From Planctomycetota bacterium (GTDB lineage Bacteria; Planctomycetota; UBA8108; SXIK01), in assembly GCA_965223265.1 (NCBI GenBank), contig OZ244999.1:4736001-4800000 (forward strand): a stretch of 64,000 bases of DNA, read 5' to 3'. The notes beneath the pieces were generated by a model. The model was given only the letters and a program-made list of their open reading frames with translations. It was not told where the DNA came from and searched no databases. A program made the position numbers and the translations under genes. How positions within the stretch are numbered: position 1 is the first letter of the stretch; the number at the start of each line of letters is the position of its first letter. Shown here in pieces: positions 1 to 64,000 of the stretch.

Positions 1-456
1 CGGGCAGAAGCTGAGAATGTCGTCGCAGGCGGAAGATTCGCCCCGATCGGTCAACGCGGTCTTTTTGTCAGTCGACAAGGATACGGTGTCCCCGGCTACC
101 TGAAAAAAGCCAACGACGAGACCGCGCTTGTCGTCTTGATCGAGGACATCGCGGCGTGGGAAAACCTTGACGAGATCTTGACTGTAGATCACATCGACGT
201 GTTTTTTGTGGCGCCATCTGACTTTGCCGCGTCGATGGGACACATCGGCGACTGGAAGCACCCGGAAGTGCAGGAAAAAGTTGACGATGCTCTGCGGCGC
301 ATCGTCGCAGCAGGGCGGCGTGCGGGAACGCTGACGACGAACGACGACGTCGCCAGATTCGCGGGCATGGGAGTGCAGATGCTTTTGGTCAACGTCCAGG
401 AGTGGCTCGCCGCGGGTGCGGCGCAGTACCGGGCACGGGCGGAGGCAGCACGCTGA
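1..456 (+). CDS. HpcH/HpaI aldolase family protein (5' truncated by window edge)
   Basis: Frame 1 is open from base 1 (RAEAENVVAGGRFAPIGQRG...LIEDIAA...IDVFFVAPSDFAASMG), matching HpcH/HpaI motifs. Confidence 0.85.
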   Translation, partial: RAEAENVVAGGRFAPIGQRGLFVSRQGYGVPGYLKKANDETALVVLIEDIAAWENLDEILTVDHIDVFFVAPSDFAASMGHIGDWKHPEVQEKVDDALRRIVAAGRRAGTLTTNDDVARFAGMGVQMLLVNVQEWLAAGAAQYRARAEAAR

Positions 457-674
457 GGACGTTCGCCTTGGATCTTCGGTAGCCAAACACAGCGCGTCGG
501 GCAGCAGTAGTGATGAACACACGTTCCCCGCCGCCTGCAAAAAATCAGAGCAAGAGACGACCTTCGGCTCGGCACTTCTGTCGACGTTGAGGTCAAAAGT
601 GGTTGACGGTGTTGATGGAAAAGGTGGTTGCAGTGTCGGCGATTTGGCCCGCGCGCGGCTCGACTTGACGCCCG

Positions 675-683
675 TGCTATGAT
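675..683 (+). promoter_or_regulatory. possible extended -10 promoter (TGcTATGAT) for the kinase gene
   Basis: TGn-TATGAT about 60 bp upstream of ATG 743; no convincing -35. Confidence 0.35.
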
Positions 684-742
684 TCCCCCACCGGCTCTGA
701 CTGGATCTGTTTTGCTCGCTTCGTGAACGCACCCGGGACGCA

Positions 743-2044
743 ATGAAACGAACGCTTCGCTCACGTCAAAACCTTGGGAAATACCGCATCGAAAAACTCC
801 TCGCCCAGGGCGGTTTTGCGGAGGTGTACCAGGCTTTCGACACCATCGAAGGCCTGCGCGTAGCGCTGAAGATTCCCTACGCTCACCTGATGGACAGTGG
901 CGTCCTCGAAGACTTTCGTCGCGAGGTGAGGGTGACGGCGCAGCTCGAGCATCCGAACATCCTGCCGATAAAAAACGCCGAGTTTGTTGACGGCCACTTC
1001 GTGATCGCGCTGCCGCTGGGAGAACGCACGCTCGCCGACCGGCTCAAGAGTCGCATGTCGATGCCGCTCGCCGTGCATCTCGCCGGACAGATGCTCGAGG
1101 CACTTGGGTTCGCACATCACCGGCGCATACTCCACTGCGATGTGAAGCCCGAGAACTTCATACTCTTTTCGGGCAACAGGCTGCGCCTGTCAGATTTCGG
1201 CATCGCCAAGGTGTCGCTGCACACGGTGAGCGCGTCGGGCTCGGGAACGCTCGGGTATATCGCGCCGGAACAGGCGATGGGGAAACCGTCGTTTCGTTCG
1301 GACGTGTTTTCGCTCGGGCTGATCTTCTACCGCATGTTCGCAGGCGTCTTGCCGCAGTGGCCGTTCGTGAGGCCGTTTCCGGGCAGTGATCGCCTCAAAG
1401 AGAGAGTGCATCCAGAGTTCGCGGCGCTGATCCACCGGGCGACCGCGCTGGAGCCGAAGAAGCGGTTTGAAAACGCCGACCAAATGCGGCGCGCGTTTCA
1501 AAAGCTGCGACAGAAGACGTCGGCGAAGCAGCGACAGCGAAGGAAGCGATCGCGCCCGCCGCGCCAAGACTGGAAGGAGGTTCGGTGGCGGCAGTTTTTG
1601 CGGCAGTACGGCGCTGTGCTGGAGGTGCGGGGCGAATGTCCGAAATGCGCCGGCCCGGTGGCCGAGTGTATGCCGTCGTGCTGCTGGTGCGGCGTGTCGA
1701 TCGCGAAGTACCGCGGCAAGGCGCGGTTCGGGCGCCAGTGCAGCCGGTGCAGGCGCAGTCTCAAGGCGGATTGGCGCTTCTGTCCATGGTGCTTTGGCGC
1801 CTCGCTCAGCGGCACGAGTGAGCGCGCGCTCAGCGACCGTCGCTACGAGGCGAAGTGCCAGAATCCAGCGTGCACAAGAAAAACGCTCATGCCGTTCATG
1901 CGTTATTGCCCATGGTGCCGGCACAAGGTGCGTAGGCCGTGGGCCATCCCGGGCGCGTCCCGCAAGTGCGCCAAGTGCAAGTGGGGAATCGTGGACGCGT
2001 TCTGGGACCACTGCCCGTGGTGCGGGGTAGGGATCAAGGCGTGA
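743..2044 (+). CDS. Ser/Thr protein kinase with C-terminal zinc-ribbon repeats
   Basis: GGFAEVY, VALK, HCDVKPEN, DFG and APE motifs; eight Cys pairs in the C-terminus (CPKC, CCWC, CSRC, CPWC, CQNPAC, CPWC, CAKC, CPWC). Confidence 0.92.
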   Translation: MKRTLRSRQNLGKYRIEKLLAQGGFAEVYQAFDTIEGLRVALKIPYAHLMDSGVLEDFRREVRVTAQLEHPNILPIKNAEFVDGHFVIALPLGERTLADRLKSRMSMPLAVHLAGQMLEALGFAHHRRILHCDVKPENFILFSGNRLRLSDFGIAKVSLHTVSASGSGTLGYIAPEQAMGKPSFRSDVFSLGLIFYRMFAGVLPQWPFVRPFPGSDRLKERVHPEFAALIHRATALEPKKRFENADQMRRAFQKLRQKTSAKQRQRRKRSRPPRQDWKEVRWRQFLRQYGAVLEVRGECPKCAGPVAECMPSCCWCGVSIAKYRGKARFGRQCSRCRRSLKADWRFCPWCFGASLSGTSERALSDRRYEAKCQNPACTRKTLMPFMRYCPWCRHKVRRPWAIPGASRKCAKCKWGIVDAFWDHCPWCGVGIKA

Positions 2045-2112
2045 GAGGGAAGCAACCAAGCGCACAAAAGCTCTTGCCGAGGGGCGAGAGCACGGCAGAA
2101 TAGTGGCTCCAC

Positions 2113-2186
2113 GGGCGTGTAACTCAATTGGCTAGAGTGCCACCCTTACAAGGTGGAAGTTCCCAGTTCGAGTCTGGGCACGCCCA
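2113..2186 (+). tRNA. tRNA-Val (anticodon TAC)
   Basis: Acceptor GGGCGTG/CACGCCC, anticodon arm CCACC-CTTACAA-GGTGG, T arm CCCAG-TTCGAGT-CTGGG; CCA not encoded. Confidence 0.96.
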
Positions 2187-2538
2187 TTCTTCTTAACCCC
2201 CTCTGGGGACTCGATAAGTGCCTTGTGCGCCTGGGACTTATGCCCTGGACCAGGAGCCTCAGCGACCGGCTCTTCATCGCAGGCCATCGCGCCGTTTCGC
2301 CCCGTTTCGTGCTCTGAGGGGGTGCGAATCTGGTAGCGTCTGTCGGATGCATCGCCCGGCGCACCCGCCCCCCGCAGGGGGTGGAAGCTCATCCCCTTCG
2401 AGGTAAACGCGGCAACGATCACCAAACAACTGGGTGCGACCGGGTCGAATCCGCGCGTCGAGCGTCGAGAACCGGGCCGCATCGGGCGTTGCTCCGGTTC
2501 AAGTTGTGCTTTCTGCCCGCTAACCGGCCTCGACTGTA

Positions 2539-3060
2539 TCACCTGAAATCATTCTCCTCCTTTTCGAGCTCCTCCAAGAGCTTGTCAAACTCCTCCTCAG
2601 TCTCTTCGTCGCCAGGTGCTCCCTCGACGTCGACTCCGTCATCGTCGCTCCCGAAAACGCGTGCGTCAGCAGAAATCGGCGCAAACCAGCGAGCGATGTA
2701 CGAACCGAGCCAGACGAACGGGGTGCCGAGATACTTGGGCACGACGATCGTGCGGTGGAGCATGATGTTGTCGTCGGGAACCGGCATGTCGAAGTAATCC
2801 GCTGCATCACAGGAGGCCGGGACGACGATCTCCCCAGTACGTATCGTCTGGTCGATGGTCGCAGACACCGCCAGTCCTGTGCCGTGAAAGGGCACGAGAA
2901 CAGGCCAGGTGACGAGCACTACACGCGTGTCATCGGGCCACAGCGGATCAAGGACATGCTCTTCGTAGAATTCGCAGGTACGGGCTTCGTCGGTGAATCC
3001 GCAGCCGACGTTGGACGATACTACCCCCAGAACAAGGCTCAGTACGGCAAGGCGCTTCAT
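2539..3060 (-). CDS. putative lipoprotein, paralogue 3 of 3, acidic C-terminal tail
   Basis: MKRLAVLSLV...NVGC lipobox-like start; ATGA overlap with the preceding gene. Confidence 0.7.
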   Translation of the reverse strand: MKRLAVLSLVLGVVSSNVGCGFTDEARTCEFYEEHVLDPLWPDDTRVVLVTWPVLVPFHGTGLAVSATIDQTIRTGEIVVPASCDAADYFDMPVPDDNIMLHRTIVVPKYLGTPFVWLGSYIARWFAPISADARVFGSDDDGVDVEGAPGDEETEEEFDKLLEELEKEENDFR

Positions 3061-3590
3061 GGCGGACTCTCCGTTGTGAAGCCAGCCTCTGATGAAGGAG
3101 GAGAGGAGACTTCGTCGTTCGTTGTCTCCGGCGGGATCGGTCGTCCCTGAGCATCTCGCCTCCAAAGGTAGCCCCACCGCGGCCATCCCCACGCCGCTTC
3201 CTCGCGCACTTCGATCGCAAAGACTGAGCGGGCGCTCCAATCTCCGAGGAAGACGAACGGCGTCAGCAATACTTTCGAGGGAAAAAAACCCCACCAGGAA
3301 TAGAGATCCTCCTCATAGCGCGCGTCCGAAAAATGCCGCCAGAACTTCTTGGTGTCGACGTAGGCACTCGGCGCGGAGGCGGCGGGGGCGATGAGGACGT
3401 TGTCGACCGCAAGGGTCACCAGGCACGTGGGCACGAGGAGCGGTGTCATTGCCCATTGTCCGACCTTATTTTCCGGCACGATCGTGCGGTCGACCCAGTT
3501 CGTCGTCGACAGATGGTTGCGATCGACGACGGCACAGCCGCTGACGGCGGCGACGATCGCGCAGCTGAGTAGGACCGTTTCAAGACGCAT
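3057..3590 (-). CDS. putative lipoprotein, paralogue 2 of 3
   Basis: MRLETVLL...VSGC lipobox; PLLVP/LAVD/TPFVFLG segments shared with neighbours. Confidence 0.72.
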   Translation of the reverse strand: MRLETVLLSCAIVAAVSGCAVVDRNHLSTTNWVDRTIVPENKVGQWAMTPLLVPTCLVTLAVDNVLIAPAASAPSAYVDTKKFWRHFSDARYEEDLYSWWGFFPSKVLLTPFVFLGDWSARSVFAIEVREEAAWGWPRWGYLWRRDAQGRPIPPETTNDEVSSPPSSEAGFTTESPP

Positions 3591-4062
3591 TCGCGCTCTC
3601 CTCCGCGTCATCAGCTTCGGGGTGTGCACCCTCCTCTTCGAGCTCGCCATCTCGACGGGGTGACTCCTCGACGGGAACAATACTGAGAACGACCTCGGCA
3701 CCGACGAACATCACCGCTGCGGTCAACACGCGCATCGGCATGAGAACCACTTCGAACACTCCTGCGTCCTCCACCTCCGTGAATGGCCACTCAGCGAGCT
3801 CCCTAGCTTCAGACAACTGCTGGACGGGATTCACGACGGTGGCGTCCACCAAAAGCGTCGAAAGCCCTATGGGCACGGCCACAGGGGTGAGCGCCGCACG
3901 GCCGGCGTCGCTCTCAGGCGCCAGGTGCCGGTCGATGAATTCGGTCACCGGACGGTTGTCCCAGTTAAGAACAGCACAACCGGAGAAGAGGAGAGCCAGG
4001 AAAAGAACGGTGACGCGGCGAAGCAACGCACGATGTTCAGACACAACATTCAATCGATTCAT
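3580..4062 (-). CDS. putative lipoprotein, paralogue 1 of 3
   Basis: LFLALLFSGC lipobox; PVAVP/LLVD segments; start uncertain. Confidence 0.68.
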   Translation of the reverse strand: MNRLNVVSEHRALLRRVTVLFLALLFSGCAVLNWDNRPVTEFIDRHLAPESDAGRAALTPVAVPIGLSTLLVDATVVNPVQQLSEARELAEWPFTEVEDAGVFEVVLMPMRVLTAAVMFVGAEVVLSIVPVEESPRRDGELEEEGAHPEADDAEESANAS

Positions 4063-4903
4063 GAGAAGGTCTCGCGAAATGGAATCTGCACTTTCGAGTT
4101 GCGCCCCGCAAAGAGGTGAAGACGGGAAATCTCGCTCCACGGCGGTCGTTTCCAGATTGATCCCTTCGATGTCGCCGCGGCTTCTCTCCCCGGCCGTTAG
4201 TGAGAACTGCTCCAAGCCGACGAACAGCGTCGGCGATGAATTGCGCAGCTGCCCTACACGCGTCTGCACACCGCAAACAGGAACAGCAAATCCGTGGCCA
4301 GGCTCAAGAAGAGTCTATCTGGCGCTCCGACGGCCTCTCCAAGCAGGGAATATTGTCTGGGAGGCGGAGAAAACCCGCAGCAAGGCAGCAAAGACATCGC
4401 TCAGCGAGAAGCATGCGCCGAGTCGCTTAGACGCATCGGGAGACCAGCGTGAAGTGAGCGCGGACATTCTCGCTCGCGAGTCGACGAACTTGCCACCGGT
4501 GTGAACGGAACGCTAGCGCTTTTGAGCGAACTATCATTAGCACAGGCGCTTCTTAAGGGGCAGCTGTCGGAGCCTTACCGGCACCTTCTGAGCCGCCGAA
4601 ACAGTCTCCGGGACGGAATTCGTACGCACAACTGGGAAAAAACTCCGCGGTCCGGCCAACACGAGCTCCTGTCGAAAGAAAAGAACCATGCGAGAGTGAA
4701 TCTCGCGTTGGTATGTCGTTTGCTTGCTCGTCCATGGTTCTCGGGTAGTGAGTGCTGACAGAGAGATTACGATTCAGGCGCCGGACGCCAAGCGCAGGCT
4801 GCGATGACACGTTGGGGAGCCGAAGCGTCGGTGCGACTCCACCTCAGGTGCTGCGAAGTTGATGCAAGTGAACCTCAATCGCGTCAGCGATGGATAGCTC
4901 CGA

Positions 4904-6457
4904 ATGACAGCTACACCTCCAGCAAGCGATTTCAATGTCATCGTCATCGGGTCCGGCATGGGAGGGATGACGACGGCCACCGCGCTGTCTCGATTGGGGC
5001 ACAAAGTCCTGCTTCTTGAGCAAGCACAGACCATCGGAGGATTGACTCACACCTTCTCTCGGAACGGTTTCACCTGGGACGTCGGCCTTCACTATTGTGG
5101 CACATTTGGTCACGATCAGCCGGCAGGACGGGTCTTGGACTGGCTGAGCGGCGGAACGATCGACTTCCGCTCCCTCGGCACCGTCTACGACACGCTGCAC
5201 TTCCCAGATGGATTTGAAATCTCCGTGGCGCGCCCCGCCTCAGCTTACAAGATGGAGCTGAAAGAGCGGTTTCCCGACCACGCGGCTGAAATCGACGCCT
5301 ACTTCGAAGCGCTGCAGTCCGCGCAGGCGGCAGCATATATGGTCGCCGCCGAGCGATCGATGCCTGAGCCCTTCCGCTCCGCACATCGCTGGTGGAACAA
5401 GAAAAGAATCCAGCGCTGGTGTGGTCGGACAACGGGCGAAGTGATCGCAGACATTGTCACCGACCCGAAACTCGCGGCGGTGTTGTCGGCGCAATGGGGC
5501 ACCTACGGAGGCAAACCGAAGGAAGGAAGCTTCGGCGTCCACGCCACCGTCATCGGCCACTATCTAGAGGGCGCGGGTTATCCCGTCGGGGGCGCCGCCT
5601 CGATTGCGAGGGGACTTGTTCCGGTGATCGAACGGGCCGGCGGTAGCGCCCGCGCGGCGACGCCAGTGAGCGCGATACTGGTTGAAGATGGAAAAGCCGT
5701 CGGCGTTCGCACCAGCTCCGGCGAAGAAATCAAGGCGCCCTTCATCGTCTCGGCAATTGGCGCCGGCGAAACAGTGAAACGCCTGCTGCCTCAGGACATC
5801 CGCCAACAGGAGTGGGCTCGCGAGATAGCCACCTTCAAGCCGTCGATCTGCCACTTCGAAATCTTTCTCGGCTTCGAAGGAGACATTGCCCGACACGGAG
5901 CGACGCGCTCGAACCACTGGTTTTACGAAAGCTGGGAAACCGATGATGCTATCTGGTCGGCGGCTGCCAACGGCCCGGTTCCGATGGCGTTCGTCTCGTT
6001 CCCGTCTCTCAAGGATCCTGCACACGACCCTGGTCCATCGAAGAGGCACACAGGCGAATTGTTGGTTTGGGCCGATTGGTCCTCCGTGGCGAAATTCGCA
6101 GATGGGGAGGCCGAAAAGAGCGAAGCCGAATGGGCGACATTCAGGCAAGACGTCGAAGCCAAGTTGATGGCATCCTTCACCGCAAAGTTCCCGGCGCTGG
6201 CGCCGCTTGTTGTCTATCGCGAACTTGGAACCCCGCTCGCAACCGCGTCATTCACCGGCCACGAGAAGGGCGGGTTCTATGGCGTCGAAACGACGCCGCG
6301 CCGTATGCTGTCGGAAGCGCTCAGAGCCCGTACGCCGATCCCCGGCCTATTCTTGGCGGGCCAAGACGTCATGATGCCCGGCATCGCTGGGGCTCTTTGG
6401 GGCGGCATGCTCGGGGCTGCGGCGGTCGATCCACGTGTCTTTCAGCAGTTCAAATGA
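4904..6457 (+). CDS. phytoene desaturase / retinol saturase family FAD-dependent oxidoreductase
   Basis: GSGMGG FAD motif, WDVGLHY, YPVGG, TPIPGLFLAGQD. Confidence 0.88.
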   Translation: MTATPPASDFNVIVIGSGMGGMTTATALSRLGHKVLLLEQAQTIGGLTHTFSRNGFTWDVGLHYCGTFGHDQPAGRVLDWLSGGTIDFRSLGTVYDTLHFPDGFEISVARPASAYKMELKERFPDHAAEIDAYFEALQSAQAAAYMVAAERSMPEPFRSAHRWWNKKRIQRWCGRTTGEVIADIVTDPKLAAVLSAQWGTYGGKPKEGSFGVHATVIGHYLEGAGYPVGGAASIARGLVPVIERAGGSARAATPVSAILVEDGKAVGVRTSSGEEIKAPFIVSAIGAGETVKRLLPQDIRQQEWAREIATFKPSICHFEIFLGFEGDIARHGATRSNHWFYESWETDDAIWSAAANGPVPMAFVSFPSLKDPAHDPGPSKRHTGELLVWADWSSVAKFADGEAEKSEAEWATFRQDVEAKLMASFTAKFPALAPLVVYRELGTPLATASFTGHEKGGFYGVETTPRRMLSEALRARTPIPGLFLAGQDVMMPGIAGALWGGMLGAAAVDPRVFQQFK

Positions 6458-6676
6458 GGCCTCGCGGGTGTCATAGGATAACGGAGCCGTGGGGATGGGG
6501 TCCCAAAGGCTGTGACAAGCAGAAGACCAAAAAACCTCGCAGGGGAAAATGGACTACCAGTTGTCGCGCGCCGTTTTGGCGGTCGTCCTGGAGCTCGCTC
6601 GTCAGGATCTCCTCCATGAGCTTGCCGATGACCGCCTGTGCGTCGGAGCGCGAATCCCTGGTAGAGGCGGCGAGCC

Positions 6677-8473
6677 ATGAGCTTTCCCCGCACGCTTCGC
6701 GCCACACTCCTGGCCTTTTCGGCCGTTCTTTTTCTCCACTCCTGCTGCGGGCCTCCGGAAGCCGATCCACTGGCGCCGGGGGACTGGGACGGCCTCGCCC
6801 GCGCGCTCACACGTCGCATCGAATACGAGATGGACGCGGCGGACGTCGTAGGTCTGAGCATCGCGATCGTGGAATCCGGAGGCGTTCGCTGGTCAAGTGG
6901 ATTCGGCCTGGCCGACCGCGAGGCGAAGCGACCAGCCACCGATCGAACGATCTACCGCGTTGGCTCCATGTCCAAGCCGTTCACCGCTGCGCTGGTGATG
7001 ACCCTCGTCGAGAAGAGCGGGCTGGATCTCGATGCGCCCCTCGAGACGTATCTCCCTGCCTTCTCGATTCGTTCGCGGTTCGAGGAGGCGGGTCCGGTCA
7101 CGCTGCGCGGAATCCTCACCCACCGATCGGGACTTCCCAACGTCTGGAGGAAGACCGGGCCCGACGGCCGACCCGTCCATTACGACCGGCTCGTTCACGA
7201 GATGCCCCAGGCCTCGCTCGCCCACCCCCCAGGCTTGGTCTCCAAGTACTCGAGCCTCGGGTTCGACCTCGCTGGCCACGCCGCGGAAAGCGTTGCGGGC
7301 CGGCCTTTCGTCGAGCTCGCCGACGACTTACTGAAAACCATCGGGGTAGAGACGGCAACGTTCGCGCCGTCCGAAGTCACGAAACGCTTGCTCGCCCGTC
7401 CGTACCGCCGGGGACGCCTCGAGTCGGATCTTCCCGAACTCGACGGGGAAATCCCTTCGGGCGGTCTCCACTCCAGCGTCCTGGACTACGCCCGGTTCTG
7501 TCGGCTCTTTCTCGAAGGCGGAGAGGTAGATGGAGCACGTGCGCTGTCGGAGCGATCGGTCGGAGAGATGCTCACGGCGGAGACGCCGAGCCGCCTCGAC
7601 TTCGGGGCGATTTGGGGACTCGGCTGGAGCCGAGGAACGCCCGAGGGTCTCGCTTATGCTGGCTCCTTTGCATCTCACGGCGGCGCCACGTTCCTCTACA
7701 ACTCCCTCGCGATTCTGAGCCTGGACCACGATGTCGGGGTCGTCGTGTGCGCGAACACCCAGGAGGCCGCGCAGGCGGTCGCCCGCATCACCAGGGAGGC
7801 CATGAGACTGGCCTTTGAGGTGAAGGGACTCCGGAAGCCAAGCGCGGTCGAGGACCCGGTCCCTTCCAAGCCGGTGGCCTCTTGGAAGAAATTCGAAGGC
7901 CGCTATCAGACCATCGCAGGAGTTCTTGACGTCACGGTCGGCGACCACGTCGAGGCGTGCCTCCTGGGCCGTCGCGTCCGGCTCGTCGACGAGGGCGGAA
8001 ACTGGTCCTCCCTTCGCTACCTCCTTCTCGGCAGCCTTCCGCTCACAGTGGGCGGCCGAGGCGACGTCCGGTTCGCGTTTGCCGAGGTCGCAGGACGGAG
8101 GGTTATCGTTCGCGACGAGCGTGGATATCGCATCCGTTTCGGAGACCGAATCGAGCCGTCACCGATTCACTCCGCCTGGCGCGACCGGCTGGGAGAGTAC
8201 GACCTCACGAACGAGAGGCTGGCGAGGATCACGTTTCGGTGCACTCCGAACGTCGAGCTGGGGATCGACGGGGAGGACCTCATCCTGACCTTCTATCCAA
8301 ACGTCCAGCCCACCATCGAGCTCTCGTGGGCGGTCCGGACCCTATCGGACGACGAGGCGGTGTGCGAGGGGCTCGTCGACTACCTCGGCGGGGAAACCCT
8401 GCGGATCGTCCGAGTTGACGGCCGGGAACGGATCACGATGTCCGGCTACGAGTTCGAGAGGGTCGAGGATTAA
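6677..8473 (+). CDS. serine hydrolase, beta-lactamase class C / PBP family, secreted
   Basis: Signal peptide, GSMSK (SxxK), LTHRSG, YSS, HGG; the stop TAA lies in the TTAA target of the adjacent MITE. Confidence 0.88.
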   Translation: MSFPRTLRATLLAFSAVLFLHSCCGPPEADPLAPGDWDGLARALTRRIEYEMDAADVVGLSIAIVESGGVRWSSGFGLADREAKRPATDRTIYRVGSMSKPFTAALVMTLVEKSGLDLDAPLETYLPAFSIRSRFEEAGPVTLRGILTHRSGLPNVWRKTGPDGRPVHYDRLVHEMPQASLAHPPGLVSKYSSLGFDLAGHAAESVAGRPFVELADDLLKTIGVETATFAPSEVTKRLLARPYRRGRLESDLPELDGEIPSGGLHSSVLDYARFCRLFLEGGEVDGARALSERSVGEMLTAETPSRLDFGAIWGLGWSRGTPEGLAYAGSFASHGGATFLYNSLAILSLDHDVGVVVCANTQEAAQAVARITREAMRLAFEVKGLRKPSAVEDPVPSKPVASWKKFEGRYQTIAGVLDVTVGDHVEACLLGRRVRLVDEGGNWSSLRYLLLGSLPLTVGGRGDVRFAFAEVAGRRVIVRDERGYRIRFGDRIEPSPIHSAWRDRLGEYDLTNERLARITFRCTPNVELGIDGEDLILTFYPNVQPTIELSWAVRTLSDDEAVCEGLVDYLGGETLRIVRVDGRERITMSGYEFERVED

Positions 8474-8653
8474 CAGCCCGCCTGAAAAAGTCATTCGGCC
8501 GAGAAACTGGCCTCTTCACGCCCAGATCGACCGCGGCGAGCCTCGCCAGTTCTGTCTCATAAAAGAGGGCTCGGAGATTACCTAAGTTCGCCGCGGCCGA
8601 TCTGGACGCGAAGCGACCAGTTTTCGACTCGAAGCACTTTTTCAGGCAGGCTG
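8474..8653. mobile_element. fold-back MITE family A, copy 1 (180 bp)
   Basis: Ends CAGCCCGCCTGAAAAAG / CTTTTTCAGGCAGGCTG; TTAA on both sides; about 67-bp imperfect inverted arms. Confidence 0.88.
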
Positions 8654-8737
8654 TTAACTTCGACGGCTCGTCCGCATCCTGTAGTCGGTAGGATCGCAAC
8701 GAGCGACCGCAAACCACTTGATCGTTGCCCCTTGATC

Positions 8738-10171
8738 CTATTTGTTCTTCTTGGGCTGCGACCCGGAGCTGACATGCGGCGCAAGCTTGTCCCATTCACT
8801 CGACGCCACGCAGTATAAACAGAAGTCGCCGTGGTCGTAGATCGAACAGTTCAAGGGTCCGCGCCTATCCTCGTGCACGTCGGCTCCAACAAATGGCGCC
8901 CTGGTCGGTCTCACCGGTCTGGTCAGCACCCACGTGATGCCATCCGCTCCGTTCTCCCCTGTGAGCAGACTGTCGCGCTCCCATTCGTTCTGTTCCAGAA
9001 GGTCAACGCCAAACAGCTTTAGAATACTCAGCAAGGGGTACACAGTGCGTTGGAAGCCCCCCGGCTTCTCGCTCGGCATCATCATCGCTCCGGAGCCCAT
9101 GCCGATATACTTCGTCACGCCGGCAGCCTTCATCGCACTCCAGACGTGTGGAAGGTTGTGAGTTTTGGGACGTGTCTTCCTGTCGTCGCCGAGCGCCGAG
9201 ATCACGCCGTCGCAGCCTGCAAACGCCTCCTTCAACTTCTCCTCTTCGTTCAGCTGCGCCTCGACCACGGTAGTCGTCGGCTTCACATCTTTGAACTTGT
9301 GTGGAGACCGCGTGATCACCACTGCGTCGATTCCGATCTCCTCGGCTCGCGCGAGGATCCCCTTGCCGTAGGTCCCGCTCGCACCAATGATCGCCACCTT
9401 GGCCGGTTTCGCGATGCTGGTGCTCATCTCGTTCATGTTCCGATGGTTGGTCGCCGCGGGAGTGTGTGTTTCTGCCGAGTTCTTCCTCTCTGTTTTCATT
9501 TGGGTACTCACCCCTTCCCAGCCTTCTCGTATCAACCAAGGAACCATGAGCATGGCTGCCGCCGGATCAGCCCACCACCAGCCAAGAACAGCGTGGGCTC
9601 CAAGTCCGATGAGAAGCGTAGCGGAAAGATAAGAGCACGCTAAGGTTTCTAACGCCTCGGCCTGCAGGGCACGGCTACCCAACCGCCTTGCGACGCGAAG
9701 TTTCGCCCACGACAACGCCGGCATAACCACGAGCGAGACAGAGGCAAGGATGATCCCAAGGAGACTTTCCTGTGGGAGCTCTTTAGCGAGCAGTGCCCAG
9801 ACAGCATCGACCACGACGTATGATGCGAAGACGATAAAGGTCCAGCCGATCAGACGGTGAGCTAGAAATTCCTGTCTTTCCGTTGACCCCTGATCGGATC
9901 CTTTCTCCGAGAGAATTCGCCACAAGGCAACACCCGCAGCAACCGTCTCGATTCCACTGTCGAGACCAAAAGCCACAAGAGCAGAACTGTCCGCCGTCGA
10001 TCCCCACCAAATTGCCAGGACCCCCTCAACGACATTGTAGATCAGGTTGACTCCGACCAGCCAGACGGCGAGACGAAGGAAGCGAGCTCGATCCGTCGCG
10101 GCAGATCTTCCTGGCAGAATCGGTCCTCGGCTGCCGCGTTCGTGCGCTTCTCGCCGGCGGTCGTTGCCCAT
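8738..10171 (-). CDS. in-frame fusion: cation-efflux-like membrane domain + NAD(P)-binding Rossmann domain (possible internal start near 9427)
   Basis: N-terminal YNVVEG...FGLDS..E...WWWADP transporter pattern; C-terminal VAIIGASGTYGKG Rossmann motif; no stop between them. Confidence 0.75.
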   Translation of the reverse strand: MGNDRRREAHERGSRGPILPGRSAATDRARFLRLAVWLVGVNLIYNVVEGVLAIWWGSTADSSALVAFGLDSGIETVAAGVALWRILSEKGSDQGSTERQEFLAHRLIGWTFIVFASYVVVDAVWALLAKELPQESLLGIILASVSLVVMPALSWAKLRVARRLGSRALQAEALETLACSYLSATLLIGLGAHAVLGWWWADPAAAMLMVPWLIREGWEGVSTQMKTERKNSAETHTPAATNHRNMNEMSTSIAKPAKVAIIGASGTYGKGILARAEEIGIDAVVITRSPHKFKDVKPTTTVVEAQLNEEEKLKEAFAGCDGVISALGDDRKTRPKTHNLPHVWSAMKAAGVTKYIGMGSGAMMMPSEKPGGFQRTVYPLLSILKLFGVDLLEQNEWERDSLLTGENGADGITWVLTRPVRPTRAPFVGADVHEDRRGPLNCSIYDHGDFCLYCVASSEWDKLAPHVSSGSQPKKNK

Positions 10172-10204
10172 TTTTGTTGCCTTGACCCAGCTTGTTGGAC
10201 TGTG

Positions 10205-10771
10205 TCAACAAGTACACTCATCTGCTGTCTTGCGGTCGAGGAATTGGTCGACAGCCTCGATGGCATGAGTTGCATAGACCACACCGGTCCCACCGCTCAT
10301 GAGGATCGCCACGCCCAATGCATCCGCGATCTCTTCCCTGGTGGCACCTGTTTCGAGAGCGTCATAACGTAACAGCCCGCCTGAAAAAGTCATTCGGCTG
10401 AGGAACTGGCCTCTTCACGCCCAGCTCGACCGCGTCGAGCCTCGCCGTGTATATCTTATAGAAGAGGGCTCGGAGATTGCCTACGTTCGCCGCGGCCGAT
10501 CTGGACGCGAAGCGACCAGTTCTCAGCTCGAAGCACTTTTGCAACGGGCGATAAGTGTGGTGTGCAATGCAGTCGTCGCGCGTGTGGCAACACTGATTGC
10601 CAAAGCGATCAACTCCTTGGTTTTCGTGTCGAGTGCACCGGCAGCCACAACGTTCTTATGAAGGCCCCAAAAAGCCTCCATCACCGCCGGCAGAGTGGCT
10701 CGAAGGGTTCGAACGTTTCTCTCGAAGTTCTGCGACCTGCCGGGATGGCCTTGCACCGTCGTCTCACGCAT
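10205..10771 (-). pseudogene. carboxymuconolactone decarboxylase / AhpD-like gene, split by MITE A copy 2 and a 1-bp frameshift
   Basis: KTKELIALAISVATR on one side of the MITE, YDALETGATREEIADALGVAILMSGG on the other; restoring one T gives RCDDCIAHHTY. Confidence 0.85.
10373..10550. mobile_element. fold-back MITE family A, copy 2 (178 bp)
   Basis: Homologous to 8474-8653; ATAA on the right, ATAA plus 5 extra bases on the left. Confidence 0.86.
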
Positions 10772-10800
10772 GGGTCACTGTCCTCCGATTCCATCCCCGT

Positions 10801-10980
10801 TCATGCCCCAGAGAAGAACTGATCCATTGAGCAGAGCCCTGCAATCGCCACAAACGCCCCACCGACAATGAAGCCGACAGCCATCACGAGGAGCCAGGCA
10901 GCTAGGTAGTTACCCCATTTCCTGCGACTGCCTTCGGCAAAACCAGCCGCAAACCAAATGAGGTATCTCCACGTAGTGAC
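10801..10980 (-). pseudogene. possible remnant of a small membrane protein
   Basis: Hydrophobic frame WRYLIWFAAGFAEGSRRKWGNYLAAWLLVMAVGFIVGGAFVAIAGLCSM with no start codon at its 5' end. Confidence 0.35.
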
Positions 10981-10990
10981 GATCGAGGCA

Positions 10991-11227
10991 TTACGCGCAG
11001 GAGTTCTCCCCCATCATGTCACAACACATTCGCATCATTTCGCTGCACATCGCCATCGGATCCTCCGACGCCTTCATCTTCTTCATCATCTCCGTCAAAT
11101 GCTCCTTCATGGGACCAGAACAGCATTCTTCTCGGGACGCCCCTTTCGCCACGATTTCAGCTCGAATCGACTCTTGATCCTCCGCGGACATTTCCTCAAA
11201 AGCTTTCAGGAATTCCTCTTTCTTCAT
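10991..11227 (-). CDS. small Met/Cys-rich protein (78 aa)
   Basis: GGAGG RBS before ATG 11227; 13 Met and 6 Cys. Confidence 0.72.
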   Translation of the reverse strand: MKKEEFLKAFEEMSAEDQESIRAEIVAKGASREECCSGPMKEHLTEMMKKMKASEDPMAMCSEMMRMCCDMMGENSCA

Positions 11228-11288
11228 CGATCGTTCCTCCATGACACGCTGCGAACGAATTTCTGCGGCAACGGCAACGCGACTTCAG

Positions 11289-11304
11289 TGCAAACGTTGT
11301 TCCA
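11289..11304 (-). promoter_or_regulatory. sigma-54 (-24/-12) promoter
   Basis: Minus strand TGGAAC-AACGT-TTGCA with exact GG-N10-GC spacing, about 60 bp upstream of ATG 11227. Confidence 0.65.
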
Positions 11305-11857
11305 GAGGAAAGACTTTCGACAGCCGAAAGATATATAGAGATCCGATAGGCGGGATCTCTGGCAGGCGGTGTGCAGAAGCTTTGAGCCAAGCCGTCGCTG
11401 AGAGATTCCTCCTGACTGCAGTGAGAGAAAAACCACCGCTTCAGGGAAATTCTCACGATCAGAGCATCGCGAGATGTTTCCACCATGGTGGCCGCTGAAG
11501 GCGTCGAAGACCGTCTTCGACCCCCGCGGAGGGAAGGCGCCTGCAGCTCCCTCGATGGACCGAGTTGCGTGCAGTTGCTGGTTGGATCTTCTGCAGCGCC
11601 ATTACGGGGATCGGCCGCGAGTTTCTCTCCATTGGGACGACGTTAGTCATCCGCGCGGTCGGAGCACCCGTGGTCTTTGCACTGATCGAGCTGCATAAAC
11701 TTGTATACAGCCGCGCGTTCCAGTTCTTTGACCACACGGGCAACCATCGCAGCGATCGTTGCTGGTGTGAACATCAAAGTGCTACCCGTTCACATTACCC
11801 CTCGATGGGCATACTGCGAACCTGCTGGATGTTCATGACTTCGTTGCGCTGGCTGGT

Positions 11858-13162
11858 TCAGACCAGCGGTGTCTTTCCTGGCATCGCGACGGGTGCCACC
11901 GCCAGGGGACCGAGCTCTAGCTTCGGCGGAAGAAGGTTCAGCTGAGACTCTTTGAGCGCCCAATCGTAGCGAAGGGCTTTGCCGGTATAGGCGCTCATCC
12001 GCCCAACGATCGCCGTCATGGTCGTCTCGGCAAGACGTCGGCACTCGTTGATGGGCTTCTTCTCACGGATGCTTCGGATGAACGCGCCGTGCATCTCAAG
12101 GTCACCCGTGGTGTGCTTGCCCTCGTACGTCCATGGCTTCTCGCCTTCGATGCGCGCGCCGCGGCGGGTGACGTGCGCGACACCTTTGGTACCTTCGATC
12201 ACGTTGCTGACGTTGGTCGTGACGCCGTGAATCTGCGTTGCCATCGCGAGCATCGATGGGCCGTTCTTGTAGGAATAGTCGACTGCGAAGTGATCATAGA
12301 TATGTCCATACTCATCCCCGGTACGCACCTGGCGACCGCCAACTCCGGCGCATGACTCCGGCGTAGATTTCATGATCCAGTTGCAGACATCGAGGTTGTG
12401 GCAAAGCTGTTCGACGAGATGGTCGCCGGAAAGCCATGTGAAGTACGGCCAGCAGCGAATCTGCCACTCCATATCGCTCCACTGCGCCTGACGCGGGTTG
12501 TTGTGCCAGTCAACCGTCGTGCCGAGCCAGAGAGCCTTGAGCAGCCTAATCTCGCCGATCTGTCCATCCCAAATACGGTTGATGATCTCGTGATAGTGCG
12601 GGACGTAGCGTTGCTGCGTTCCGACGACGATCGAAAGCCCCTTTCGATCCGCCTCGTCGGCGGCCGCCAGTAACGTCCGGATGCCCGTTGGACAAACCGC
12701 ACCCGGCTTTTCCATGAAGACGTGCTTACCGGCCTTGGTGGCGGCAGCGACATGGGTCGGTCGAAAACCCGGCGGCGTGGCATGGAGGACGATGTCGATC
12801 TCGTCCATGGCGAGGACTTTCTTGTACGCGTCGAATCCGATGAAGATTCGCTCCGGTGTGACGTTCACCTTGTCAGGTACTTCCTTGCGAATCGTCTCGA
12901 GGCCGACGTCGACGTAGTCGCGAAACATGTCGGCGACTGCATAGAGCTCGACACCGGGAGCCGAATTCAGGTGATAGATGGCGTCGCGCGTACTCCTTGA
13001 GTTGGCGCCGCAGCCAATCATAGCAACCCGTAGGGTGTCCGACCCGCCGGCATGCACCCCGACGCCCGATGAGGCGAGCAACGTCGCGCCCGTGGCCGTA
13101 GCCGTGCGGGAGAGAAAATCACGCCGAGAAAGGTCGTGCTTACGCTCAGTCTGCTTTTTCAT
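11858..13162 (-). CDS. Tat-exported Gfo/Idh/MocA family oxidoreductase
   Basis: SRRDFL twin-arginine signal, IGCG, ATPP, HVFMEKP, GTQQRY, H-NLD. Confidence 0.92.
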   Translation of the reverse strand: MKKQTERKHDLSRRDFLSRTATATGATLLASSGVGVHAGGSDTLRVAMIGCGANSRSTRDAIYHLNSAPGVELYAVADMFRDYVDVGLETIRKEVPDKVNVTPERIFIGFDAYKKVLAMDEIDIVLHATPPGFRPTHVAAATKAGKHVFMEKPGAVCPTGIRTLLAAADEADRKGLSIVVGTQQRYVPHYHEIINRIWDGQIGEIRLLKALWLGTTVDWHNNPRQAQWSDMEWQIRCWPYFTWLSGDHLVEQLCHNLDVCNWIMKSTPESCAGVGGRQVRTGDEYGHIYDHFAVDYSYKNGPSMLAMATQIHGVTTNVSNVIEGTKGVAHVTRRGARIEGEKPWTYEGKHTTGDLEMHGAFIRSIREKKPINECRRLAETTMTAIVGRMSAYTGKALRYDWALKESQLNLLPPKLELGPLAVAPVAMPGKTPLV

Positions 13163-13667
13163 ATCGACACCTCGGGAATGCTGATCGCGGATGAATTTGC
13201 CGAGTAACAGGATACTGCGGAAGTACCGGGAAGGCTACAGTGCCGAGCCTCTCGAAACATCCGCCTCGTTGGGGAGACTGGTCTTTCACGGTCACAAAGC
13301 CGGCCTAAAATCGATCACCGCGCGCCCCATCGCTCCGGTCGCAACATCCCGCACGACGACCGTCCAGCGGCCCGCGGCATCGCTGAACGCGAACGGAATC
13401 TCGAACGTGCACGTTCCAGTCGCAACGCTGGCGAGGGTGATCAGCAGGAGCTGCCAGGTGAATTGTGCTCATTCTGACGACGTAATCGACTCGGCTTCGA
13501 GCCAGCAAAGGCGGCCAGTCCAGTTGGCGCCGTGCGAGTTTTTGGACACGACCGGAACAGCCCGCCGGCGCTCGTCCGTTTCCGCAACATCTCGATCAAA
13601 GCGTTCGAGTAGTCGTGGGGTCGTTGCCGTCGAGCGAGACGGTAACGGGCTGTGCAGCCGAGAGCGG

Positions 13668-14468
13668 TTAGTTGACCTGCGGCGACGCGGCTGGCAGTGA
13701 GAACGATCCCTCGCGCAGTACGGCGCGGACGCAAATTTTCCGGCTGCAGAGGAGTTCTCGCGACAAAGCGAACCCTTCGAGCTCAGTGTTGAGTGTTTGG
13801 GAGGCGGTTTGCTTGCGTCCTTGCTTAGGAGCCTTTCTGGCGCGACGGCGGACGGCTCTCCGGATGAGGAGGCGCGACACCGGCCGGACGAAAGGATAGA
13901 GAATCGCCGAGGTGGTACTCTTCCCCAGACCTTTGAGGACGATCTCATCAAACTGGGCCACGCGCAGAAAGTAACGTATCTGGAAGAACGGCAGCGAGAA
14001 GACGTGGCCGTGGTAGAAGCGATCGCCATCGCCGCCCCACACGGTCGTCTCTTCGTTAGGAAACCCCGTGTGGAAGCTCTTCATGCCGGTCAGGAAGTAG
14101 CTGAGCCGACCGCTCAAGTCCATGAAGTTGGGCGTGGTGATCCACAGATAGCCTCCGTCACGCAGCACGCGGCGGCACTCGCGAAAGAAGGAAGCCAGGT
14201 CCTCGACATGCTCGACGCCTTCTTGGCACACCAGCCCATCGAAGCTGTCGTCGTCGAAGGGCAGGCGTTCGTTCATGTCGGCACGCACCGCTTCGTGCCC
14301 GGGTAGCTGAAACTCCTCCGGGAAAAGATCCGCCGCGGCGATGTCGTATCCTGCTTCGTTCAATCGGCGACACAGCGTGCCATCGCCGGCGGGAATGTCG
14401 AGCACCTTGCCCTTGCCCAGCACCGCGTTGACGTCGTCGAGCAGAAAATGATCGACGCGTTCCGCCAA
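13668..14468 (-). CDS. class I SAM-dependent methyltransferase
   Basis: VLDIPAGDG, LPFDDDSFD, EHV, RVLRDGG, TPN. Confidence 0.88.
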   Translation of the reverse strand: MAERVDHFLLDDVNAVLGKGKVLDIPAGDGTLCRRLNEAGYDIAAADLFPEEFQLPGHEAVRADMNERLPFDDDSFDGLVCQEGVEHVEDLASFFRECRRVLRDGGYLWITTPNFMDLSGRLSYFLTGMKSFHTGFPNEETTVWGGDGDRFYHGHVFSLPFFQIRYFLRVAQFDEIVLKGLGKSTTSAILYPFVRPVSRLLIRRAVRRRARKAPKQGRKQTASQTLNTELEGFALSRELLCSRKICVRAVLREGSFSLPAASPQVN

Positions 14469-14780
14469 ACTTCTTCTCCCTTACAGAGTCTCAGAGCACC
14501 TCCCACCGTCACCGAAAAACATACGTGAGCTACTTTGGGATGTCCAACAAAATGGGTTTCTCTAGACGATGCAGCAAGTCGTCTTGTTGAAGGGCCTTCA
14601 CGCTTGCGAGATCGATCTTGGTTTTTTCTTCGTGTTCGAGTCGCGCGAACCTTTCCCTGTATCGTCATGTACTACTGATCGCAGTCTATCTTCCGTTGCG
14701 ATAGAAACGGCACAGCTTGATGACGACGACGATGCAATCGCTCGCTTCGACATCGCCGCGGGAGGTTAACCTCGAGTTAA

Positions 14781-14960
14781 CAGCCCGCCTGAAAAAGTGC
14801 TTCGAGCCGAAAACTGGTCTCTTCGCGTCCAGATCGGCTGCGGCAAACGGAGGCAATCTTCGGGCCCTCTTTTTTCGATTCTGATGGCGAGTATTGACGC
14901 GGCCCGTCTGGGCGTGAAGAGGCCAGTTTCTTCGGCCGAATGACTTTTTCAGGCGGGCTG
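14781..14960. mobile_element. fold-back MITE family A, copy 3 (180 bp, inverted orientation)
   Basis: Same termini; TTAA on both sides; interior reversed relative to copy 1. Confidence 0.88.
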
Positions 14961-15139
14961 TTAACAGCGTTCGTTGTCTCATATGTTCCTGTTGAAACTG
15001 GCGCATATCAGCGCGTTCCGATCGATCGCCCATTCCCCGTTCGCGGTGTTCAGGGCGGTCAGTTGCACGAGTGCCGAAGCGCCCACGAACCGCCACCAAA
15101 TGTTCTGATGGTGGCTTGAAATCCGGGGAGGACTCCCGG

Positions 15140-16786
15140 TCACTCGCCGCGTCCCCGCAGACGGATCGCAAACGACCCCGCGTTGGTGCTCGAGTTTGAC
15201 GTCGCCTCGAACGCACCCACAGCGGTGGGCGTGAAGCGGAAGAAGTACTGGCAGCTCGCACCCGGCGCGACGCCGCTAGCGCAGTTCTGTGACGCCGTGA
15301 ACTGAGCGTCGGGGGGTACCCCACCAACGAAACTCTCCAGCGTGGACAGACCGAGATTCGTGATCGTGACGGCTTGGGGAGGACTGGTGACGCCGACCGG
15401 GACGGTACCGAAGTCGAGCTCCAGCGGCGTGACCCAAAGCTTGGGACCGACGCCGCGTCCCCTGAGTCGGATGACAAAGGGTCCGGCGTTGGTCGACGAT
15501 TCCGATGTCGTCTCGAAGCTGCCGAGCTTCGTCGGCGTGAAGCGGAAGAAGTACTGGCAGCTCGCGCCCGGTGCGACGCCGCCAGCGCAGTTCTGTGACG
15601 CCGAGAACTGGGTGTCGAACGGTACCCCGCCGGCGAAATCCGTCAGTGTGGAAGAGCTCGTGCTCCGGATGGTAACCGCCTGTGGTGGGCTCGTGACGCC
15701 GAGGCCAACGGGTCCAAAGTCGAGCTCGAGCGGCGTCACTGTCTTGTCCACTAATGGGCTGGGGAAGGGAGGCGAGACACCTCGTCCGCGGAGGCGTACG
15801 ACGAAGGACCCTGCATTGGTGGAGGTAGTCGACGTCGTCTCGAAGACGCCGCTCTTGGTCGGCGTAAACCGGAAAAAGTACTGGCAGCTCGCACCCAGCG
15901 CGACGCCGCTAGCACAGTTCTGTGAACCCGAGAACTGAGTGTCTGGGGGCAGCCCACCAGCAAAGCTCTCCAGTCTCGCCAGGCCGGTGTTCCGGATCGT
16001 CACCACCTGCTGCTCGCTCGAAGTGTGCAGCACGACGTTGCCGAAGTCGAGCTCAAGCGGGCTGGCCGTGAGCGATGCGCCGACCCCCGTACCGCGCAGC
16101 CGGATGACAATCGGCCCGGCGCTCGTGCTCGTCGTTGAGACCGTCTCGAACTCGCCCGTGGCATTCGGCGTCAACCGGAAGGAGTACTGGCAGCTCGCAC
16201 CCGGCGCGACGCCGCCAGCGCAGTTCTGTGACGCCGAGAACTGGGTGTCGGCCGGTGAGCCGCCGGCAAAGTTGGTCAGCAGTGCGGTTCCCTGGTTGGT
16301 GAAGGTGACCGTCAGCGGCGGACTGGTGACGCCGACGCCTACGCAGCCAAAGTCGAGATCCAGGGGGGTAACACGGATGGACTCGGGCGGCGGCGGGATG
16401 CATGGGAAGTAGACGACGCAATCGAGTCCATCGGGTGTGGGATCGTTACCGCAGCTCCCCGAGGGGAGGGGCGGCGGCTGCCCGTCAACGAACAGAAAGC
16501 TGAGGAGGTAGATGGGGTCAGCGATGTCGATGGAGCCATCATCGTTCACATCGGCGGCGTCTCGACACGGGATCTGGGCGGGAGATCCCACAAAGAGGAA
16601 GCCCAGAATGTGGATTGCGTCGCTAATATCCTCGGCCGAGTCTGCGTTCGAGTCACCGCGTCTGAAGTCCGCCGCTGGTGCAGACGATATCGCCACGGAC
16701 GCGACCAGTAGGACAACAAGAAAAAGCTGCGCTGAGGTGGCAGTCCTCGGGCGCCAGGCGTTCATCAGGAGCTTGATAGTACTCAT
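15140..16786 (-). CDS. secreted protein: dockerin-like domain + four ASH / choice-of-anchor-D-like Ig repeats
   Basis: Signal peptide, FRRGDSNAD...DISD and DAADVNDDG..DIAD; four about 100-aa repeats containing SQNCAxGVAxGASCQY. Confidence 0.82.
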   Translation of the reverse strand: MSTIKLLMNAWRPRTATSAQLFLVVLLVASVAISSAPAADFRRGDSNADSAEDISDAIHILGFLFVGSPAQIPCRDAADVNDDGSIDIADPIYLLSFLFVDGQPPPLPSGSCGNDPTPDGLDCVVYFPCIPPPPESIRVTPLDLDFGCVGVGVTSPPLTVTFTNQGTALLTNFAGGSPADTQFSASQNCAGGVAPGASCQYSFRLTPNATGEFETVSTTSTSAGPIVIRLRGTGVGASLTASPLELDFGNVVLHTSSEQQVVTIRNTGLARLESFAGGLPPDTQFSGSQNCASGVALGASCQYFFRFTPTKSGVFETTSTTSTNAGSFVVRLRGRGVSPPFPSPLVDKTVTPLELDFGPVGLGVTSPPQAVTIRSTSSSTLTDFAGGVPFDTQFSASQNCAGGVAPGASCQYFFRFTPTKLGSFETTSESSTNAGPFVIRLRGRGVGPKLWVTPLELDFGTVPVGVTSPPQAVTITNLGLSTLESFVGGVPPDAQFTASQNCASGVAPGASCQYFFRFTPTAVGAFEATSNSSTNAGSFAIRLRGRGE

Positions 16787-17764
16787 GGGAGTGCTCGAAT
16801 CGAGATGGCGCGGTGAAAACAGGCGGGCGTGTCCCCATCATACGACGTTACTGCCGCGGCCCGCAATTGTGAGATCTGCGCGGCCGGCAGTCTCCACGCG
16901 GTTGTCGATCTGCTCGAGTCAGATGTGATTCCCTTCGACGCCGGCGTCGGCAGGTCGACACCTGGGGTGAGGGCGACGGGAAGGAGGGCGGAAGCCTCAC
17001 CCATTCTCTCGCGAATTCGTCGATCGTGGCCGCGCGAGCTCAGATCGGTTACAACGATCTTATGACTGAGCCGAGCGAGACTTCTCACGCACGCCACAGA
17101 GCAACCAGTCGATCACGTAGAAGCGTGGCGAGGCAAGCGCCTCGTAGCGGACCGAGAGGGCTTGATGTTGAATCAAACGAACGGCTGACCAGGTTCAAAA
17201 CTCTTTCCAGACGAGCGCCACCCGCGTCAGGTCACCCGGACGAGGCCGGACGTCGAACGGAACAGCGAAATCGTACAGCCATCGTGGAAGCAGCGAAATG
17301 ATGCGCACGCCCTCCTCCACAAAGAATTCTCGATTCCACGTCTTCAGAAGAGACTCCGCCTCTTATTCTGGTCTTCATCGCGGACGTACTTTTGGAACTG
17401 CGATGTGTGCGCGCAGATTCATCCAATCAACGTTGGTTTCCTCTCGAACTTGGAGCCGCGTCGTGTCTGTTCGACGGACGAGAAGGGTGGGAAGTCTTGG
17501 TGCTTGGTCGGGAAAACGAAGTCTTTCACCCAAATCGAATGGCCCTTCCGGCGATGTCTTCTCATGTGTGCGATGAGTGTTGCGATCGCCGGGTGCACCA
17601 GAGAGCCGCCGTCGACATCTCCGCCCGTCAGGGATGCCCTGCGGCGACCTTTCAGGGAATCTTCCCTTGCCAAGAAACCCGCAGTAGAATGCGGCTTTCT
17701 AGTGAATGCGCCTTGAAACGAGTCGCCAGAGCGCTGGCGGCCTCGAGCTTCCGGAGAGACCAAG

Positions 17765-20700
17765 ATGGTTCCGGGGTATTCCATCCTCGAAAAGCTTTAT
17801 ACCGGACGAAGGCGTGTAGTCTATCGCGCTCTACGGGAGGAAGACCGAAGCACGGTTATCTTGAAGTCCCTCCTAAAAGAGCTTCCGTCTTCTCAGGACC
17901 TGACCAACCTCAAGCACGAATTTGACGTTCTCACGAGACTCCAGGCTCCTGGCGTCATCAAGGCCTTCGATCTGGCGCAGTCCGGCAAGAGTGCGGTACT
18001 GGTCCTAGAGGACATCCAAGGCCAACCGCTCTCCGAGTTGATTGGTCTGGGCGACGTCGATCTGCCAGCGTTCCTTCGGATTGCGTCGAAGCTTGCCGCC
18101 ACCCTCGAAGCGATCCATCGCCACGGCGTCGTGCATCGAGATCTCAACCCGAAGAACATCATCTTCAACAAGAAAGACGAGGAGCTGCGCATTATCGATT
18201 TCGGCATCTCGTCCCTGTTCTCTGAGGGAGCGCAAGGGCTTCATCGGGCGAGCGCCCCCGAAGGAACGCCCGCGTACATGTCTCCGGAGCAGACCGGGCG
18301 AGTGAACAGGGCTGTTGATCAACGGACCGACTTCTACTCGCTGGGAATCAGCTTCTACGAGATGCTCACGGGGCGCCTACCGTTTCGTACGGACGACCCG
18401 CTCCAGCTATTGCACGCTCATATCGCCAAGCAGCCACCCGCACCTCATGAGGTGAAGACCGACATTCCTCCGGTCGTTGCCTCGATCGTGATGAAGCTGC
18501 TCGCTAAGGCGCCGGAGGACCGTTATCAGAGCGCCGAAGGGATCCAAGTCGACCTTCAGGAATGCCAGCGCCAATGGAGCGCTGCCGAGAAGATCGAAGA
18601 CTTCCCACTGGGAATCAATGATAGGACAAGTATTTTTCAAATTCCACAGCGGCTATACGGCCGCGGAGTCGAGACAGAACGACTCCTCTCCGCTTTTCGT
18701 CGAGCCACCAACGGAAGTGCCCAACTCCTCCTTGTGAGAGGGTACTCCGGCGTCGGAAAGTCAGCCCTCATCAACGAAGTCCAAGTTCCCATACTCGACG
18801 CGCATGGGCACTTCATTGCCGGGAAGTTCGAGCAGCTACAGCGAACGGTTCCCTACTCAGCCATCGCCACAGCCTTTCAGCAGCTCATTCGACAGCTTTT
18901 GACCGAGAGTGAGTCCGCGTTGGAATCCTGGAAAGGCAGACTTCAAACCGCTCTGGGGAGCAACGCGCAAGTCATCGTGGACGTGATTCCCGACGTTGAG
19001 TTGGTCATCGGTCCACAGCCGCCTGCGGCAGAGCTCGGGCCCACCGAAAGCCAAAACCGCTTTCGTCTCGTGTTTCAAAATTTTACGCGTGTGTTTTGCT
19101 CGAAAGAGTCGCCCCTCGTTCTTTTCCTCGACGACTTGCAGTGGGTAGACGCCGCCTCGCTTCGTCTTCTAGAGTTCATTCTCACCGACGAGGACACGCG
19201 CCATCTGCTCGTGATTGGAGCCTACCGAGACAACGAGGTAGGTGCTGACCATCCGCTGTCTCGCGCGCTGCAGAGATTGCGGGACGACAACGCGACGACC
19301 GAAGAAATCTCCTTGTCGCCGCTGGGCGCAGACCACATGTCGCAGCTCGTTGCCGAGACCCTGTATCGCGACGGCGCAGACGTCGGGCCTCTCGTCGAAC
19401 TTCTCAAGCGAAAGACTGATGGGAATCCGTTCTTCCTGCGGCAGTTTCTCCGAACACTGTGCCAGGAAAAGCTGTTTGGCTTCGATCCCGACAGTCGATC
19501 CTGGCGCTGGGGCATCGAAGAGATCGAGGCGATGGACATCACGAACAACGTCGTCGATCTGATGGTCCGAAAACTGCGTAGGCTACCGGAGGCTACGCAG
19601 GTCACCCTGCGACAAGCAGCTTGTATCGGACACGGGTTCGATCTTCCGACCCTGAGCGTCGTGTCCGGCACCAACGCAGACACGACCAGTGGAAACCTCC
19701 AACCGGCGCTCGCTGAGGGTTTGATCGTGAGATCCCGAGATCCTCTTCGTGCGTCCCAGCGGGATGGTGAGACAGAACAAACTCCGACGGAAGCTCCGCG
19801 AAGCGCTTTTCGATTCCTCCATGACCGGGTCCAACAAGCGGCCTACGAATTGATCGACGAATCGGAGCGCGATGCAGTTCACCTTCGGATCGGCCGACAA
19901 ATGCTTTTCGGTTTGAGCGAGTCAGAGAAGCGCGATCGGATCTTTGAGATCGCCGATCACCTCAATTTGGGGCGACGTCTCATCGAAGACGATCGCGATG
20001 ACATTGACTTGGTCGGCGTGAATCTCGTCGCCGGCGAGAAAGCAAAGGAATCGACGGCGTATGCCGCGGCCCGCGAGTATTTTCGAGCTGCGTTGGAATG
20101 CTTAGCGCCGGACTCCTGGTCGACAGACTACGATCGGTGCATGGAGCTCCACACGCGCCTTGCCGAGTCAGAGTACCTCAATGGCGAATTCGATCGTTCC
20201 CGGGAGATGACCAATGAGGTCCTGAAGGAGGCGACCTCGGCGACTGACCGGGCCACCGTCTACGATTTGCTCGTTCGCCAGTACACACTCAGCGGAGAGT
20301 ACGAAACCGCAATCGAAACTGTCAGGAAAGCCCTTTCCGAACTTGAGATCGATTTACCCGAGGATGACCTCGCTACGGCTCTGACCGATGAATTAGGACG
20401 AATTCGTTCGCTCATCGGCGATCGCTCAACCGCTTCTCTGATCGACGAGCCTGAGATGACTGAAGCTACTAAGATGATTGCGGCTCGCCTCCTCGCGAGT
20501 TTGTGTCCGCTCGCCTATATCGCGAGTCCCGAGCTGTGTCGACTTGCCGGAGCGAAACTTGTCCGTCTGTCGCTGGAGCATGGACACACACCAGACTGCG
20601 CTCTCGGCTACTCATTTCTCGGGCTCACGTATGCTTCCGGCCTCGGAGAGTATCGGAAGGCGTTCGACTACGCGCAACTGGGTATTCGTCTCAGCGAGAG

Positions 20701-23269
20701 ATTTCAAGACGACGCCCAAAAATGCAGGACGACACACGTCTTCATAGCCTTCATCAACCATTGGTCTCGCCACATCAAATTTATGAAGGCCGTCAATGAT
20801 CAAGGGTTTCAGGCAGGCCTCGCGTCGGGTGAGTTACAATTCGCCGGATACCATCGGTACAACCGGGCCCTGTGTTTGTACTACGAGGGGAAGCCTCTGG
20901 CCGAGCTCCTTCCTGAGCTCGACGAGCTTGCTCAGTTCAGCAGGAAGACGAAGAATCAACACGGCACGGATCCCATCGTCGGTGTTCAGCTTGTCGCGAG
21001 GAACCTTACTGGCAAGACAACCGAGACGCTGGGTTTCGATGGGGAGAGTTTCTCAGAGTCCGACTTCAAGCGCGACCTTCAGGCGCGCAATGCCCGACCT
21101 GCCTGGACTCATTATCACGTGGTCAAATCGCACGCGCTGTACCTTCACGGCTCAATGAATGACGCTCTGGAGTGCAGCCTGGAAGCTGAAAAAACGCTCT
21201 CCTACGTGTCCGGGCACTTTTCTGTCGCTGCACACAACTTCTATCAATCACTGATTTTGGTTTCGCTTTGTCGAGCGACGTCGGGAGAGGCTCGGGAAAA
21301 ATATTTGGCAAAGGCTCGACGGAACCAAAGCCAGATGAAGACTTGGGCAGAACACTGCCCGGAGAACTTCCAGCACCGGTATCTACTTGTCGAGGCAGAA
21401 TTAGGCCGCCTCGAATCTGACAGCTGGCAGGCGGCTATTCTCTTCTCAAAGTCCATCGCTGCGGCCGAGAAACACAACTTCATCCACGACGAAGCGGTCG
21501 CGAAGGAGCTCGCTGCAGAGTTCTGGCTTGAGCATGGAAACGAGAAATTCGCGCACGTCTATCTGCACGAAGCGTCGCATGCGTATCAACAATGGGGCGC
21601 CACGCGCAAGGTTGCAGATCTCGAGGTTGCGCATCCGGTACTCCGGAAGTCCACTAGAGCCCCCGACGACGAATTCAGTGGAACGGTGACGATGAGTCGT
21701 GGATCGGGCGTCGTGCTCGACCTAGAGACCGTGATGAAATCCTCGCAGGCGATTTCGGGCGAAATTGCTCTTCCAAGCCTCTTGGAGCGAGTCATCGAAA
21801 TCGCGATCGAGAACGCGGGCGCTGAGCGCGGTGTGCTTGTTCTCGAACGGGACGGCCGGCTTTTTGTGGGAGCCGAGGAGGACGCGCAGAAACGGACAAA
21901 CACACTAGATTTCGACGAATTGGAAGCACGGGGAAATCTTTGCCTGGCGGTAGTGCATCTAGTTCGACGAACCGGTGAAAGCGTCATCGTCGCGGACGCT
22001 TGTCGCGACACTCGTGTTGCAGGTGACCCGTACGTTTCGGACAGGGCTCCGAAGTCTATTCTCTGCGTGCCCGTGCATCAGCACGGAGAGATCATGGGGC
22101 TTTTCTATCTAGAGAACAATCTCACGACACACGCCTTCACACCTGACCGTATCGAGATCATCCAAGTCCTCGCAGCTCAGACAGCGGTCTCGCTGAAGAA
22201 CGCGGGGCTCTATGAAGATCTCCAGGAGGCCCTTTCCGAAGTTGAGAGACTCAAGGATCGTCTCCAGGCAGAGAACATCTATTTACAGGATGAGATCAAG
22301 TCAGGGCACAACTTCGATTTCATCGTCGGTGAAAGCAAAGAGCTCAAAGAGCTTCTCGGTCAGCTCGAGCAAGTCGCAGAGACAGACGCCACCGTTCTGG
22401 TTCTCGGCGAAACCGGCACCGGCAAAGAGCTGATCGCCCGAGCCGTCCACAGCCTTAGCCATCGGAAGACCCGCCCGTTGATCAAGGTCAACTGTGCGGC
22501 GCTACCCGCAAATCTCGTCGAAAGCGAGCTCTTTGGACACGAGAAGGGGGCATTCACGGGCGCCATCGCGAAAAAGATCGGGCGCTTCGAACTGGCAAAC
22601 GGCGGCACTATCTTTCTCGACGAGATCGGCGACCTCCCTCAAGATCTTCAAGCGAAACTTCTCCGAGTTCTTCAAGAAGGAGAATTCGAACGTCTCGGCA
22701 ATCCGCAGACAATCCAGGTTGACGTCCGGGTCATCTCAGCGACCAATCGCGACCTCCTCAAGCTGGTATGGGCGGGAGACTTTCGCCAGGACCTCTATTA
22801 CCGACTCAACGTCTTTCCACTTTCCGTCCCTCCGCTCAGAGAGCGCGACGGAGACATCCCTCTTTTGGTTCAGCATTTCGTCAAAGGCTTTTCCCGCAAG
22901 CTCGGCAGGGAGATCCAAACGATTCCTCAGGACGTGATGGCCACTCTCTCGAAGTACCGCTGGCCCGGCAATGTCAGGGAGCTCGAGAACGTCATCGAGC
23001 GAGCCGTCATACTCACTCGGGGTTCCAGCCTTCAGATCGATCGCAGTCTGAGTGAGAGGGAAAGAGAAAGCGACAGCGTTCAGGGGCAACTGGCGCCCCA
23101 GGGTACGTTGGCAGAGGTCGAACGTTCGCACATTGAGCGCACCCTCGAGACCACCAACTGGAGGATCGAGGGAAACGAGGGTGCCGCCAAGCTTCTCGGC
23201 CTCAACCCCAGTACGCTTCGATCTCGAATGCAAAAGCTGGGTCTGAAGAAGCCCTCTCAAGCCAACTGA
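17765..23269 (+). CDS. Ser/Thr kinase - AAA ATPase - helical repeat - GAF - sigma-54 activator - HTH fusion (1834 aa)
   Basis: [20 protein letters not shown]; GYSGVGKS and LFLDDLQW; GAF region; [30 protein letters not shown]; C-terminal HTH. Confidence 0.93.
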
Positions 23270-23286
23270 GTCGCCTTCCAAGGAGC

Positions 23287-23318
23287 CCGCGGTATTTCGC
23301 GGCCGCGATCCTTCGAGG
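23287..23318. promoter_or_regulatory. candidate upstream activator sequences (two tandem 16-bp dyads)
   Basis: CCGCGGTATTTCGCGG followed directly by CCGCGATCCTTCGAGG, 100-135 bp upstream of the -24 box. Confidence 0.5.
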
Positions 23319-23419
23319 CCGCCGGCGGCGATTCCGTGGGGGCCGTCCTCCACCCTAGTGTTTCCGTAAGCCCCATTTTGGATTGAGGCTACGGAAGACG
23401 CTCGGGCTCAACTATCCAG

Positions 23420-23435
23420 TGGCACGGGTTTTGTT
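23420..23435 (+). promoter_or_regulatory. sigma-54 (-24/-12) promoter
   Basis: TGGCAC-GGGTT-TTGTT; perfect -24 box, -12 GC replaced by GT; lies between the activator and the operon. Confidence 0.68.
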
Positions 23436-23509
23436 CTTCTCGCCTCGCGTCGTGAACGCCGCTTTGGCGAGCTAAACAGCCAGTACCAAGGAGCCAAGGA
23501 GGACAACAG

Positions 23510-24196
23510 ATGGCCCTGCCGAATCCTGGAATGAAGATCGACCCGCAGCGTACCGCACTGGTGATCACCGATCCGCAAAACGATTTCCTCAGTCCGAACG
23601 GTGTCACCTGGGGTGTCGTCGGTCAGAGCGTCCAAGAGAACAACACGGTCGAGAACATCGAGAGCCTGTTCAAGACAGCAAAGGCGAGCGGACTGCCCGT
23701 GTTCGTCTCCCCGCACTACTATTACCCCGCGGACCACGGCTGGAAGTTTGAGGGTGCCCTTGAAAAGCTGATGCACGACATCAACATGTTCGACCGCAAG
23801 GGCCCCCTCAGCCTGGAAGGATTCGAAGGCTCCGGTCCCGACTGGCTTGAGCCCTACAAGCCATACATCGAGGACGGCGAGACGGTCGTAGTGAGTCCAC
23901 ATAAGGTATTCGGGCCGGAGTCAAACGATCTGGTCCTCCAACTGAGAAAGCGGGGCATCGACAAGGTGATTCTGGCGGGTATGTCCGCCAATCTTTGTGT
24001 CGAGTCTCACCTGCGAGAGCTGCTTGAGCAAGGCTTCGAAGTAGCTGTCGTCAAAGACGCCACCGCCGGCGCCAAAGTCGAAGAGGGTGACGGGTACCAG
24101 GCGGCCGTGGTCAATTTCCGCTTTCTCGCGAACGCGGTGTGGACGAGCGCCGAAGCTGTAAGAGCTGTCGAGGAGAGCTCAGCGATCTCGGCGTGA
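23510..24196 (+). CDS. isochorismatase / cysteine hydrolase family protein
   Basis: TALVITDPQNDF, HK, AGMSANLCVESH, VVKDAT; GGAGG RBS. Confidence 0.92.
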   Translation: MALPNPGMKIDPQRTALVITDPQNDFLSPNGVTWGVVGQSVQENNTVENIESLFKTAKASGLPVFVSPHYYYPADHGWKFEGALEKLMHDINMFDRKGPLSLEGFEGSGPDWLEPYKPYIEDGETVVVSPHKVFGPESNDLVLQLRKRGIDKVILAGMSANLCVESHLRELLEQGFEVAVVKDATAGAKVEEGDGYQAAVVNFRFLANAVWTSAEAVRAVEESSAISA

Positions 24197-24349
24197 AGAT
24201 CAGTCCTTCGTGTCGTCGGGCGGATAGAGAGTTCCTCGCGAGGAACGTCGTCGCCGCCAACAGTCTGTATCGAAAAAAAGAGCGCTGACTGAGTCGGGTG
24301 ACTCGGTCGCAAAGTGCAATCACTAACCATGTCCGAAAGGAGCGAAACC

Positions 24350-24724
24350 ATGAAAGCAGCGATCGTTGTTCTCTCAGATCCCAAGCCCGGTACCGAGGAA
24401 GCGCTCGGTCGTGTCTTCAACGCGTTGTCTGCTGCCTATGACTTCAAGCAGCGTGAAGACGAGGTGACCATCCTCTTCCATGGTCCCGGAACACGTTGGA
24501 TCGGTGAGCTTTCGAAGGAAGAGCATCCTGCCCACGCGCTCTTCGGGGAGGTTAAGGACAAGGTAGCAGGAGTTTCTTGTGGCTGCGCGGACGTATTCGG
24601 CGGCTCCGAAGACGCTGAGAAATCGGGATTCGATCTCGTAAAAGACAATCCCGTCCCTGGCACGTCTGGGCTTCCGAGTCTTCGGAATCTGATCTCCGAG
24701 GGATATTCCATCTTGACGTTCTGA
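24350..24724 (+). CDS. DsrE-like protein
   Basis: AAGGAG RBS; ILFHGPGTRW and SCGCADVFG motifs. Confidence 0.75.
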   Translation: MKAAIVVLSDPKPGTEEALGRVFNALSAAYDFKQREDEVTILFHGPGTRWIGELSKEEHPAHALFGEVKDKVAGVSCGCADVFGGSEDAEKSGFDLVKDNPVPGTSGLPSLRNLISEGYSILTF

Positions 24725-24788
24725 ACGCGTCTGCGCGCAGACGCGACACCGCTGTGCTGCAGCTCGAAGTAACGACGGAAGATCAATC

Positions 24789-25727
24789 ATGCGACTCGAA
24801 AATCCATACCACGAAGGCGAGCTGTCCGTTCAAGAGCGGCTCGGAGAAGTCGACGAAGGTCGGCGCAACGGCCGGGCGATCTCCGACTCGATATTGAAGG
24901 GAGCTCTCAAGTACATCGAACAACAGTCGCTTGTCGTCTTTGGAAGTCTCGACCAGGAGGACAACGTCTGGGCGTCTCTGCTGATCGGGGATCCTGGATT
25001 CTTGCGAGCATTCGACGAGCGGACTGTCGAAATCAACCTCGAAAAGGCTGCGCAGAATCGAGACGACCCACTCTGGAGCAACTTCGAACAAAACTCGCAA
25101 GTAGGAATGCTGGTGATCGATCTCGGCACTCGTAGGCGACTTCGCATCAACGGGCAGCTACTCCGTTCCTCTCAAGAGCAGCTCCGTCTCGCCGTCAGAG
25201 AGTCGTACCCGAACTGCCCGAAGTACATCCAACGACGACGGATCATAGCTCGCCTGGCGAAGCCGGTCGAAGCTTCAGCCGAATGCAGACACGGCGACCT
25301 ATTGACGCATGATCAACAAAAGTTCATTCGGTCAGCGGACACATTCTTCGTAGCAAGCGCTCACCCCGAGCGTGGGGTGGACGCTTCCCATCGTGGAGGC
25401 AACCCCGGCTTCATACGAGTACTCAGCGATCGGATGATCAGAGTCCCCGACTACGTCGGCAACCGGATGTACAACACATTGGGAAACTTTACGGTCAACC
25501 CACATGCAGGTCTTGTCTTTCTAGATTTCGAACGTTCTCGAACTCTGCAACTGATCGGCCGCCCGGAGATCCGGTGGAGCCTGAACGATTTAGAGAACGA
25601 GACAGGCGGAACTCGGCGGTACTGGGATTTCGAAATTATGCGGTGGTTGGAAACGAATCTGACGACCGAACTCAAGTGGGAGTTTCTCGATTCGTCACCG
25701 GAGAACCCGAGCACGGCCGCTGGGTAG
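24789..25727 (+). CDS. pyridoxamine 5'-phosphate oxidase family FMN-binding protein (tandem domains)
   Basis: YHEGELSVQ, RRRLRING, YPNCPKYIQ, DASHRGGNPGF, PDYVGN. Confidence 0.88.
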   Translation: MRLENPYHEGELSVQERLGEVDEGRRNGRAISDSILKGALKYIEQQSLVVFGSLDQEDNVWASLLIGDPGFLRAFDERTVEINLEKAAQNRDDPLWSNFEQNSQVGMLVIDLGTRRRLRINGQLLRSSQEQLRLAVRESYPNCPKYIQRRRIIARLAKPVEASAECRHGDLLTHDQQKFIRSADTFFVASAHPERGVDASHRGGNPGFIRVLSDRMIRVPDYVGNRMYNTLGNFTVNPHAGLVFLDFERSRTLQLIGRPEIRWSLNDLENETGGTRRYWDFEIMRWLETNLTTELKWEFLDSSPENPSTAAG

Positions 25728-25790
25728 CCTCCGCACTGGCAGGAGCCACAGAATCTTGAACTCCAACACTCTACGGTAAGGAGAATAGCC

Positions 25791-26324
25791 ATGACGATTT
25801 CTCAAGCAGCAACCGTTCTGCCGCGCCACGAGACAGACTCGAGAGCGCAGCCTGTCATCGACGTCGTCTCTCGGCTCGACGTGGTCGGGTCTGTAGCGAC
25901 GCGATACGGAGTTGTCGGGGTCATCGCGTGGATCGGCGCGATGAAATTCACGGCGTACGAGGCAAACGCGATTCAGGGGCTTGTCGCCAACAGCCCTTTC
26001 ATGGCGTGGGTCTACAACGTTTTCAGCGTCGAAGGCTTCGGAACCACGCTAGGAATCATTGAGCTTGGTATCGCTTTCCTCCTCGCACTGAAACCGGTAT
26101 CTGCAAAAGCCGCTGCGATCGGAGCAGCACTCGCCATCGGGATGTTCGCCGCGACGCTCAGCTTCGTGTTCTCGACTCCTGGTGTCTTCGAGACAAGTCT
26201 CGGCGGCTTTCCGGCTCTCTCGGTGATGCCCGGACAGTTCCTCATCAAGGACATGGCTCTACTCGGTGTCTCCGTCTGGCTACTCGCTGACGCGTTGAAA
26301 GCGATCGCTCGCAGGCGCGGGTGA
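25791..26324 (+). CDS. YkgB/RclC (DUF417) family inner membrane protein
   Basis: RYG..WIGAMKF..YEA..I..LVANSPFM and GQFLIKD signature. Confidence 0.85.
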   Translation: MTISQAATVLPRHETDSRAQPVIDVVSRLDVVGSVATRYGVVGVIAWIGAMKFTAYEANAIQGLVANSPFMAWVYNVFSVEGFGTTLGIIELGIAFLLALKPVSAKAAAIGAALAIGMFAATLSFVFSTPGVFETSLGGFPALSVMPGQFLIKDMALLGVSVWLLADALKAIARRRG

Positions 26325-26412
26325 GTGAGGAGGCCTCAGACAGAGCTCATGCTGAGCTGATGTCGATTTTCGAAAGTTTCGTCGGAACACAACTACTCAA
26401 GGAGACCTGGAC

Positions 26413-26943
26413 ATGAAAACTCTCTTTTCTACTGCAGCACTTACCGCCTTCAGTTTCGCGTCGCTCGGATGCTTCTCCAAAGTCGAGTCGGTCGGGAATT
26501 CGTCTGGAGGAGTTGACGCGGTCATAAAAAACGACCAGGAAAGCCGGGCGTACCTGCACTCCTACAATCTCCCCTCTCACGGAGTGGCGATCGAGGGATA
26601 CTGTCCCGTGGCGTATCAGGTTGTTAACAAACCTTTGAGGGGAAAGCCCGAGCACGCATCGACTTACAACGGCGTAACCTACCGTTTCGTGTCGGCGGAC
26701 GCGAAAGATGCCTTCGACAAAGATCCCGAGAAGTACATCCCTGCGTACGGCGGCTGGTGCGCATTCGGTATGGCGATCGAAGACAAGTTCCCGATCGATC
26801 CCGAGAAATTCAAAGTCGTCGACGGACGCCTTTTCCTCTTTCTGAACAACCGGGGCGTCGACGCCCTGAAACTCTGGAATGACGGAAACGAGAAAGAACT
26901 TCGCCGTAAGGCTGACGCTCACTGGAAGAAAGTGCAAGGCTGA
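26413..26943 (+). CDS. YHS-domain protein, secreted/lipoprotein
   Basis: GYCPVAY, YRFVS, PEKYIPAYGGWCAFG, VDGRLFL. Confidence 0.85.
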   Translation: MKTLFSTAALTAFSFASLGCFSKVESVGNSSGGVDAVIKNDQESRAYLHSYNLPSHGVAIEGYCPVAYQVVNKPLRGKPEHASTYNGVTYRFVSADAKDAFDKDPEKYIPAYGGWCAFGMAIEDKFPIDPEKFKVVDGRLFLFLNNRGVDALKLWNDGNEKELRRKADAHWKKVQG

Positions 26944-27069
26944 GCTTCGCTTCAGTCGTGCGTCTAAAAGGTTCGTCTGAGGATCGCACGCCGTCCGATA
27001 CGACGCCAGATGACAACAACGGACACGAACGTTATGAGATTTCGAAACGAACTACGAAAGGAAAATCCA

Positions 27070-27390
27070 ATGACCGCGACAATCAAGAATGCTGACTTTG
27101 ATCAAACGGTGCTCGAGTCGAGCGTTCCGACACTCGTCGACTTTTGGGCCCCTTGGTGTCCGCCGTGCATCCAGCTCCACCCTACGATTGAGCAGATCGA
27201 CGAGGCAGCGGACGGCCGCTACAACGTAGTCAAAGTCAATGTTGATGAGGAACCAGAGCTCGCTGAGCGCTACGGAATCCAGTCACTGCCCACGCTCGTC
27301 GTGTTTGACGACGGCGAACCGGTCTCGAGGCTTGTAGGGCTCCAGCCCAAACAGACAATCGTAGATCTCCTCGAACGAGTCGAACGTTGA
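27070..27390 (+). CDS. trxA: thioredoxin
   Basis: LVDFWAPWCPPC, KVNVDE, LPTL. Confidence 0.9.
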   Translation: MTATIKNADFDQTVLESSVPTLVDFWAPWCPPCIQLHPTIEQIDEAADGRYNVVKVNVDEEPELAERYGIQSLPTLVVFDDGEPVSRLVGLQPKQTIVDLLERVER

Positions 27391-27586
27391 TTCGGTCTGA
27401 GGCGCAAGCCTTTCCTTTCGAGTTGATCACGGTTCATTGCGATTTCCGAAAGTGCTAAGTCCCACAGTATCTGGCGCGGAAATCCCAGATTAAATGGCAT
27501 GGTGCTGATTCGCGGGTGCGAGATGCGATTTGCGAGGCGAGAAGGCGCGGGTCGTCGTGTCCCGGACGGCACGACGACCCGGGGAA

Positions 27587-27904
27587 TCACGAAGGGCGAG
27601 GCGTGGCGCGAGCGTCACCGCGACGATCGCGGAGCTCGGCGAGGAACTCGACGGCGTCGACGAAATTCAGCCGCTTGACGATCATGACCAGGTCGATCGG
27701 GTTGAAGTTCGTCTCGCAGCGAAAGCAACGCGCGAGGTTGGTGGACGCCTTCGTCGCGGTGTTGAATTCGCGACACCGCGGACAGAGGAAGCGCACGTAG
27801 CCCTCGGAGATTTTCGCGGGGACGCCGAGCAGATCGAGGAGCCACGCGATCGGTATATCGTTTCTCAACGACCGCAGGAGCTTGCCGGAGAATCGTCCTG
27901 TCAT
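27587..27904 (-). CDS. CHC2 / primase-type zinc finger protein (transposon gene 5)
   Basis: FLCPRC...ARCFRC..NFNPIDLVM....FVDAVEFL pattern. Confidence 0.75.
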   Translation of the reverse strand: MTGRFSGKLLRSLRNDIPIAWLLDLLGVPAKISEGYVRFLCPRCREFNTATKASTNLARCFRCETNFNPIDLVMIVKRLNFVDAVEFLAELRDRRGDARATPRPS

Positions 27905-28194
27905 GCGACGCCACCTCCACCGCTCGGCGCCTTCAAATATCGGATTCGTTGCAGGCTCTCGAGATACTCTTCGAGGACGATCTGGAGCGCTCGCAGCTGA
28001 GCGCCCAAGGCGGCGAGATAGGCGTCTTGCTCGGTGTAGGAGGAGCGTTGCGTGTAGTCGAAGTCGAGATCGGGGTACGCGGCGTTCAGAGCGAACAGGG
28101 CGATCTCGAGGTTCGTCGCGAGGGTCATCAAAACGGCGAGCTCAGGATACTCGGCGAAGTCGTTGACTCGAGGCATCAGGGTCTTGTGGAACAT
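27901..28194 (-). CDS. small helical hypothetical protein (transposon gene 4)
   Basis: 97 aa, ATGA-coupled to the next gene, inside the element. Confidence 0.6.
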   Translation of the reverse strand: MFHKTLMPRVNDFAEYPELAVLMTLATNLEIALFALNAAYPDLDFDYTQRSSYTEQDAYLAALGAQLRALQIVLEEYLESLQRIRYLKAPSGGGGVA

Positions 28195-28213
28195 GGCGCG
28201 TCAGTCTCCGTTC

Positions 28214-29005
28214 TCAGGGCAGATGGAACTCGGGGGCGGTGTCGTTGACGAGCGCCTCGGAGATCTTCTGGACGTTCTTGCTCGCGGCCTGAATGAGGCA
28301 GGCGGTGGCGATGTTGTTGATGCGCCGCGGCACGCCGCTTGAGTAGTCGTGGATGAGCGACTTCGCTTCAGGCTCGAAGACTTTCTGCGAGGCGCCGGCT
28401 GCGCGCATCTGAAAGTCGATGTACTCGACCGTCTGCTCCTTGCTGAGCGGCGGCACGTGGTAGCGCACGCTGAGCCGATGCGTGAGATCGGCGTGGCGCG
28501 CTCGGGTAAGCTCCTTTCTCAGGGTCTCTTGTCCGCTGAGGAGGATCTTCAATGGCGGGCCGTCCTCGAGTCCGGAGCTGACCAGAAGTCTCAGATCGGT
28601 GAGCGACTCCGAAGGAAGCAGGTGCGCTTCATCGATGACGAGGATTGTCGTGTGCTCGTTCGCCCCGACGCGATCCAGGATCTGGAGGAAGAGCCGCTCC
28701 TTGCCACGGCGGGGCTGCTCGCCGAGGCTGGAAACCAGGAGCTTCAGAATGCCGTTTGCCCCGACGTAGGTCAGCGAGAGATAGATCGGGTCGTAGAGGT
28801 TGCGGCTCAGCGAGCGCACGAAGAGCTTCACCAGAGACGACTTCCCCACCCCGGTGAGTCCGGTCACCAGGCCGATCGAGCCCGACTTGGCGAGGTACTC
28901 CAGTCGAGCGAGTCCCTGGGTGATGCGCTCGTCGGAAAGAATCTGCTCGACGGGCGCGCGCTCGAGAAAGGGCTGCGTCGTCATCTTGAAATGGGTGGTG
29001 AACAT
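28214..29005 (-). CDS. ExeA/TnsC-like AAA+ ATPase (transposon gene 3)
   Basis: Walker A GLTGVGKS, Walker B LVIDEAH, LSGQ, GVPRRIN; TGATG overlap with the transposase. Confidence 0.9.
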   Translation of the reverse strand: MFTTHFKMTTQPFLERAPVEQILSDERITQGLARLEYLAKSGSIGLVTGLTGVGKSSLVKLFVRSLSRNLYDPIYLSLTYVGANGILKLLVSSLGEQPRRGKERLFLQILDRVGANEHTTILVIDEAHLLPSESLTDLRLLVSSGLEDGPPLKILLSGQETLRKELTRARHADLTHRLSVRYHVPPLSKEQTVEYIDFQMRAAGASQKVFEPEAKSLIHDYSSGVPRRINNIATACLIQAASKNVQKISEALVNDTAPEFHLP

Positions 29006-30567
29006 CAGTCCTCCTTTCTGCCTGCGAGTCGTTGAAGCTCGTAGGCGATGTAGGGAATGGATTTCTCCGGAGCCTTCTCGAAGGCCCTCAGCAAGAGGAC
29101 TTCGGTGAGGCTGGGAGTACGGTTGTAGAACTTCTTGAGTTCCTCGAGCTCCTCGGCGGTGAAGCTCGAGAGGGCGCCCTTGCGCCCCATGAGCCGGCCG
29201 AGAAGGCATGCGAAGTCGGTGAAGGGCCACTGGCGAGAGGCGATGACACGACGGTAGTCGATCCCCTGGGCGCGCTTCTTGAGCTCCTCGTCGTGCTCAC
29301 GGCGAAGAAGCTCCAGATAGTTGTGCTTCGCTTTGGCGGGAGGGGCGGGAGCACCGGCGTCCTCGCCCTCTTCGCGCTCGTGAAGGACGCCCTTTCCGAG
29401 GTACTCTTCGTTGCTGGAGTAGATGAGAACCGTGTCGGGCGCGGAGAAGGGATCGTAGCGGACTTCGACCTTGTCACCGCGCAGACTCTTGTCGACGCGA
29501 TAGAAGCGGCGATCGAGCTGGACGTCGGAGAAGTCCGGGTGAACGCGCCGCGTCTCGCGGCACATGAAGAACTCGGTGACGCGCTGAATGTCGACGTGTC
29601 GGATAGGCCGTTTGAGGCCGGCCTCGGCTCGTGCCTCGGGTGTTTCGCCGGTCTCGGTGTTGACCTGGCGGTGGTAGGCCACGGTCTTCCAGGAATCGAA
29701 GCTTCCGTTGAGCGAGTCGAGAGTGAGGATCTCGCCGGCTCTGACCTCGGCCTCGAACTGGCCCTGTATCGTCTCGATGAGTCGTTCGACGAGACCACCC
29801 GGTGGCGGATCGCCCTTGCCGCGATGGATGAGCCGGGTGACAACGGCAAGGCATGCCGCCTTGAGCGCTTTGGAGATATAGACCTTCGCCTGATCGACAT
29901 AGAGCTCGTCCGAAGCACCGTGCTTGGCCCACGCCCGCAGCAAGCAGTCGATCAAGACCTCGAGATTTTGCCGAAGGTAGTAGCGCCCCTCGACGAGCGA
30001 GCGGCTGTAGCAGTCGATGAGAACACAGAGGAAGGTGGGGACGACTTCGCCGTCGTGCAGCACGTAGGGTCCATCGGCGAAGTCGCCGACCCAGAGGGCA
30101 TGGGTGGAGTCACGAGTCCAGCGTTTCCGGACTTTCCTCCTCTCGACACCGAGCTTCAGCCGCGTCGCGCCGGCGATCTTGAGGTAGCGGAAGAGGGTCG
30201 AACGCGGAATGGTCTTTCCGTGCTGAGCCTGGAGGAACTTGTTGATGGCGAAGTGGGAGCGCAGTGGCTGATCACGCTTCAGCTCGACGGCTTTCTCGAC
30301 GAGCTCTTTGCCGTGGGCACGCGGTTTCCCGCGATCGCTTCGCGGCCTGCGGGCAAGACCCTCGAAGCCCTCCTCGCGATAGATGCGAAGCTTCCGCCTC
30401 AGGGTCGAAAGAGCCGGCTTGCGTCGCGATCCGTCGGGAAAGATGCGCTCTTCTTTGGCGAGCTCGCGGAGAAATCGCGCGGCTTCCTCCTCCGGCACCT
30501 CGCCGATGACGACGGGCTGGAGAAGAGCCGCCCAGAAGATAGCCCAATCGAGATCTTTCGCTTTCAT
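29005..30567 (-). CDS. DDE transposase/integrase with Mu-type C-terminal domain (transposon gene 2)
   Basis: RSDRG HTH region; WVGD, IDCYSR, LYVD, GLVER; GDKVEVRYDP. Confidence 0.9.
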   Translation of the reverse strand: MKAKDLDWAIFWAALLQPVVIGEVPEEEAARFLRELAKEERIFPDGSRRKPALSTLRRKLRIYREEGFEGLARRPRSDRGKPRAHGKELVEKAVELKRDQPLRSHFAINKFLQAQHGKTIPRSTLFRYLKIAGATRLKLGVERRKVRKRWTRDSTHALWVGDFADGPYVLHDGEVVPTFLCVLIDCYSRSLVEGRYYLRQNLEVLIDCLLRAWAKHGASDELYVDQAKVYISKALKAACLAVVTRLIHRGKGDPPPGGLVERLIETIQGQFEAEVRAGEILTLDSLNGSFDSWKTVAYHRQVNTETGETPEARAEAGLKRPIRHVDIQRVTEFFMCRETRRVHPDFSDVQLDRRFYRVDKSLRGDKVEVRYDPFSAPDTVLIYSSNEEYLGKGVLHEREEGEDAGAPAPPAKAKHNYLELLRREHDEELKKRAQGIDYRRVIASRQWPFTDFACLLGRLMGRKGALSSFTAEELEELKKFYNRTPSLTEVLLLRAFEKAPEKSIPYIAYELQRLAGRKED

Positions 30568-30607
30568 GATCACACCTCGCATGGGGCGAGCGAGGCGTGA
30601 TTCTCGC

Positions 30608-31276
30608 TCACGCCCAGGCTGCGGAGGTTGCCAAGTCGGGGAAGATCGATCGGCCGAAGAGGGAACGGAACACCTGGTCGATCGAGAGAGCTCGAAGTGC
30701 CGCGACGAGAGTGTCCCGCCGTGATTCGCTTCGGTACTTGGCTGGACGGACGGCGAAGACCTTGCGGAAGATGTCGGACCTCGCCGAGCGCTCTCGGATG
30801 AGGCGGAGAGCCTCCAGGAGCGTGGCGTTGAGAGAGCGAAAGAACGAAAGCCAACGATGAAGTGTTGAGTGCGCGAGGCTGCGCTCGTCGATCGCTCCCC
30901 TGTCGTCACCCTCGTGGAAGACGGGCATGTGTTCGACCTTGACGGCTTCGCGATACGAAAGCTCGTCGATCTGGAGGTAGCGCCGAGCGTGATCGAAAAC
31001 GCAGTCGCGAACGTAGCGTTTCCCCGGCAGCGCGAAGGGCGGGTAGAGCGTGAAGGAGCGCTTACACAGAGGACACTTCCAGCGACTCAGAAGCGACAGG
31101 ACAGGTTCGACCAGACGCCTGACGATAACGAGGAACACGCGCTCTCGGTGACCGCGGTAGCGGAACCGATCTGGCTCCCCGCTGCAATTCGGGCAGCGGT
31201 TACAGGTCGGCTGGATCTCACGGCGGCGAACAGCTTCGCCATAGCTCTGTATCGCGTTGACCAAATGGGGTAGCAT
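30608..31276 (-). CDS. zinc-ribbon/HTH protein, DUF6431-like (transposon gene 1)
   Basis: CPNC, RWKCPLCKRSFTLYP, AHSTLHRW. Confidence 0.7.
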   Translation of the reverse strand: MLPHLVNAIQSYGEAVRRREIQPTCNRCPNCSGEPDRFRYRGHRERVFLVIVRRLVEPVLSLLSRWKCPLCKRSFTLYPPFALPGKRYVRDCVFDHARRYLQIDELSYREAVKVEHMPVFHEGDDRGAIDERSLAHSTLHRWLSFFRSLNATLLEALRLIRERSARSDIFRKVFAVRPAKYRSESRRDTLVAALRALSIDQVFRSLFGRSIFPDLATSAAWA

Positions 31277-31577
31277 CGCTCTCTCCGTACGGGGACTTGC
31301 GGAGAGAAGTGCACCAACACCGGTCTCTCCGCTCCCCTCTTTACTCGAGGTGAGGCGAGGAGTCGAGCGAAGGTCCAGGGCGCAGCGTCGAACGGGGGGC
31401 GCGGGGTAGGCGGGGTATGATCGGACGGTCGGTTCGGCGGGGTATGCCGGGGCGTTTCCGGGTCAGTGAATCTGAGACTCGTCGCTGCTCACGAGCCAGA
31501 GTTTGTGGGACTCAGCACGAAAGTACTAAAGTCAGTCAGCAGAATCACACCACCGCTTCTCCTGGAGGATACTGATC

Positions 31578-31970
31578 ATGGACCCAAGGTTCATTACCAA
31601 GAAGATGCACGCCTTTCTCGACTACCCGGTGGCCCTCAGTCTCATGGTGCTGCCGTTCGTTCTAGGCCTCGGAACCTCGAGCCCGTCTGCACTGTCGCTC
31701 TCGGTCGTAGCGGGAGTTGCCGCCTTGATCCTAACGCTGCTTACCGATCACGAATTGGGTGCGTTTCGCATTCTGCCGTACCGCGTCCACCTCACAGTAG
31801 ACCTTCTGGTCGGAGTTGTGTTTGTCGCTGCTCCGCTTGCCCTTGGTTTCGAAGGGCTCGACACTTGGTACTACTGGCTAAACGGTGGCGCCGTGCTCGC
31901 CGTCGTCGGGCTGCACCGACCGGATCCGGTGCCGCGTGCCCCAGTTGCGGATGACGCGGCCGCAGCTTGA
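31578..31970 (+). CDS. small membrane protein (SPW-repeat-like)
   Basis: GGAGG RBS; HAFLDY, LLTDHELG, HLTVD, four hydrophobic segments. Confidence 0.75.
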   Translation: MDPRFITKKMHAFLDYPVALSLMVLPFVLGLGTSSPSALSLSVVAGVAALILTLLTDHELGAFRILPYRVHLTVDLLVGVVFVAAPLALGFEGLDTWYYWLNGGAVLAVVGLHRPDPVPRAPVADDAAAA

Positions 31971-32022
31971 CGTGTCGATCGGCAACTTTCGCCAACAGAT
32001 TCAGGCCAAGGAGCATCGAGAA

Positions 32023-32985
32023 ATGAAAGCGGCTCCCCAAACCACCCAGGCAGCGAAGTCTCCAGCGGTGCCAGCCGCTGAGACCTTTGGCGGCACCTGG
32101 CCGTTCAAAGCTCGCTACACAGACGCTCCAGGATTCAAGATGCACTACGTGGACGAAGGAAGAAGAGGCGCAGAGACGCTTCTTCTTCTCCATGGCGAAC
32201 CCACATGGGGCTATCTATTTCGGCAACAGATTCCAATCTGGTCAGAGCACGCGCGCGTTGTGGCTCCTGACCACATGGGATTCGGCAAAAGCGCCGCACC
32301 GCAAGGTCGCACGTACTGGCTTCAAGACCACATCGACAACTTGGAAACGTTTGTTTCGACCCTGGACTTGCAGGACATCACGCTTGTCATGCATGATTTT
32401 GGCGGTCCGACTGGCATGGGGCTGGCAGCGCGACGTCCCGAGCGAATCAAGCGGGTCGTATCGGTGAATGGTCCAACGCCGTTCGGCCAGGCGGATCTCG
32501 TTGAGCGCGTCACTGCGAACGTCGGCGTATCGCCTTGGTTCCAGTGGATTCTGCGCGCCGAGGAGCGAGGCATACTTGAGGACGTGTTGGGACATCTCGA
32601 CTACAACATCCTCTCGACACTCAAGTTGAACGGCTTCGAGCGGAACGAGATCATAAGCGACACGTGGCTCGAGGCCTACCGGGCCCCATTCCCGACTCGT
32701 GCGTGCGCGACGGGTGCCATAAGCTGGGCAAAGGGCTATGCTACCGGTGCGCACGAATTTGAGACACCCGACCCGGCGACGAAAGCGGAGCTTTCTAGGA
32801 GACCCGCGCTGGCAATCTGGGGTGAGGCCGACCGGACACTCAACGCGCAGCACTTTCTACCGCTCTTCCAGGAAGCGTTTCCAAACGGTCAGGTGCATCA
32901 TCTGCCCGGCGTAGGTCACTATAGCCTCGAAGATGCACCTCAAAAGATCGCCCGGCTCGTGGCCGAGTTCGTAGGAACGAACTGA
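32023..32985 (+). CDS. haloalkane dehalogenase-like alpha/beta hydrolase
   Basis: MHYVDEG, HGEPTW, PDHMGFGKS, HDFGG nucleophile elbow, GHYSLED. Confidence 0.85.
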   Translation: MKAAPQTTQAAKSPAVPAAETFGGTWPFKARYTDAPGFKMHYVDEGRRGAETLLLLHGEPTWGYLFRQQIPIWSEHARVVAPDHMGFGKSAAPQGRTYWLQDHIDNLETFVSTLDLQDITLVMHDFGGPTGMGLAARRPERIKRVVSVNGPTPFGQADLVERVTANVGVSPWFQWILRAEERGILEDVLGHLDYNILSTLKLNGFERNEIISDTWLEAYRAPFPTRACATGAISWAKGYATGAHEFETPDPATKAELSRRPALAIWGEADRTLNAQHFLPLFQEAFPNGQVHHLPGVGHYSLEDAPQKIARLVAEFVGTN

Positions 32986-33039
32986 TGGACTCATCCTCTG
33001 CTGTTCGAGCAAAGGCCACCTTCTGAGCATGAAAAGCCC

Positions 33040-34323
33040 ATGGTTCAATCAGGAACTACGCGAGTAGCTGTCGTTGCGGGAGCGAGGACGCCCTTTGTCA
33101 AGGCGGCAACAAGCTTCCGTGAGCACTCAGCTTTGGATCTCAGCGTCCACGCCGTGCGAGGTCTCTTAGAGAAGCACCGAGTGGACCAGGCGTTGATTGA
33201 CGAGCTGGTTTTCGGAATCGTCATCGTCGACCCTAGAGTACCCAACATAGCGCGCGAGATCGTCTTGTCGACCGAGCTAACGTCGAGCATTCCGGCCCAC
33301 ACCATCTCGAACAATTGCATCACCGGCGCTACGGCTGTAGCTTCGATCTACTATTCGATCGTCTCTGGACGGGCCGAGGCTGGGATCGCCGGTGGTGTCG
33401 AATCCATGTCGAATCCGCCCGTCCTCTTCGGCAAAAGTGCGAGTCGCATCTTTCTAGATTCCGCTTCTCGAAAATCCTTCAAAGCACGCCTTCCTCATCT
33501 ACTGAGGTTGCGGCCCTGGCACTTCAAGCCGTCAGCGGTTGCCTTCGCAGAGCCCTCGACTGGACTCACGATGGGAGAGCACACCGAAATGATGGTGAAA
33601 GAGTGGAAGATCTCACGGGAGGAGCAAGATGAGATCTCCTACCGCAGCCACACGAACGCGCACGAGGCGACCGGAGACGGCCGCTTGAAGGCGGAGATCC
33701 ATCCGCTTGACGGCGTCGACCACGACCTTCTGATCCGTCCAAACACCAGCATGGAGCGGCTCGCCAAGCTTCCGCCCGTCTTCGACCGTAGCGAAGCCGG
33801 CACCATCACCGCTGGAAACTCGAGCCCACTCACCGATGGTGCTGCAGCCGTACTTCTCATGTCAGAGGATCGCGCCAAGAGCGAAGGGCGGCAGCCATTG
33901 GCTTTCATAAAGGACTTCGAGTATGCCGCGGTGGATCCAGGTTACGGTCTCCTCATGGCTCCTGGAGTCGCCGTTCCCAGACTGCTTCGAAGGACAGGTA
34001 TCAAGCTCTCTGACATCGACATAGTCGAGATGCATGAAGCGTTCGGTGGGCAGGTGGCGTGTAACCTGAAGGCGTGGAAACAAGGGTGGAAGGAGGAGCC
34101 GATCGGCACAGTGGACGGTGAAAAGCTCAATCCACTCGGCAGCTCGATCGCGGTCGGTCACCCGTTCGCTGCTACTGGCGCGAGAATCGTCACCACGCTT
34201 GCGAACGAGATGAAAAGACGCGACGTCCGGCTCGGCTTGATCAGCATCTGTGGCGCAGGCGGAACGGCGATCGCAATGCTTCTCGAACGGGACGGATCAT
34301 CTAAGGAAGGAGACAACCAGTGA
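33040..34323 (+). CDS. acetyl-CoA C-acyltransferase (thiolase, FadI-like)
   Basis: RTPFVK, NNCITG, AGNSSPLTDGA, HEAF, GHPFAATG, ICGAGG. Confidence 0.92.
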   Translation: MVQSGTTRVAVVAGARTPFVKAATSFREHSALDLSVHAVRGLLEKHRVDQALIDELVFGIVIVDPRVPNIAREIVLSTELTSSIPAHTISNNCITGATAVASIYYSIVSGRAEAGIAGGVESMSNPPVLFGKSASRIFLDSASRKSFKARLPHLLRLRPWHFKPSAVAFAEPSTGLTMGEHTEMMVKEWKISREEQDEISYRSHTNAHEATGDGRLKAEIHPLDGVDHDLLIRPNTSMERLAKLPPVFDRSEAGTITAGNSSPLTDGAAAVLLMSEDRAKSEGRQPLAFIKDFEYAAVDPGYGLLMAPGVAVPRLLRRTGIKLSDIDIVEMHEAFGGQVACNLKAWKQGWKEEPIGTVDGEKLNPLGSSIAVGHPFAATGARIVTTLANEMKRRDVRLGLISICGAGGTAIAMLLERDGSSKEGDNQ

Positions 34324-34748
34324 CGCTCCAGGAACGAATAGATCTGTTTCTTGCAGGAACGCCTCATGCTGTCGTAGGCGCTTCACGCGAACGCAGCAAG
34401 TACGGTAACAAGGTCCTTCGGGCGTATCTTCAGAACGAACGTGACGTCTATCCAGTGAATCCGAACGCGAAGGAGGTAGAAGGGCTCGAGGCTTTTCCCG
34501 ACCTCGCCTCGGTGCCGCAACCTGTTCACGGGATCTCCGTGATTACCCAGCCCAACGTCACGGAGAGGATCGTAGAAGAAGCCGCCGAGTTAGGGGTTAA
34601 GAACATTTGGATGCAGCCGGGCGCCGAGAGCGAGACGGCCGTGAAGCGGGCAGAGGAGCTAGGGATGAACGTCATCGCCGGCGGCCCGTGCGCTCTGGTC
34701 ACGCTGCGGTATCGCGAGGACGGACGAACGAGTAGTGAAATCGGGTGA
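34320..34748 (+). CDS. CoA-binding protein
   Basis: AVVGAS, KYGNKV, YPVNP, WMQPGAES; GTGA overlap. Confidence 0.88.
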   Translation: MTLQERIDLFLAGTPHAVVGASRERSKYGNKVLRAYLQNERDVYPVNPNAKEVEGLEAFPDLASVPQPVHGISVITQPNVTERIVEEAAELGVKNIWMQPGAESETAVKRAEELGMNVIAGGPCALVTLRYREDGRTSSEIG

Positions 34749-34765
34749 CTGAAAGGAGTTCTGCC

Positions 34766-35578
34766 GTGGCACAAGACCTCAACGCCATCGTCCTTCAGCA
34801 CATCGAAGTCTCTCCGGGCCTCGGGATCCTGCGAGTCGTTCCAGACGGCTGGGAGTTGCCCGATTTCACCGCCGGTCAGTTCGCAGTTCTGGGTCTTCCA
34901 GGTAGTGCCCCTCGCTGCAGCGTTTGCGATCCCGAGGAGGAGCCCCGCGATCCTCACAAGCTCATCAAGCGAGCGTATTCGATCGCCTCGTCGTCGGTCG
35001 CGAAGGAGTTCCTGGAGCTCTACATCGTGCTTTTGCCCTCAGGAGCGCTGACGCCGCGGCTCTTTAGCCTCAGAGCAGGAGACCGGATCTGGCTGTCGCC
35101 GAAGTTCAGCGGCCTCTTCACGCTCGACGACGCTCCGGAGGACAAGCACATCGTGCTCGTCTCGACAGGCACGGGGCTGGCTCCGTACATGAGCATGCTT
35201 CGAACGCAGCTCGTCTGCGGAAGTCAGCGTCGATTCGCCGTCTTGCATGGCGCTCGTCATTCCTGGGATCTGGGCTACCGGAGTGAACTGATGACCTTGC
35301 GGAGATTGTGCTCGAACTTCACTTACGTGCCCAGCATCAGTCGTCCAAAGGAGGAGGTCGCCACGTGGAGTGGAGAGACAGGCTACATCCAAGACCTCTG
35401 GAAACGGATGCCGTTGAAACAGAGCTGGGGATTTCGCCCCTCACCTGACGACACGCATGTCTTCGTCTGCGGCAATCCCGGGATGATCGAAGACATGGTG
35501 AGGATCCTTCAAGACGAGGGTTTCACGGAACACAAGAAAAACGCGCCGGGAGAGATCCACGTGGAGAGGTACTGGTAA
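34766..35578 (+). CDS. ferredoxin/flavodoxin-NADP+ reductase
   Basis: RAYSIAS, TGTGLAPY, HGAR, CGNPGM, C-terminal YW; AAGGAG RBS before GTG. Confidence 0.9.
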   Translation: MAQDLNAIVLQHIEVSPGLGILRVVPDGWELPDFTAGQFAVLGLPGSAPRCSVCDPEEEPRDPHKLIKRAYSIASSSVAKEFLELYIVLLPSGALTPRLFSLRAGDRIWLSPKFSGLFTLDDAPEDKHIVLVSTGTGLAPYMSMLRTQLVCGSQRRFAVLHGARHSWDLGYRSELMTLRRLCSNFTYVPSISRPKEEVATWSGETGYIQDLWKRMPLKQSWGFRPSPDDTHVFVCGNPGMIEDMVRILQDEGFTEHKKNAPGEIHVERYW

Positions 35579-35717
35579 AGAACGCGCTGTCTCGGAGAGA
35601 GCGATCGCGCTTGCTCGAGGGTGCACCTCTACCGGTGGGCGTCGGCTGCATTCGTGTGGAGTTTCCCGATGTCAGCCAGTCTCCCTGAATGCGCCGACGC
35701 AGGCAGCGCTGGCTAGC

Positions 35718-35970
35718 CTCGAGTTTGGCCATTTCGCGTCGAGCCTGGGAACGCCAGGAGCGTCGAGGCCAAGGAGCGACGACAACGCGATCCCGCTGCG
35801 ATCGTGGCGGAGGAGCGACGCAGGCATCGGCGCTCCTGGCGTTCCCCGAAGGGCCGGACAGGAGTTTTTGAACATGCACAAGGGTTCTCAGGGTACTAAA
35901 AAGTCGAAAGGGCCTTTGAATTCCCGCGAAACTCGTCCGGCCAGGCCGGCGCGAAATGGCCAAACTCGAG
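35718..35970. mobile_element. MITE family B with structured interior
   Basis: Perfect 21-bp TIR CTCGAGTTTGGCCATTTCGCG; CTAG flanks (35713-16, 35971-74); internal 16-bp perfect stem 35747-62/35831-46. Confidence 0.75.
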
Positions 35971-35974
35971 CTAG

Positions 35975-36133
35975 CAGCCCGTTGAAAAAGTCATTCGGCT
36001 GAGAAACCGGCCTCTTCACGCCCAGATCAGCCGCGGCGAGCCTCGAAAATCTCGGAGATTACCTGCGTTCGCCGCGGCCGATCTGGACGCGAAGCGACCA
36101 GTTTTCAGCTCGAAGCACTTTTTCAACGGGCTG
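35975..36133. mobile_element. fold-back MITE family A, copy 4 (159 bp)
   Basis: Ends CAGCCCGTTGAAAAAG / CTTTTTCAACGGGCTG; flanks CTAG and CCAG. Confidence 0.86.
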
Positions 36134-36417
36134 CCAGGCTGGAACGGAGCAGTGTCCATGCGAGAAAGTCAAGTTACCGAGCTCTCCCAAATGGTTCCAC
36201 TCTCTTGCTCTGCACGTCGCCCCATGTTGAACCCCAGATCCAAGAATAGATCGACGCCGATCAAACTGGCCGTGCGTGAGTTGATCTCCGCTGAGCGAAT
36301 TCCGCCCTGCGATGTCAGACGCCTCGAAGACATCGAGGCCAACCCGCGAGCGCTGATCGGGGCATCGGCGAAAACCTTCGAGGAGCCGCACGGCCATGAA
36401 GGGTCGAGGCTTCGAGA

Positions 36418-37101
36418 TCACCGCCGCACTCGGCCGGGCGACGCACTGCGCACCGAGCTAAACGCCTCAAAGGCATCTTGCATGGTGCGATCGTTCCCCG
36501 CGGCCACAAACATCAAGGCGCAAATGCTCGCTGCTCCACTCGCCCTTTCGTTCATGACCCATACCACCATCACCACTGAATCTCCGGAACTGAACTCTAC
36601 GACGAATCTGCGAACGGTGGCTGAGGAACACGCCCGCCTGGAGCCCATCCAAAAGACTCCAACGAAATCTTTCCGCGAGCGCTCGGTTTCCTCCGGAGCT
36701 TCTTCTCGAACGCTCGCCCGGCCGAACTGGTCTCGGAGCGTCTGAAGCAACTGATGGCCACTCGGACGCCGCTCCGGTGAGGCTGCGACCATCGCAATCG
36801 CTTCCTCATCGCGTCCAGCGTTCCACAAGTCCACAAATCGGCGCACGACCTCTGCCGGGTCTCTCGACGACCGTGCGTACAGAAAGAGACAGGCAGCGAC
36901 CACAGCGGCCGCGCCAAGGGATAAAGCCACCACGATAGAGAACTTTCTGGACACGGTCGAGTTCACCAAAACGAGGAGCGCGAAGATTCCCCTCCGTCGC
37001 GCACGCTCAGCGGCTGTTCCAGTAGAGCGCCTCAACTCCCCTGAGGGGCGTGAAGACCCAAAACGCCACGGGCGCGATGGCGTTCTTGAACGCGCCCACA
37101 C
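36418..37101 (-). CDS. hypothetical membrane-anchored protein (start uncertain)
   Basis: Hydrophobic segment followed by PAEVVRRFVDLWNAG. Confidence 0.45.
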   Translation of the reverse strand: MWARSRTPSRPWRFGSSRPSGELRRSTGTAAERARRRGIFALLVLVNSTVSRKFSIVVALSLGAAAVVAACLFLYARSSRDPAEVVRRFVDLWNAGRDEEAIAMVAASPERRPSGHQLLQTLRDQFGRASVREEAPEETERSRKDFVGVFWMGSRRACSSATVRRFVVEFSSGDSVVMVVWVMNERASGAASICALMFVAAGNDRTMQDAFEAFSSVRSASPGRVRR

Positions 37102-37291
37102 CGTGGCGGCGAATGTCCGTCCCGGCGATCACTCTGGAAATCAACGGCCGCTGTTTGATTCCTCGCGAGTAAATCTCAGCTCGGACGAGAACGCGATGCC
37201 AACGAAGTGCGGGGTACGTCACGAGATAGCACAGAACGATCAGCGTGACGATAACGCTCGGTCGGCAAAAGAAAGGACGATTCATATTCAT
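37007..37291 (-). CDS. small hypothetical membrane protein
   Basis: GGAGG RBS; N-terminal hydrophobic helix; C-terminal FTPLRGVEALYW. Confidence 0.55.
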   Translation of the reverse strand: MNMNRPFFCRPSVIVTLIVLCYLVTYPALRWHRVLVRAEIYSRGIKQRPLISRVIAGTDIRRHGVGAFKNAIAPVAFWVFTPLRGVEALYWNSR

Positions 37292-38005
37292 GGCGCCTCC
37301 TCACTCTCACGTCCGTCGAGCCGCAGCGCGGGGCGTGACGTGGAAAGGCAGCGCCACGAGCCTCCGTCCGCGCCCCTCGGGTCTAACGTCGGTATACGTC
37401 GTGCAATCTGATGCCGCAAGGGCAAACGCATCGAGTCGATCGACTCGCTCTGTGGAGCGACGCCGCGCGCTCTTGCATGCCACCTGCGGTAGTCGACAAT
37501 GGATGGCCGATCGGCAGCACCCGAAACGATCCGGAATGCATTGGCCTCCTCGGGGTGGTCCGCAGATACTGATTCTACGGCTTGCCGTTGTGAGTCGTCG
37601 ACTGGCTCGGCTCGTGTCGAGCATCAAAGTCATCTCACCCGGGGAAAGAGAGAGCCATGCGAGCAGTGCGATCCTTGGGCGGAGATTAAGATCTCGCGCT
37701 GCGACGGCTGCATAGTCTCCGATCGAACCGCGGCGCAGCTGCTTACCAGCAGTTAGTCGGTCGTGAATGTCGCCGCGCTATCTGCTGGGGCGTCCGGGAC
37801 GAACGGAGGCTCGTCGCGCGGAGCGTGAGACGATCTCTCTTGCGACAGTCTGCTCGGAACTCACGTCGCAGTTCGTCTTCTCGACATGCAAAGAGCCCTT
37901 GATGTTCGCGAGTTCGACGGGTCGTCCCGGGATCGCATTGAGGTCTCTTTGCCTGTGACCTGCCTCCCGAGGCTGTCGTGCTGCCCATTCGAATCCGTAT
38001 ATAAC

Positions 38006-38165
38006 CAGCCCGCCTGAAAAAGTCATTCGGCCGAGAAACTGCCCTCTTCACGCCCCGCTCGACCGCGTCAATACTCAATAATCTCGGAGATTACCTGCGT
38101 TTGCCGCAGCCGATCTGGACGCGAAGAGACCAGTTTTCGGCTCGAAGCACTTTTTCAACGGGCTG
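38006..38165. mobile_element. fold-back MITE family A, copy 5 (160 bp)
   Basis: Same termini and arms; flanks ATAA(C) and ATAA. Confidence 0.86.
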
Positions 38166-38204
38166 ATAATCCACTGCTCGCCCGCGAAACCCACGGAGAT
38201 AAGA

Positions 38205-40016
38205 ATGAACCACCGCACTGCCTGGCCGACGCTCGGCCTCATCGCCCTGGTTGTGATTGCACCTAGTGTCGACGCCGCGCCCGTTGAGATCAGAACGGAA
38301 ATGGCACCGCCCTACTGGGCGCTGCTGGAGCGCCAGCTCATCGCTGCCAATGAACGCGCCGGCAAAGAGTTTTTTGAGAAGTACTTCGATGAACGCGGCT
38401 TTCTGCTTTGCATCGAGCGCTGGGGCGGTGACGACGGCCCCGACGATGCCATCGAGACGCTCATCTACTGGCCCATTCTGCACGTCGCCGGGGCCTCCGA
38501 TTCAATCCTTCACATGTACAAAAAGGCCTGGGAGGGTCACCTGCGGCAGTACACGCTCGCCAAGACCGTGAACGTGCCCTTTGCGAGGGACGGCATGTAC
38601 TACAAGGAGTTCCCCGTCATGATGGACTGGCTCCACAACGGCGAGGGACTTGTCGTTTTCGGGCTGCAAGGGCTTTCGGATCCTTATGACATCGACTTTC
38701 AGAAGCGGGCGCGACGTTACGCTGGCTTCTATCTGAATGAAGACCCTCAAGCGCCCAACTACGATCCCAAGCACAAAATCATCCGCAGCCTGTTCAGCGG
38801 CAGTCGCGGGCCGCTTCTGCGCAAGGCCACCGGACTCGATTGGGCGGGCGATCCGATCGAGGTGGTCGGACGCTTCAAGCTCGGCCATGGTGAAGAGAAC
38901 TACGCGCAGATGATCGAACACTTCAAGGACTACAACGATATCGTCGGCGACCATCCGTCCAACTTGCTGGCGACGGCGCTGGCCTTCAACGCCTACACCA
39001 TCAGCCATGAGCAGAAGTACAAGGACTGGGTGCTGGAGTACGTCGGCGCCTGGCGCGATCGCATGATCGAGAACGGTGATCTCATCCCATCCAACATCGG
39101 CCTCGACGGCACCATCGGCGGTGAGACGGACGGCAAGTGGTATGGCGGGGTGTACGGCTGGGGATTCACCGTCGCCGTGCCGCAGACGGGTGAGCTTGAC
39201 GATCGACAGACATTCGATCGAGGCATTCACGGCTTCACGAACGCCGTCCTACTCACTGGCGATCTGAGTTGGCTCGACCCCTGGCGCCGGCAGCTCGACA
39301 AGGTCAACTCGAACAAAAAGGTCGTCGACGGCAAGACGCTCTATCCGTACAAGTACGGCGACGACGGCTGGTACTCCTACAAGCCGGAGCCCTACCGCGC
39401 CGGCGCCGGAGACATGTACTACATGACGATGCGCGAGGACGATCGCCGTCGCGCCGGCAGCAGCCCCTGGTTCGACTACCTGGAAGGCAAGAACCCGGGC
39501 TATCCCGAGCAGATCCTCAAGGCCGATTTCGCCTTCGTCCGCAGCCGCGTCGCCAAAGTACGCGCCGACGAGACGACTCCGGACACGCGCCTGTCGGACG
39601 ATCCACTGCAGAACGCCACGGCGGCGGCGCGCTCGCTCACCGAGCTCATGATGGGCGGCCTCTACCCGGGCCGGACGGGGATGGTGCTGCACTGCCGCCT
39701 GCGCTACTTCGACCCCATCAAACGGCGTGCTGGAGTGCCGCAGGACGTCGCCGCCTTGGTCGACAAGATGACCGCGGACGACGTGGCGGTGACTTTGGTG
39801 AATCTCAACCAGAGCGATGCCCGCACGCTCGTCGTGCAAGCTGGTGCCTACGCGGAGCACGAATTCGTAGAGCTCACCGACGGCTCTGGCAGGAGGCGCA
39901 TCGACGCGCCACACTTCACCGTCAAGCTGGAGCCCGGTGCCGGTGGTCGACTGCAGATCAAAATGCGCCGCTATGTCCATCAACCGACGATCACCTTTCC
40001 TTGGGATCGACACTAG
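38205..40016 (+). CDS. secreted hypothetical protein (603 aa), possibly an alpha/alpha-toroid enzyme
   Basis: Signal peptide, strong coding bias, motifs DDGPDDA, DWLHNGEG, WYGGVYGW; fold is a guess. Confidence 0.75.
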   Translation: MNHRTAWPTLGLIALVVIAPSVDAAPVEIRTEMAPPYWALLERQLIAANERAGKEFFEKYFDERGFLLCIERWGGDDGPDDAIETLIYWPILHVAGASDSILHMYKKAWEGHLRQYTLAKTVNVPFARDGMYYKEFPVMMDWLHNGEGLVVFGLQGLSDPYDIDFQKRARRYAGFYLNEDPQAPNYDPKHKIIRSLFSGSRGPLLRKATGLDWAGDPIEVVGRFKLGHGEENYAQMIEHFKDYNDIVGDHPSNLLATALAFNAYTISHEQKYKDWVLEYVGAWRDRMIENGDLIPSNIGLDGTIGGETDGKWYGGVYGWGFTVAVPQTGELDDRQTFDRGIHGFTNAVLLTGDLSWLDPWRRQLDKVNSNKKVVDGKTLYPYKYGDDGWYSYKPEPYRAGAGDMYYMTMREDDRRRAGSSPWFDYLEGKNPGYPEQILKADFAFVRSRVAKVRADETTPDTRLSDDPLQNATAAARSLTELMMGGLYPGRTGMVLHCRLRYFDPIKRRAGVPQDVAALVDKMTADDVAVTLVNLNQSDARTLVVQAGAYAEHEFVELTDGSGRRRIDAPHFTVKLEPGAGGRLQIKMRRYVHQPTITFPWDRH

Positions 40017-40293
40017 AAGCGAGATGCGGCGATCGTGTCGGAGGGCGGCACAGCCTTTTGTCGGTCACGAGGATTTCGAATCGAACAACGACTCATTCGT
40101 CCCAACGACGAAGATTTGCGATGTCGAGTGTCCCTGCGGAGTGGCGTGCCGCATTTCGGTTCAAGAGATGGGTCACAACATGTTCCAGAAAAGAGCCCCA
40201 CCTTCCCGTCACTCGCGGCGCGGGACTTCTCGCCGAAGTGCCCCTCAGAGGCTTCCCAAGAATCTCCGCGCCGCGCGCGCTGGTCAGCTGCAG

Positions 40294-41427
40294 TCACAAA
40301 CCCTCCGCCCGCGCCCACAGCGCCGAGATCGCACGGTTGACCTCGTTCGCCGCATCCATCTGAATCAAGTGTCCCTTGCCGTCGATGATCTGCGTCTCGA
40401 CGTGATCTGGCAGATCGCTGGCGTGTGCAGCCGGGACGATCGCGTCCTGCTCGCCCCAGACCACCAAGGTCGGGACGGCGAGTTGCTCGAGCACTTCGCG
40501 CAGTAAGTTCGTCTGCTTGCCGTCAGCGCTGAACGCACTCGCGATCTTTCGTAGGGCCGCCTCGACGCCATCGAGCCGCTTGTACTTCAGGAGATCCTCA
40601 ACGAGCTGACGCGGGACCTTCGCTGTGTCCGCGAAGAGCTTCTGCACTTGTCGCTTCATCTCCTTGCGGCGACTGGCACTCGCGAACCCATCGATGTAGT
40701 CACTGTCGATCTCGGCGCCGAGGCCCGCACTGGCGAGGAGCGCCAGCGACCGGACGCGGTTGTCGGACCTCCGAGCCAGCTCCATTGCGACCGCTCCGCC
40801 GAGGGAATGGCCGACGAGGTGAACCGGTCCGAGCTCGAGCGCTGCCATGAATCTTTCGACGACGTCTGCGAACTCAGCCACCGTTCCGGTGTCAACGGTC
40901 TTGGAGGAGCCGCCGTGGCCAGGCAAGTCGATCGCATAAACCGCGCGATCACTCGCCAGCACTTCGTGATTGAAGAGCCAGTTGTTGAGGTCGCCACCGA
41001 AACCGTGGATGAGGATCGCGTTCGCGTCTCCGCCGCCGCGCCGCAAGTAGCGGATCGTCTGCCCTGCTACGTCGACCTGCTCGGGAGATGCAGCCGCGTC
41101 GGCGCCTGCCTCGGCTGCCGGCACGAAGTGAGCTTTGAAATCCGTGACGAGCGCGTCAATCTCGTCGTCGCTCACTTCGGCCGCCGCAATGATTCCAAGC
41201 AGACCGCCGACGGGGAGAACGTCACCGGCAGCGGCGATGCAGCGCCTCAGAACTCCACCATCGCTCGCCTCCACCGCACTGGTGATCTTGTCGGTCTCCA
41301 CCTCCATCAGCTGGTCGCCCGGCTGCACGGTCGCGCCGGCTTCGACGAGCCACTCTACCACCTTTCCCTCCTTCATGGAGAGTCCCCACTTCGGCATCGT
41401 GACGCTACGAATGGTGGAATCGGTCAT
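40294..41427 (-). CDS. acoC: acetoin dehydrogenase E2 (lipoyl domain + alpha/beta hydrolase)
   Basis: MPKWGLSMKEG, VETDKI lipoyl Lys, HGFGGDLNNWLFN, GHSLGG. Confidence 0.92.
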   Translation of the reverse strand: MTDSTIRSVTMPKWGLSMKEGKVVEWLVEAGATVQPGDQLMEVETDKITSAVEASDGGVLRRCIAAAGDVLPVGGLLGIIAAAEVSDDEIDALVTDFKAHFVPAAEAGADAAASPEQVDVAGQTIRYLRRGGGDANAILIHGFGGDLNNWLFNHEVLASDRAVYAIDLPGHGGSSKTVDTGTVAEFADVVERFMAALELGPVHLVGHSLGGAVAMELARRSDNRVRSLALLASAGLGAEIDSDYIDGFASASRRKEMKRQVQKLFADTAKVPRQLVEDLLKYKRLDGVEAALRKIASAFSADGKQTNLLREVLEQLAVPTLVVWGEQDAIVPAAHASDLPDHVETQIIDGKGHLIQMDAANEVNRAISALWARAEGL

Positions 41428-42437
41428 CGCGAATACCCCACCACCTCGCGGGCGGCGGCGGCGATGCGTTCGGCATTCGGGATGTAGAGATCCTCCAGGT
41501 CATCGCTGAAGGGAACTGGCGTGTGCGGTGGAGTGACCTTACGGATCGGCGCCCGGAGATTAGCAAAGGCTTTCTCGGCAACGAGCGACGAGATGTCGGC
41601 TGCCATGTTGCAGCGCGGTGACGCTTCGTCGACGACGACCAGGCGGCCCGTGTTTTCCACGCTCTCAAGCACCGTCTCCTCGTCGAGCGGCGCCGTCGTT
41701 CGTAGGTCGATGACCTCGCAGTCGATGCCTTCCTCGGCGAGCGTGTCAGCCGCTGCAGCAGCCATGTGGACCATGCGCCCGAGCGTGACGATGGTGAGGT
41801 CGCCGCCCTCGCGGACGATCTCCGCCTCACCGAACGGCACGGTGTAGCTCTCCTCGGGCACTTCGCCTTCGAGACTGTAGAGCAGCTTGTGTTCGAAGAA
41901 GATGACCGGATCGTTGTCGCGGATCGCTTCGATGAGGAGTCCTTTGGCGTCGTACGGCGTGGCCGGGATGACACACTTGAGGCCCGGGATGTGGGTGAAC
42001 ACCGGGTAGAGGCATTGGGAGTGTTGAGCGGCAGCACGGAACCCCGCCCCAATCATGGTGCGGATCACGACGGGCGTTTCAGCGCGGCCGCCAAACATGT
42101 AACGGAACTTCGCCGCCTGATTAAAAATCTGGTCGAAGCAGACGCCCATGAAGTCGACAAACATGAGCTCGGCCACGGGCCGAAGGCCGCAGGTCGCCGC
42201 GCCGACCGCCGCACCGATGAATGCCGACTCACTGATCGGCGTGTCCATGACGCGGTCGCCAAACTTGCCGTAGAGGCCTTTGGTCACTCCGAGCACACCG
42301 CCCCAGGCGTCCATCTCCCCTTCAGCGCCGTGGCCACCGGCGACGTCCTCTCCCATGACGACAACCGTGTCGTCATTCGCCATCTCCTGCGCCAGAGCTT
42401 CATTGATCGCTTGTTGAAACGTGATGGTTCGTGCCAT
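41424..42437 (-). CDS. acoB: acetoin dehydrogenase E1 beta subunit
   Basis: GEDV, DAWGGVLGVTKGL, DTPISE, AAQHSQ. Confidence 0.93.
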   Translation of the reverse strand: MARTITFQQAINEALAQEMANDDTVVVMGEDVAGGHGAEGEMDAWGGVLGVTKGLYGKFGDRVMDTPISESAFIGAAVGAATCGLRPVAELMFVDFMGVCFDQIFNQAAKFRYMFGGRAETPVVIRTMIGAGFRAAAQHSQCLYPVFTHIPGLKCVIPATPYDAKGLLIEAIRDNDPVIFFEHKLLYSLEGEVPEESYTVPFGEAEIVREGGDLTIVTLGRMVHMAAAAADTLAEEGIDCEVIDLRTTAPLDEETVLESVENTGRLVVVDEASPRCNMAADISSLVAEKAFANLRAPIRKVTPPHTPVPFSDDLEDLYIPNAERIAAAAREVVGYSR

Positions 42438-42451
42438 CGGTTTCCCCCTTC

Positions 42452-43420
42452 TCAGTAGGAGACGTAGACGTCGGTGAGGAGATCGGCCGCGGTCGGCTTC
42501 GGGTCTGCCTTCGCTTTCTCTACGGCAGCATCGATCTGCGTTCTGACTTCGCCGTCGATCTTGTCCAGCTGCGCGGCGTCCACGAGCCCGGCGTCGGCGA
42601 CTTGCCGCGCGAAGTTGGTGATGCAGTCGCGAGTCTCTCGCAGCTTCTCGACTTCCTGCGGACCGCGGTAGGTCTGCGCGTCGCCTTCGAAGTGTCCGTA
42701 GTAGCGATTCACCTTGCACTCGATCAGCGTCGGCCCGCCGCCGTCGCGCGCCCTCGCGATGGCTTCCCCCGCGGTCTCGTAAACAGCGAAGAAGTCATGC
42801 CCGTCGATGGTCACTCCCGGCATGTTGAAGCCGCTGGCGCGATCGGAGACGTCGTCGCAGGCGACCGAATACTTGCAGGACGTCGCCTCAGCGTAACCGT
42901 TGTTCTCAACAACGAAGATGCACGGAAGATTCCATACCGCAGCGAGGTTGAGGCTCTCGAAGGTTGTGCCCTGATTGGAGCCACCGTCGCCGACGAATCC
43001 TACGGCTACGCCGTTGGTGCCCAGCTGTTTCGCCGCCAGCCCGGCGCCGCAGACCAGCGGCGGTCCGCCGCCGACGATCCCGTTCGCTCCCATCATCCCC
43101 TTGTCGAGGTCGGCGATGTGCATCGAGCCGCCCTTTCCGGCGCAGAGACCTGTCGATCGACCATAGATCTCCGCCATCATGAGGTCGACATCACATCCTT
43201 TGGCGATGCAGTGACCGTGGCCACGGTGCGTGCTGGCGATTCTGTCGCGGTCGCCCAAGTGAAGACAGACTCCCGTCGCGATCGCTTCTTCGCCGGCGTA
43301 GAGATGGACGAATCCAGGGATTTCGCCGGTCGCGAATTCGACGTGGAGTCGCTCTTCGAACTCACGGATCGTCCTCATGGTACGGTACGCCGTGAGTAAC
43401 TCATCTCGACTGAGTTCCAT
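42452..43420 (-). CDS. acoA: acetoin dehydrogenase E1 alpha subunit
   Basis: GFVHLYAGEEA, STHRGHGH, GDG...NN TPP motif, GHFEGD. Confidence 0.93.
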   Translation of the reverse strand: MELSRDELLTAYRTMRTIREFEERLHVEFATGEIPGFVHLYAGEEAIATGVCLHLGDRDRIASTHRGHGHCIAKGCDVDLMMAEIYGRSTGLCAGKGGSMHIADLDKGMMGANGIVGGGPPLVCGAGLAAKQLGTNGVAVGFVGDGGSNQGTTFESLNLAAVWNLPCIFVVENNGYAEATSCKYSVACDDVSDRASGFNMPGVTIDGHDFFAVYETAGEAIARARDGGGPTLIECKVNRYYGHFEGDAQTYRGPQEVEKLRETRDCITNFARQVADAGLVDAAQLDKIDGEVRTQIDAAVEKAKADPKPTAADLLTDVYVSY

Positions 43421-43421
43421 G

Positions 43422-44495
43422 CTAAGCCCTTTCGGTTCGTGCTTTTGGTTGGCGGCCGTCTCGCTGCTCGCTAACTGCCAGGAGACCATCCTTTGCGGCG
43501 ATCATCATCACCTGCGCGACATCGATCGTGAGAGGTCCGTCGCGCGTCACCCGAATCGATACTTGATCGTTCTCGGTGAATTCTATCTCCCTCTCGCCGT
43601 CAAGCGCAATCACACCGCGAGTGGCTTCAACTCGTCGGGGCTCGTCGAGCGCGAGCTGATCGACCCGTCCAACGCCGAACGTCCGGACGAGTCCGGGGGC
43701 GAGCGGCGCGTGAATGATCCGGGTCGCTTCGGCGGGAGAGAGGAGCTGAACGTACACTCCACCCGGGGTGGCACGCGAGAGCGGACGGAGAAGCCCCGCG
43801 ATCGACGAGAGCCCTACCGCGTCCGGCTCGGCGAAGGCGGCGAAGATCTCTCGGATACTCTCCGCGCGCCACAGTGCACGCGACCCGGTCCAGAGTTCGT
43901 CGGAGATCGCAACGTCGACAAGCGCCAGATCACTCGGTGCGCCGTTGACGTCGATGCGAAGCACCTTGCTGCGATGCGTCGCGTCACTCGTCGGCACTCG
44001 TCCAGTCGCAACCAGCCCGGTCGCCAGCCCGGCGACCGTGGCTTCTCGCATTGCCGGAAACACGTTGTTGGTGCCCGTGGAAAGAGCCATGAGTGGGATC
44101 TCCCCGCACGCTTTCGCCACCAGTCGATGGGTGCCGTCGCCACCGAGGACGACGATCGCTTGAACCTCCGCCGCCACCATCGCAGTCGTCGCGCGTACGG
44201 TGTCCATGGGCCCAGACTCGATTTCCATATCAATGAGTTCGACTCGCGGCCATGCAGGATCGTCCGACCGGCGGGAACTGAGCGCCCGGTCGACGCGAGC
44301 GGTGAGGCCGTCGGCGTCCGGCATGATGAGGACTCGCTCGACGCCGGTGATCGCCAGCGCCGAGAGTAGCCGGCCGATCATGCTGCACTTCTCGGCGATC
44401 GGAAAGACCGATGCCCGCGCGACCAATCGACGGATGTCGCGACCGGAAGCCGGGTTCGCCACAATGCCGACGGTGACTGGCGCACCCCGTTTCAT
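43422..44495 (-). CDS. acoX: AcoX (ATP-NAD kinase family)
   Basis: ANPASGRDIRRL, GGDGT, STGTNNVFP, ALDGERE; position at the head of the aco operon. Confidence 0.88.
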   Translation of the reverse strand: MKRGAPVTVGIVANPASGRDIRRLVARASVFPIAEKCSMIGRLLSALAITGVERVLIMPDADGLTARVDRALSSRRSDDPAWPRVELIDMEIESGPMDTVRATTAMVAAEVQAIVVLGGDGTHRLVAKACGEIPLMALSTGTNNVFPAMREATVAGLATGLVATGRVPTSDATHRSKVLRIDVNGAPSDLALVDVAISDELWTGSRALWRAESIREIFAAFAEPDAVGLSSIAGLLRPLSRATPGGVYVQLLSPAEATRIIHAPLAPGLVRTFGVGRVDQLALDEPRRVEATRGVIALDGEREIEFTENDQVSIRVTRDGPLTIDVAQVMMIAAKDGLLAVSEQRDGRQPKARTERA

Positions 44496-44690
44496 GGCGC
44501 GACTCGCGCCTCATGAGGCGTCATGACGATGTATCGATGCGGATTCATGGCTTGAAGTGTAAGCTCAAGGTTCCTTTAGGTCGACGCTTCGGCCTCAGTA
44601 TCCTGAGCGCTCGGGGTCCGGGAAGAAAACGCAGAAGAGTCGGTTTTCGCCTGCAATGAAGCCACAGGAATCTACTGTCACGGGCGACTT

Positions 44691-44710
44691 GTTGACCTCA
44701 TGACGTCAAC
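44691..44710. promoter_or_regulatory. 20-bp near-perfect palindrome, candidate operator
   Basis: GTTGACcTCATGAcGTCAAC, 75 bp upstream of the radical SAM gene. Confidence 0.45.
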
Positions 44711-44785
44711 CTTGATCGCCAGCTCTTCTGTCCGAGATTTCATCTAACAAACTCGCTGCTCGCACGTCATCTTGGCAGTAGTAGG

Positions 44786-46003
44786 ATGACATCGACCATG
44801 CCTCACAGCACGATCTCCGCGACTTTTCACCTCACTCACAACTGTAACTTGCGGTGCGCGTACTGCTACACGGGGGAAAAGTTCGGCGCTGGCATGTCGG
44901 GTGAGACCGCCGGACACGCCGTCGACTTCTCGCTCGCCGAGGCGAGGCGGCAGTCAGCTGACCACCTGGAGGTCGTCTTCTTCGGGGGGGAGCCTCTCCT
45001 GCGGCGCGATCTCCTGTATTGGGTCGTCGACCAAGTTCGCGCACGAGCGGGTGACGATCTCGATGTGTCGTTCAAGATGAGCACGAACGGCATCCTCCTG
45101 AACGAACGCACCGTTAGCGAGTTGGCACGACGCGAGGTCTACGTTTCGATCAGCCTCGACGGCGACCCGGCAGCGCACGACGCACAGCGACCCGACGCGA
45201 ACGGGAACGGCACGGCCGCGCGACTGACCGAGGTCATCCCACGGCTCCTGGCGTGGAACCCGTGCGCCGCTGTGAACTGCGTCGTTACGCCGCATTCGGC
45301 CGCACACCTCGACCGATCTGTTGCCTGGCTGTTCGAGCACGGCTTTCGCTACGTCTCGACTGCTATCGACTACTCCGGCAAGTGGACCCGCCGCTCCTTT
45401 CGCGCGCTCAGAAAAGCATATCGTCGCCTCGGGGACTGGTACATCGACCGGACGCTCGCGGGCCATAAGTTCTACCTCAGCTGTTTCGATGAGCGCATCC
45501 GTACGCGCACCCGCGGCCCACTCGAGCGCTCAGAGCGCTGCTCGATCGGCTTGCGCCAGTTCTCGATCGCCCCCTCAGGCCGCATCTACCCCTGCGTTCA
45601 ATTCGTTCGAGAGGACGACGACGACGAGTTCGTCATCGGCGATGTCGTGAACGGATTCAGCGAGCGTCGCCGACACGCGGTCAACAGGTCTTCCGAAGGC
45701 GAGCGCGCCGAATGCAGTGGCTGCGTCCTCATCGAGCGTTGCTCGAGCTGGTGCGCCTGCGTCAACTGGCAGTCGACCGGGAGCCTCGATCGCGCCAGTC
45801 CAATGGTCTGCGAGCACGACCGCATGCTGATGCCGATCGCCGACCGCGTCGCCAACTCGCTCTGGAAACGACGCAGCTCCCTCTTCATTCACAAACAGTA
45901 CAACCCAGCGTTCCCTGTTCTCGATTTCCTCGAAGACGTCGTCGTCCGAGAGCTCGACACCGCCGAGGTCGACGCCAGCGACAACATCTCGGAAAACTTC
46001 TAG
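44786..46003 (+). CDS. radical SAM / SPASM domain protein
   Basis: CNLRCAYC, FFGGEPLL, STNG, SISLDG; SPASM C..GRIYPC..CSGC-x5-C-x3-C. Confidence 0.94.
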   Translation: MTSTMPHSTISATFHLTHNCNLRCAYCYTGEKFGAGMSGETAGHAVDFSLAEARRQSADHLEVVFFGGEPLLRRDLLYWVVDQVRARAGDDLDVSFKMSTNGILLNERTVSELARREVYVSISLDGDPAAHDAQRPDANGNGTAARLTEVIPRLLAWNPCAAVNCVVTPHSAAHLDRSVAWLFEHGFRYVSTAIDYSGKWTRRSFRALRKAYRRLGDWYIDRTLAGHKFYLSCFDERIRTRTRGPLERSERCSIGLRQFSIAPSGRIYPCVQFVREDDDDEFVIGDVVNGFSERRRHAVNRSSEGERAECSGCVLIERCSSWCACVNWQSTGSLDRASPMVCEHDRMLMPIADRVANSLWKRRSSLFIHKQYNPAFPVLDFLEDVVVRELDTAEVDASDNISENF

Positions 46004-46014
46004 GAGAACCCGCG

Positions 46015-46953
46015 ATGAGAGATCGCCCTTTCGAAGTCAAACCCGTCCGGAGCTACGGGGTGGCCAAGTACCCCTCGGACGAGGATCCGGATCCGTGCTC
46101 GTACCCGGCCCCCGTGCCTTTCCCCTTCAGTCGTGCTTTCATCTCCGCACTCACCGGGTTCGGTATCGCCGCGGGCGGCGCTGTGCTGGCCGCTGAGGAT
46201 TCCAAGGACGCCACCGCGTCAAAGAGCCCTGAATCGCCGAACCCGTTCGCTGTAAAATACAGCGGCCTCCCGCATCGCACCTCGCCCTACGGCACTGGGC
46301 AGCCGTGCTATGTCCAGGAAGACCTCGCTCGCAAGGTCATCGAACGGGTCTTCCGTGAAGAAGGCATTCGGTTGGTGAAGAATCAGCGTCTGCGCGACGA
46401 GGAAGTCGAATTCGTAACCGACGGGTACGACTCCCTGACCGGCATCGGGTACGTCTTCGCGGACGCCTCTAACCTCGACGACGACGCCTACATTTCGTGG
46501 ATGGCGAGGTCCCCCACGGAACAGAGCGCGAAGGCCCTCCGCACGGCGCTTCGATTAGAAAAGCACCGGGCGGAGAAACATCTCGCCAAGGAGATCGACG
46601 CGGCGCTGGCCCTTGAGGACGACGCCGCGTTCCTCACAGCCTGCAAGCGGGTCCGTCACCTCCTCAAGCGCAGCAAGCTATCCCTGTCGGAGGCGAAGAA
46701 ACTGGAAGAGCGCGCCGAGGAAGGCGAACAGTTCGTCGCGGTCATCAGTCGTTTCGACAGACGCTACGCGACGTCGTGCCTCCCCAGCGCCCTTCAGCGT
46801 CAAAAGCTGAAGGCGATCGTTGAGATTTCGGACGAGAAAGAGCGTGCCGCGGCGCTGAACAAGTTTCGTGAGGCGGCGGCGAGAGACTCGCTCGAGCGAC
46901 TGGAGCGTCACGTCAAGGAGTACATCCGTTGGGCGCGCTCGCAGGGGATGTGA
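46015..46953 (+). CDS. hypothetical protein with leader-like N-terminus and signal peptide; candidate radical SAM substrate
   Basis: AGGAG RBS overlapping the rSAM stop; FEVKPVRSYGVAKYP, then a hydrophobic segment ending VLAA. Confidence 0.8.
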   Translation: MRDRPFEVKPVRSYGVAKYPSDEDPDPCSYPAPVPFPFSRAFISALTGFGIAAGGAVLAAEDSKDATASKSPESPNPFAVKYSGLPHRTSPYGTGQPCYVQEDLARKVIERVFREEGIRLVKNQRLRDEEVEFVTDGYDSLTGIGYVFADASNLDDDAYISWMARSPTEQSAKALRTALRLEKHRAEKHLAKEIDAALALEDDAAFLTACKRVRHLLKRSKLSLSEAKKLEERAEEGEQFVAVISRFDRRYATSCLPSALQRQKLKAIVEISDEKERAAALNKFREAAARDSLERLERHVKEYIRWARSQGM

Positions 46954-47187
46954 GCGCAGCCGATCGGCCTGGTGACACTCCGGGGTAGAAATCCGCGCCT
47001 CGCTCAACCAAGAGCTTGACCAAATCGATTGACCGCCGAGAGTTCTACAATCGACTCTTCGGGACGACTGATTCGCCGTGATCCGCGCGGATACGGCACG
47101 TACTCCTCGGCATGCTGCATGAGCTCTGCACTCCGGATTGCGTTTGGTACCAACGTTCTTACCGTTACGCAGCAGCACGAGCGAGCC

Positions 47188-48354
47188 TCAGGAGAACACC
47201 CAACCGCGGTCGCGCCTTAGTTTTTCGACTTCTTCATTCGAGAGAAAGAGGACGTAGCGGCTGTGGAACGCGCCTTCCTCTCCCGGGCTTCCGCGAGTGT
47301 CGACCAACACAAACTGGCTGTCGCTTCTTGCTCCAAAGCTCTCGTTGATCGCCGGCAGACATTCGAGCACGACGTCGTCGTCCTGCACCAACTGCAGTGG
47401 CTCGCAGCGCTTATCCGCCACGACGAACGAGAACACCCCTCCCGTGCCTTCCGGTTCTTCACGCAATTCTCTTGGATCAAAGGCGCCTCTCGAAACCTTC
47501 GCCAGCGTCCTCAAAAACAGCTCGGCACGCTCTTGAGGCGAGCCCTCCTGCCACTCCTCGTCATCGCCGACACAGAGGCGATACTCCCACCAAACGCGAT
47601 GCGGACTCAAGATCGACAACAATGTCAAGTCGACCATCTCTGAAGCTTGCGGCAGAAGATCGAGCACCTCCATGCTGAAGACATCCTCCAGCTCGTCGTA
47701 GTCATCGACAACGACCAGAACACCCTGGAAGGCCTCAAAGAGATCCTCGTCGTACTCAAGAGTCATTGCCGTCAGCTTCGCGTCGGTGACACCCACCGCC
47801 GCTTCGAGCAAGCCGAACGCTCGAAAGTACTGCACAAATTCGGCAACGAGGGTGTGTAACCGTTCACGTTGACCCTGCCGCTCCTTCGCCAACTGCGCGG
47901 GCGACGGACGGTTGACGTAGTTCCACTTCTGATAGAAACGGTCGTGCACGCACATCGTCAGTAGATTCGGGTCAATACGTTTCAACTTTCGATCAAAAGT
48001 GAGCGCGGCGAAGTGCGCCATCAACTCGCTGACCGCCGCTCCGGCGAAACGCTCTGTCCTTCCCGCCTCCTCCCACTCCACCTCGGCAACACAATTGCTC
48101 ACGACGATTTCTTTGCCTTTGAGAACTCCCCCGGAGATCTCGCACCATACGGCGCACCTCGCGCTCTCAAAGATCACCGCGAACAACTCGTGATCCTTGT
48201 GCAAGAACCCCTGTCCTTGGATTCCCAAAGACGGTAATGAAAAGCACTCGGTCGTTGCCTCGAAGTCGATCTCTCTCAGGTGCCGCGTCACAGTCGCAAC
48301 CGCCCCGGAATCTGACCACGAAAGGCTGCCTGCAGGGTCGACTGGATTCTTCAT
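47188..48354 (-). CDS. hypothetical protein (388 aa, acidic)
   Basis: Long ORF with plausible composition; no recognised motif. Confidence 0.65.
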   Translation of the reverse strand: MKNPVDPAGSLSWSDSGAVATVTRHLREIDFEATTECFSLPSLGIQGQGFLHKDHELFAVIFESARCAVWCEISGGVLKGKEIVVSNCVAEVEWEEAGRTERFAGAAVSELMAHFAALTFDRKLKRIDPNLLTMCVHDRFYQKWNYVNRPSPAQLAKERQGQRERLHTLVAEFVQYFRAFGLLEAAVGVTDAKLTAMTLEYDEDLFEAFQGVLVVVDDYDELEDVFSMEVLDLLPQASEMVDLTLLSILSPHRVWWEYRLCVGDDEEWQEGSPQERAELFLRTLAKVSRGAFDPRELREEPEGTGGVFSFVVADKRCEPLQLVQDDDVVLECLPAINESFGARSDSQFVLVDTRGSPGEEGAFHSRYVLFLSNEEVEKLRRDRGWVFS

Positions 48355-48779
48355 GCTTTGTGCACCATGCGCCGCTAGCGATGAACTCGTTCGATGTCTT
48401 GATCGACAGCGAACACACTCCGCCGGCTACGTTTACCGACTCTCGACTCGCGCAGACGGTCATCGGCCGCAGGCCGCCGAACGCGGTGACGGTGGACGGC
48501 CACAACGTGAACGCCGTCGAAACTTGCGCGAAATCTCCCGGGTGCGCAGCACTCACCTGCGCAGGAGTCTTCGTCGACTGACCGGCGAGGTGCGCCAACC
48601 GATTCAAAAACCCACCGCGCTTGAATGGAAACCAGGTGAAACTCTGAGGCTGACTGTAATGCGCTGTTTGCCAGTAGTTGACGCTGCGTTCTTGCGCTAC
48701 TACCATCATTCCGTGGTCTATCACTCCCGCGAGGCCGCGAGGACTCCACGGCGATCTTGACTTTCTGATCGGGCGCAGA

Positions 48780-49730
48780 ATGGAAGACTCCAAATTCGTA
48801 CTCGCCGCTGTCTGCTCCTCGCTCGAAGAGGCTACCGCTGCGGGAATCACTCTCGAAGAGGCTCGGATCCCCGTTTTGGTAGATCCCAACGACGCGTCAG
48901 GAGCCTTCCCCAATCTTCAAGAGGTCAAAGGTATCCATCTACTGGTTCCTGAAGACCAGCTTGGCGCCGCTCGTGAGCTTCTTGATGAACGAGTACCTCT
49001 CGACGAGCTCGTTGAAGAGGACGCTGATGAGCTCTCAAGAGCAGAGGCCACAGTCTTTGGCTCGGAGAAACCCTCTCGCAGTTTCCTCCCGAGAGTGTGC
49101 GACGTGCTCCTCCTCGTCACGATCGGATTCTTGCTTGGCTTTCTCTGCACGCACTATGGACTCCTCGAAGGATTTTCCTCTTGGCTCCCGACCGACAGTC
49201 GCTCTCGCTTGGCTCAAGACGCTAACGGGGACGGAAAAGCGGACAATTGGTTAACCTTCGCGCCGAATGGGGACATGCTACGATTCGAATCCGATCAGAA
49301 CTTCGATGGATCACCAGATGCATGGTACGTCTACAAGTCGGGGATTCCGGTTCGTTCGCGACTGGATAGAGACTTTGACGGGGTACCAGATGCGTGGTAC
49401 GTCTACGAGTCAGGGATTCCGATTCGCTCAAAGCTCGACAGAGACTTCGACGGGTCAGAGGATACGTGGGAAATCTACGAGTCCGGAATTCTGATGCTCT
49501 CGAAGATCGACATCGACGGCGACGAAACGCCTGACGTCTACGAACACTATGAGCACGGCGTGGTTTCCGAGGTGGAATGGAGACCCACGGGCAACGAACC
49601 TGTCAGACGCGAAGTCTATTCCAACGGCGTGCTCCAGGAAGTCTATGTGCGCACCCCTTCGGGTATGAAGCTCTCCGAAAGACTCGATCGATCTGGTGCG
49701 CCCTTGCCGCTCACCGACCTGGGACAATGA
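48780..49730 (+). CDS. membrane protein: DUF2007-like N-terminal domain, TM helix, DxD/NxDGxPD repeats
   Basis: GIHLLVPEDQLGAARELL; hydrophobic helix; about five 22-aa repeats of the RDFDGxPDAWYVYESG type. Confidence 0.72.
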   Translation: MEDSKFVLAAVCSSLEEATAAGITLEEARIPVLVDPNDASGAFPNLQEVKGIHLLVPEDQLGAARELLDERVPLDELVEEDADELSRAEATVFGSEKPSRSFLPRVCDVLLLVTIGFLLGFLCTHYGLLEGFSSWLPTDSRSRLAQDANGDGKADNWLTFAPNGDMLRFESDQNFDGSPDAWYVYKSGIPVRSRLDRDFDGVPDAWYVYESGIPIRSKLDRDFDGSEDTWEIYESGILMLSKIDIDGDETPDVYEHYEHGVVSEVEWRPTGNEPVRREVYSNGVLQEVYVRTPSGMKLSERLDRSGAPLPLTDLGQ

Positions 49731-49960
49731 AGGGAAAGTGCAACGGACGTGCGAGTTTCACTCTTCGCCGTTCTCGCTCGCGACCCTTTTCTCTGCGACA
49801 CGTCGGAATTAGACTGTCTTAGGGACGCGGCGCCGCCCAGGGAGCCTCAAAGTAGATTCACCGCGGGCGCCGGTCCAGTGGACGAGCCCCGTTTGGCCCC
49901 GAGACGGCGGACAGGTCGGTGATTCAGGCGCCAAGCACACCACCCGAGCGGAGCCCTGGA

Positions 49961-50371
49961 ATGCACATAGACGTGGCGAAGTTGTCTGCAGTGATTGCTG
50001 GTTTCGCGGTCGCAGTGACGTCGCTCGTAGTTGCTGCTCTCGTCACGCGAATCATCTATCGATTTTGCCTCAACCGGGAACATCGGGGCGCTTACGGTCC
50101 GGAGTATCTCGTCGCGTGCACGATTTTCGTGCTGCCGGGTGTGACCACGATGCTGCGCCCCGGGAGTCTTCTTTATTCCATCTTTTACTTTGTCGATGCT
50201 GTTCCAGGCATTCAGTCCGGTGTTGACGGCTTCACCGGTACGCTCGCTGTGATCATGGGCCACATGGTGTGGGGATCTCTCACCGGCTGGATCATCGTCG
50301 CATGCATCGAGCTGGTACGGCGACAGCGTCGGCAAATGGCGCCAAGATCATCGACACCCACCGACACGTAG
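49961..50371 (+). CDS. small membrane protein
   Basis: Three hydrophobic segments, GGAG upstream. Confidence 0.55.
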   Translation: MHIDVAKLSAVIAGFAVAVTSLVVAALVTRIIYRFCLNREHRGAYGPEYLVACTIFVLPGVTTMLRPGSLLYSIFYFVDAVPGIQSGVDGFTGTLAVIMGHMVWGSLTGWIIVACIELVRRQRRQMAPRSSTPTDT

Positions 50372-50394
50372 AACGATCAAGTTTTTTCACCCTT

Positions 50395-52829
50395 ATGCGC
50401 ATCTTCTCCATCTTCGTACTCCTCCAGACAGCCTCGGCCTGCAGCGTGACCCCGGATCTCAAGAGCGAAACCGCGCCCTGGTCGATCGATCGATCACACC
50501 GGCTACTGATCCGCGTTGACCCGGTGGAGATCACGCGCGATGCCGACGAGCTGGTCGCCCGAGCAGAGATCGACTTTGATCGCGTCTTGCGGTCTGCCCG
50601 CTGCGATCTGTCGACTATCACTATTCAGGAATATGACGCGGCAACGGGTCAGGTGATCTCTTTCATGGGCAGCGGCGAACGCCCGGTTCGTGTCTACGAC
50701 CTGAGCATTCCCTGGAAGTTTCCGGAGCGTCAGGGCTATGCGCATGGAAGCGATGGCACGGGATTGCCGGCGACTTTCGTTGAGGGCGGCGGTCGATTCG
50801 TTCCGGCAGTTGGCGAGGGGCGCAAGGCGTCTGTTGCGTGGTCCCACCTCCAGCGAGCGCAGCAGTCGTCGCACTATGCGATCTACTTCGATCTCTTACC
50901 GGCCGGCGCCGCACCTTCGCTCTCGGTTCCCGGATTCGTCGGTGATGGATCGAACCGCTGTGCAGCAGATGCCGACAGCTTCTTCCCGCTCTACCACAGC
51001 CGCGTCGACACCGCTGATCTCGACGGCGACGGACGATTCGACCTGGTCGTCGGCAACCTGAACGGCACTCTCCTCTGGTATCCCAACGTCGGTCGCCCTG
51101 GGGCACCACGCTTCGAGCTGGCGCGATGGATCGTCGCGGACGCAGGCGACCCGCTCGACGTTGGCTACAGCTCCGCCCCGCGCGCGGCCGACTGGGACGG
51201 CGACGGCGATCTCGATTGATCGTCGGGGCGGAGAAGGAGTCGCTCGTGTTCTTTCGCAATGAGGGAACCGTCACGAACCCGAAGTTTTACCTGCAAGGGC
51301 TCCTCAGCGCTGACGGCAACCCGATCCGCGTCCCCAAGTCGCCCTGTGAAGAGGATCCAGACGGCAGGGTTTTTCCGTACGACTACTATCCCATACCGGA
51401 GATCGTCGATTGGGACGGCGACGGCGACCTCGACCTGCTCGCTGGAGGTTATATCACTGGACGCATCTGGTTTTATGAGAACGTCGCTGGCGCAGCGCGC
51501 GATGAGCCTGAGCTCACGTTTCGCGGCGCCCTGCAGGCGGACGGTCGTGACCTCGATGTGACGTGGATGGCTTCCCCGTGCGCGGCGGATTTCGACAGCG
51601 ACGGTGACCTCGACCTGATCAGCGGCGCCATGCAGATCACCGCGGGACTGGGTGATCTATCCGACCCTGAGAAGTTTCTCTGGTACTACGAGAACGTCGG
51701 AAGCCGAAGCGCGCCACAACTGACGCTGCGGCCCTTTCCTGCGAAAGGAAAGTTCCGCCACGGTTCACTGGGAACTCCACGGGCGATCGACTTCAATCGC
51801 GATGGTTTGCTCGACCTCGTCGTCAGCGCGTCGCGCGATCTGCTCCTCTTAGCCAATGTCGGCTCGTCAAACAATCCTGTCTTCGATGCGTCGACTGAAC
51901 CACTGCGGGCACCGTGGGGAAGTGCGCCGCTCAGATTCCAGCAACTGCTCGACTACAATGGTGACGGCTGGCCCGATCTCTTTGGCGGCGCCGAGGTGCA
52001 GGACAACATGCCTTTCTTCGCCGGGGCGGCAGTAACGCTCTGTGATGGGCAGAATGGGAACCGTTATACAGGCAAGAACGTGATCCCGCTTCTCGAATCA
52101 GGGCAGCGCATCCATCATCCGACACCGCGCGGCGATGCGTGGGACTATCGTGCACTTGCCGATCTCGACGGCGATGACCTGCTGGATGTTCTCTCGGGCG
52201 TTCATGAAGGCCACATCTGGTTTCATCGAAATCGGGGCACGCGTGAGCAAGGGAGAGTCGATGCAGCAGGCGTCCGTCTGAAACTTATCGATGGCGAGCT
52301 GCTCCGCGTCGGCCTCCCCCCAACGCCAGAAGATGAAAATGCCTTCGATGAACTGCAAGGTGCGCGAACAACCGTGGCGAGCGCGGACTTCAACCGCGAC
52401 GGACGACCGGATCTACTGGTCTGCGATACGTATGGCGTCGTGCGAATCTTCCTGCAGGCGCCCGGAGACTTGCTGCGTTTCGAACCCGCTGTCGTGATCG
52501 CACGCGAAGGCAAAGTTCGGCTGACCGCGCAGCCAATCGATTGGAACGGCGATGGCTGGGATGACGTGATCGCCATGTACGCCAGCGAAGAGAGCTACTT
52601 GATCTTGAACCGAGCCGTGCCAGGGAAAGCGGCGTTCGATGCCCCGAAACCGTTGAAACTACCGAGATATCCCATGTCCTGGCCGCTTCTGCACGTCGCC
52701 GACTGGAACAACGACGGCGACGAGGACCTGCTACTTCACTACGGCACCATGCTCCGCTACATCGAGCGCTCGTTTGTCGACCACGGCTATGTGCCGGCGA
52801 CGATCATTGCGCACGAAGCGCAGCGGTAG
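50395..52829 (+). pseudogene. FG-GAP/VCBS repeat protein split by a frameshift at about 51216
   Basis: DWDGDGDLD repeats in both halves; GAT-TGA-TC becomes D-L-I-V-G with one added base; may be a sequencing error. Confidence 0.8.
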
Positions 52830-52864
52830 CTTCGCGTGCGCGGTTGGCGCTGCGCTGCCCAAAC

Positions 52865-55243
52865 CTAACGATTTTTTTCTCCGGCGCCGATGCCGGCCTC
52901 GGGGCGTGGGCTCCACAGAAACGACCGTCGATGCATCCCGCCGCGCGGAAAACGCGCCGGCGGATCGGTGTGCACTAGGACGGCGACCGCGTTCGTCCGG
53001 CCAGCGCGGACGTCGCCGGTGACATCGACGTGAATCGGTTTGAGCGCGTTGAGTCCTCCCATCGGATGGAGCCGACACCTCTCCGGCGTCATCAGGCGAC
53101 CGTTCACCCATACCCAGACACCTTCATCGTAGTCTTCCTGGTAGTAGACGCCGCCGAGAGTCAACGTGAGCGGCTTCCCCGCGGCGTCGGCTGGCACTTC
53201 GAATTGGCAGCGATACCACGCTTTGCCGAAATAGCCCCACCCCGTCGCGTCGATATGGCCCTGGGCCTGCCAGTAGAGCGTCGTGTCGATCGGCTCCCAG
53301 CCATCGCGATGCCCGGGAAGATACCACTGATAGATCGTACCCATGTCCTTGGGATCCTTCTTGAACTGCCACGTTCTCGGGAGAGTCGCCACAAGCTCAC
53401 CCTGCTCGCCGCCCGCCTTTGCAGCGAGATCCGCGTACAGCGTCCGGTGCCACTCAATGGTGCTACGAAAATCGCGCGCGAACTCGGCCGTGTGCGGCAA
53501 AAGACCAGAGCGAATCGCGCCCATCATATCGCGCAATTCCAGCATGCGGTTCGTCCACGCAACTGCCTCAGTGAACTTCGCCTCTGCGAGAGCTTTCTCC
53601 ATCGCAACGTACGCGCGCATGTGATCGTGCGTGATCCGGAGAATGCGGACACGGAGCGCGAAAGATGTGTTCTGCGCTTTCGATTCCGCCTCGCGGATCA
53701 GGCGATCCAAGTCGCCGGACACCGGGGAGAGGATGACCGTCCATGGAATCACGTCCCCCCAGGCCGTATGAACGTGCGTCTCCTCGAGCGCGCGCTCGTA
53801 TGTCCAAAGATATTCTTCCACTGCCGTGGCCGCCGGGCCGTAGAAGAGACGGCAATACTCGTGGACAAGCGCGTCGACGTCCGCCTTCGTATCCCACATG
53901 AGCTTCGCACGAACGTAGTAGTTCAGGTGCGTGACCATCCAGGAGTTGGCGGCGTGCGTCCAGAATCCCCAGAGGCCACGACGCTTAAAGTAGGGCATAT
54001 CGTGCTTCAGGTTGTGTAAGGCGGGAAACGGAAGGTTGTCCACAGCAGTACCCGGGTCGTAGTCGTAGACAATCACGCACTTCACCGCACTCGTCCAGCG
54101 ATCGACCAAGCGCTCGTACACTTGCCGCGCCCAGCAGCGCGGATCACCGATGCGATGGAGACTACAAATGTGAATTGTCGCCAGCTGGATCCCGAGATTC
54201 GGACTCAACTTCGGAAGACTCTCGGGCAACCGCACGCGATTCGCATACCCATTGGTCAACACCCACCGCTCCGGAAACTCCTTGTGAACCTCGGTGGCGA
54301 CGGAGTTCGCAAAGCGAAACCAAACGTCGCTGTAGCTCGGCTCACCGATGCCCTTGCCGCCGAGTCCAGGCACGAGCCGCCGACAATCCTCGCAGTGGCA
54401 CCGCGGCGAATAGCCGTCGCTTGGAGCAAATCCGAACGAGTGCACCTCCGGATGCTCGCGAAAGTACTTCTTGATCACTGCTGCGCCCATAGCTCGCACT
54501 TCTTTGTTCGTCGTGCAGAACATGCCCTCCCATCGGTTGCCTCGCCGATCGATCGAGTAGAGGTGAGGATGCGACTCGACGGTTACGCTCTCTCCCAAGC
54601 GCTTGACGCTGCCGTCACCCGGCATGCTGATGGCAAGACCGTTGAGCTTGTGGCGGTCGTACCAGGGTCGAAACGCTTTCGCGTCCTCGGCGCTGATCGG
54701 CATCCAACCGGCGTATCCAATGCGCCGGATGCGAAAATCGGGTCGCTCGACTCGATCCATCTCCGGCACCGTGATCGTGTCCATCGACGGCAGCACCTCG
54801 CCAAACTCGCCGGGGAAGTACCACCGACAGCCGAGCTGCTCGAGTAACTCGTAGACCGCGTAAGCCGTCCCTCGGTAAGCCCGCTCCTCATTGCCTGCGA
54901 GCACGAGGTCACCGTCGACAGTCTTGATCACGAAACCCTCTTCGTTGAGCTGGGTCGTGAACCCTGACGGAATATCGACTCCGAGCCGAGCGACTGCGCT
55001 ACTGCGGCCGACGAGGACGCGAGGGCCGCGGACGGCGTCACGTTCGCTAGCGATCGGAAGCGTTGCCCCACTGATCCGCTCGACGTATGTCTGCAACTCT
55101 TTGGCGACCTCGCGCGCCTGATCGCTCGCCTCGGCGCCGATCACAATCGTCGCCCTGGGCTGCCCCTTCTCCACGAGAGTGACTTCCGCGCCTGAGCTGG
55201 CAGCGGCCAAAACGAACACGATCGTCATCGGTGCGGTGCGCAT
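52865..55243 (-). CDS. DUF4838-like secreted protein with C-terminal sugar-binding domain
   Basis: Signal peptide; ELQTYVERISGATLPI, EEGFVIK, GTAYAVYELLEQLGCRW, YVRAKLMWD, GKAWYR. Confidence 0.8.
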   Translation of the reverse strand: MRTAPMTIVFVLAAASSGAEVTLVEKGQPRATIVIGAEASDQAREVAKELQTYVERISGATLPIASERDAVRGPRVLVGRSSAVARLGVDIPSGFTTQLNEEGFVIKTVDGDLVLAGNEERAYRGTAYAVYELLEQLGCRWYFPGEFGEVLPSMDTITVPEMDRVERPDFRIRRIGYAGWMPISAEDAKAFRPWYDRHKLNGLAISMPGDGSVKRLGESVTVESHPHLYSIDRRGNRWEGMFCTTNKEVRAMGAAVIKKYFREHPEVHSFGFAPSDGYSPRCHCEDCRRLVPGLGGKGIGEPSYSDVWFRFANSVATEVHKEFPERWVLTNGYANRVRLPESLPKLSPNLGIQLATIHICSLHRIGDPRCWARQVYERLVDRWTSAVKCVIVYDYDPGTAVDNLPFPALHNLKHDMPYFKRRGLWGFWTHAANSWMVTHLNYYVRAKLMWDTKADVDALVHEYCRLFYGPAATAVEEYLWTYERALEETHVHTAWGDVIPWTVILSPVSGDLDRLIREAESKAQNTSFALRVRILRITHDHMRAYVAMEKALAEAKFTEAVAWTNRMLELRDMMGAIRSGLLPHTAEFARDFRSTIEWHRTLYADLAAKAGGEQGELVATLPRTWQFKKDPKDMGTIYQWYLPGHRDGWEPIDTTLYWQAQGHIDATGWGYFGKAWYRCQFEVPADAAGKPLTLTLGGVYYQEDYDEGVWVWVNGRLMTPERCRLHPMGGLNALKPIHVDVTGDVRAGRTNAVAVLVHTDPPARFPRGGMHRRSFLWSPRPEAGIGAGEKNR

Positions 55244-55875
55244 ATGAGTTGCTCCTTCGAGTTATGCGATCGCCGTCGACAGGCGCCGTGGGTGAACCCT
55301 CTTCGCTGTCGACGCAGATTCCATCCTACTCGGTGGACCTCGTCGAAACACAGAGGCTAGATGCTCCCCCGCTGCCCCACTTTTGGGAACTCAGGGAATG
55401 CGGGAAACCTCTGGAGAAGAGGGGAGCTCTTATCCGAAGAGAAAGACAAGGCTCAGACAGAGGATTCTCATGCCGCAGCGCCAGCCTCCGCAACGACCCG
55501 CGTCTTCTTCGAGCAAATCACAAGCGCAGTGGCGCCTCATCGAAGGCGGTCGCGAGCGCGTGCTCAAGGCCATCGATCAGCTTCTTGAGGGCACGGGCGA
55601 CAATCACTTCGAGATAGAGTTTCGCATCCATGAAAGTCGCCGTGTCGCAGCGCGGACTCCCAAGCGCAAGGTGCGATCGGCGAAGACCAAAAAGTCTGGT
55701 AAGAGCAAGAGATCTGGGGTGTTCGCGACGGTGTTCGGCCGCCGCACGAAAAAGGCCCGGTGAATCCTGCGGCTCGCCCGCCTGGGCGATCCGAACAGCT
55801 CTCTCACTCAAAGCCTTCCACGCGACCGCGCCAGACGCGTGGTAGCGCTCGTGGCGCACATCGGTCTGCTCTCTC

Positions 55876-56946
55876 TCACCTCTCTGAGTTCGCCGCTTCC
55901 TGCAGCTGCGCAGAGCGTGCATTGATCACCGCCCAGGGATCCGTGGGCTTCTTGTCGGGGTCGACGTAGTCGTCCAGATCGCGCAGCGCGATCACTTTGT
56001 AGCCTCCCTCGTGGAGGAACTTCATGTACTTTTCGAACATCGCCTGCGGTGTGTGCACCCACGGGTGCTCTCCCTCGGGCACGCCGTGAAACTGCAGCAC
56101 CGCGATGCGACCATCCTTCGCCTGCTCGACGCCGCGGATGAAGTCTTCGAGCTTCCAGTCGGGTCGGGCATCGGCTGCTGACGGAATGAGCAGCGGGTGG
56201 TCGCGCCCCGGTTCGTACGCAACCCCTCGGCCACGGTCGTACGGATACTCGGGTGCGCCGCCGCGCCGCGCGTAGCGGATGCCGTGACGTTCGAGCACCG
56301 GTAAGGCCTTCGCGGTGATCGAGTTTCCCGGCCACGCGAACGTCACCGGCTTTGGGATGCCATGCTCGGCGCACTTTCGATCGATTTCCTCCAGTTGCTC
56401 CACGAGTTGATCGACGTTGTCGTCGTTCACCCCCATGTGGTCGCGCGTGTGGTTGCCGATCTCGAAGCCATCTTTGTGGAGCTGGCGGATCTCGTCCCAG
56501 GTCATGTAGTTCGTTTTGTCCGTCTCGAAGTTGAACCCTTCGGTGATATAGAACGACGCTCCGAAGCCGTATTTCTTGAGGAGTGGCCGCGCGACGGTGT
56601 AGTGCGACTTCACGGAATCGTCAAACGTGAGGACAACGATCTTGGGCGGTATCGACTCAGCTTGATGCTGACAGGCAGTCAGAGAGAAGAGCAAGAGAAG
56701 ATAAAGCCGCTGGCAGCAAGCTATAGTGGGGAATCGAGCCACGAAGATCCTCCGTGCGAGTCCGTTCAGTTTTCGCGCCGCGGACAGCAGGCCATGGTCG
56801 GCTATAGCTGCCAATGCTTGACGTCTGAAAGAGTGTTTCCGAAAGTTAAACAACCCCTCCGCCCCCGTCAATCCGTTTCGCCTCGGAACACTCGTTGCAA
56901 CGGGAATACCACAAGACGCCGGCCTGTCATCAAATGACTTAGTCAT
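55876..56946 (-). CDS. polysaccharide deacetylase (NodB-like); true start probably downstream of 56946
   Basis: VLTFDD, YMTWDEI, EIGNHTRDH, FAWPG, LQFHG. Confidence 0.88.
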   Translation of the reverse strand: MTKSFDDRPASCGIPVATSVPRRNGLTGAEGLFNFRKHSFRRQALAAIADHGLLSAARKLNGLARRIFVARFPTIACCQRLYLLLLFSLTACQHQAESIPPKIVVLTFDDSVKSHYTVARPLLKKYGFGASFYITEGFNFETDKTNYMTWDEIRQLHKDGFEIGNHTRDHMGVNDDNVDQLVEQLEEIDRKCAEHGIPKPVTFAWPGNSITAKALPVLERHGIRYARRGGAPEYPYDRGRGVAYEPGRDHPLLIPSAADARPDWKLEDFIRGVEQAKDGRIAVLQFHGVPEGEHPWVHTPQAMFEKYMKFLHEGGYKVIALRDLDDYVDPDKKPTDPWAVINARSAQLQEAANSER

Positions 56947-57116
56947 CCGCTAGAGCATAACCTGCGGGAACGACACCTGGACACCTATAGTTCAGGTCAT
57001 GAGATTCGAAGGCGTCATCGTCATGTGGTTGTGCTCAAACGATCACCCGGGTACGATGCCGACTCGGTGATGATGATACTGACAAAGGGTGCCGTCTACG
57101 TGGGCTGGGGTACACT

Positions 57117-57668
57117 ATGCGTTCGGAACAGGACTTCGCGTCGCCAGTTCATTCTGGGCCGTCCGCGAAGCAATCCCTTTCTCGCTGCGCGGAAGATCGT
57201 CTCGAAAGGATGCTTCGGTCGGTAGCGCGCCAGCACATGAAACGCGAACGCCAGAGCGCTTTGCTGCAGACCACTGCGCTGGCCAATGAGTGCTTTCTTA
57301 GACTCCGCGGGGTCCAGATCGATGACAGCGGACACTTTCGTGCGCTGGCCCACAACGCCGCTCGCCGCACCCTCATCGATCACGCAAACAGCGAAGCGAC
57401 GAAAAAACGGGGCGGGAGACGCCAGCGCATCCCGCTCGCGCAAATCTCGCCGACCATAGAGCAAGAGTTGGAGCTGGAACTGGACCTCGCGCAGCTCTTG
57501 ACCCGCCTGCACAAGGAGTTTCCGAAACTCCATTTCGTCATTCACAACCGGTTTTTCGCCGGACATAGTTTCCGCCAAGTCGCAGCCATGCTGGGCTGCT
57601 CGGAGGCTACCGTGCGCAACCGCGAGCGGGCCGGACTCATGACGCTCTTGAGCTGGTTCGAGGACTGA
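57117..57668 (+). CDS. ECF sigma factor, planctomycete kinase-associated type
   Basis: LRSVARQHMKRER..LQTTALANECFLRL, KKRGG, RFFAG..VAAMLGCSEATV. Confidence 0.82.
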   Translation: MRSEQDFASPVHSGPSAKQSLSRCAEDRLERMLRSVARQHMKRERQSALLQTTALANECFLRLRGVQIDDSGHFRALAHNAARRTLIDHANSEATKKRGGRRQRIPLAQISPTIEQELELELDLAQLLTRLHKEFPKLHFVIHNRFFAGHSFRQVAAMLGCSEATVRNRERAGLMTLLSWFED

Positions 57669-57675
57669 CGCTGCA

Positions 57676-60600
57676 GTGAGCAAAAAAGTGCGTCCGGGAC
57701 GCGAGACGATCATTCTGCGGGTGATCGAGGCTGAGCCTGCCGACCGCGAACGCCTCTTGGCCGAGCTCTGTGGAGACGACTCAGTGCTCCGCGGAGACAT
57801 TGCACGCCTCTTAACATTTTGCGACTCTGCCGCAGAGATCTCAAAGCGCCTCGAAAACCTCGCGGAATCGGTGGAATCGACAAACCTGCGCAATGCGCCA
57901 TGCATCGACGGCCTCACGATCCTCGGAGAGCTCGGCCGCGGCGGCATGGGCACAGTTTATCTAGCGAAGCAGAGCGAACCCCTCGACCGACTCGTTGCTG
58001 TCAAAGTTTTGCACGCCACGCGGAATACTGCGGAGCACACGGCCCGCTTTCAAGGGGAGGCGCAAGCCCTCGCGCGCATGCACCACGAAGGCATTGCTGC
58101 GATCTTCGATGCCGGAATAACAGAACTGAACGAGCCGTACTTCATCATGGAGTATGTCGACGGTCGCCGACTGACGGACTACTGCGACGAACAAACGCTC
58201 GACACAGTCCAACGGCTCCGACTCTTCTGCCAAATCTGCGACGCAGTACAGCACGCGCACGAAAGTGGAATCGTTCATCGTGACCTCAAACCGTCCAATG
58301 TCCTTGTGAAGTCCTCGGGGGACGACTCCAAATCAAGGTCATCGACTTCGGAATCGCCAAAGCGCTGCGTGGGCGCCTCCACGACGCCACGAGTACTAGG
58401 GGTGCAGGTCCGCTAGGTACGATAGAATACATGAGCCCGGAGCAATTGTTCGACGACGGAGTTATCTCCGAGCGTTCCGATGTGTACGCTCTAGGCATCA
58501 TCCTCTACGAACTGCTCGCTCGACAAACTCCCTACAGCGAGAAAGGTGATGAAGATCTCATCACGCGCCTGATCGCCGGTCCACGTCCGCTTAGTGAAGT
58601 GTCACCAGTTCATTCTTTGGCGCTCGAAGCCATCGTCGATCGATCGTTGGCTCGCTCTCCGAAGGATCGCTATCCAAGCGTCGCTGCACTTTCTGACGAA
58701 GTGCGGCGTTACCTGGACGGCGAAACAGTCCGCGCTGTCGGTCACGCCCGGCGGCATGCGTTGCGTCGATGGGTTCGGCATCGCCCTCCATCTTCGGTAC
58801 TCTCGAAAGTCGGAGGGCTCGGGGCCATCGTGGTCCTCATGGGCTTCCTCGCATGGCATGGACTGCGGATCCTCGAGGACAAGGGCCATGAGAGCGACCA
58901 GCCGCAGACGGAGCGAACTCGCTTCGAAGACTCGACGCGGGTCGTGGCGCGGGCGCGTCAAGCTCTGGAAGCCGGAGCGATCGAGCAGACACACTCGCTC
59001 GTTAGCCAGTACTTGAATCAAATGGGAGGCAAGGACGAGCACGAACGCTCGAGTTTTGACATCGAGTACCTGCGAAGAAAAAGCGAGCTCTCCTCCGAGC
59101 CCCTTGAGCTGGTCCAAGGCGGGCTCGACCGCATGGTGTTTTTGCGCGACGGACGAAGCATTGCTGTCCTCGGATCGCGCTCCGAACGGGAGCAAGGCAT
59201 CGTTACCCGATGGTCGATCGACCGAATAGAGTCTCCGATCCAACGGTGGCGCATAGAGCTCGAGTTTCCGGTGAGCGACATGGTCCTGGAGCCGGGCGGT
59301 GAATTCTTGACCCTCCAGGCCCAGGGTGAAGCGCTCTTAGCGACAGTCGACGTCGAAGATGGCGCAGTGCGCCGTTACGGTGGTCTGATCACCTCGGGAC
59401 ACCTGGCGTACTCGCCCATCGGCCATGTTTTGGTTGCCGCCGCCACCACGGTTGTCCTCCACACGTCGCCGCCCACCCGTTACTTTCAGGTCGGCAACTT
59501 CAAACCCAAAGAGACTTACACCGGCCTCGGGTTCTCAGACGATGGTCGGTGGCTCGTGGTCGGTGGATTCGACAATCTTCGACTCATTTCTATTCCGGAG
59601 AGCATCCCCTATGGGACGTCAAGCAGCCGCCAACCCGTGACCCAAGTTCTGAAGTTCCCGGTAGCCCGCCCCATCGACAATCTCTGCATGGTTAACGACG
59701 TCGTCGTCGCCGCGCACCGCGAAGCCGGCCTCGTGAAGTACGACGTGCGGCAACTGAGAGAAATCCGTCGGTCGGCTCCTCTCTCAACCGACGTTGAGGT
59801 CCTCGCGGCTTCGCCGGATGGCCGCTGGTTAGCAACAGGTTCACGTGAGGGTGATCTGACAATCTGGGATCAGGACACCCTCGTCGCGCTATGGAGCGTC
59901 CGAGCCCACGGCCGACGTATAGACGATCTCCAATTCTCTTCCGATAGTAGGTTGCTCGCTTCGGTCGGTGATCGAGGCGCTCTACGTTTCTGGTCAACGG
60001 AACGTTGGTCTCGCCTAACGTCGCACGCAATCACAAAGCAGCGACTCTGGGACGTGGCCTTTCGCGATGACGGACGTTTGGTCACGGAGTCGGAACATCC
60101 CCGCTTCTCGCTCTGGGATCTCGATCGAGAACGGCCACCGGGAGGGTATCACTCAGAGTCCAGCGTCGAGGTGGAGCCTTGGTCGGCGGGGGGAATCGAA
60201 CACGAAGTGTGCGCGTTAGCACCCGGAGGGCGTGAAGTTGCCGTTTCGACCTCCAACTACACGGTTCAGCTCGTCGCGACGAACGATCGAGTGCAGGAAA
60301 TCGTCGAGCTGGGCAAGTTTTCGGCGCCCGTCTACGGGATGGGATTCTCACGGGACGGCTCTCTCTTCGCCGCGTGCTCACTTAGACACGTTCGCCCACT
60401 CGTCGAGAGTCAGCTCATGGTCTGGCGGCGCGGCAAACACCGAGAGAATCGGCCACTGGACTCTGTGCGAGCCAGTCCCCACAACCTCATCCTCGACGTC
60501 AAGACGGACGTCACAAGCCGTCGACTCGCGGTCTTCCCACGACGCGGCTTGATCGCGATCGGCGGTCGGGAAGCCACACCGATCGAGGTACGCGCCATCG

Positions 60601-61079
60601 CCGATGGAGCGCGGATCGGCAGATTTCAAGCTCAGAGCTTCGTCGTGGGCATCGTACCGACTCCCGACGAGCGGTTTCTCGCAACTCTCGGAGAGGACGG
60701 CACCGTTGAGGTCTGGCAGATTCCCGACAGATCGGCCGAGCTCGCTCCTCCGACCCGAGAGCTCACCGTTCGCTGCCACCGGGGACGAATCAACGCACTG
60801 AAATTCTTCCCGGATGGCCAACGATTCGTCACGGGCCCCGCCGAAGGTTCGGTGAAACTTTGGCGCTGGTTCGAGGAAGCTGGAGAGTTGAGCGTGGTCG
60901 AGCTTTTGGAGCTCAACCCGCCTCCCGGACAAGTGATGGGACTCGACGTAAGAGCCGACGGTCAAGCTGTAGTTGCTGCAGGCGGTTCGCCGGATGGAGC
61001 TGCCGGTTGGGTGAAAATGTGGTGGGGCGCCACGACGATCCGGCACAACAACCCTGTTTCGCCCTCCCCTGCCAGATAA
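57676..61079 (+). pseudogene. Ser/Thr kinase - TM - WD40 protein split by a frameshift at about 58332
   Basis: GRGGMG..HRDLKPSN in the first frame; DFGIAK..YMSPEQ and WD40 repeats in the second; one added A restores SKIKVIDFG. Confidence 0.85.
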
Positions 61080-61249
61080 CGATATCGGGCACCACATCGG
61101 TCGCTGGGGAAGCCGACGCGAGCAGAAAAACGTGCATTCCTTTTGCGCATTCGCTCCCGAATCCCGCTTACCACTATGGCGATTCGAACCACGTCGAGTT
61201 CGACGCGGAAGTGAGCGACGCCTTCTGTACTTTCCCCACGGGAGTCACT

Positions 61250-62833
61250 ATGCCTAAGTCGAATTTACTTTCATTCTTGGTCTGTCTGATCGGAATCTCC
61301 TCGGCCCTGAAAGCTGACCCGTTCAGTGTCTTTCAGGTCATTCCCAATCCCGATCCGGACGCGGACCAGGACGACCAGTTCGGGTCGCTAGTGACGCTCG
61401 ACGGGAATCTTGTTCTTGTGGGTGCACGAAGGGACGATGCAAGTGGTCCACCTGACTCCGGAGCGGCATACCTCTTCGATCTGAGTACGGCAACGCTTGT
61501 TCACACCTTCCTCGATCCGACTCCGATGCCTGGCGATCACCTGGGAGAGGGAGGGGCGATCGTCTCGGGAATGGTTTTTCTCGGCGACCATGGGGACGAC
61601 GCCGGAGCGTCGGACACCGGCACCGTTCGACGCTACGACGCTTCGACAGGAAGCTTAGTTCTGGAAATCTTCAACCCTTCGCCGCTCCAAGGCGAGCTCT
61701 TCGGGTGGCGGCTCTTCGCCGACGATGCAGGCCTGATCGTCACTCAGTCCGACCTGGGTCTTGGGGGCATTGGTCCAGGCTTCGTGTATCTCTACGATTT
61801 CGCCGGGAACCTCGTTCAAACATATCTCAATCCGACGCCGGTGAATGGCGACAGACATGGTTGGGCCGCCGTTGCGACCGCAACTCATGTCGTTGCAAGC
61901 ACGCTTCACGCTGGAACACCATCTCTCATCGGTGAAGTTCAAATCTACGATCGCTCCACCGGGACACTTCTTCACACGCTTACCAATCCCATTTTGGAGC
62001 CGAACGCGAATTTCGGCATCAGTGTGGCTGTCGTCGGCGACACGGTATTCGTAGGGGCGTCAGCAAGCGCCGCACCCACGAACGCCGAAGGTAGGGTCTA
62101 CGCCTTCGACATAGCGACCGGAGCTCTGCTCGGAATTCTGGAAAACCCAACACCTGACCCCGTTGATCTTTTCGGCGGTGCGCTGGCAGCTCACGGAGAC
62201 CTCCTCGTGGTGGGATCACGATTCGACGACGCCGCGGCCGACAACGGTGGCGCGGTCCATGTCTTTACTTCAGATACATTCACAATCGTCGACACCATTC
62301 TAAGTCCTACGCCGGCCGACGGGGCACGATTCGGTTCGGAACTTGCAGCCGATGACGAGCACATCGTCGTCGCTGCCGATTCCGACCTCGTGGACGGTGC
62401 CCCAGTTGGAAAGGTTTACGTGTTCCACGCCGACAGCGACGAAGACGGTGTGGGGAATGCGATTGACCTGTGCCCAGGCACGCCTCAAGGGGAGATAGTG
62501 GATTCCAGCGGCTGTTCCGATTCTCAAGTCGACGAGGACCTCGATGGTTTGTGTAATCCGGACGCAGCGACCAACGGACCTTCGGGATGTACGGGATCCG
62601 ATAGTTGTCCTAACTCGGATCTTCAACCCACGATCGTGATCGACGGAGTGGACACGGGCGTAGAAAACGATCTTCTTTCCGACGGCTGTACGGTATCTGA
62701 TCTCATCACCGACCTTCTCGGGACAGACCCAGTCTTTGCCGAAGTCGTTCAATTGCTCGTTTCGCTCAAAGGCGACGGTGTGATCACTGGTGAGCAGCTG
62801 GGCGAAATCTTGAAGACCCTCAAAGGCTCTTAA
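61250..62833 (+). CDS. secreted FG-GAP/integrin-like beta-propeller with thrombospondin type 3-like repeats
   Basis: Signal peptide; repeated FG...VGA...G.VY.FD units; DSDEDGVGNAIDLCPGTP. Confidence 0.8.
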   Translation: MPKSNLLSFLVCLIGISSALKADPFSVFQVIPNPDPDADQDDQFGSLVTLDGNLVLVGARRDDASGPPDSGAAYLFDLSTATLVHTFLDPTPMPGDHLGEGGAIVSGMVFLGDHGDDAGASDTGTVRRYDASTGSLVLEIFNPSPLQGELFGWRLFADDAGLIVTQSDLGLGGIGPGFVYLYDFAGNLVQTYLNPTPVNGDRHGWAAVATATHVVASTLHAGTPSLIGEVQIYDRSTGTLLHTLTNPILEPNANFGISVAVVGDTVFVGASASAAPTNAEGRVYAFDIATGALLGILENPTPDPVDLFGGALAAHGDLLVVGSRFDDAAADNGGAVHVFTSDTFTIVDTILSPTPADGARFGSELAADDEHIVVAADSDLVDGAPVGKVYVFHADSDEDGVGNAIDLCPGTPQGEIVDSSGCSDSQVDEDLDGLCNPDAATNGPSGCTGSDSCPNSDLQPTIVIDGVDTGVENDLLSDGCTVSDLITDLLGTDPVFAEVVQLLVSLKGDGVITGEQLGEILKTLKGS

Positions 62834-62951
62834 CGTGGTGCAAGAAGTGCCGACTGACGGGTGGGAGGCCAAGAACTTAATCGTCTTCGTCTTGTCCTTC
62901 TCTTTCGTCACTTCGATCCTTAGGTCGCTCGCGACACCTCATCCCAAGCGC

Positions 62952-64000
62952 TCACGGATGGGATTCAAGCAACCAAGGCGTTCCCTTCCCATCCACCCGC
63001 CGCACCTCGAGGCCCTCCCCCACCAAGGCGAACTCGAAATCCTCCGGCGCCAGCTCCTTCAGCTCCGGCGCACCGGCTGCGACCAGTTCTTTGAACGATT
63101 GCGGCCACGCTCCGGTTTCGCGCCGAAAATGCAAAACCTCCGCGACGACGAACGTCTGCGCAGCCCTGGCGACGGCGATCGCCTCGCGCGTGACTAAGTT
63201 GTTGATGCGAAAGAACAGCGCTTGCGCGAACACTCCGCCGCGCTCCTTGAGGTCGCGCTCAGCGCGGTCCAGAGCCAAGAGTGCTTCATCGTACGGCTGC
63301 TGAAGCGCCTCGAGAACTTGCCTTCTGAAGTCGACGATGAGTGCCTTCTCGCCCGAGATGTATGGCTCGGTCAGCCACCGCAAGCGGGCGATCCAATAGA
63401 ACGTCTCAAGACCCTCCTCAAACCTCAAATGCTCTGAAGGCTCGTAGCCCATGAGGCCGGCGTCTACGATAGCCGCCTCCATGGTGCGCGCAGCGTCCGC
63501 ACGCGCGCCGAAAAAGACTGCACCGGAAACATCGTCAAGTTCGACCCGCGCCAGCGCGGCGCGCGGATTCTGACATCGCGGCAGCACGATCCGCAGCGCA
63601 TCGATGCCGAGCCCAGTAACGGCGATCCGCTGGATCTGAGTCATCAACTCAGGATCGGTGCGCAACAATCGCGAAAGGTGAAACACTGCGTGCAGGTCTT
63701 CGAGCGCCGCGGTTTCGTCTCCGGACTCCATTTGGTGAATGGCACCGGCACAGAACATCCGGACGAGTTGGATCAGGCCAGAGAGGTATAGCGACTCTCC
63801 GTCAAACGGAAACTGATAGTCGCGCGCGAAGACGCAGTGAGAGTGTTCGGCAGCGCGCCGGAGCAGCTCAAAGGCCGGCGAGGCAGCGGCAAACAGCGCT
63901 TCAGCATTCGCTTTCGACTCGGAGTTTGAAGCCGAATCTGCGTGCGTCAGAAACTCCTCGAAGTCAAACCCTCGCGGCAGTTCCTGCGCCAGCGCCGAAG
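62952..64000 (-). CDS. hypothetical helical protein (5' end outside window)
   Basis: Frame open to the window end; C-terminal FRRETGAWPQSFKEL resembles planctomycete GspG-like tails. Confidence 0.6.
   Translation of the reverse strand, partial: SALAQELPRGFDFEEFLTHADSASNSESKANAEALFAAASPAFELLRRAAEHSHCVFARDYQFPFDGESLYLSGLIQLVRMFCAGAIHQMESGDETAALEDLHAVFHLSRLLRTDPELMTQIQRIAVTGLGIDALRIVLPRCQNPRAALARVELDDVSGAVFFGARADAARTMEAAIVDAGLMGYEPSEHLRFEEGLETFYWIARLRWLTEPYISGEKALIVDFRRQVLEALQQPYDEALLALDRAERDLKERGGVFAQALFFRINNLVTREAIAVARAAQTFVVAEVLHFRRETGAWPQSFKELVAAGAPELKELAPEDFEFALVGEGLEVRRVDGKGTPWLLESHP

Follow-up and report, generated by a model that had tools for sequence, protein, structure and literature searches.

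A stretch of 64,000 nucleotides from the genome of a Planctomycetota bacterium (contig OZ244999.1, positions 4,736,001 to 4,800,000), hereafter the window, contains what is very probably an autonomous, recently active transposon, in which a DDE transposase and an AAA+ ATPase form a pair within a conserved four-gene core and two further core genes, g1 and g5, have putative roles in transposition. Its features, numbered from the first base of the window, are:

27453–31517, minus strand: whole transposon, 4,065 bp, with 10 full-length genomic copies and its own contig in four runs
27447–27452, no strand: target-site duplication, copy 1, CGAAAG (10 of 10 genomic copies have their own 6-bp duplication)
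31518–31523, no strand: target-site duplication, copy 2, CGAAAG, read from the sequence and from comparison of copies
27453–27478, no strand: terminal inverted repeat, g5-distal end (TGCTAAGTCCCACAGTATCTGGCGCG), first 18-bp site at 27457–27474
27480–27497, no strand: second, weaker subterminal 18-bp end motif (AAATCCCAGATTAAATGG), 10 of 18 positions by eye, under the script's threshold of 11 of 18
31492–31517, no strand: terminal inverted repeat, g1-proximal end, first 18-bp site at 31496–31513
31463–31480, no strand: second subterminal 18-bp end motif, g1-proximal (GAGTCTCAGATTCACTGA), 12 of 18 positions
31400–31444, minus strand: array of three direct repeats, two of TACCCCGCC and one of TACCCCGCG, g1-proximal end only
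31299–31332, minus strand: g1 leader, stable hairpin (GCGGAGAGA...TCTCTCCGC) that lies 23 nt ahead of the g1 start
30608–31276, minus strand: g1, 222-aa zinc-ribbon protein (DUF6431) whose C-terminal half is helical (Pfam, Atlas, conserved residues)
29005–30567, minus strand: g2, DDE transposase, 520 aa (Pfam, phrog_310, invariant columns, hhalign to Tn552)
28214–29005, minus strand: g3, AAA+ ATPase of the MuB / Tn552-p271 type, 263 aa (Pfam, PHROGs, hhalign)
27901–28194, minus strand: g4, 97 aa, no known family, clade-specific (database searches)
27587–27904, minus strand: g5, 105-aa zinc-binding domain of the primase (DnaG) type, stand-alone (Pfam, profile, predicted fold)
27549–27580, minus strand: candidate hairpin, 11-bp, G+C-rich, 7 nt past the g5 stop, read from the sequence

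The outer ends lie at 27453 (TGCTAAGTCCC...) and 31517 (...GGGACTCAGCA). The TG..CA termini, 4,065-bp length, imperfect inverted repeats and exact CGAAAG duplication of the preliminary description were confirmed by the sequence and by a repeat search of the window, in which the terminal inverted repeat ranked first of 372 repeat pairs. The arms found in that search (27452–27478 and 31492–31518) are 27 nt long and 81% complementary, each taking in one base of the duplication. Further genomic copies, which the description had proposed to look for, were found: the 4,065-bp query gave 10 matches spanning 1–4065 at 100% rounded identity in its own 9.18-Mb genome. In a script comparison of the ten, eight were identical and the other two shared one SNP, at position 2465. 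Each has its own 6-bp direct duplication, perfect and unlike the other nine (GCTGGA, GGTCGG, CAAAAC, GGTAGG, CGAAAG, CCAAAC, AATAAG, GTTAGC, TATAGA and GCGATT). Among Logan contigs, the element assembles on its own in four runs, as a contig of 4,065 or 4,066 bases, with word depths of 23, 48, 99 and 122 compared to 2.6–9.9 for the flanks, roughly 9–17x. The runs are not independent because they represent one sample, probably the source sample.

No resolvase, TnsA, TniQ or cargo was found among the element's genes (ORFs, Pfam); without cargo, the element is formally a large insertion sequence. Because the ten copies all have their own duplications and a resolvase is missing, simple insertion is the usual outcome here. 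In a relative with 17 copies (G132), only four have kept a duplication of their own, and there are seven flank-exchange matches between copies; simple insertion is not the sole outcome in the family. Three other genomes likewise have 6-bp duplications, apart from one that is 7 bp and another that may be 5 bp long.

The five genes share one strand in the order g1-g2-g3-g4-g5 and are partly coupled, as had been described: the g2 stop overlaps the g3 start (TGATG) and the g4 stop overlaps the g5 start (ATGA), with gaps of 40 nt between g1 and g2 and 19 nt between g3 and g4. The hairpin beyond g5 is possibly a terminator lacking a T run; a scan for T-run terminators did not pick it up.

The g2 transposase contains an HTH_32 domain, an rve core, a Mu-transposase C-terminal barrel (Mu-transpos_C in Pfam, 32.7 bits, cut-off 21.7) and a conserved C-terminal tail of ~130 aa. 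All 13 aligned sequences share D162, D225 and E261, and the protein matches phrog_310 'transposase' at 8.6e-29 (PHROGs). The top NCBIfam model is IS481 (7.9e-30; 104 bits, with the cut-off at 224), and for this reason a copy-out/paste-in route like that of IS3-type elements is conceivable. The best PDB sequence matches are TnsB chains (E 0.009); PADLOC returned TnsB (V-K) at 3.9e-6 and TnsC (V-K) at 1.1e-3. In g3, Walker A and B are intact, with GxxGxGK and DE invariant in the alignment, and there are matches to AAA_22 (1.7e-17, Pfam), TIGR03015 (6.6e-35, under the NCBIfam cut-off) and phrog_296 'DNA transposition protein' (2.5e-25, PHROGs); the reference sequence of g3 in comparisons began at 29008, one codon ahead of 29005. 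With the DDE triad and Walker motifs intact and five genes present, the element is, as first proposed, an intact DDE plus AAA+ transposon with a layout beyond that of IS21.

The Tn552 transposase was compared as two pieces from the plasmid pMW2 copy, and these gave hhalign values of 86% and 94.7% with the transposase family profile. The g3 family profile gave 94.9% with Tn552 p271 (E 4.1e-8, 133 columns), and g3 gave 96% with MuB (E 4.5e-9, 219 columns); MuA reached only 5% with the g2 family, which is not significant. At the level of sequence profiles, these comparisons show the transposase/ATPase pair to be remote homologues of Tn552 p480/p271, and the ATPase also of MuB.

Among 8,000 scored candidates, 1,280 proteins were related at E<=1e-30, the best 120 of which are 54–76% identical and lie mostly on contigs of 2–5 kb. 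Fifty-two loci in genome contigs belong, by record title, to Planctomycetota, Thermodesulfobacteriota, Pseudomonadota, Bacteroidales, Anaerolineae and Acidobacteriota. The preliminary description made its reading depend on the conservation of genes 1, 4 and 5 among homologous elements. This was found for g1 and g5, each present in 42 of 48 scanned related loci of several phyla in the order g1-g2-g3-g5, but not for g4, which occurs in the nearest clade only. Most absences of g1 or g5 reflect cut contigs; loci L043, L075 and L078 lack g5 although sequence there is available. The positions of g1 and g5 are fixed across transposases 41–61% identical to the window's g2. A distant relative on a Streptomyces plasmid has a DUF6431 protein, which reads as containing a helix-turn-helix, together with DDE, a 92-aa ORF and AAA, without g5. 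Other distant relatives, on a Thermobacillus plasmid and at loci L103–L105, have DDE and AAA alone. Judged from the sequences of these loci, the family is widespread with a conserved four-gene core of DUF6431 protein, DDE transposase, AAA+ ATPase and primase-type zinc domain. The g4 protein has no match in Pfam, NCBIfam, PHROGs or PADLOC, and three relatives, itself included, in a collection of 5.8 billion; its homologues, in seven related loci, are placed either before or after g5. It is an add-on confined to the nearest clade and no feature of the family.

In RefSeq the relatives are labeled only 'DDE-type integrase/transposase/recombinase'. No description of the four-gene family was found in the literature, and transposition is not the subject of the titles or abstracts of the two papers found to mention DUF6431. 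A term search of Faure et al. (2023; PMC10293859) returned none of primase, CHC2, Tn552 and Tn5053. The element might have proved to belong to an already characterised IS family; no such family was found in the literature or among the NCBIfam models, all of which score far below their cut-offs. Within that scope, the family is apparently undescribed.

DUF6431 was found in 14 of 14 g1 members (best 4.3e-9, Pfam); the window's g1 reaches 21.1 bits, below the cut-off of 26.6, and the Atlas score with DUF6431 clusters is 0.99. C68 and C71 are invariant and C28 and H41 nearly so. A fold search with the predicted g1 model (pLDDT 73.4, one of five models confident) gave no match (best Z 5.0; Foldseek none at E<=0.001). 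Full-length g1 requires a +1 frameshift in many lineages.

PF01807 was present in 26 of 26 g5 family members (best E 9.1e-10, Pfam), the window's g5 having 22.0 bits against a cut-off of 24.9. The earlier designation of g5 as a 'CHC2-type' finger is right for the domain, which is the 'CHC2' primase finger of Pfam, but not for the ligands, a C4 set of four invariant cysteines (C41, C44, C60 and C63). The g5 profile matches PDB 1d0q over its full length (E 1.5e-4). The AF2 model (pLDDT 88.8) aligns with 1d0q at Z 10.8, rmsd 2.2, over 92 of 105 residues, and with 2au3 at Z 10.0 over 88 residues; Foldseek matched the DnaG zinc-binding domain with E 2.7e-4 and TM 0.65. The predicted fold of g5 is that of the N-terminal zinc-binding domain of DnaG, to which it aligns over its whole length. 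In contrast to DnaG, g5 stands alone, without the RNA-polymerase (TOPRIM) or helicase-binding domain, is transposon-encoded, and has Cys in place of His as second zinc ligand. With its profile, 493 cluster representatives are retrieved at E<=1e-10, and the best 150 are all 94–245 aa long.

Each element end has two copies of the 18-bp end motif. The TACCCCGCC array (units at 31436–31444, 31409–31417 and 31400–31408) lies 55–118 nt from the tip and ~125–170 nt upstream of the g1 start. It occurs at the g1-proximal end only, in the same place and orientation, in 7 of 7 elements, two of them of 46–47% G+C; the 7-mer ACCCCGC has a genome-wide frequency of 0.12 per kb. The g1 leader hairpin is predicted in 9 of 12 elements, with differing stem sequences.

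In the mechanism we infer, the transposase would bind the 18-bp sites, pair both ends and join their 3'-OH termini to the target at positions staggered by 6 bp, while the ATPase, like MuB, TnsC and p271, would take hold of target DNA and activate the transposase. Of the accessory proteins, g1 is most likely a sequence-specific DNA-binding factor that would read the TACCCCGCC array, marking one end or controlling expression, and g5, which lies where tniQ would and is conserved to the same degree as the enzymes, most likely an adaptor that would cooperate with the ATPase, either at target DNA or at the product of strand transfer.

Within 10 bp of the ten insertion sites, G+C averages 0.479 compared to 0.607 for the genome (resampling P 0.0006). 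MuB prefers A+T-rich DNA, and target capture by a MuB-like ATPase would fit such sites. The sites are mostly intergenic, three of ten falling inside ORFs that pass a crude GC3 filter, and the A+T-rich, intergenic location may reflect survivorship of harmless insertions, not choice. The ten are unrelated in sequence, with no sign of a fixed attachment site. Tn7 TnsE steers insertion toward replication forks; the suggestion that the primase-like finger does so here found no support, orientation being mixed, with seven of ten copies co-directional with replication (two-sided binomial p ~0.34). In the 17-copy relative, adjacent copies separated by 1.3 and 5.5 kb are in opposite orientation.

It is possible, if on the unlikely side, that g5 is no target selector and couples transposition to host replication. 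Mimicking the zinc-binding domain of primase, it would bind ssDNA or the DnaB/DnaG primosome where strand transfer has left an intermediate, and priming or replication restart would finish insertion by a replicative or copy-out route. Replication of Mu following strand transfer relies on the host restart primosome. The complete DnaG zinc-binding fold (92 of 105 residues, Z 10.8; E 1.5e-4 to 1d0q) and conservation equal to that of the enzymes (42 of 48 loci) favor such coupling, as does the lack of a TnsA-like second nuclease and of a resolvase, because of which 5'-strand processing must come from elsewhere. Intramolecular replicative transposition also predicts a pattern like that of G132, with 13 of 17 copies lacking their own duplication and seven flank exchanges, but homologous recombination between 3.8-kb repeats explains it equally well. 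Such events would break the duplications that all ten copies in the window's genome retain; moreover, there is no orientation bias with replication, and contact with host proteins would be purely conjectural.

It is doubtful that g1 and g5 are mere regulators, repressors or inhibitors that limit copy number from outside the transposition machine. Both are small zinc proteins, g1 opens the operon, preceded by a conserved leader hairpin and, further upstream, by a possible operator array, and the +1 frameshift needed for full-length g1 in many lineages is typical of dosage control in insertion sequences; DDE and AAA suffice in the Thermobacillus plasmid and L103–L105. However, both genes hold their positions across several phyla and transposases 41–61% identical, coupling of g5 to g3 or g4 is tight, and the distance from the TACCCCGCC array to the transposase sites is shorter than that to the g1 start codon.

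That the element is an unrecognised member of IS21, IS481, Tn552, Tn5053/Tn402 or Tn7 is quite improbable: the core pair shares homology with Tn552 p480 and p271, and TG..CA ends and a 6–7-bp duplication agree with Tn552 as it is known, but NCBIfam bits fall short of the cut-offs (IS481 104/224, ISNCY_2 38/250, IS3 28/160, IS21 22/160, IstB 13/200), relatives carry generic RefSeq names only, resolvase, TnsA and TniQ are lacking, and no matching description was found in the literature.

Returning to the DDE plus AAA+ transposon with a four-gene core, its closest characterised relative among those tested is Tn552 of Staphylococcus aureus (p480, p271, resolvase BinL, bla genes), likewise a non-phage element in which an AAA+ helper comes after a Mu-type DDE transposase. 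Tn552 has TG..CA ends, inverted repeats of ~116 bp and 6- or 7-bp duplications; here the inverted repeats are 26–27 nt and the duplication is 6 bp (10 of 10), or 6 or 7 bp in a relative. The window's element differs further in lacking resolvase, res site and cargo and in having g1, g5 and also g4, for which the pMW2 copy has no annotated counterpart. The likeness is detectable by profile only, and in tblastn against plasmids at 1e-5 Staphylococcus was not among the ten commonest genera. Phage Mu and Mu-like phages share the MuB-homologous ATPase, the PHROGs matches, the C-terminal barrel above the Pfam cut-off and, through the preference of MuB, A+T-rich target DNA. The duplication of Mu is 5 bp. 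In contrast to Mu, the element is 4 kb long with zero phage genes, g3 has no counterpart of the N-terminal ~70 residues of MuB, the alignment beginning at MuB residue 73, and g2 has no significant similarity to MuA. IS21 and IS481 have a DDE transposase and TG..CA ends, and IS21 also a helper ATPase and repeated end sites, but model scores are all far under cut-off (IS481 104/224, IS21 22/160, IstB 13/200), g2 has the Mu-type barrel and ~130-aa tail, and there are five genes compared to two or one.

Tn5053 and type V-K elements have an identical order of transposase, ATPase and small zinc protein, with tniQ in the place of g5; the PADLOC matches are to TnsB and TnsC of type V-K, and the best PDB sequence matches of g2 are to TnsB chains. 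They duplicate 5 bp, compared to 6 bp in the window's element, which differs also in lacking resolvase and CRISPR parts, in showing no sign of a fixed attachment site and in the primase zinc-binding fold of g5. Neither g1 nor g5 matches TniQ in Pfam, so the analogy of g5 with tniQ is one of gene position; by this analogy, g5 is possibly a target selector.

The element occupies 4,065 bp of the window. It begins at 27453 with TGCTAAGTCCCACAGTATCTGG and ends at 31517 with CCAGAGTTTGTGGGACTCAGCA, and CGAAAG stands immediately outside each end. The terminal inverted repeat, 26-27 nt long, ranks first among the 372 repeat pairs in the window (27 nt, 81% complementary), and a second, imperfect site lies 23-33 nt inward. 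All five genes lie on the minus strand, where the stop codon of g2 overlaps the start of g3 and that of g4 overlaps the start of g5. In order of transcription they are:

30608-31276, minus strand, g1, zinc-ribbon protein of the DUF6431 type
29005-30567, minus strand, g2, DDE transposase
28214-29005, minus strand, g3, AAA+ ATPase
27901-28194, minus strand, g4, 97-aa protein
27587-27904, minus strand, g5, stand-alone primase-type zinc-binding domain

No phage structural family is represented among the five ORFs of the 4,065 bp. The insertion is intergenic in this copy, 57 nt past a thioredoxin-like ORF (27010-27390) and 55 nt before a small ORF (31578-31970) that reads as hydrophobic.

This is a real and recently active mobile element. 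The genome to which the window belongs, a single contig of 9.18 Mb with 60.8% G+C, contains ten matches, each spanning exactly bases 1-4065 of the element. Eight are identical and the other two have a common substitution at position 2465. All ten are bordered by a perfect 6-bp duplication private to that copy; in this genome the element has made simple insertions with 6-bp staggered joining. Duplications of 6 bp were also seen in a Desulfobacterium and a Planctomycetia genome, with one site possibly of 5 bp. In the Logan contigs of four runs from one sample, the element forms a separate contig of 4,065/4,066 bases with a depth approximately 9-17 times that of its flanks; since the assembly was probably made from this very sample, the support is not independent. 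None of the contigs from these runs spans an empty site or an end-to-end circle junction; as contigs drop rare forms, neither absence is informative.

The element carries an intact transposase and ATPase of the Mu/Tn552 type. The product of g2 combines an HTH_32 domain, an rve core and a Mu-transposase C-terminal barrel, with Pfam Mu-transpos_C above its cut-off, and D162, D225 and E261 are invariant in 13/13 aligned family members. It matches phrog_310, a transposase family of transposable phages (8.6e-29), and faintly TnsB (PADLOC TnsB_V-K, 3.9e-6; PDB TnsB, E 0.009). The product of g3 is an AAA_22 ATPase in Pfam with invariant GxxGxGK and DE motifs; it matches phrog_296 (2.5e-25) and, weakly, PADLOC TnsC_V-K (1.1e-3). 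No protein of the element matched Pfam TniB or TnsC at E<=0.1. When the ATPase family profile was compared by hhalign with characterised proteins, it aligned with Mu gpB (96.0%, E 4.5e-9, 219 columns, from MuB residue 73) and with p271 of the Tn552 copy on the Staphylococcus aureus plasmid pMW2 (94.9%, E 4.1e-8, 133 columns). The transposase family profile aligned with two pieces of the pMW2 Tn552 transposase, one in the HTH region (86.3%, E 4.8e-6) and the other over the end of the core and the barrel (94.7%, E 6.2e-8, 168 columns). Against MuA itself it gave only 5%, which is not significant. On these alignments Tn552 is the closest of the characterised elements tested in both proteins; for the ATPase, MuB is an equally good relative. 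In pMW2 the Tn552 transposase gene (5765-7304) reads as a pair of ORFs that overlap, one of 277 aa and one of 254 aa, with no CDS in the plasmid table, and this copy is probably a pseudogene.

Transposons that combine a DDE transposase with an AAA+ regulator include Mu, Tn7, the CRISPR-associated transposons and IS21. Controlled target choice is best understood in these models, and work to engineer them for genome insertion is under way. The present element differs from each of them. The transposase and ATPase are remote homologues of p480 and p271 of Tn552. The serine resolvase BinL and the res site of Tn552 are lacking; a 'recombinase family protein' adjoins the transposase in pMW2, whereas none of the five ORFs here falls in a recombinase family of Pfam or NCBIfam. 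The terminal inverted repeats of Tn552 are long, approximately 116 bp, compared with only 26-27 nt. Tn552 duplicates 6 or 7 bp of target, and this is matched by the 6 bp at 10/10 copies in the window's genome and by four duplications in a second genome considered below, three of them 6 bp long and the other 7 bp. An ATPase of the MuB type is shared with Mu; the morphogenesis and lysis genes that lie between the ends of Mu are absent. Nor is there among the five an ORF for the TnsA endonuclease of Tn7 or the TniR resolvase of Tn5053. The preliminary description held that the layout goes beyond that of IS21, and this is borne out. The IstA and IstB models of NCBIfam fall far below their cut-offs (transpos_IS21, 21.8 bits vs 160; IS21_help_AAA, 13.2 vs 200). 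IS481 is a single-gene element, in contrast to the five genes here, and its NCBIfam model matches g2 at 7.9e-30 over residues 54-310 of 520 only, with 104.3 bits vs a cut-off of 224. No IS-family model of NCBIfam reaches its cut-off with the proteins of the element. In the literature consulted, mostly non-subscription, no description of elements with this gene set was found, and of two papers there that mention DUF6431 neither, judged by title and abstract, deals with transposition. As far as a search by term goes, the words primase, CHC2, Tn552 and Tn5053 do not occur in PMC10293859.

The family is widespread. Of 8,000 candidates scored, 1,280 are relatives of the transposase at E<=1e-30; the best 120 of these are 483-546 aa long and 54-76% identical, and most lie on contigs 2-5 kb in length, which fits a repeat at which assemblies break. 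RefSeq names for the relatives are generic only. When one genome was scanned for each species, 52 loci emerged, from records titled Planctomycetota, Thermodesulfobacteriota, Gamma-/Zetaproteobacteria, Bacteroidales, Anaerolineae and Acidobacteriota, and in one case a Methanophagaceae archaeon bin. Among the relatives with a name, the closest to the window element carry the title Planctomycetota. The transposase of that bin (L047) and that of a Bacteroidales bin (L049) are virtually identical, with branch lengths of 0 and 0.003. This points either to misbinning in one of the pair or to a transfer that took place very recently, and the binning is doubtful.

Gene content was scanned in six-frame translations of 48 loci (L039-L086), along with 4 other loci, queried with the five window proteins; the last four of the 52 loci, short fragments only, were left out. 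Three assemblies contribute 6, 12 and 3 loci, so that the 48 loci represent about 33 assemblies. The gene order is g1-g2-g3-g5. A g5 is present in 42/48 loci; among the six misses, three contigs end early (L063, L066, L076), two copies are degenerate (L075, L078), and L043 has no g5 despite 776 bp beyond g3. In 42/48 loci g1 adjoins g2; in the remainder, the contigs of L055, L065, L066 and L067 begin inside g2, L075 has no match, and the sole match in L078 is far from g2. The expectation that the accessory genes are kept among homologous elements thus holds for g1 and g5 and fails for g4, which was found in only one of the 48 loci (L039) and is confined to the clade of the window element. Among 17 metagenome loci of closer relatives, the 70-75% clade (L091, L093, L094, L106) has g4 between g3 and g5, the 58-62% clade (L098, L099; likewise L039) has it after g5, and L095-L097 are without it. 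A word search of a 5.8-billion-protein collection gave three g4 proteins, the window's own included. The good alignment of ten g4 sequences shows that the gene is real; its best score in an Atlas search, 0.79, is not informative. Among distant relatives, an element on a Streptomyces plasmid carries DUF6431, DDE, a 92-aa ORF and AAA genes, with no convincing terminal repeats in a repeat search; one on a Thermobacillus plasmid and those at L103-L105 have DDE and AAA only. These reduced sets indicate that modules can be shed.

Pfam Zn_ribbon_DnaG (PF01807) is matched by 26/26 aligned relatives of the g5 protein, with a best E of 9.1e-10, and by the window protein at 22.0 bits vs a cut-off of 24.9. 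Four cysteines are invariant in the family. Over its full length the profile aligns with the primase zinc-binding domain from Bacillus stearothermophilus (1d0q, E 1.5e-4), and the AlphaFold model (pLDDT 88.8) matches the same structure with a Z of 10.8 and an rmsd of 2.2 over 92 residues. Aquifex primase follows at Z 10.0, then T4 primase (5.7) and Twinkle (5.0), and all others are at Z 3.5 or below. The TOPRIM RNA-polymerase domain is absent from the protein, which totals 105 aa. At 50% identity clustering, the cluster representatives found by the profile number 1,633 at E<=1e-3, 493 at 1e-10 and 94 at 1e-30; the best 150 are all 94-245 aa. The family is a large one of domains that stand alone, not of primase fragments. 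The gene has the position of tniQ in Tn5053 and in type V-K elements. No match to the Pfam TniQ family was found for g5, g1 or their relatives, and the fold of the g5 model is that of the DnaG domain, not of TniQ. PADLOC gave only weak TnsB, TnsC and DnaG-like matches on the element and no defence system. Many of the long g5 relatives (P0128-P0270, 165-245 aa) have a C-terminal extension that the window protein lacks, made up of a low-complexity linker, a motif resembling P-V-x-I-G-D-I-L and a terminal heptad-like helix (R-I-x-x-L-E-Q-x-V). The idea that g4 is a detached C-terminal part of such a long g5 was unsupported by phmmer and a 10-sequence g4 profile (best E 1.3).

The g1 protein is assigned to DUF6431. 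Pfam PF20020 gives 21.1 bits vs a cut-off of 26.6 for the window protein, and is matched at E<=0.05 by 14/14 aligned relatives (best 4.3e-9); the Atlas score to DUF6431 clusters is 0.99. Two cysteines, C68 and C71, are invariant; C28 and H41 are nearly invariant. The model is only moderately confident (pLDDT 73.4). It had no Foldseek match in the PDB at E<=0.001, and a wide fold search gave unrelated helical proteins at a best Z of 5.0; the g1 profile reached a best E of 0.78 against PDB sequences.

Each end of the element carries a terminal 18-bp site and a weaker second copy 23-33 nt inward. Direct repeats of TACCCCGCC are found at the g1-proximal end only; the window copy has three, 74-118 nt from the tip, and the frequency of the 7-mer in the genome is 0.12 per kb. 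The motif is present in 7/7 elements with defined ends, at the same tip, 55-123 nt from it and in the same orientation, and two of these seven elements have only 46-47% G+C. Elsewhere in the seven, the exact core ACCCCGC occurs on neither strand (0 occurrences), and a search for the 9-mer with at most one mismatch gave scattered single matches. The array adds a second DNA specificity and is what most clearly sets the two ends apart. In 9/12 elements the g1 start is preceded, at a distance of 20-45 nt, by a stable hairpin with stem sequences that differ; in the window it is at 31299-31332, and its counterparts are in L091, L093, L039, L099, L095, L034, L073 and L056. The 5' arms are purine-rich and resemble ribosome binding sites, so the hairpin may control translation of g1; alternatively, it may block read-through. 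A promoter and terminator scan of the ends, based on a consensus that may not be that of the host, revealed no sigma-70-type site and no T-run terminator.

In many relatives g1 occupies two frames that overlap, with a +1 shift in the second (L044, L050, L052, L054, L060, L062, L063, L064, the L069 group, L083 and L101). The break is always at the same codon, in 'CCC TTT CGY'; the window has an in-frame 'CCC TTC GCG' in the corresponding region, approximately 31020-31035, which encodes YPPFALP. The C-terminal part of the split gene is conserved, yet mostly lacks its own start codon. The split forms fall in several deep branches of the transposase tree, outside a 24-row in-frame clade to which the window element belongs. 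The pattern resembles programmed +1 ribosomal frameshifting, lost from the window's clade by a 1-nt deletion. In L061, g1 is split in a different way.

A second complete genome, G132, of 4.4 Mb and from the same phylum, has 17 copies of a related element of 3,790 bp with 0-4 differences. The 10 and 17 near-identical copies demonstrate that the family is active in no fewer than two complete genomes. In all 17 copies of G132 the transposase is in two frames (+1) at 'TCT TAG C' (L034 4797-4810), and a skip of one base restores the family consensus length. So active an element with its transposase in two frames suggests that a stop codon is the site of +1 recoding, by analogy with prfB. The family would offer natural test cases for such recoding.

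No target consensus is visible across the ten sites in the window's genome. They are A+T-rich, with a mean G+C within 10 bp of 0.479 vs 0.607 for the genome (resampling P 0.0006), and 3/10 are inside ORFs by a crude GC3 filter. With the origin taken as the cumulative GC-skew minimum at about 7.95 Mb and the terminus as the maximum at about 3.52 Mb, 7/10 copies are co-directional with replication. In G132 the orientations are mixed, even for neighbours 1.3 and 5.5 kb apart; 9/17 copies, counted by hand, are co-directional if the contig start is the origin, which is not fixed because there are three dnaA paralogues. The suggestion that insertion is directed to replication forks, in the manner of TnsE, is unsupported, given these mixed orientations.

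Only 4/17 copies in G132 keep a duplication of their own, and 13/17 are without one. Seven flank-exchange matches between copies were found; the matching flank halves of copies L109-L125 form a chain (L121-L109-L122-L110-L125) and a group (L111/L115/L118). An identical right flank is common to three copies and a different one to two others, so some sit inside another repeat. The pattern points to extensive rearrangement at these elements. It may have arisen either by recombination between copies or by intramolecular replicative transposition, and the flanks fit both equally.

To our knowledge, neither DUF6431 nor the primase zinc-binding domain has been tied to transposition before. In the most likely scheme, the ATPase would capture target DNA and license the transposase, the g1 protein would read the TACCCCGCC array and so regulate expression or define one end, and g5 would be an adaptor that joins the ATPase in acting on target DNA or on the product of strand transfer. 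A complex of g5 with the ATPase, predicted from family alignments, scored 0.00 and 0.02 vs a mark of 0.32, which speaks neither for nor against binding. In a bolder, combined reading, g5 would be an obligatory subunit that connects the ATPase-transposase complex either with the host primosome or with DNA that is single-stranded or primed, and the DUF6431 protein would read the end-distinguishing array, its dose set in many lineages by the conserved +1 frameshift. This combination is possible, though less likely than not. The alternative that g5 is a link to host priming, to which its DnaG-type fold is pertinent, is possible and rather doubtful. That g1 and g5 are regulators only is unlikely; the one-sided array and the leader hairpin bear on such a role for g1.

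If the combined reading is true, insertion would be completed by host priming instead of a TnsA nuclease or a resolvase, and the family would represent a new kind of accessory machinery for DDE transposons of the Mu/Tn7 type. Whichever reading holds, the family packs the engine of such transposons into only 4 kb, with the known selectors (TniQ/TnsD, TnsE, Cas) replaced by DUF6431 and the primase zinc-binding domain. The role of the zinc proteins, once worked out, would assign a function to DUF6431. The family could also show how a Mu-type element with neither resolvase nor TnsA makes simple insertions, and might yield a compact insertion system.

Traces of older and divergent relatives from this family remain in the window's genome. 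Decayed pieces of g2, g3 and g5 lie outside the window at 2465298-2478808 of the same contig, and a g5-like ORF at 809064-809351 is a further decayed remnant. The g5-like ORFs among these remnants are 47-62% identical, and two have an internal TGA. Three of the ten intact copies, at 4763453, 5140254 and 5517823, are consecutive, co-oriented and spaced by 376.8 and 377.6 kb. Their flanks and duplications differ, so they are not a segmental duplication, and the even spacing may be a coincidence.

Follow-up and report, generated by a model that had tools for sequence, protein, structure and literature searches.

Tyr92 of a leader-bearing partner protein as the likely target of a gene-coupled radical SAM/SPASM enzyme in Planctomycetota

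The window analyzed here, a stretch of 64,000 nucleotides from a Planctomycetota bacterium, carries a radical SAM/SPASM gene followed by the gene of a 312-residue partner protein, and Tyr92 of this partner is likely the site of an undescribed protein modification. Across genomes the two genes are coupled, the leader and core of the partner are conserved, and the aromatic residue of the core has repeatedly been exchanged for Cys in leaderless relatives, a switch that names a residue worth testing. No account of this enzyme-partner pair was found by title or abstract in the literature searched, whose coverage excluded most subscription journals and in which reviews, splicease and triceptide papers and one review of type IX secretion came up, and no curated model exists for the family. 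To our knowledge, few radical SAM enzymes mature whole exported proteins (anSME, QhpD). The locus comprises the following features.

44786..46003, + strand: radical SAM/SPASM enzyme, 405 aa (open reading frame, profile, conservation and structure comparisons)
46001..46006, + strand: TAGGAG, in which the enzyme stop codon TAG (46001-46003) overlaps the ribosome-binding site of the partner
46015..46953, + strand: partner open reading frame, 312 aa
46015..46128, + strand: leader, partner aa 1-38 (conservation, leader HMM, complex model)
46129..46194, + strand: signal-peptide-like segment, partner aa 39-60, with VLAA at its end (hydropathy and regex)
46240..46311, + strand: core, partner aa 76-99, NPF..SGLP..S-P-Y92-G-T94-G-Q-P, putative modification site (conservation)
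46312..46953, + strand: predicted folded domain, partner aa 100-312, Vsr/DUF559-like PD-(D/E)XK arrangement with helical inserts (structure model and comparison)

The initial annotation had described an rSAM-SPASM gene whose stop overlaps the TAGGAG of a 312-residue protein, and this layout was recovered at the same coordinates; the motifs it had named in the partner (KPVRSYGVAKYP, RAFISALTGFGIAAGGAVLAA, NPF..SGLPHRTSPYGTGQPCY and FVTDGYDSLTGIGYVF) were each found in the translation. The partner ATG lies at 46015, 8 nt past TAGGAG, and translation of the two genes is presumably coupled. The partner runs from leader through signal-peptide-like segment and [Y/F]GTGxP loop to a PD-(D/E)XK-like domain without the usual Glu. 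Contigs assembled from two of three sequencing runs cover the whole window with zero mismatching letters, and these may be its source. Inspection by eye of both flanking gaps gave no convincing small precursor ORF, and the sole PqqD match of the genome lies ~1 Mb from the locus, in agreement with the earlier statement that neither a short precursor nor a PqqD gene stands near the pair. Searches of the locus found no sigma-70-like promoter and no more terminator-like matches than expected by chance.

Coupling of the partner to an rSAM gene, as originally proposed, was confirmed by co-occurrence, the enzyme being directly upstream or fused in 20/20 distinct evaluable leader-bearing loci. Genome loci showed this arrangement in seven of nine cases, the remaining two ending within 320 nt. 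In metagenomes the enzyme was upstream at 9/9 evaluable loci (8 distinct), obtained from a pattern scan dominated by noise, in which 18 of 106 loci belonged to the family, and among 401 genomes of the phylum it preceded all six leader-bearing partners. Named family members came from Planctomycetota, Bacteroidota, Verrucomicrobiota, Deltaproteobacteria and Sumerlaeota. Searches in the class and order of genome G401 revealed no further [YF]GTG family member besides those of G805 and G810, and a plasmid search returned two matches only, both at 27%.

The enzyme contains a CxxxCxxC motif (C20/C24/C27) and an FFGGEP motif, and eight cysteines of its SPASM region are conserved (C252, 270, 310, 313, 319, 323, 325 and 342). 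It scored 52.5 bits against the Pfam profile PF04055, above the cut-off, and 17.7 bits, slightly below the cut-off, against SPASM PF13186; its motif, PF04055 match, conserved cysteines and a predicted fold matching CteB and anSME place it among the radical SAM/SPASM enzymes. No NCBIfam cut-off was passed: the best match was PapB (NF047865; 201.7 bits, cut-off 340), with lower scores for the families of QhpD (TIGR03906; 130.7 bits, cut-off 453) and CteB (TIGR03974; 127.7 bits, cut-off 425; E 1.2e-30) and for the FxsB, YhhB and AmcB profiles (67-91 bits; cut-offs 370-445). An orphan anSME acting on sulfatases was ruled out by the low score against TIGR03942 (77.6 bits; cut-off 349). Like the enzyme described here, anSME (PDB 4K36-4K39; TM 0.73) is a SPASM enzyme without an RRE; it acts on a protein before its export, as is proposed for the present enzyme. 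In contrast to the anSME system, where the substrate is a sulfatase, the partner lacks a sulfatase domain and carries neither CxPxR nor C/S-x-P-x-R, and the residue after the YPC cysteine of the enzyme is Val rather than Asp, the latter being what we take to be the anSME base.

By sequence and structure, the enzyme is closest to the ranthipeptide maturases CteB (PDB 5WGG/5WHY), PapB and QhpD, with which it has FFGGEP and SPASM in common; CteB is the closest solved structure (TM 0.76). CteB targets a Thr, making a Cys-Thr S-Cgamma link (PMC11002830), and QhpD modifies a protein subunit. Unlike these enzymes, the one studied here falls below all cut-offs and has no N-terminal RRE, its SAM motif beginning at residue 20 and its alignment with CteB at CteB residue 99, and its eight SPASM cysteines include a CxC pair that CteB is without. 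The substrate also differs from ranthipeptides, as it is a 312-residue, putatively exported protein without a conserved Cys (Cys98 and Cys92 each in 1/127 leader-bearing proteins). The predicted binding site of the leader is a C-terminal helical extension of the enzyme (~337-390).

The leader consensus reads V-x-P-[VL]-x-x-Y-x-x-[PA]-[KR]-Y-P-S-x-x-D-x-[ND]-P ... P-[YF]-P-F. A leader regex matched once in the 9.18-Mb genome, a leader HMM recovered this gene alone (E 2.6e-13; next best 0.11), and mean top-residue conservation across 127 leader-bearing homologues was 0.61 for leader and core alike as against 0.17 in the linker; leader and core motifs therefore exceed chance. A recognition role had been suggested for the leader, and both its conservation and the enzyme-partner complex model (ipSAE 0.86, best control 0.00) are consistent with a docking tag. 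In this model, leader residues 3-22 sit on the C-terminal extension of the enzyme, with Tyr19 predicted on D353, A356, N357 and W360, and neither the core nor partner residues 84-97 are placed near the active site, so that the structure prediction proposed earlier yielded a docked leader with the core outside the active site. The docking mark used was reached by 116/157 solved pairs and 2/215 mismatched pairs, and the pass may in part reflect resemblance to enzyme-leader complexes already solved, among them ChlB-ChlA. Docking runs shared at least 50% of contacts, and the pLDDT of the partner in the complex was 56.

Residue 92 was Phe in 76, Tyr in 50 and Cys in one of the 127 leader-bearing proteins (F/Y in 126/127). 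The motif [F/Y]-G-[T/V/N] was found in 121 of 122 leader-bearing partners, with G93 and G95 each kept in 121/122 and Thr94 replaced by Val in some members. The initial annotation had placed the modification in the SPYGTGQPC region, and the conserved [Y/F]GTGxP loop makes this region the likely site; the comparison of homologues and neighborhoods sustained the leader, the loop and the coupled enzyme, but not a role for the Cys, as Cys98 of GQPC is present in this protein only (1/127). This makes a Cys thioether unlikely for the present substrate, and one formed via Cys98 was ruled out by its lack of conservation.

Among leaderless homologues with an h-region, residue 92 was Cys in 14 of 17, which argues for Tyr92 as the likely modification site. 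GTG was intact in 118/122 leader-bearing proteins, compared with 4/18 leaderless Cys proteins. On a tree built without the leader and core columns, and with 37 hand-picked comparison rows, the switch from F/Y to Cys required 9 changes, of which the starred branches force at least 6, and a single origin was allowed by 0% of 200 bootstrap trees. An independent-pairs test on the 3 starred pairs was underpowered and not significant (p 0.25). Eight further homologues counted as leaderless retain F/Y at residue 92, most of which we judge to be N-terminally truncated. The enzyme was absent beside Cys92 genes at 4/4 evaluable sites (genomes G810 and G042; loci L045 and L060), and neither the two genomes nor the two loci yielded any member of the enzyme family, the G042 assembly being 86% complete in 1010 contigs. 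The N-terminus of one Cys protein, P0056, is a remnant of the enzyme C-terminus (19.3 bits, against at most 5.6 in 2000 shuffles), and G810 still has the gene that lies downstream in G401 and G805, relatives that carry the enzyme; both findings indicate that the direction of change was enzyme loss. Disulfide partners for Cys92 were considered and rejected, as the leaderless proteins have no second conserved Cys and the downstream membrane protein has no invariant Cys.

Export of the partner, also part of the earlier proposal, is suggested by hydropathy and regex, which point to an h-region (best 12-residue hydropathy 1.93) followed by AxA, a loose lipobox regex fitting 42/122 leader-bearing homologues; the partner would be cleaved by signal peptidase I. 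Tat export was rejected, as a twin Arg occurs in only 8/122 leader-bearing homologues. For the partner as a whole, no family was matched in Pfam or NCBIfam, the best E against solved-structure sequences was 0.17, and Foldseek gave no match at E <= 0.001. The partner model (pLDDT 88.9) shows a core loop that is well folded within the domain (pLDDT 90-97). Residues 101-311 matched 3R3P (I-Bth0305I-type) with Z 7.5 (rmsd 3.6, 96 residues aligned), followed by NGO0050 (Z 6.5), Bax1 (Z 6.4) and Vsr (Z 5.8); structure-atlas scores of the domain were at most 0.81, and 10/10 of the best named matches share a family or clan. Since the best Z is below 8, the degenerate PD-(D/E)XK-like fold suggested initially holds as a lead only. 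The Glu position of sister families (GFE) corresponds to Val147 here and to V/I/L/A among leader-bearing homologues, and the Asp position 136 varies (D 65, T 22, S 19 and N 11 of 122), the register of both positions being set by motif likeness. The partner family thus differs from Vsr/DUF559/I-Bth0305I-type nucleases, which it may resemble in fold, at both positions and in its putative export. It does not have the conserved acidic metal ligands of an active PD-(D/E)XK nuclease, and with Val147 in place of Glu the domain is probably an inactive nuclease-like scaffold.

Sister clades carry other cores, namely GCV (GCVxxxPP, with a Cys near this register), Y-G-N and a Pro-rich xG[DEKR]. Gly is the only residue common to these and the [YF]GT core, and where the domain is present it lies at -7 to -10 from its first helix. 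The GCV and Pro-rich xG[DEKR] clades have no fixed aromatic, and the GCV clade, with a Cys already in its core, still keeps the enzyme. Enzyme clades match the core type of their partners. In genome G014, the same domain, assigned by HMM search (36-40 bits to the partner profile; shuffles <=6.3), occurs with the motifs AYGP and LYGV at almost the register of the partner core, and these YG lipoproteins adjoin a different rSAM, whose best matches are TIGR04133 (357 bits, cut-off 425) and TIGR04103.

We lean, at a little better than even, towards a reading in which the enzyme oxidizes the Y-G-T loop ahead of export and a plain Cys is able to substitute for the modification. The C-terminal extension of the enzyme would grip the leader, the Tyr92-Gly-Thr94 loop would be oxidized in the cytoplasm, and the modified partner would then be exported, displaying the loop on its probably inactive nuclease-like scaffold; after enzyme loss, free Cys92 seems to fill this role. 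As to the product, we favor, if only tentatively, an aryl-Thr crosslink, in which H abstraction on Thr94, as by CteB on a Thr, would precede the formation of a C-C bond with the residue-92 ring and so leave a three-residue cyclophane-type staple (-2 Da); for the GCVxxxPP sister clade the same geometry would lead to a thioether. The core fits aromatic-X-X3, by which three-residue cyclophane motifs are defined (PMC12912966), as made by the cyclophane synthases of triceptides (ChlB, PDB 9GM3; FxsB, YhhB and AmcB models), and ChlB, solved with its leader, is structurally near the enzyme (TM 0.73). Differences from these systems are the low profile scores and the substrate, a folded, putatively exported protein that offers just one site. 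The interchange of F and Y, the presence of T, V or N at position 94 and the Y-G-N sister clade are pointers to ring chemistry. A cyclophane leaves Cys as the replacement unexplained, and the enzyme scores far below every cyclophane-synthase cut-off, which counts against the main reading.

The convergence on Cys is best explained if, with the same docking and site, the enzyme activates residue 92 at its benzylic C-beta, yielding a beta-thiol, a thioether or an alpha,beta-dehydro residue that is mimicked by an encoded Cys, because Ser is also one base from the Tyr and Phe codons and yet Cys predominates in leaderless homologues. Such chemistry would accept F and Y alike, the enzyme has an extra invariant Cys325, and C-S bonds at non-alpha carbons have precedent in the nearest families. 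However, with eight conserved SPASM cysteines an open iron that could take a sulfur donor would not be expected, no sulfur-donor gene occurs among the conserved neighbors, and the enzyme is retained in the GCV clade despite its Cys, so that we regard this as conceivable but doubtful. The Gly shared by all four core types, at -7 to -10 from the first helix, together with the near-invariance of G93 and G95, would instead suit a family-wide Gly-centered chemistry, with Gly C-alpha oxidized and trapped by the next side chain (Thr O; Cys S in GCV) or the backbone cleaved. This we consider distinctly unlikely, as it leaves the replacement of the aromatic upon leader loss unexplained and Val takes the place of Thr94 in some leader-bearing members.

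A bond-free role, with the enzyme acting as a leader-binding chaperone or regulator or elsewhere, and the Cys switch reflecting relaxed packing, would be compatible with a core predicted to be well folded in its domain and undocked from the active site. We nevertheless hold it to be unlikely, given intact catalytic and SPASM cysteines, enzyme clades that track core type, leader-dependent selection on GTG and a single leader-bearing gene in the genome. Least probable, and a slim prospect in our view, is a Phe-tolerant, independently evolved splicease that would cut out the aromatic unit of X-[Y/F]-G, the alpha-ketoamide left behind being an electrophile such as a protease-inhibiting warhead. 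The G014 proteins would fit this, as their YG motifs stand on the same domain beside a TIGR04133/TIGR04103-like rSAM, and an aromatic-Gly follows the leader in spliceotides (PlpX, RhaX) and in the TIGR04133 rSAM/lipoprotein system, whose members we take to be spliceases, as it does in the partner. On the other hand, the enzyme is of a CteB/PapB-like lineage, with neither splicease-type family (TIGR04103, TIGR04133) among the best 25 of its 81 NCBIfam matches, and Phe is commoner than Tyr at residue 92 (76 vs 50 of 127), whereas described spliceases excise tyramine from an invariant Tyr. Known spliceotide maturation acts at XYG and gives alpha-keto-beta-amides that are protease inhibitors (PMC11414181, PMC11626197).

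A broader proposal, possible but on balance doubtful, is that a whole exported protein receives from the enzyme a reactive group resembling Cys, be it a benzylic beta-thiol, a dehydro-Phe/Tyr or a Phe-tolerant ketoamide. The PD-(D/E)XK-like domain would serve as a general display scaffold for two or more unrelated lineages of radical SAM enzymes, and plain Cys would have replaced the modification at least six times. Returning to the favored oxidation of the Y-G-T loop, a leader-directed, RRE-free two-gene system acting on a loop inside a folded protein would, if true, be a simple tool for protein engineering. Natural controls are provided by the switch itself in the sister pairs P0051/P0094, P0084/P0159 and G401/G810.

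The enzyme-partner system is real, and coupling of the two genes, conservation of leader and core, and exchange of the core's aromatic residue for Cys were all observed directly. In the window, the TAG of the enzyme gene overlaps the partner's TAGGAG site:

44786-46003, + strand: radical SAM/SPASM gene (405 aa)
46015-46953, + strand: partner ORF (312 aa)

Contigs from two of three runs covered the whole stretch with 0 differences and may be its own source. Each gene occurs once in the 9.18-Mb genome, where no gene other than the partner bears the leader, and all motifs quoted in the initial annotation were found. A homologue search and neighbourhood check bore out the suggested coupling, with the enzyme upstream of or fused to the leader-bearing protein in 20 distinct evaluable loci (window included, overlaps between samples removed). 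In 7 of 9 genome loci, the enzyme either immediately precedes the partner or forms a single ORF with it; in the remaining two the sequence ended within 320 nt of the partner match. A metagenome pattern scan returned 106 loci, 18 of them family members; the enzyme was present in 9/9 (8 distinct) that were leader-bearing, first in an array and had enough upstream DNA, a count leaving out six leader-bearing loci (too short or in tandem array) and three Cys variants. In one sample of the phylum, 7 of 401 genomes held a partner scoring over 200 bits. One of these partners is leaderless; the other six have the leader and an upstream enzyme, one of these loci being cut by a contig end and another being a fusion. 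An enzyme of more than 50% identity occurred in five of the 401 genomes, each of which also carried the partner.

Enzyme and partner share one reading frame at L004:3964-6783 (= G362; protein P0185, 682 aa), which is either a real fusion or a stop codon lost in a single assembly. At locus L167 (G368:C32), a family enzyme lies in two frames and its latter half is joined to a partner's C-terminal portion, by either deletion or misassembly. A hydrophobic protein of ~200 aa without a Pfam family directly follows the partner in many Planctomycetota loci (L001-L005, L007, L112, L166, L189), among them that of the enzyme-less genome G810; the window's own genome gave no match to it.

Within the best 25 of 81 NCBIfam matches, the enzyme passed no cut-off, the top match being PapB (201.7 bits against a cut-off of 340), and it belongs to none of the families tested. 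Among solved proteins, CteB, anSME and ChlB come closest in sequence and fold, and the enzyme lacks an RRE. Eight SPASM cysteines are conserved in 107 close homologues; among them is a CxC pair absent from CteB. The homologues also share a C-terminal extension, in which D353 and F367 are invariant. Scoring of 8000 candidates gave 538 homologues at E <= 1e-40, named ones including Novipirellula, Pirellulales, Haliscomenobacter, Lentimonas, Victivallaceae and Deltaproteobacteria.

The partner had no match in Pfam or NCBIfam; its homologues number 195 representatives at E <= 0.001 (150 of them listed). Its proline-rich leader is followed by an h-region, then a variable linker, the core NPF..GLP....[YF]GTGxP and finally the folded domain. 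The h-region ends in AxA or a lipobox-like Cys, the latter in 42 of 122 leader-bearing homologues by a loose regular expression, and twin Arg occurs in 8/122. The predicted structure was confident from residue 71 onward (mean pLDDT 88.9). As for the degenerate PD-(D/E)XK-like fold suggested earlier, a likeness to Vsr/DUF559-type folds was recovered at a middling Z of 7.5 (rmsd 3.6, 96 aligned), but Foldseek gave no significant match. Stand-alone versions of the domain in other Planctomycetes lack signal, leader and core, keep DGWD..GFEF, and had no adjoining enzyme. Because the Glu of this motif is a hydrophobic residue in the leader-bearing family, the partner domain is probably an inactive scaffold. 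At L152-L157 (Planctomycetes), a stand-alone domain without signal peptide keeps DGWD..GFEFLSSEDDDHDDL and is fused to a Lys/Ala-rich histone-like tail; the one such protein tested had no Pfam match.

The modelled complex combined enzyme residues 1-392, three clusters and SAM with partner residues 1-101 and scored 0.86 versus 0.00 for the best control. Of 157 solved pairs, 116 reached the score mark, as did 2 of 215 mismatched ones, rates that apply only roughly to this complex. Runs shared at least half of their contacts, with a partner pLDDT of 56. Confident contacts placed partner residues 3-22, 26-28, 34-39, 41-42 and 45 on enzyme 200-244 and 309-390, Tyr19 touching D353, A356, N357 and W360. 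As a solved ChlB-leader complex exists, part of the score may come from likeness to it. Folds and docking are model predictions; of the idea that the leader is a recognition tag and the core the enzyme's target, the model agrees with the former and did not place the core.

Residue 92 is F in 76, Y in 50 and C in 1 of 127 leader-bearing homologues. The GTG of the proposed PYGTG motif is indeed conserved, intact in 118/122 leader-bearing homologues versus 4/18 leaderless Cys proteins, but Cys98 of the SPYGTGQPC region put forward as the target occurs in 1/127, the window's partner itself. Leaderless homologues number 33: 17 carry a hydrophobic segment before the core, 14 of them with Cys92, and the other 16, most of which we judge truncated, comprise 4 Cys, 7 F/Y, 2 Leu and 3 without a core. 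The Cys proteins have no second conserved Cys. On a 55-row tree (all 18 Cys proteins plus 37 hand-chosen; leader, signal and core columns removed), the residue-92 trait needed 9 changes, with a minimum of 6 forced by starred branches, and a single origin of the Cys switch was allowed by none of the bootstrap trees; a previous pair test, covering the full set, gave three supported pairs (p 0.25, not significant). The trees give no direction of change. Loss of the enzyme is favoured, because the Cys protein P0056 opens with a remnant of the enzyme C-terminus (19.3 bits, best shuffle 5.6) joined to a degenerate leader and G810 has kept the downstream membrane-protein gene that follows the pair in genomes G401 and G805. 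A second cluster member starts as P0056 does, and no enzyme was found with any of the four Cys genes that could be evaluated, two of them in whole genomes, both incomplete, and two in loci. P0044, with both leader and Cys, may be an intermediate.

We put at slightly better than even the sequence in which the enzyme would bind the leader, as the predicted docking suggests, and modify the Y-G-T loop before the partner is exported and its signal cleaved. Such a pair would resemble anSME and QhpD in its mode of working, where a SPASM enzyme matures a protein prior to export, and RiPP systems in its predicted leader recognition; a literature search outside most subscription journals found no description of it, and look-ups by either protein sequence, by the core and by the switch to Cys gave nothing. 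That the partner is not modified at all is improbable.

For the chemistry, an aryl-Thr crosslink is tentatively favoured, at well under even odds, because of the aromatic-X-X3 motif (defined in PMC12912966), the free F/Y exchange, T, V or N at position 94, and the attack of CteB on a Thr (PMC11002830). It leaves unexplained why Cys is the substitute, which is best accounted for by a benzylic thiol at residue 92 or its desaturation, a chemistry only slightly less probable than the crosslink. Gly-centred oxidation is unlikely. Spliceases excise tyramine at XYG to yield ketoamide protease inhibitors (PMC11414181, PMC11626197, PMC11002830); splicing here would have to tolerate Phe and is quite unlikely, and some other chemistry is least probable. 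At a guess, the exported loop might hold an external partner covalently or tightly.

Distant enzymes (31-43% identity) adjoin partners with the same type of P..Y..YP leader but different cores, namely GCVxxxPP, YGNS or Pro-rich repeats of xG[DEKR], and enzyme clades track core type (40 rows; SH-aLRT 99 for [YF]GTG, 86 GCV, 99 YGNS, 92 Pro-rich). At L024-L031, L033 and L039, enzymes of 31-34% identity are paired with Pro-rich proteins whose P..YP leader is accompanied by repeated [LIVF]xG[GDEK]xxxP motifs and, in most, by a twin-Arg signal. On G092:C596 (L171, L182, L184, L186) and at L015, leader-bearing partners with G[DERG][VL][AR] cores on the same domain stand in tandem, at least four of them; the family enzyme is on another contig. 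In one genus (L034-L036, L038), SPASM enzymes of 27-28% identity are followed by a conserved protein of 140 aa that bears a W..GGI.I.HLH motif.

In genome G014, the PD-(D/E)XK-like domain also occurs in two leaderless lipoproteins with AYGP and LYGV motifs. At L188:6222-9830 (G014:C152), these two lipoproteins, whose motifs read PAYGPAPAYGP and PLYGVAPAYGVP, come after a TIGR04133-like rSAM; the latter is unrelated to the window's enzyme and best matches TIGR04133 (357 bits, cut-off 425) and TIGR04103. We take TIGR04133 enzymes to be spliceases, for which a literature search found nothing confirmatory, and the G014 rSAM is a candidate for a splicease with a folded carrier as its substrate. As a lead from one genome, the domain could be a general display scaffold.

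Two further regions of the window flank the pair, the first a divergent upstream cluster that we take to be acetoin-dehydrogenase-like; none was seen in the genome loci listed, and it looks ordinary and unrelated to the pair:

40294-44495, - strand: NAD-kinase-like gene, E1 alpha and beta subunits, lipoyl/hydrolase fusion
48678-49730, + strand: protein with DxDxDG repeats and a weak DUF2007 match
50269-52829, + strand, adjoining the DUF2007-like gene: FG-GAP-like repeat protein in two overlapping frames (50269-51219 and 51126-52829), possibly split by a frameshift
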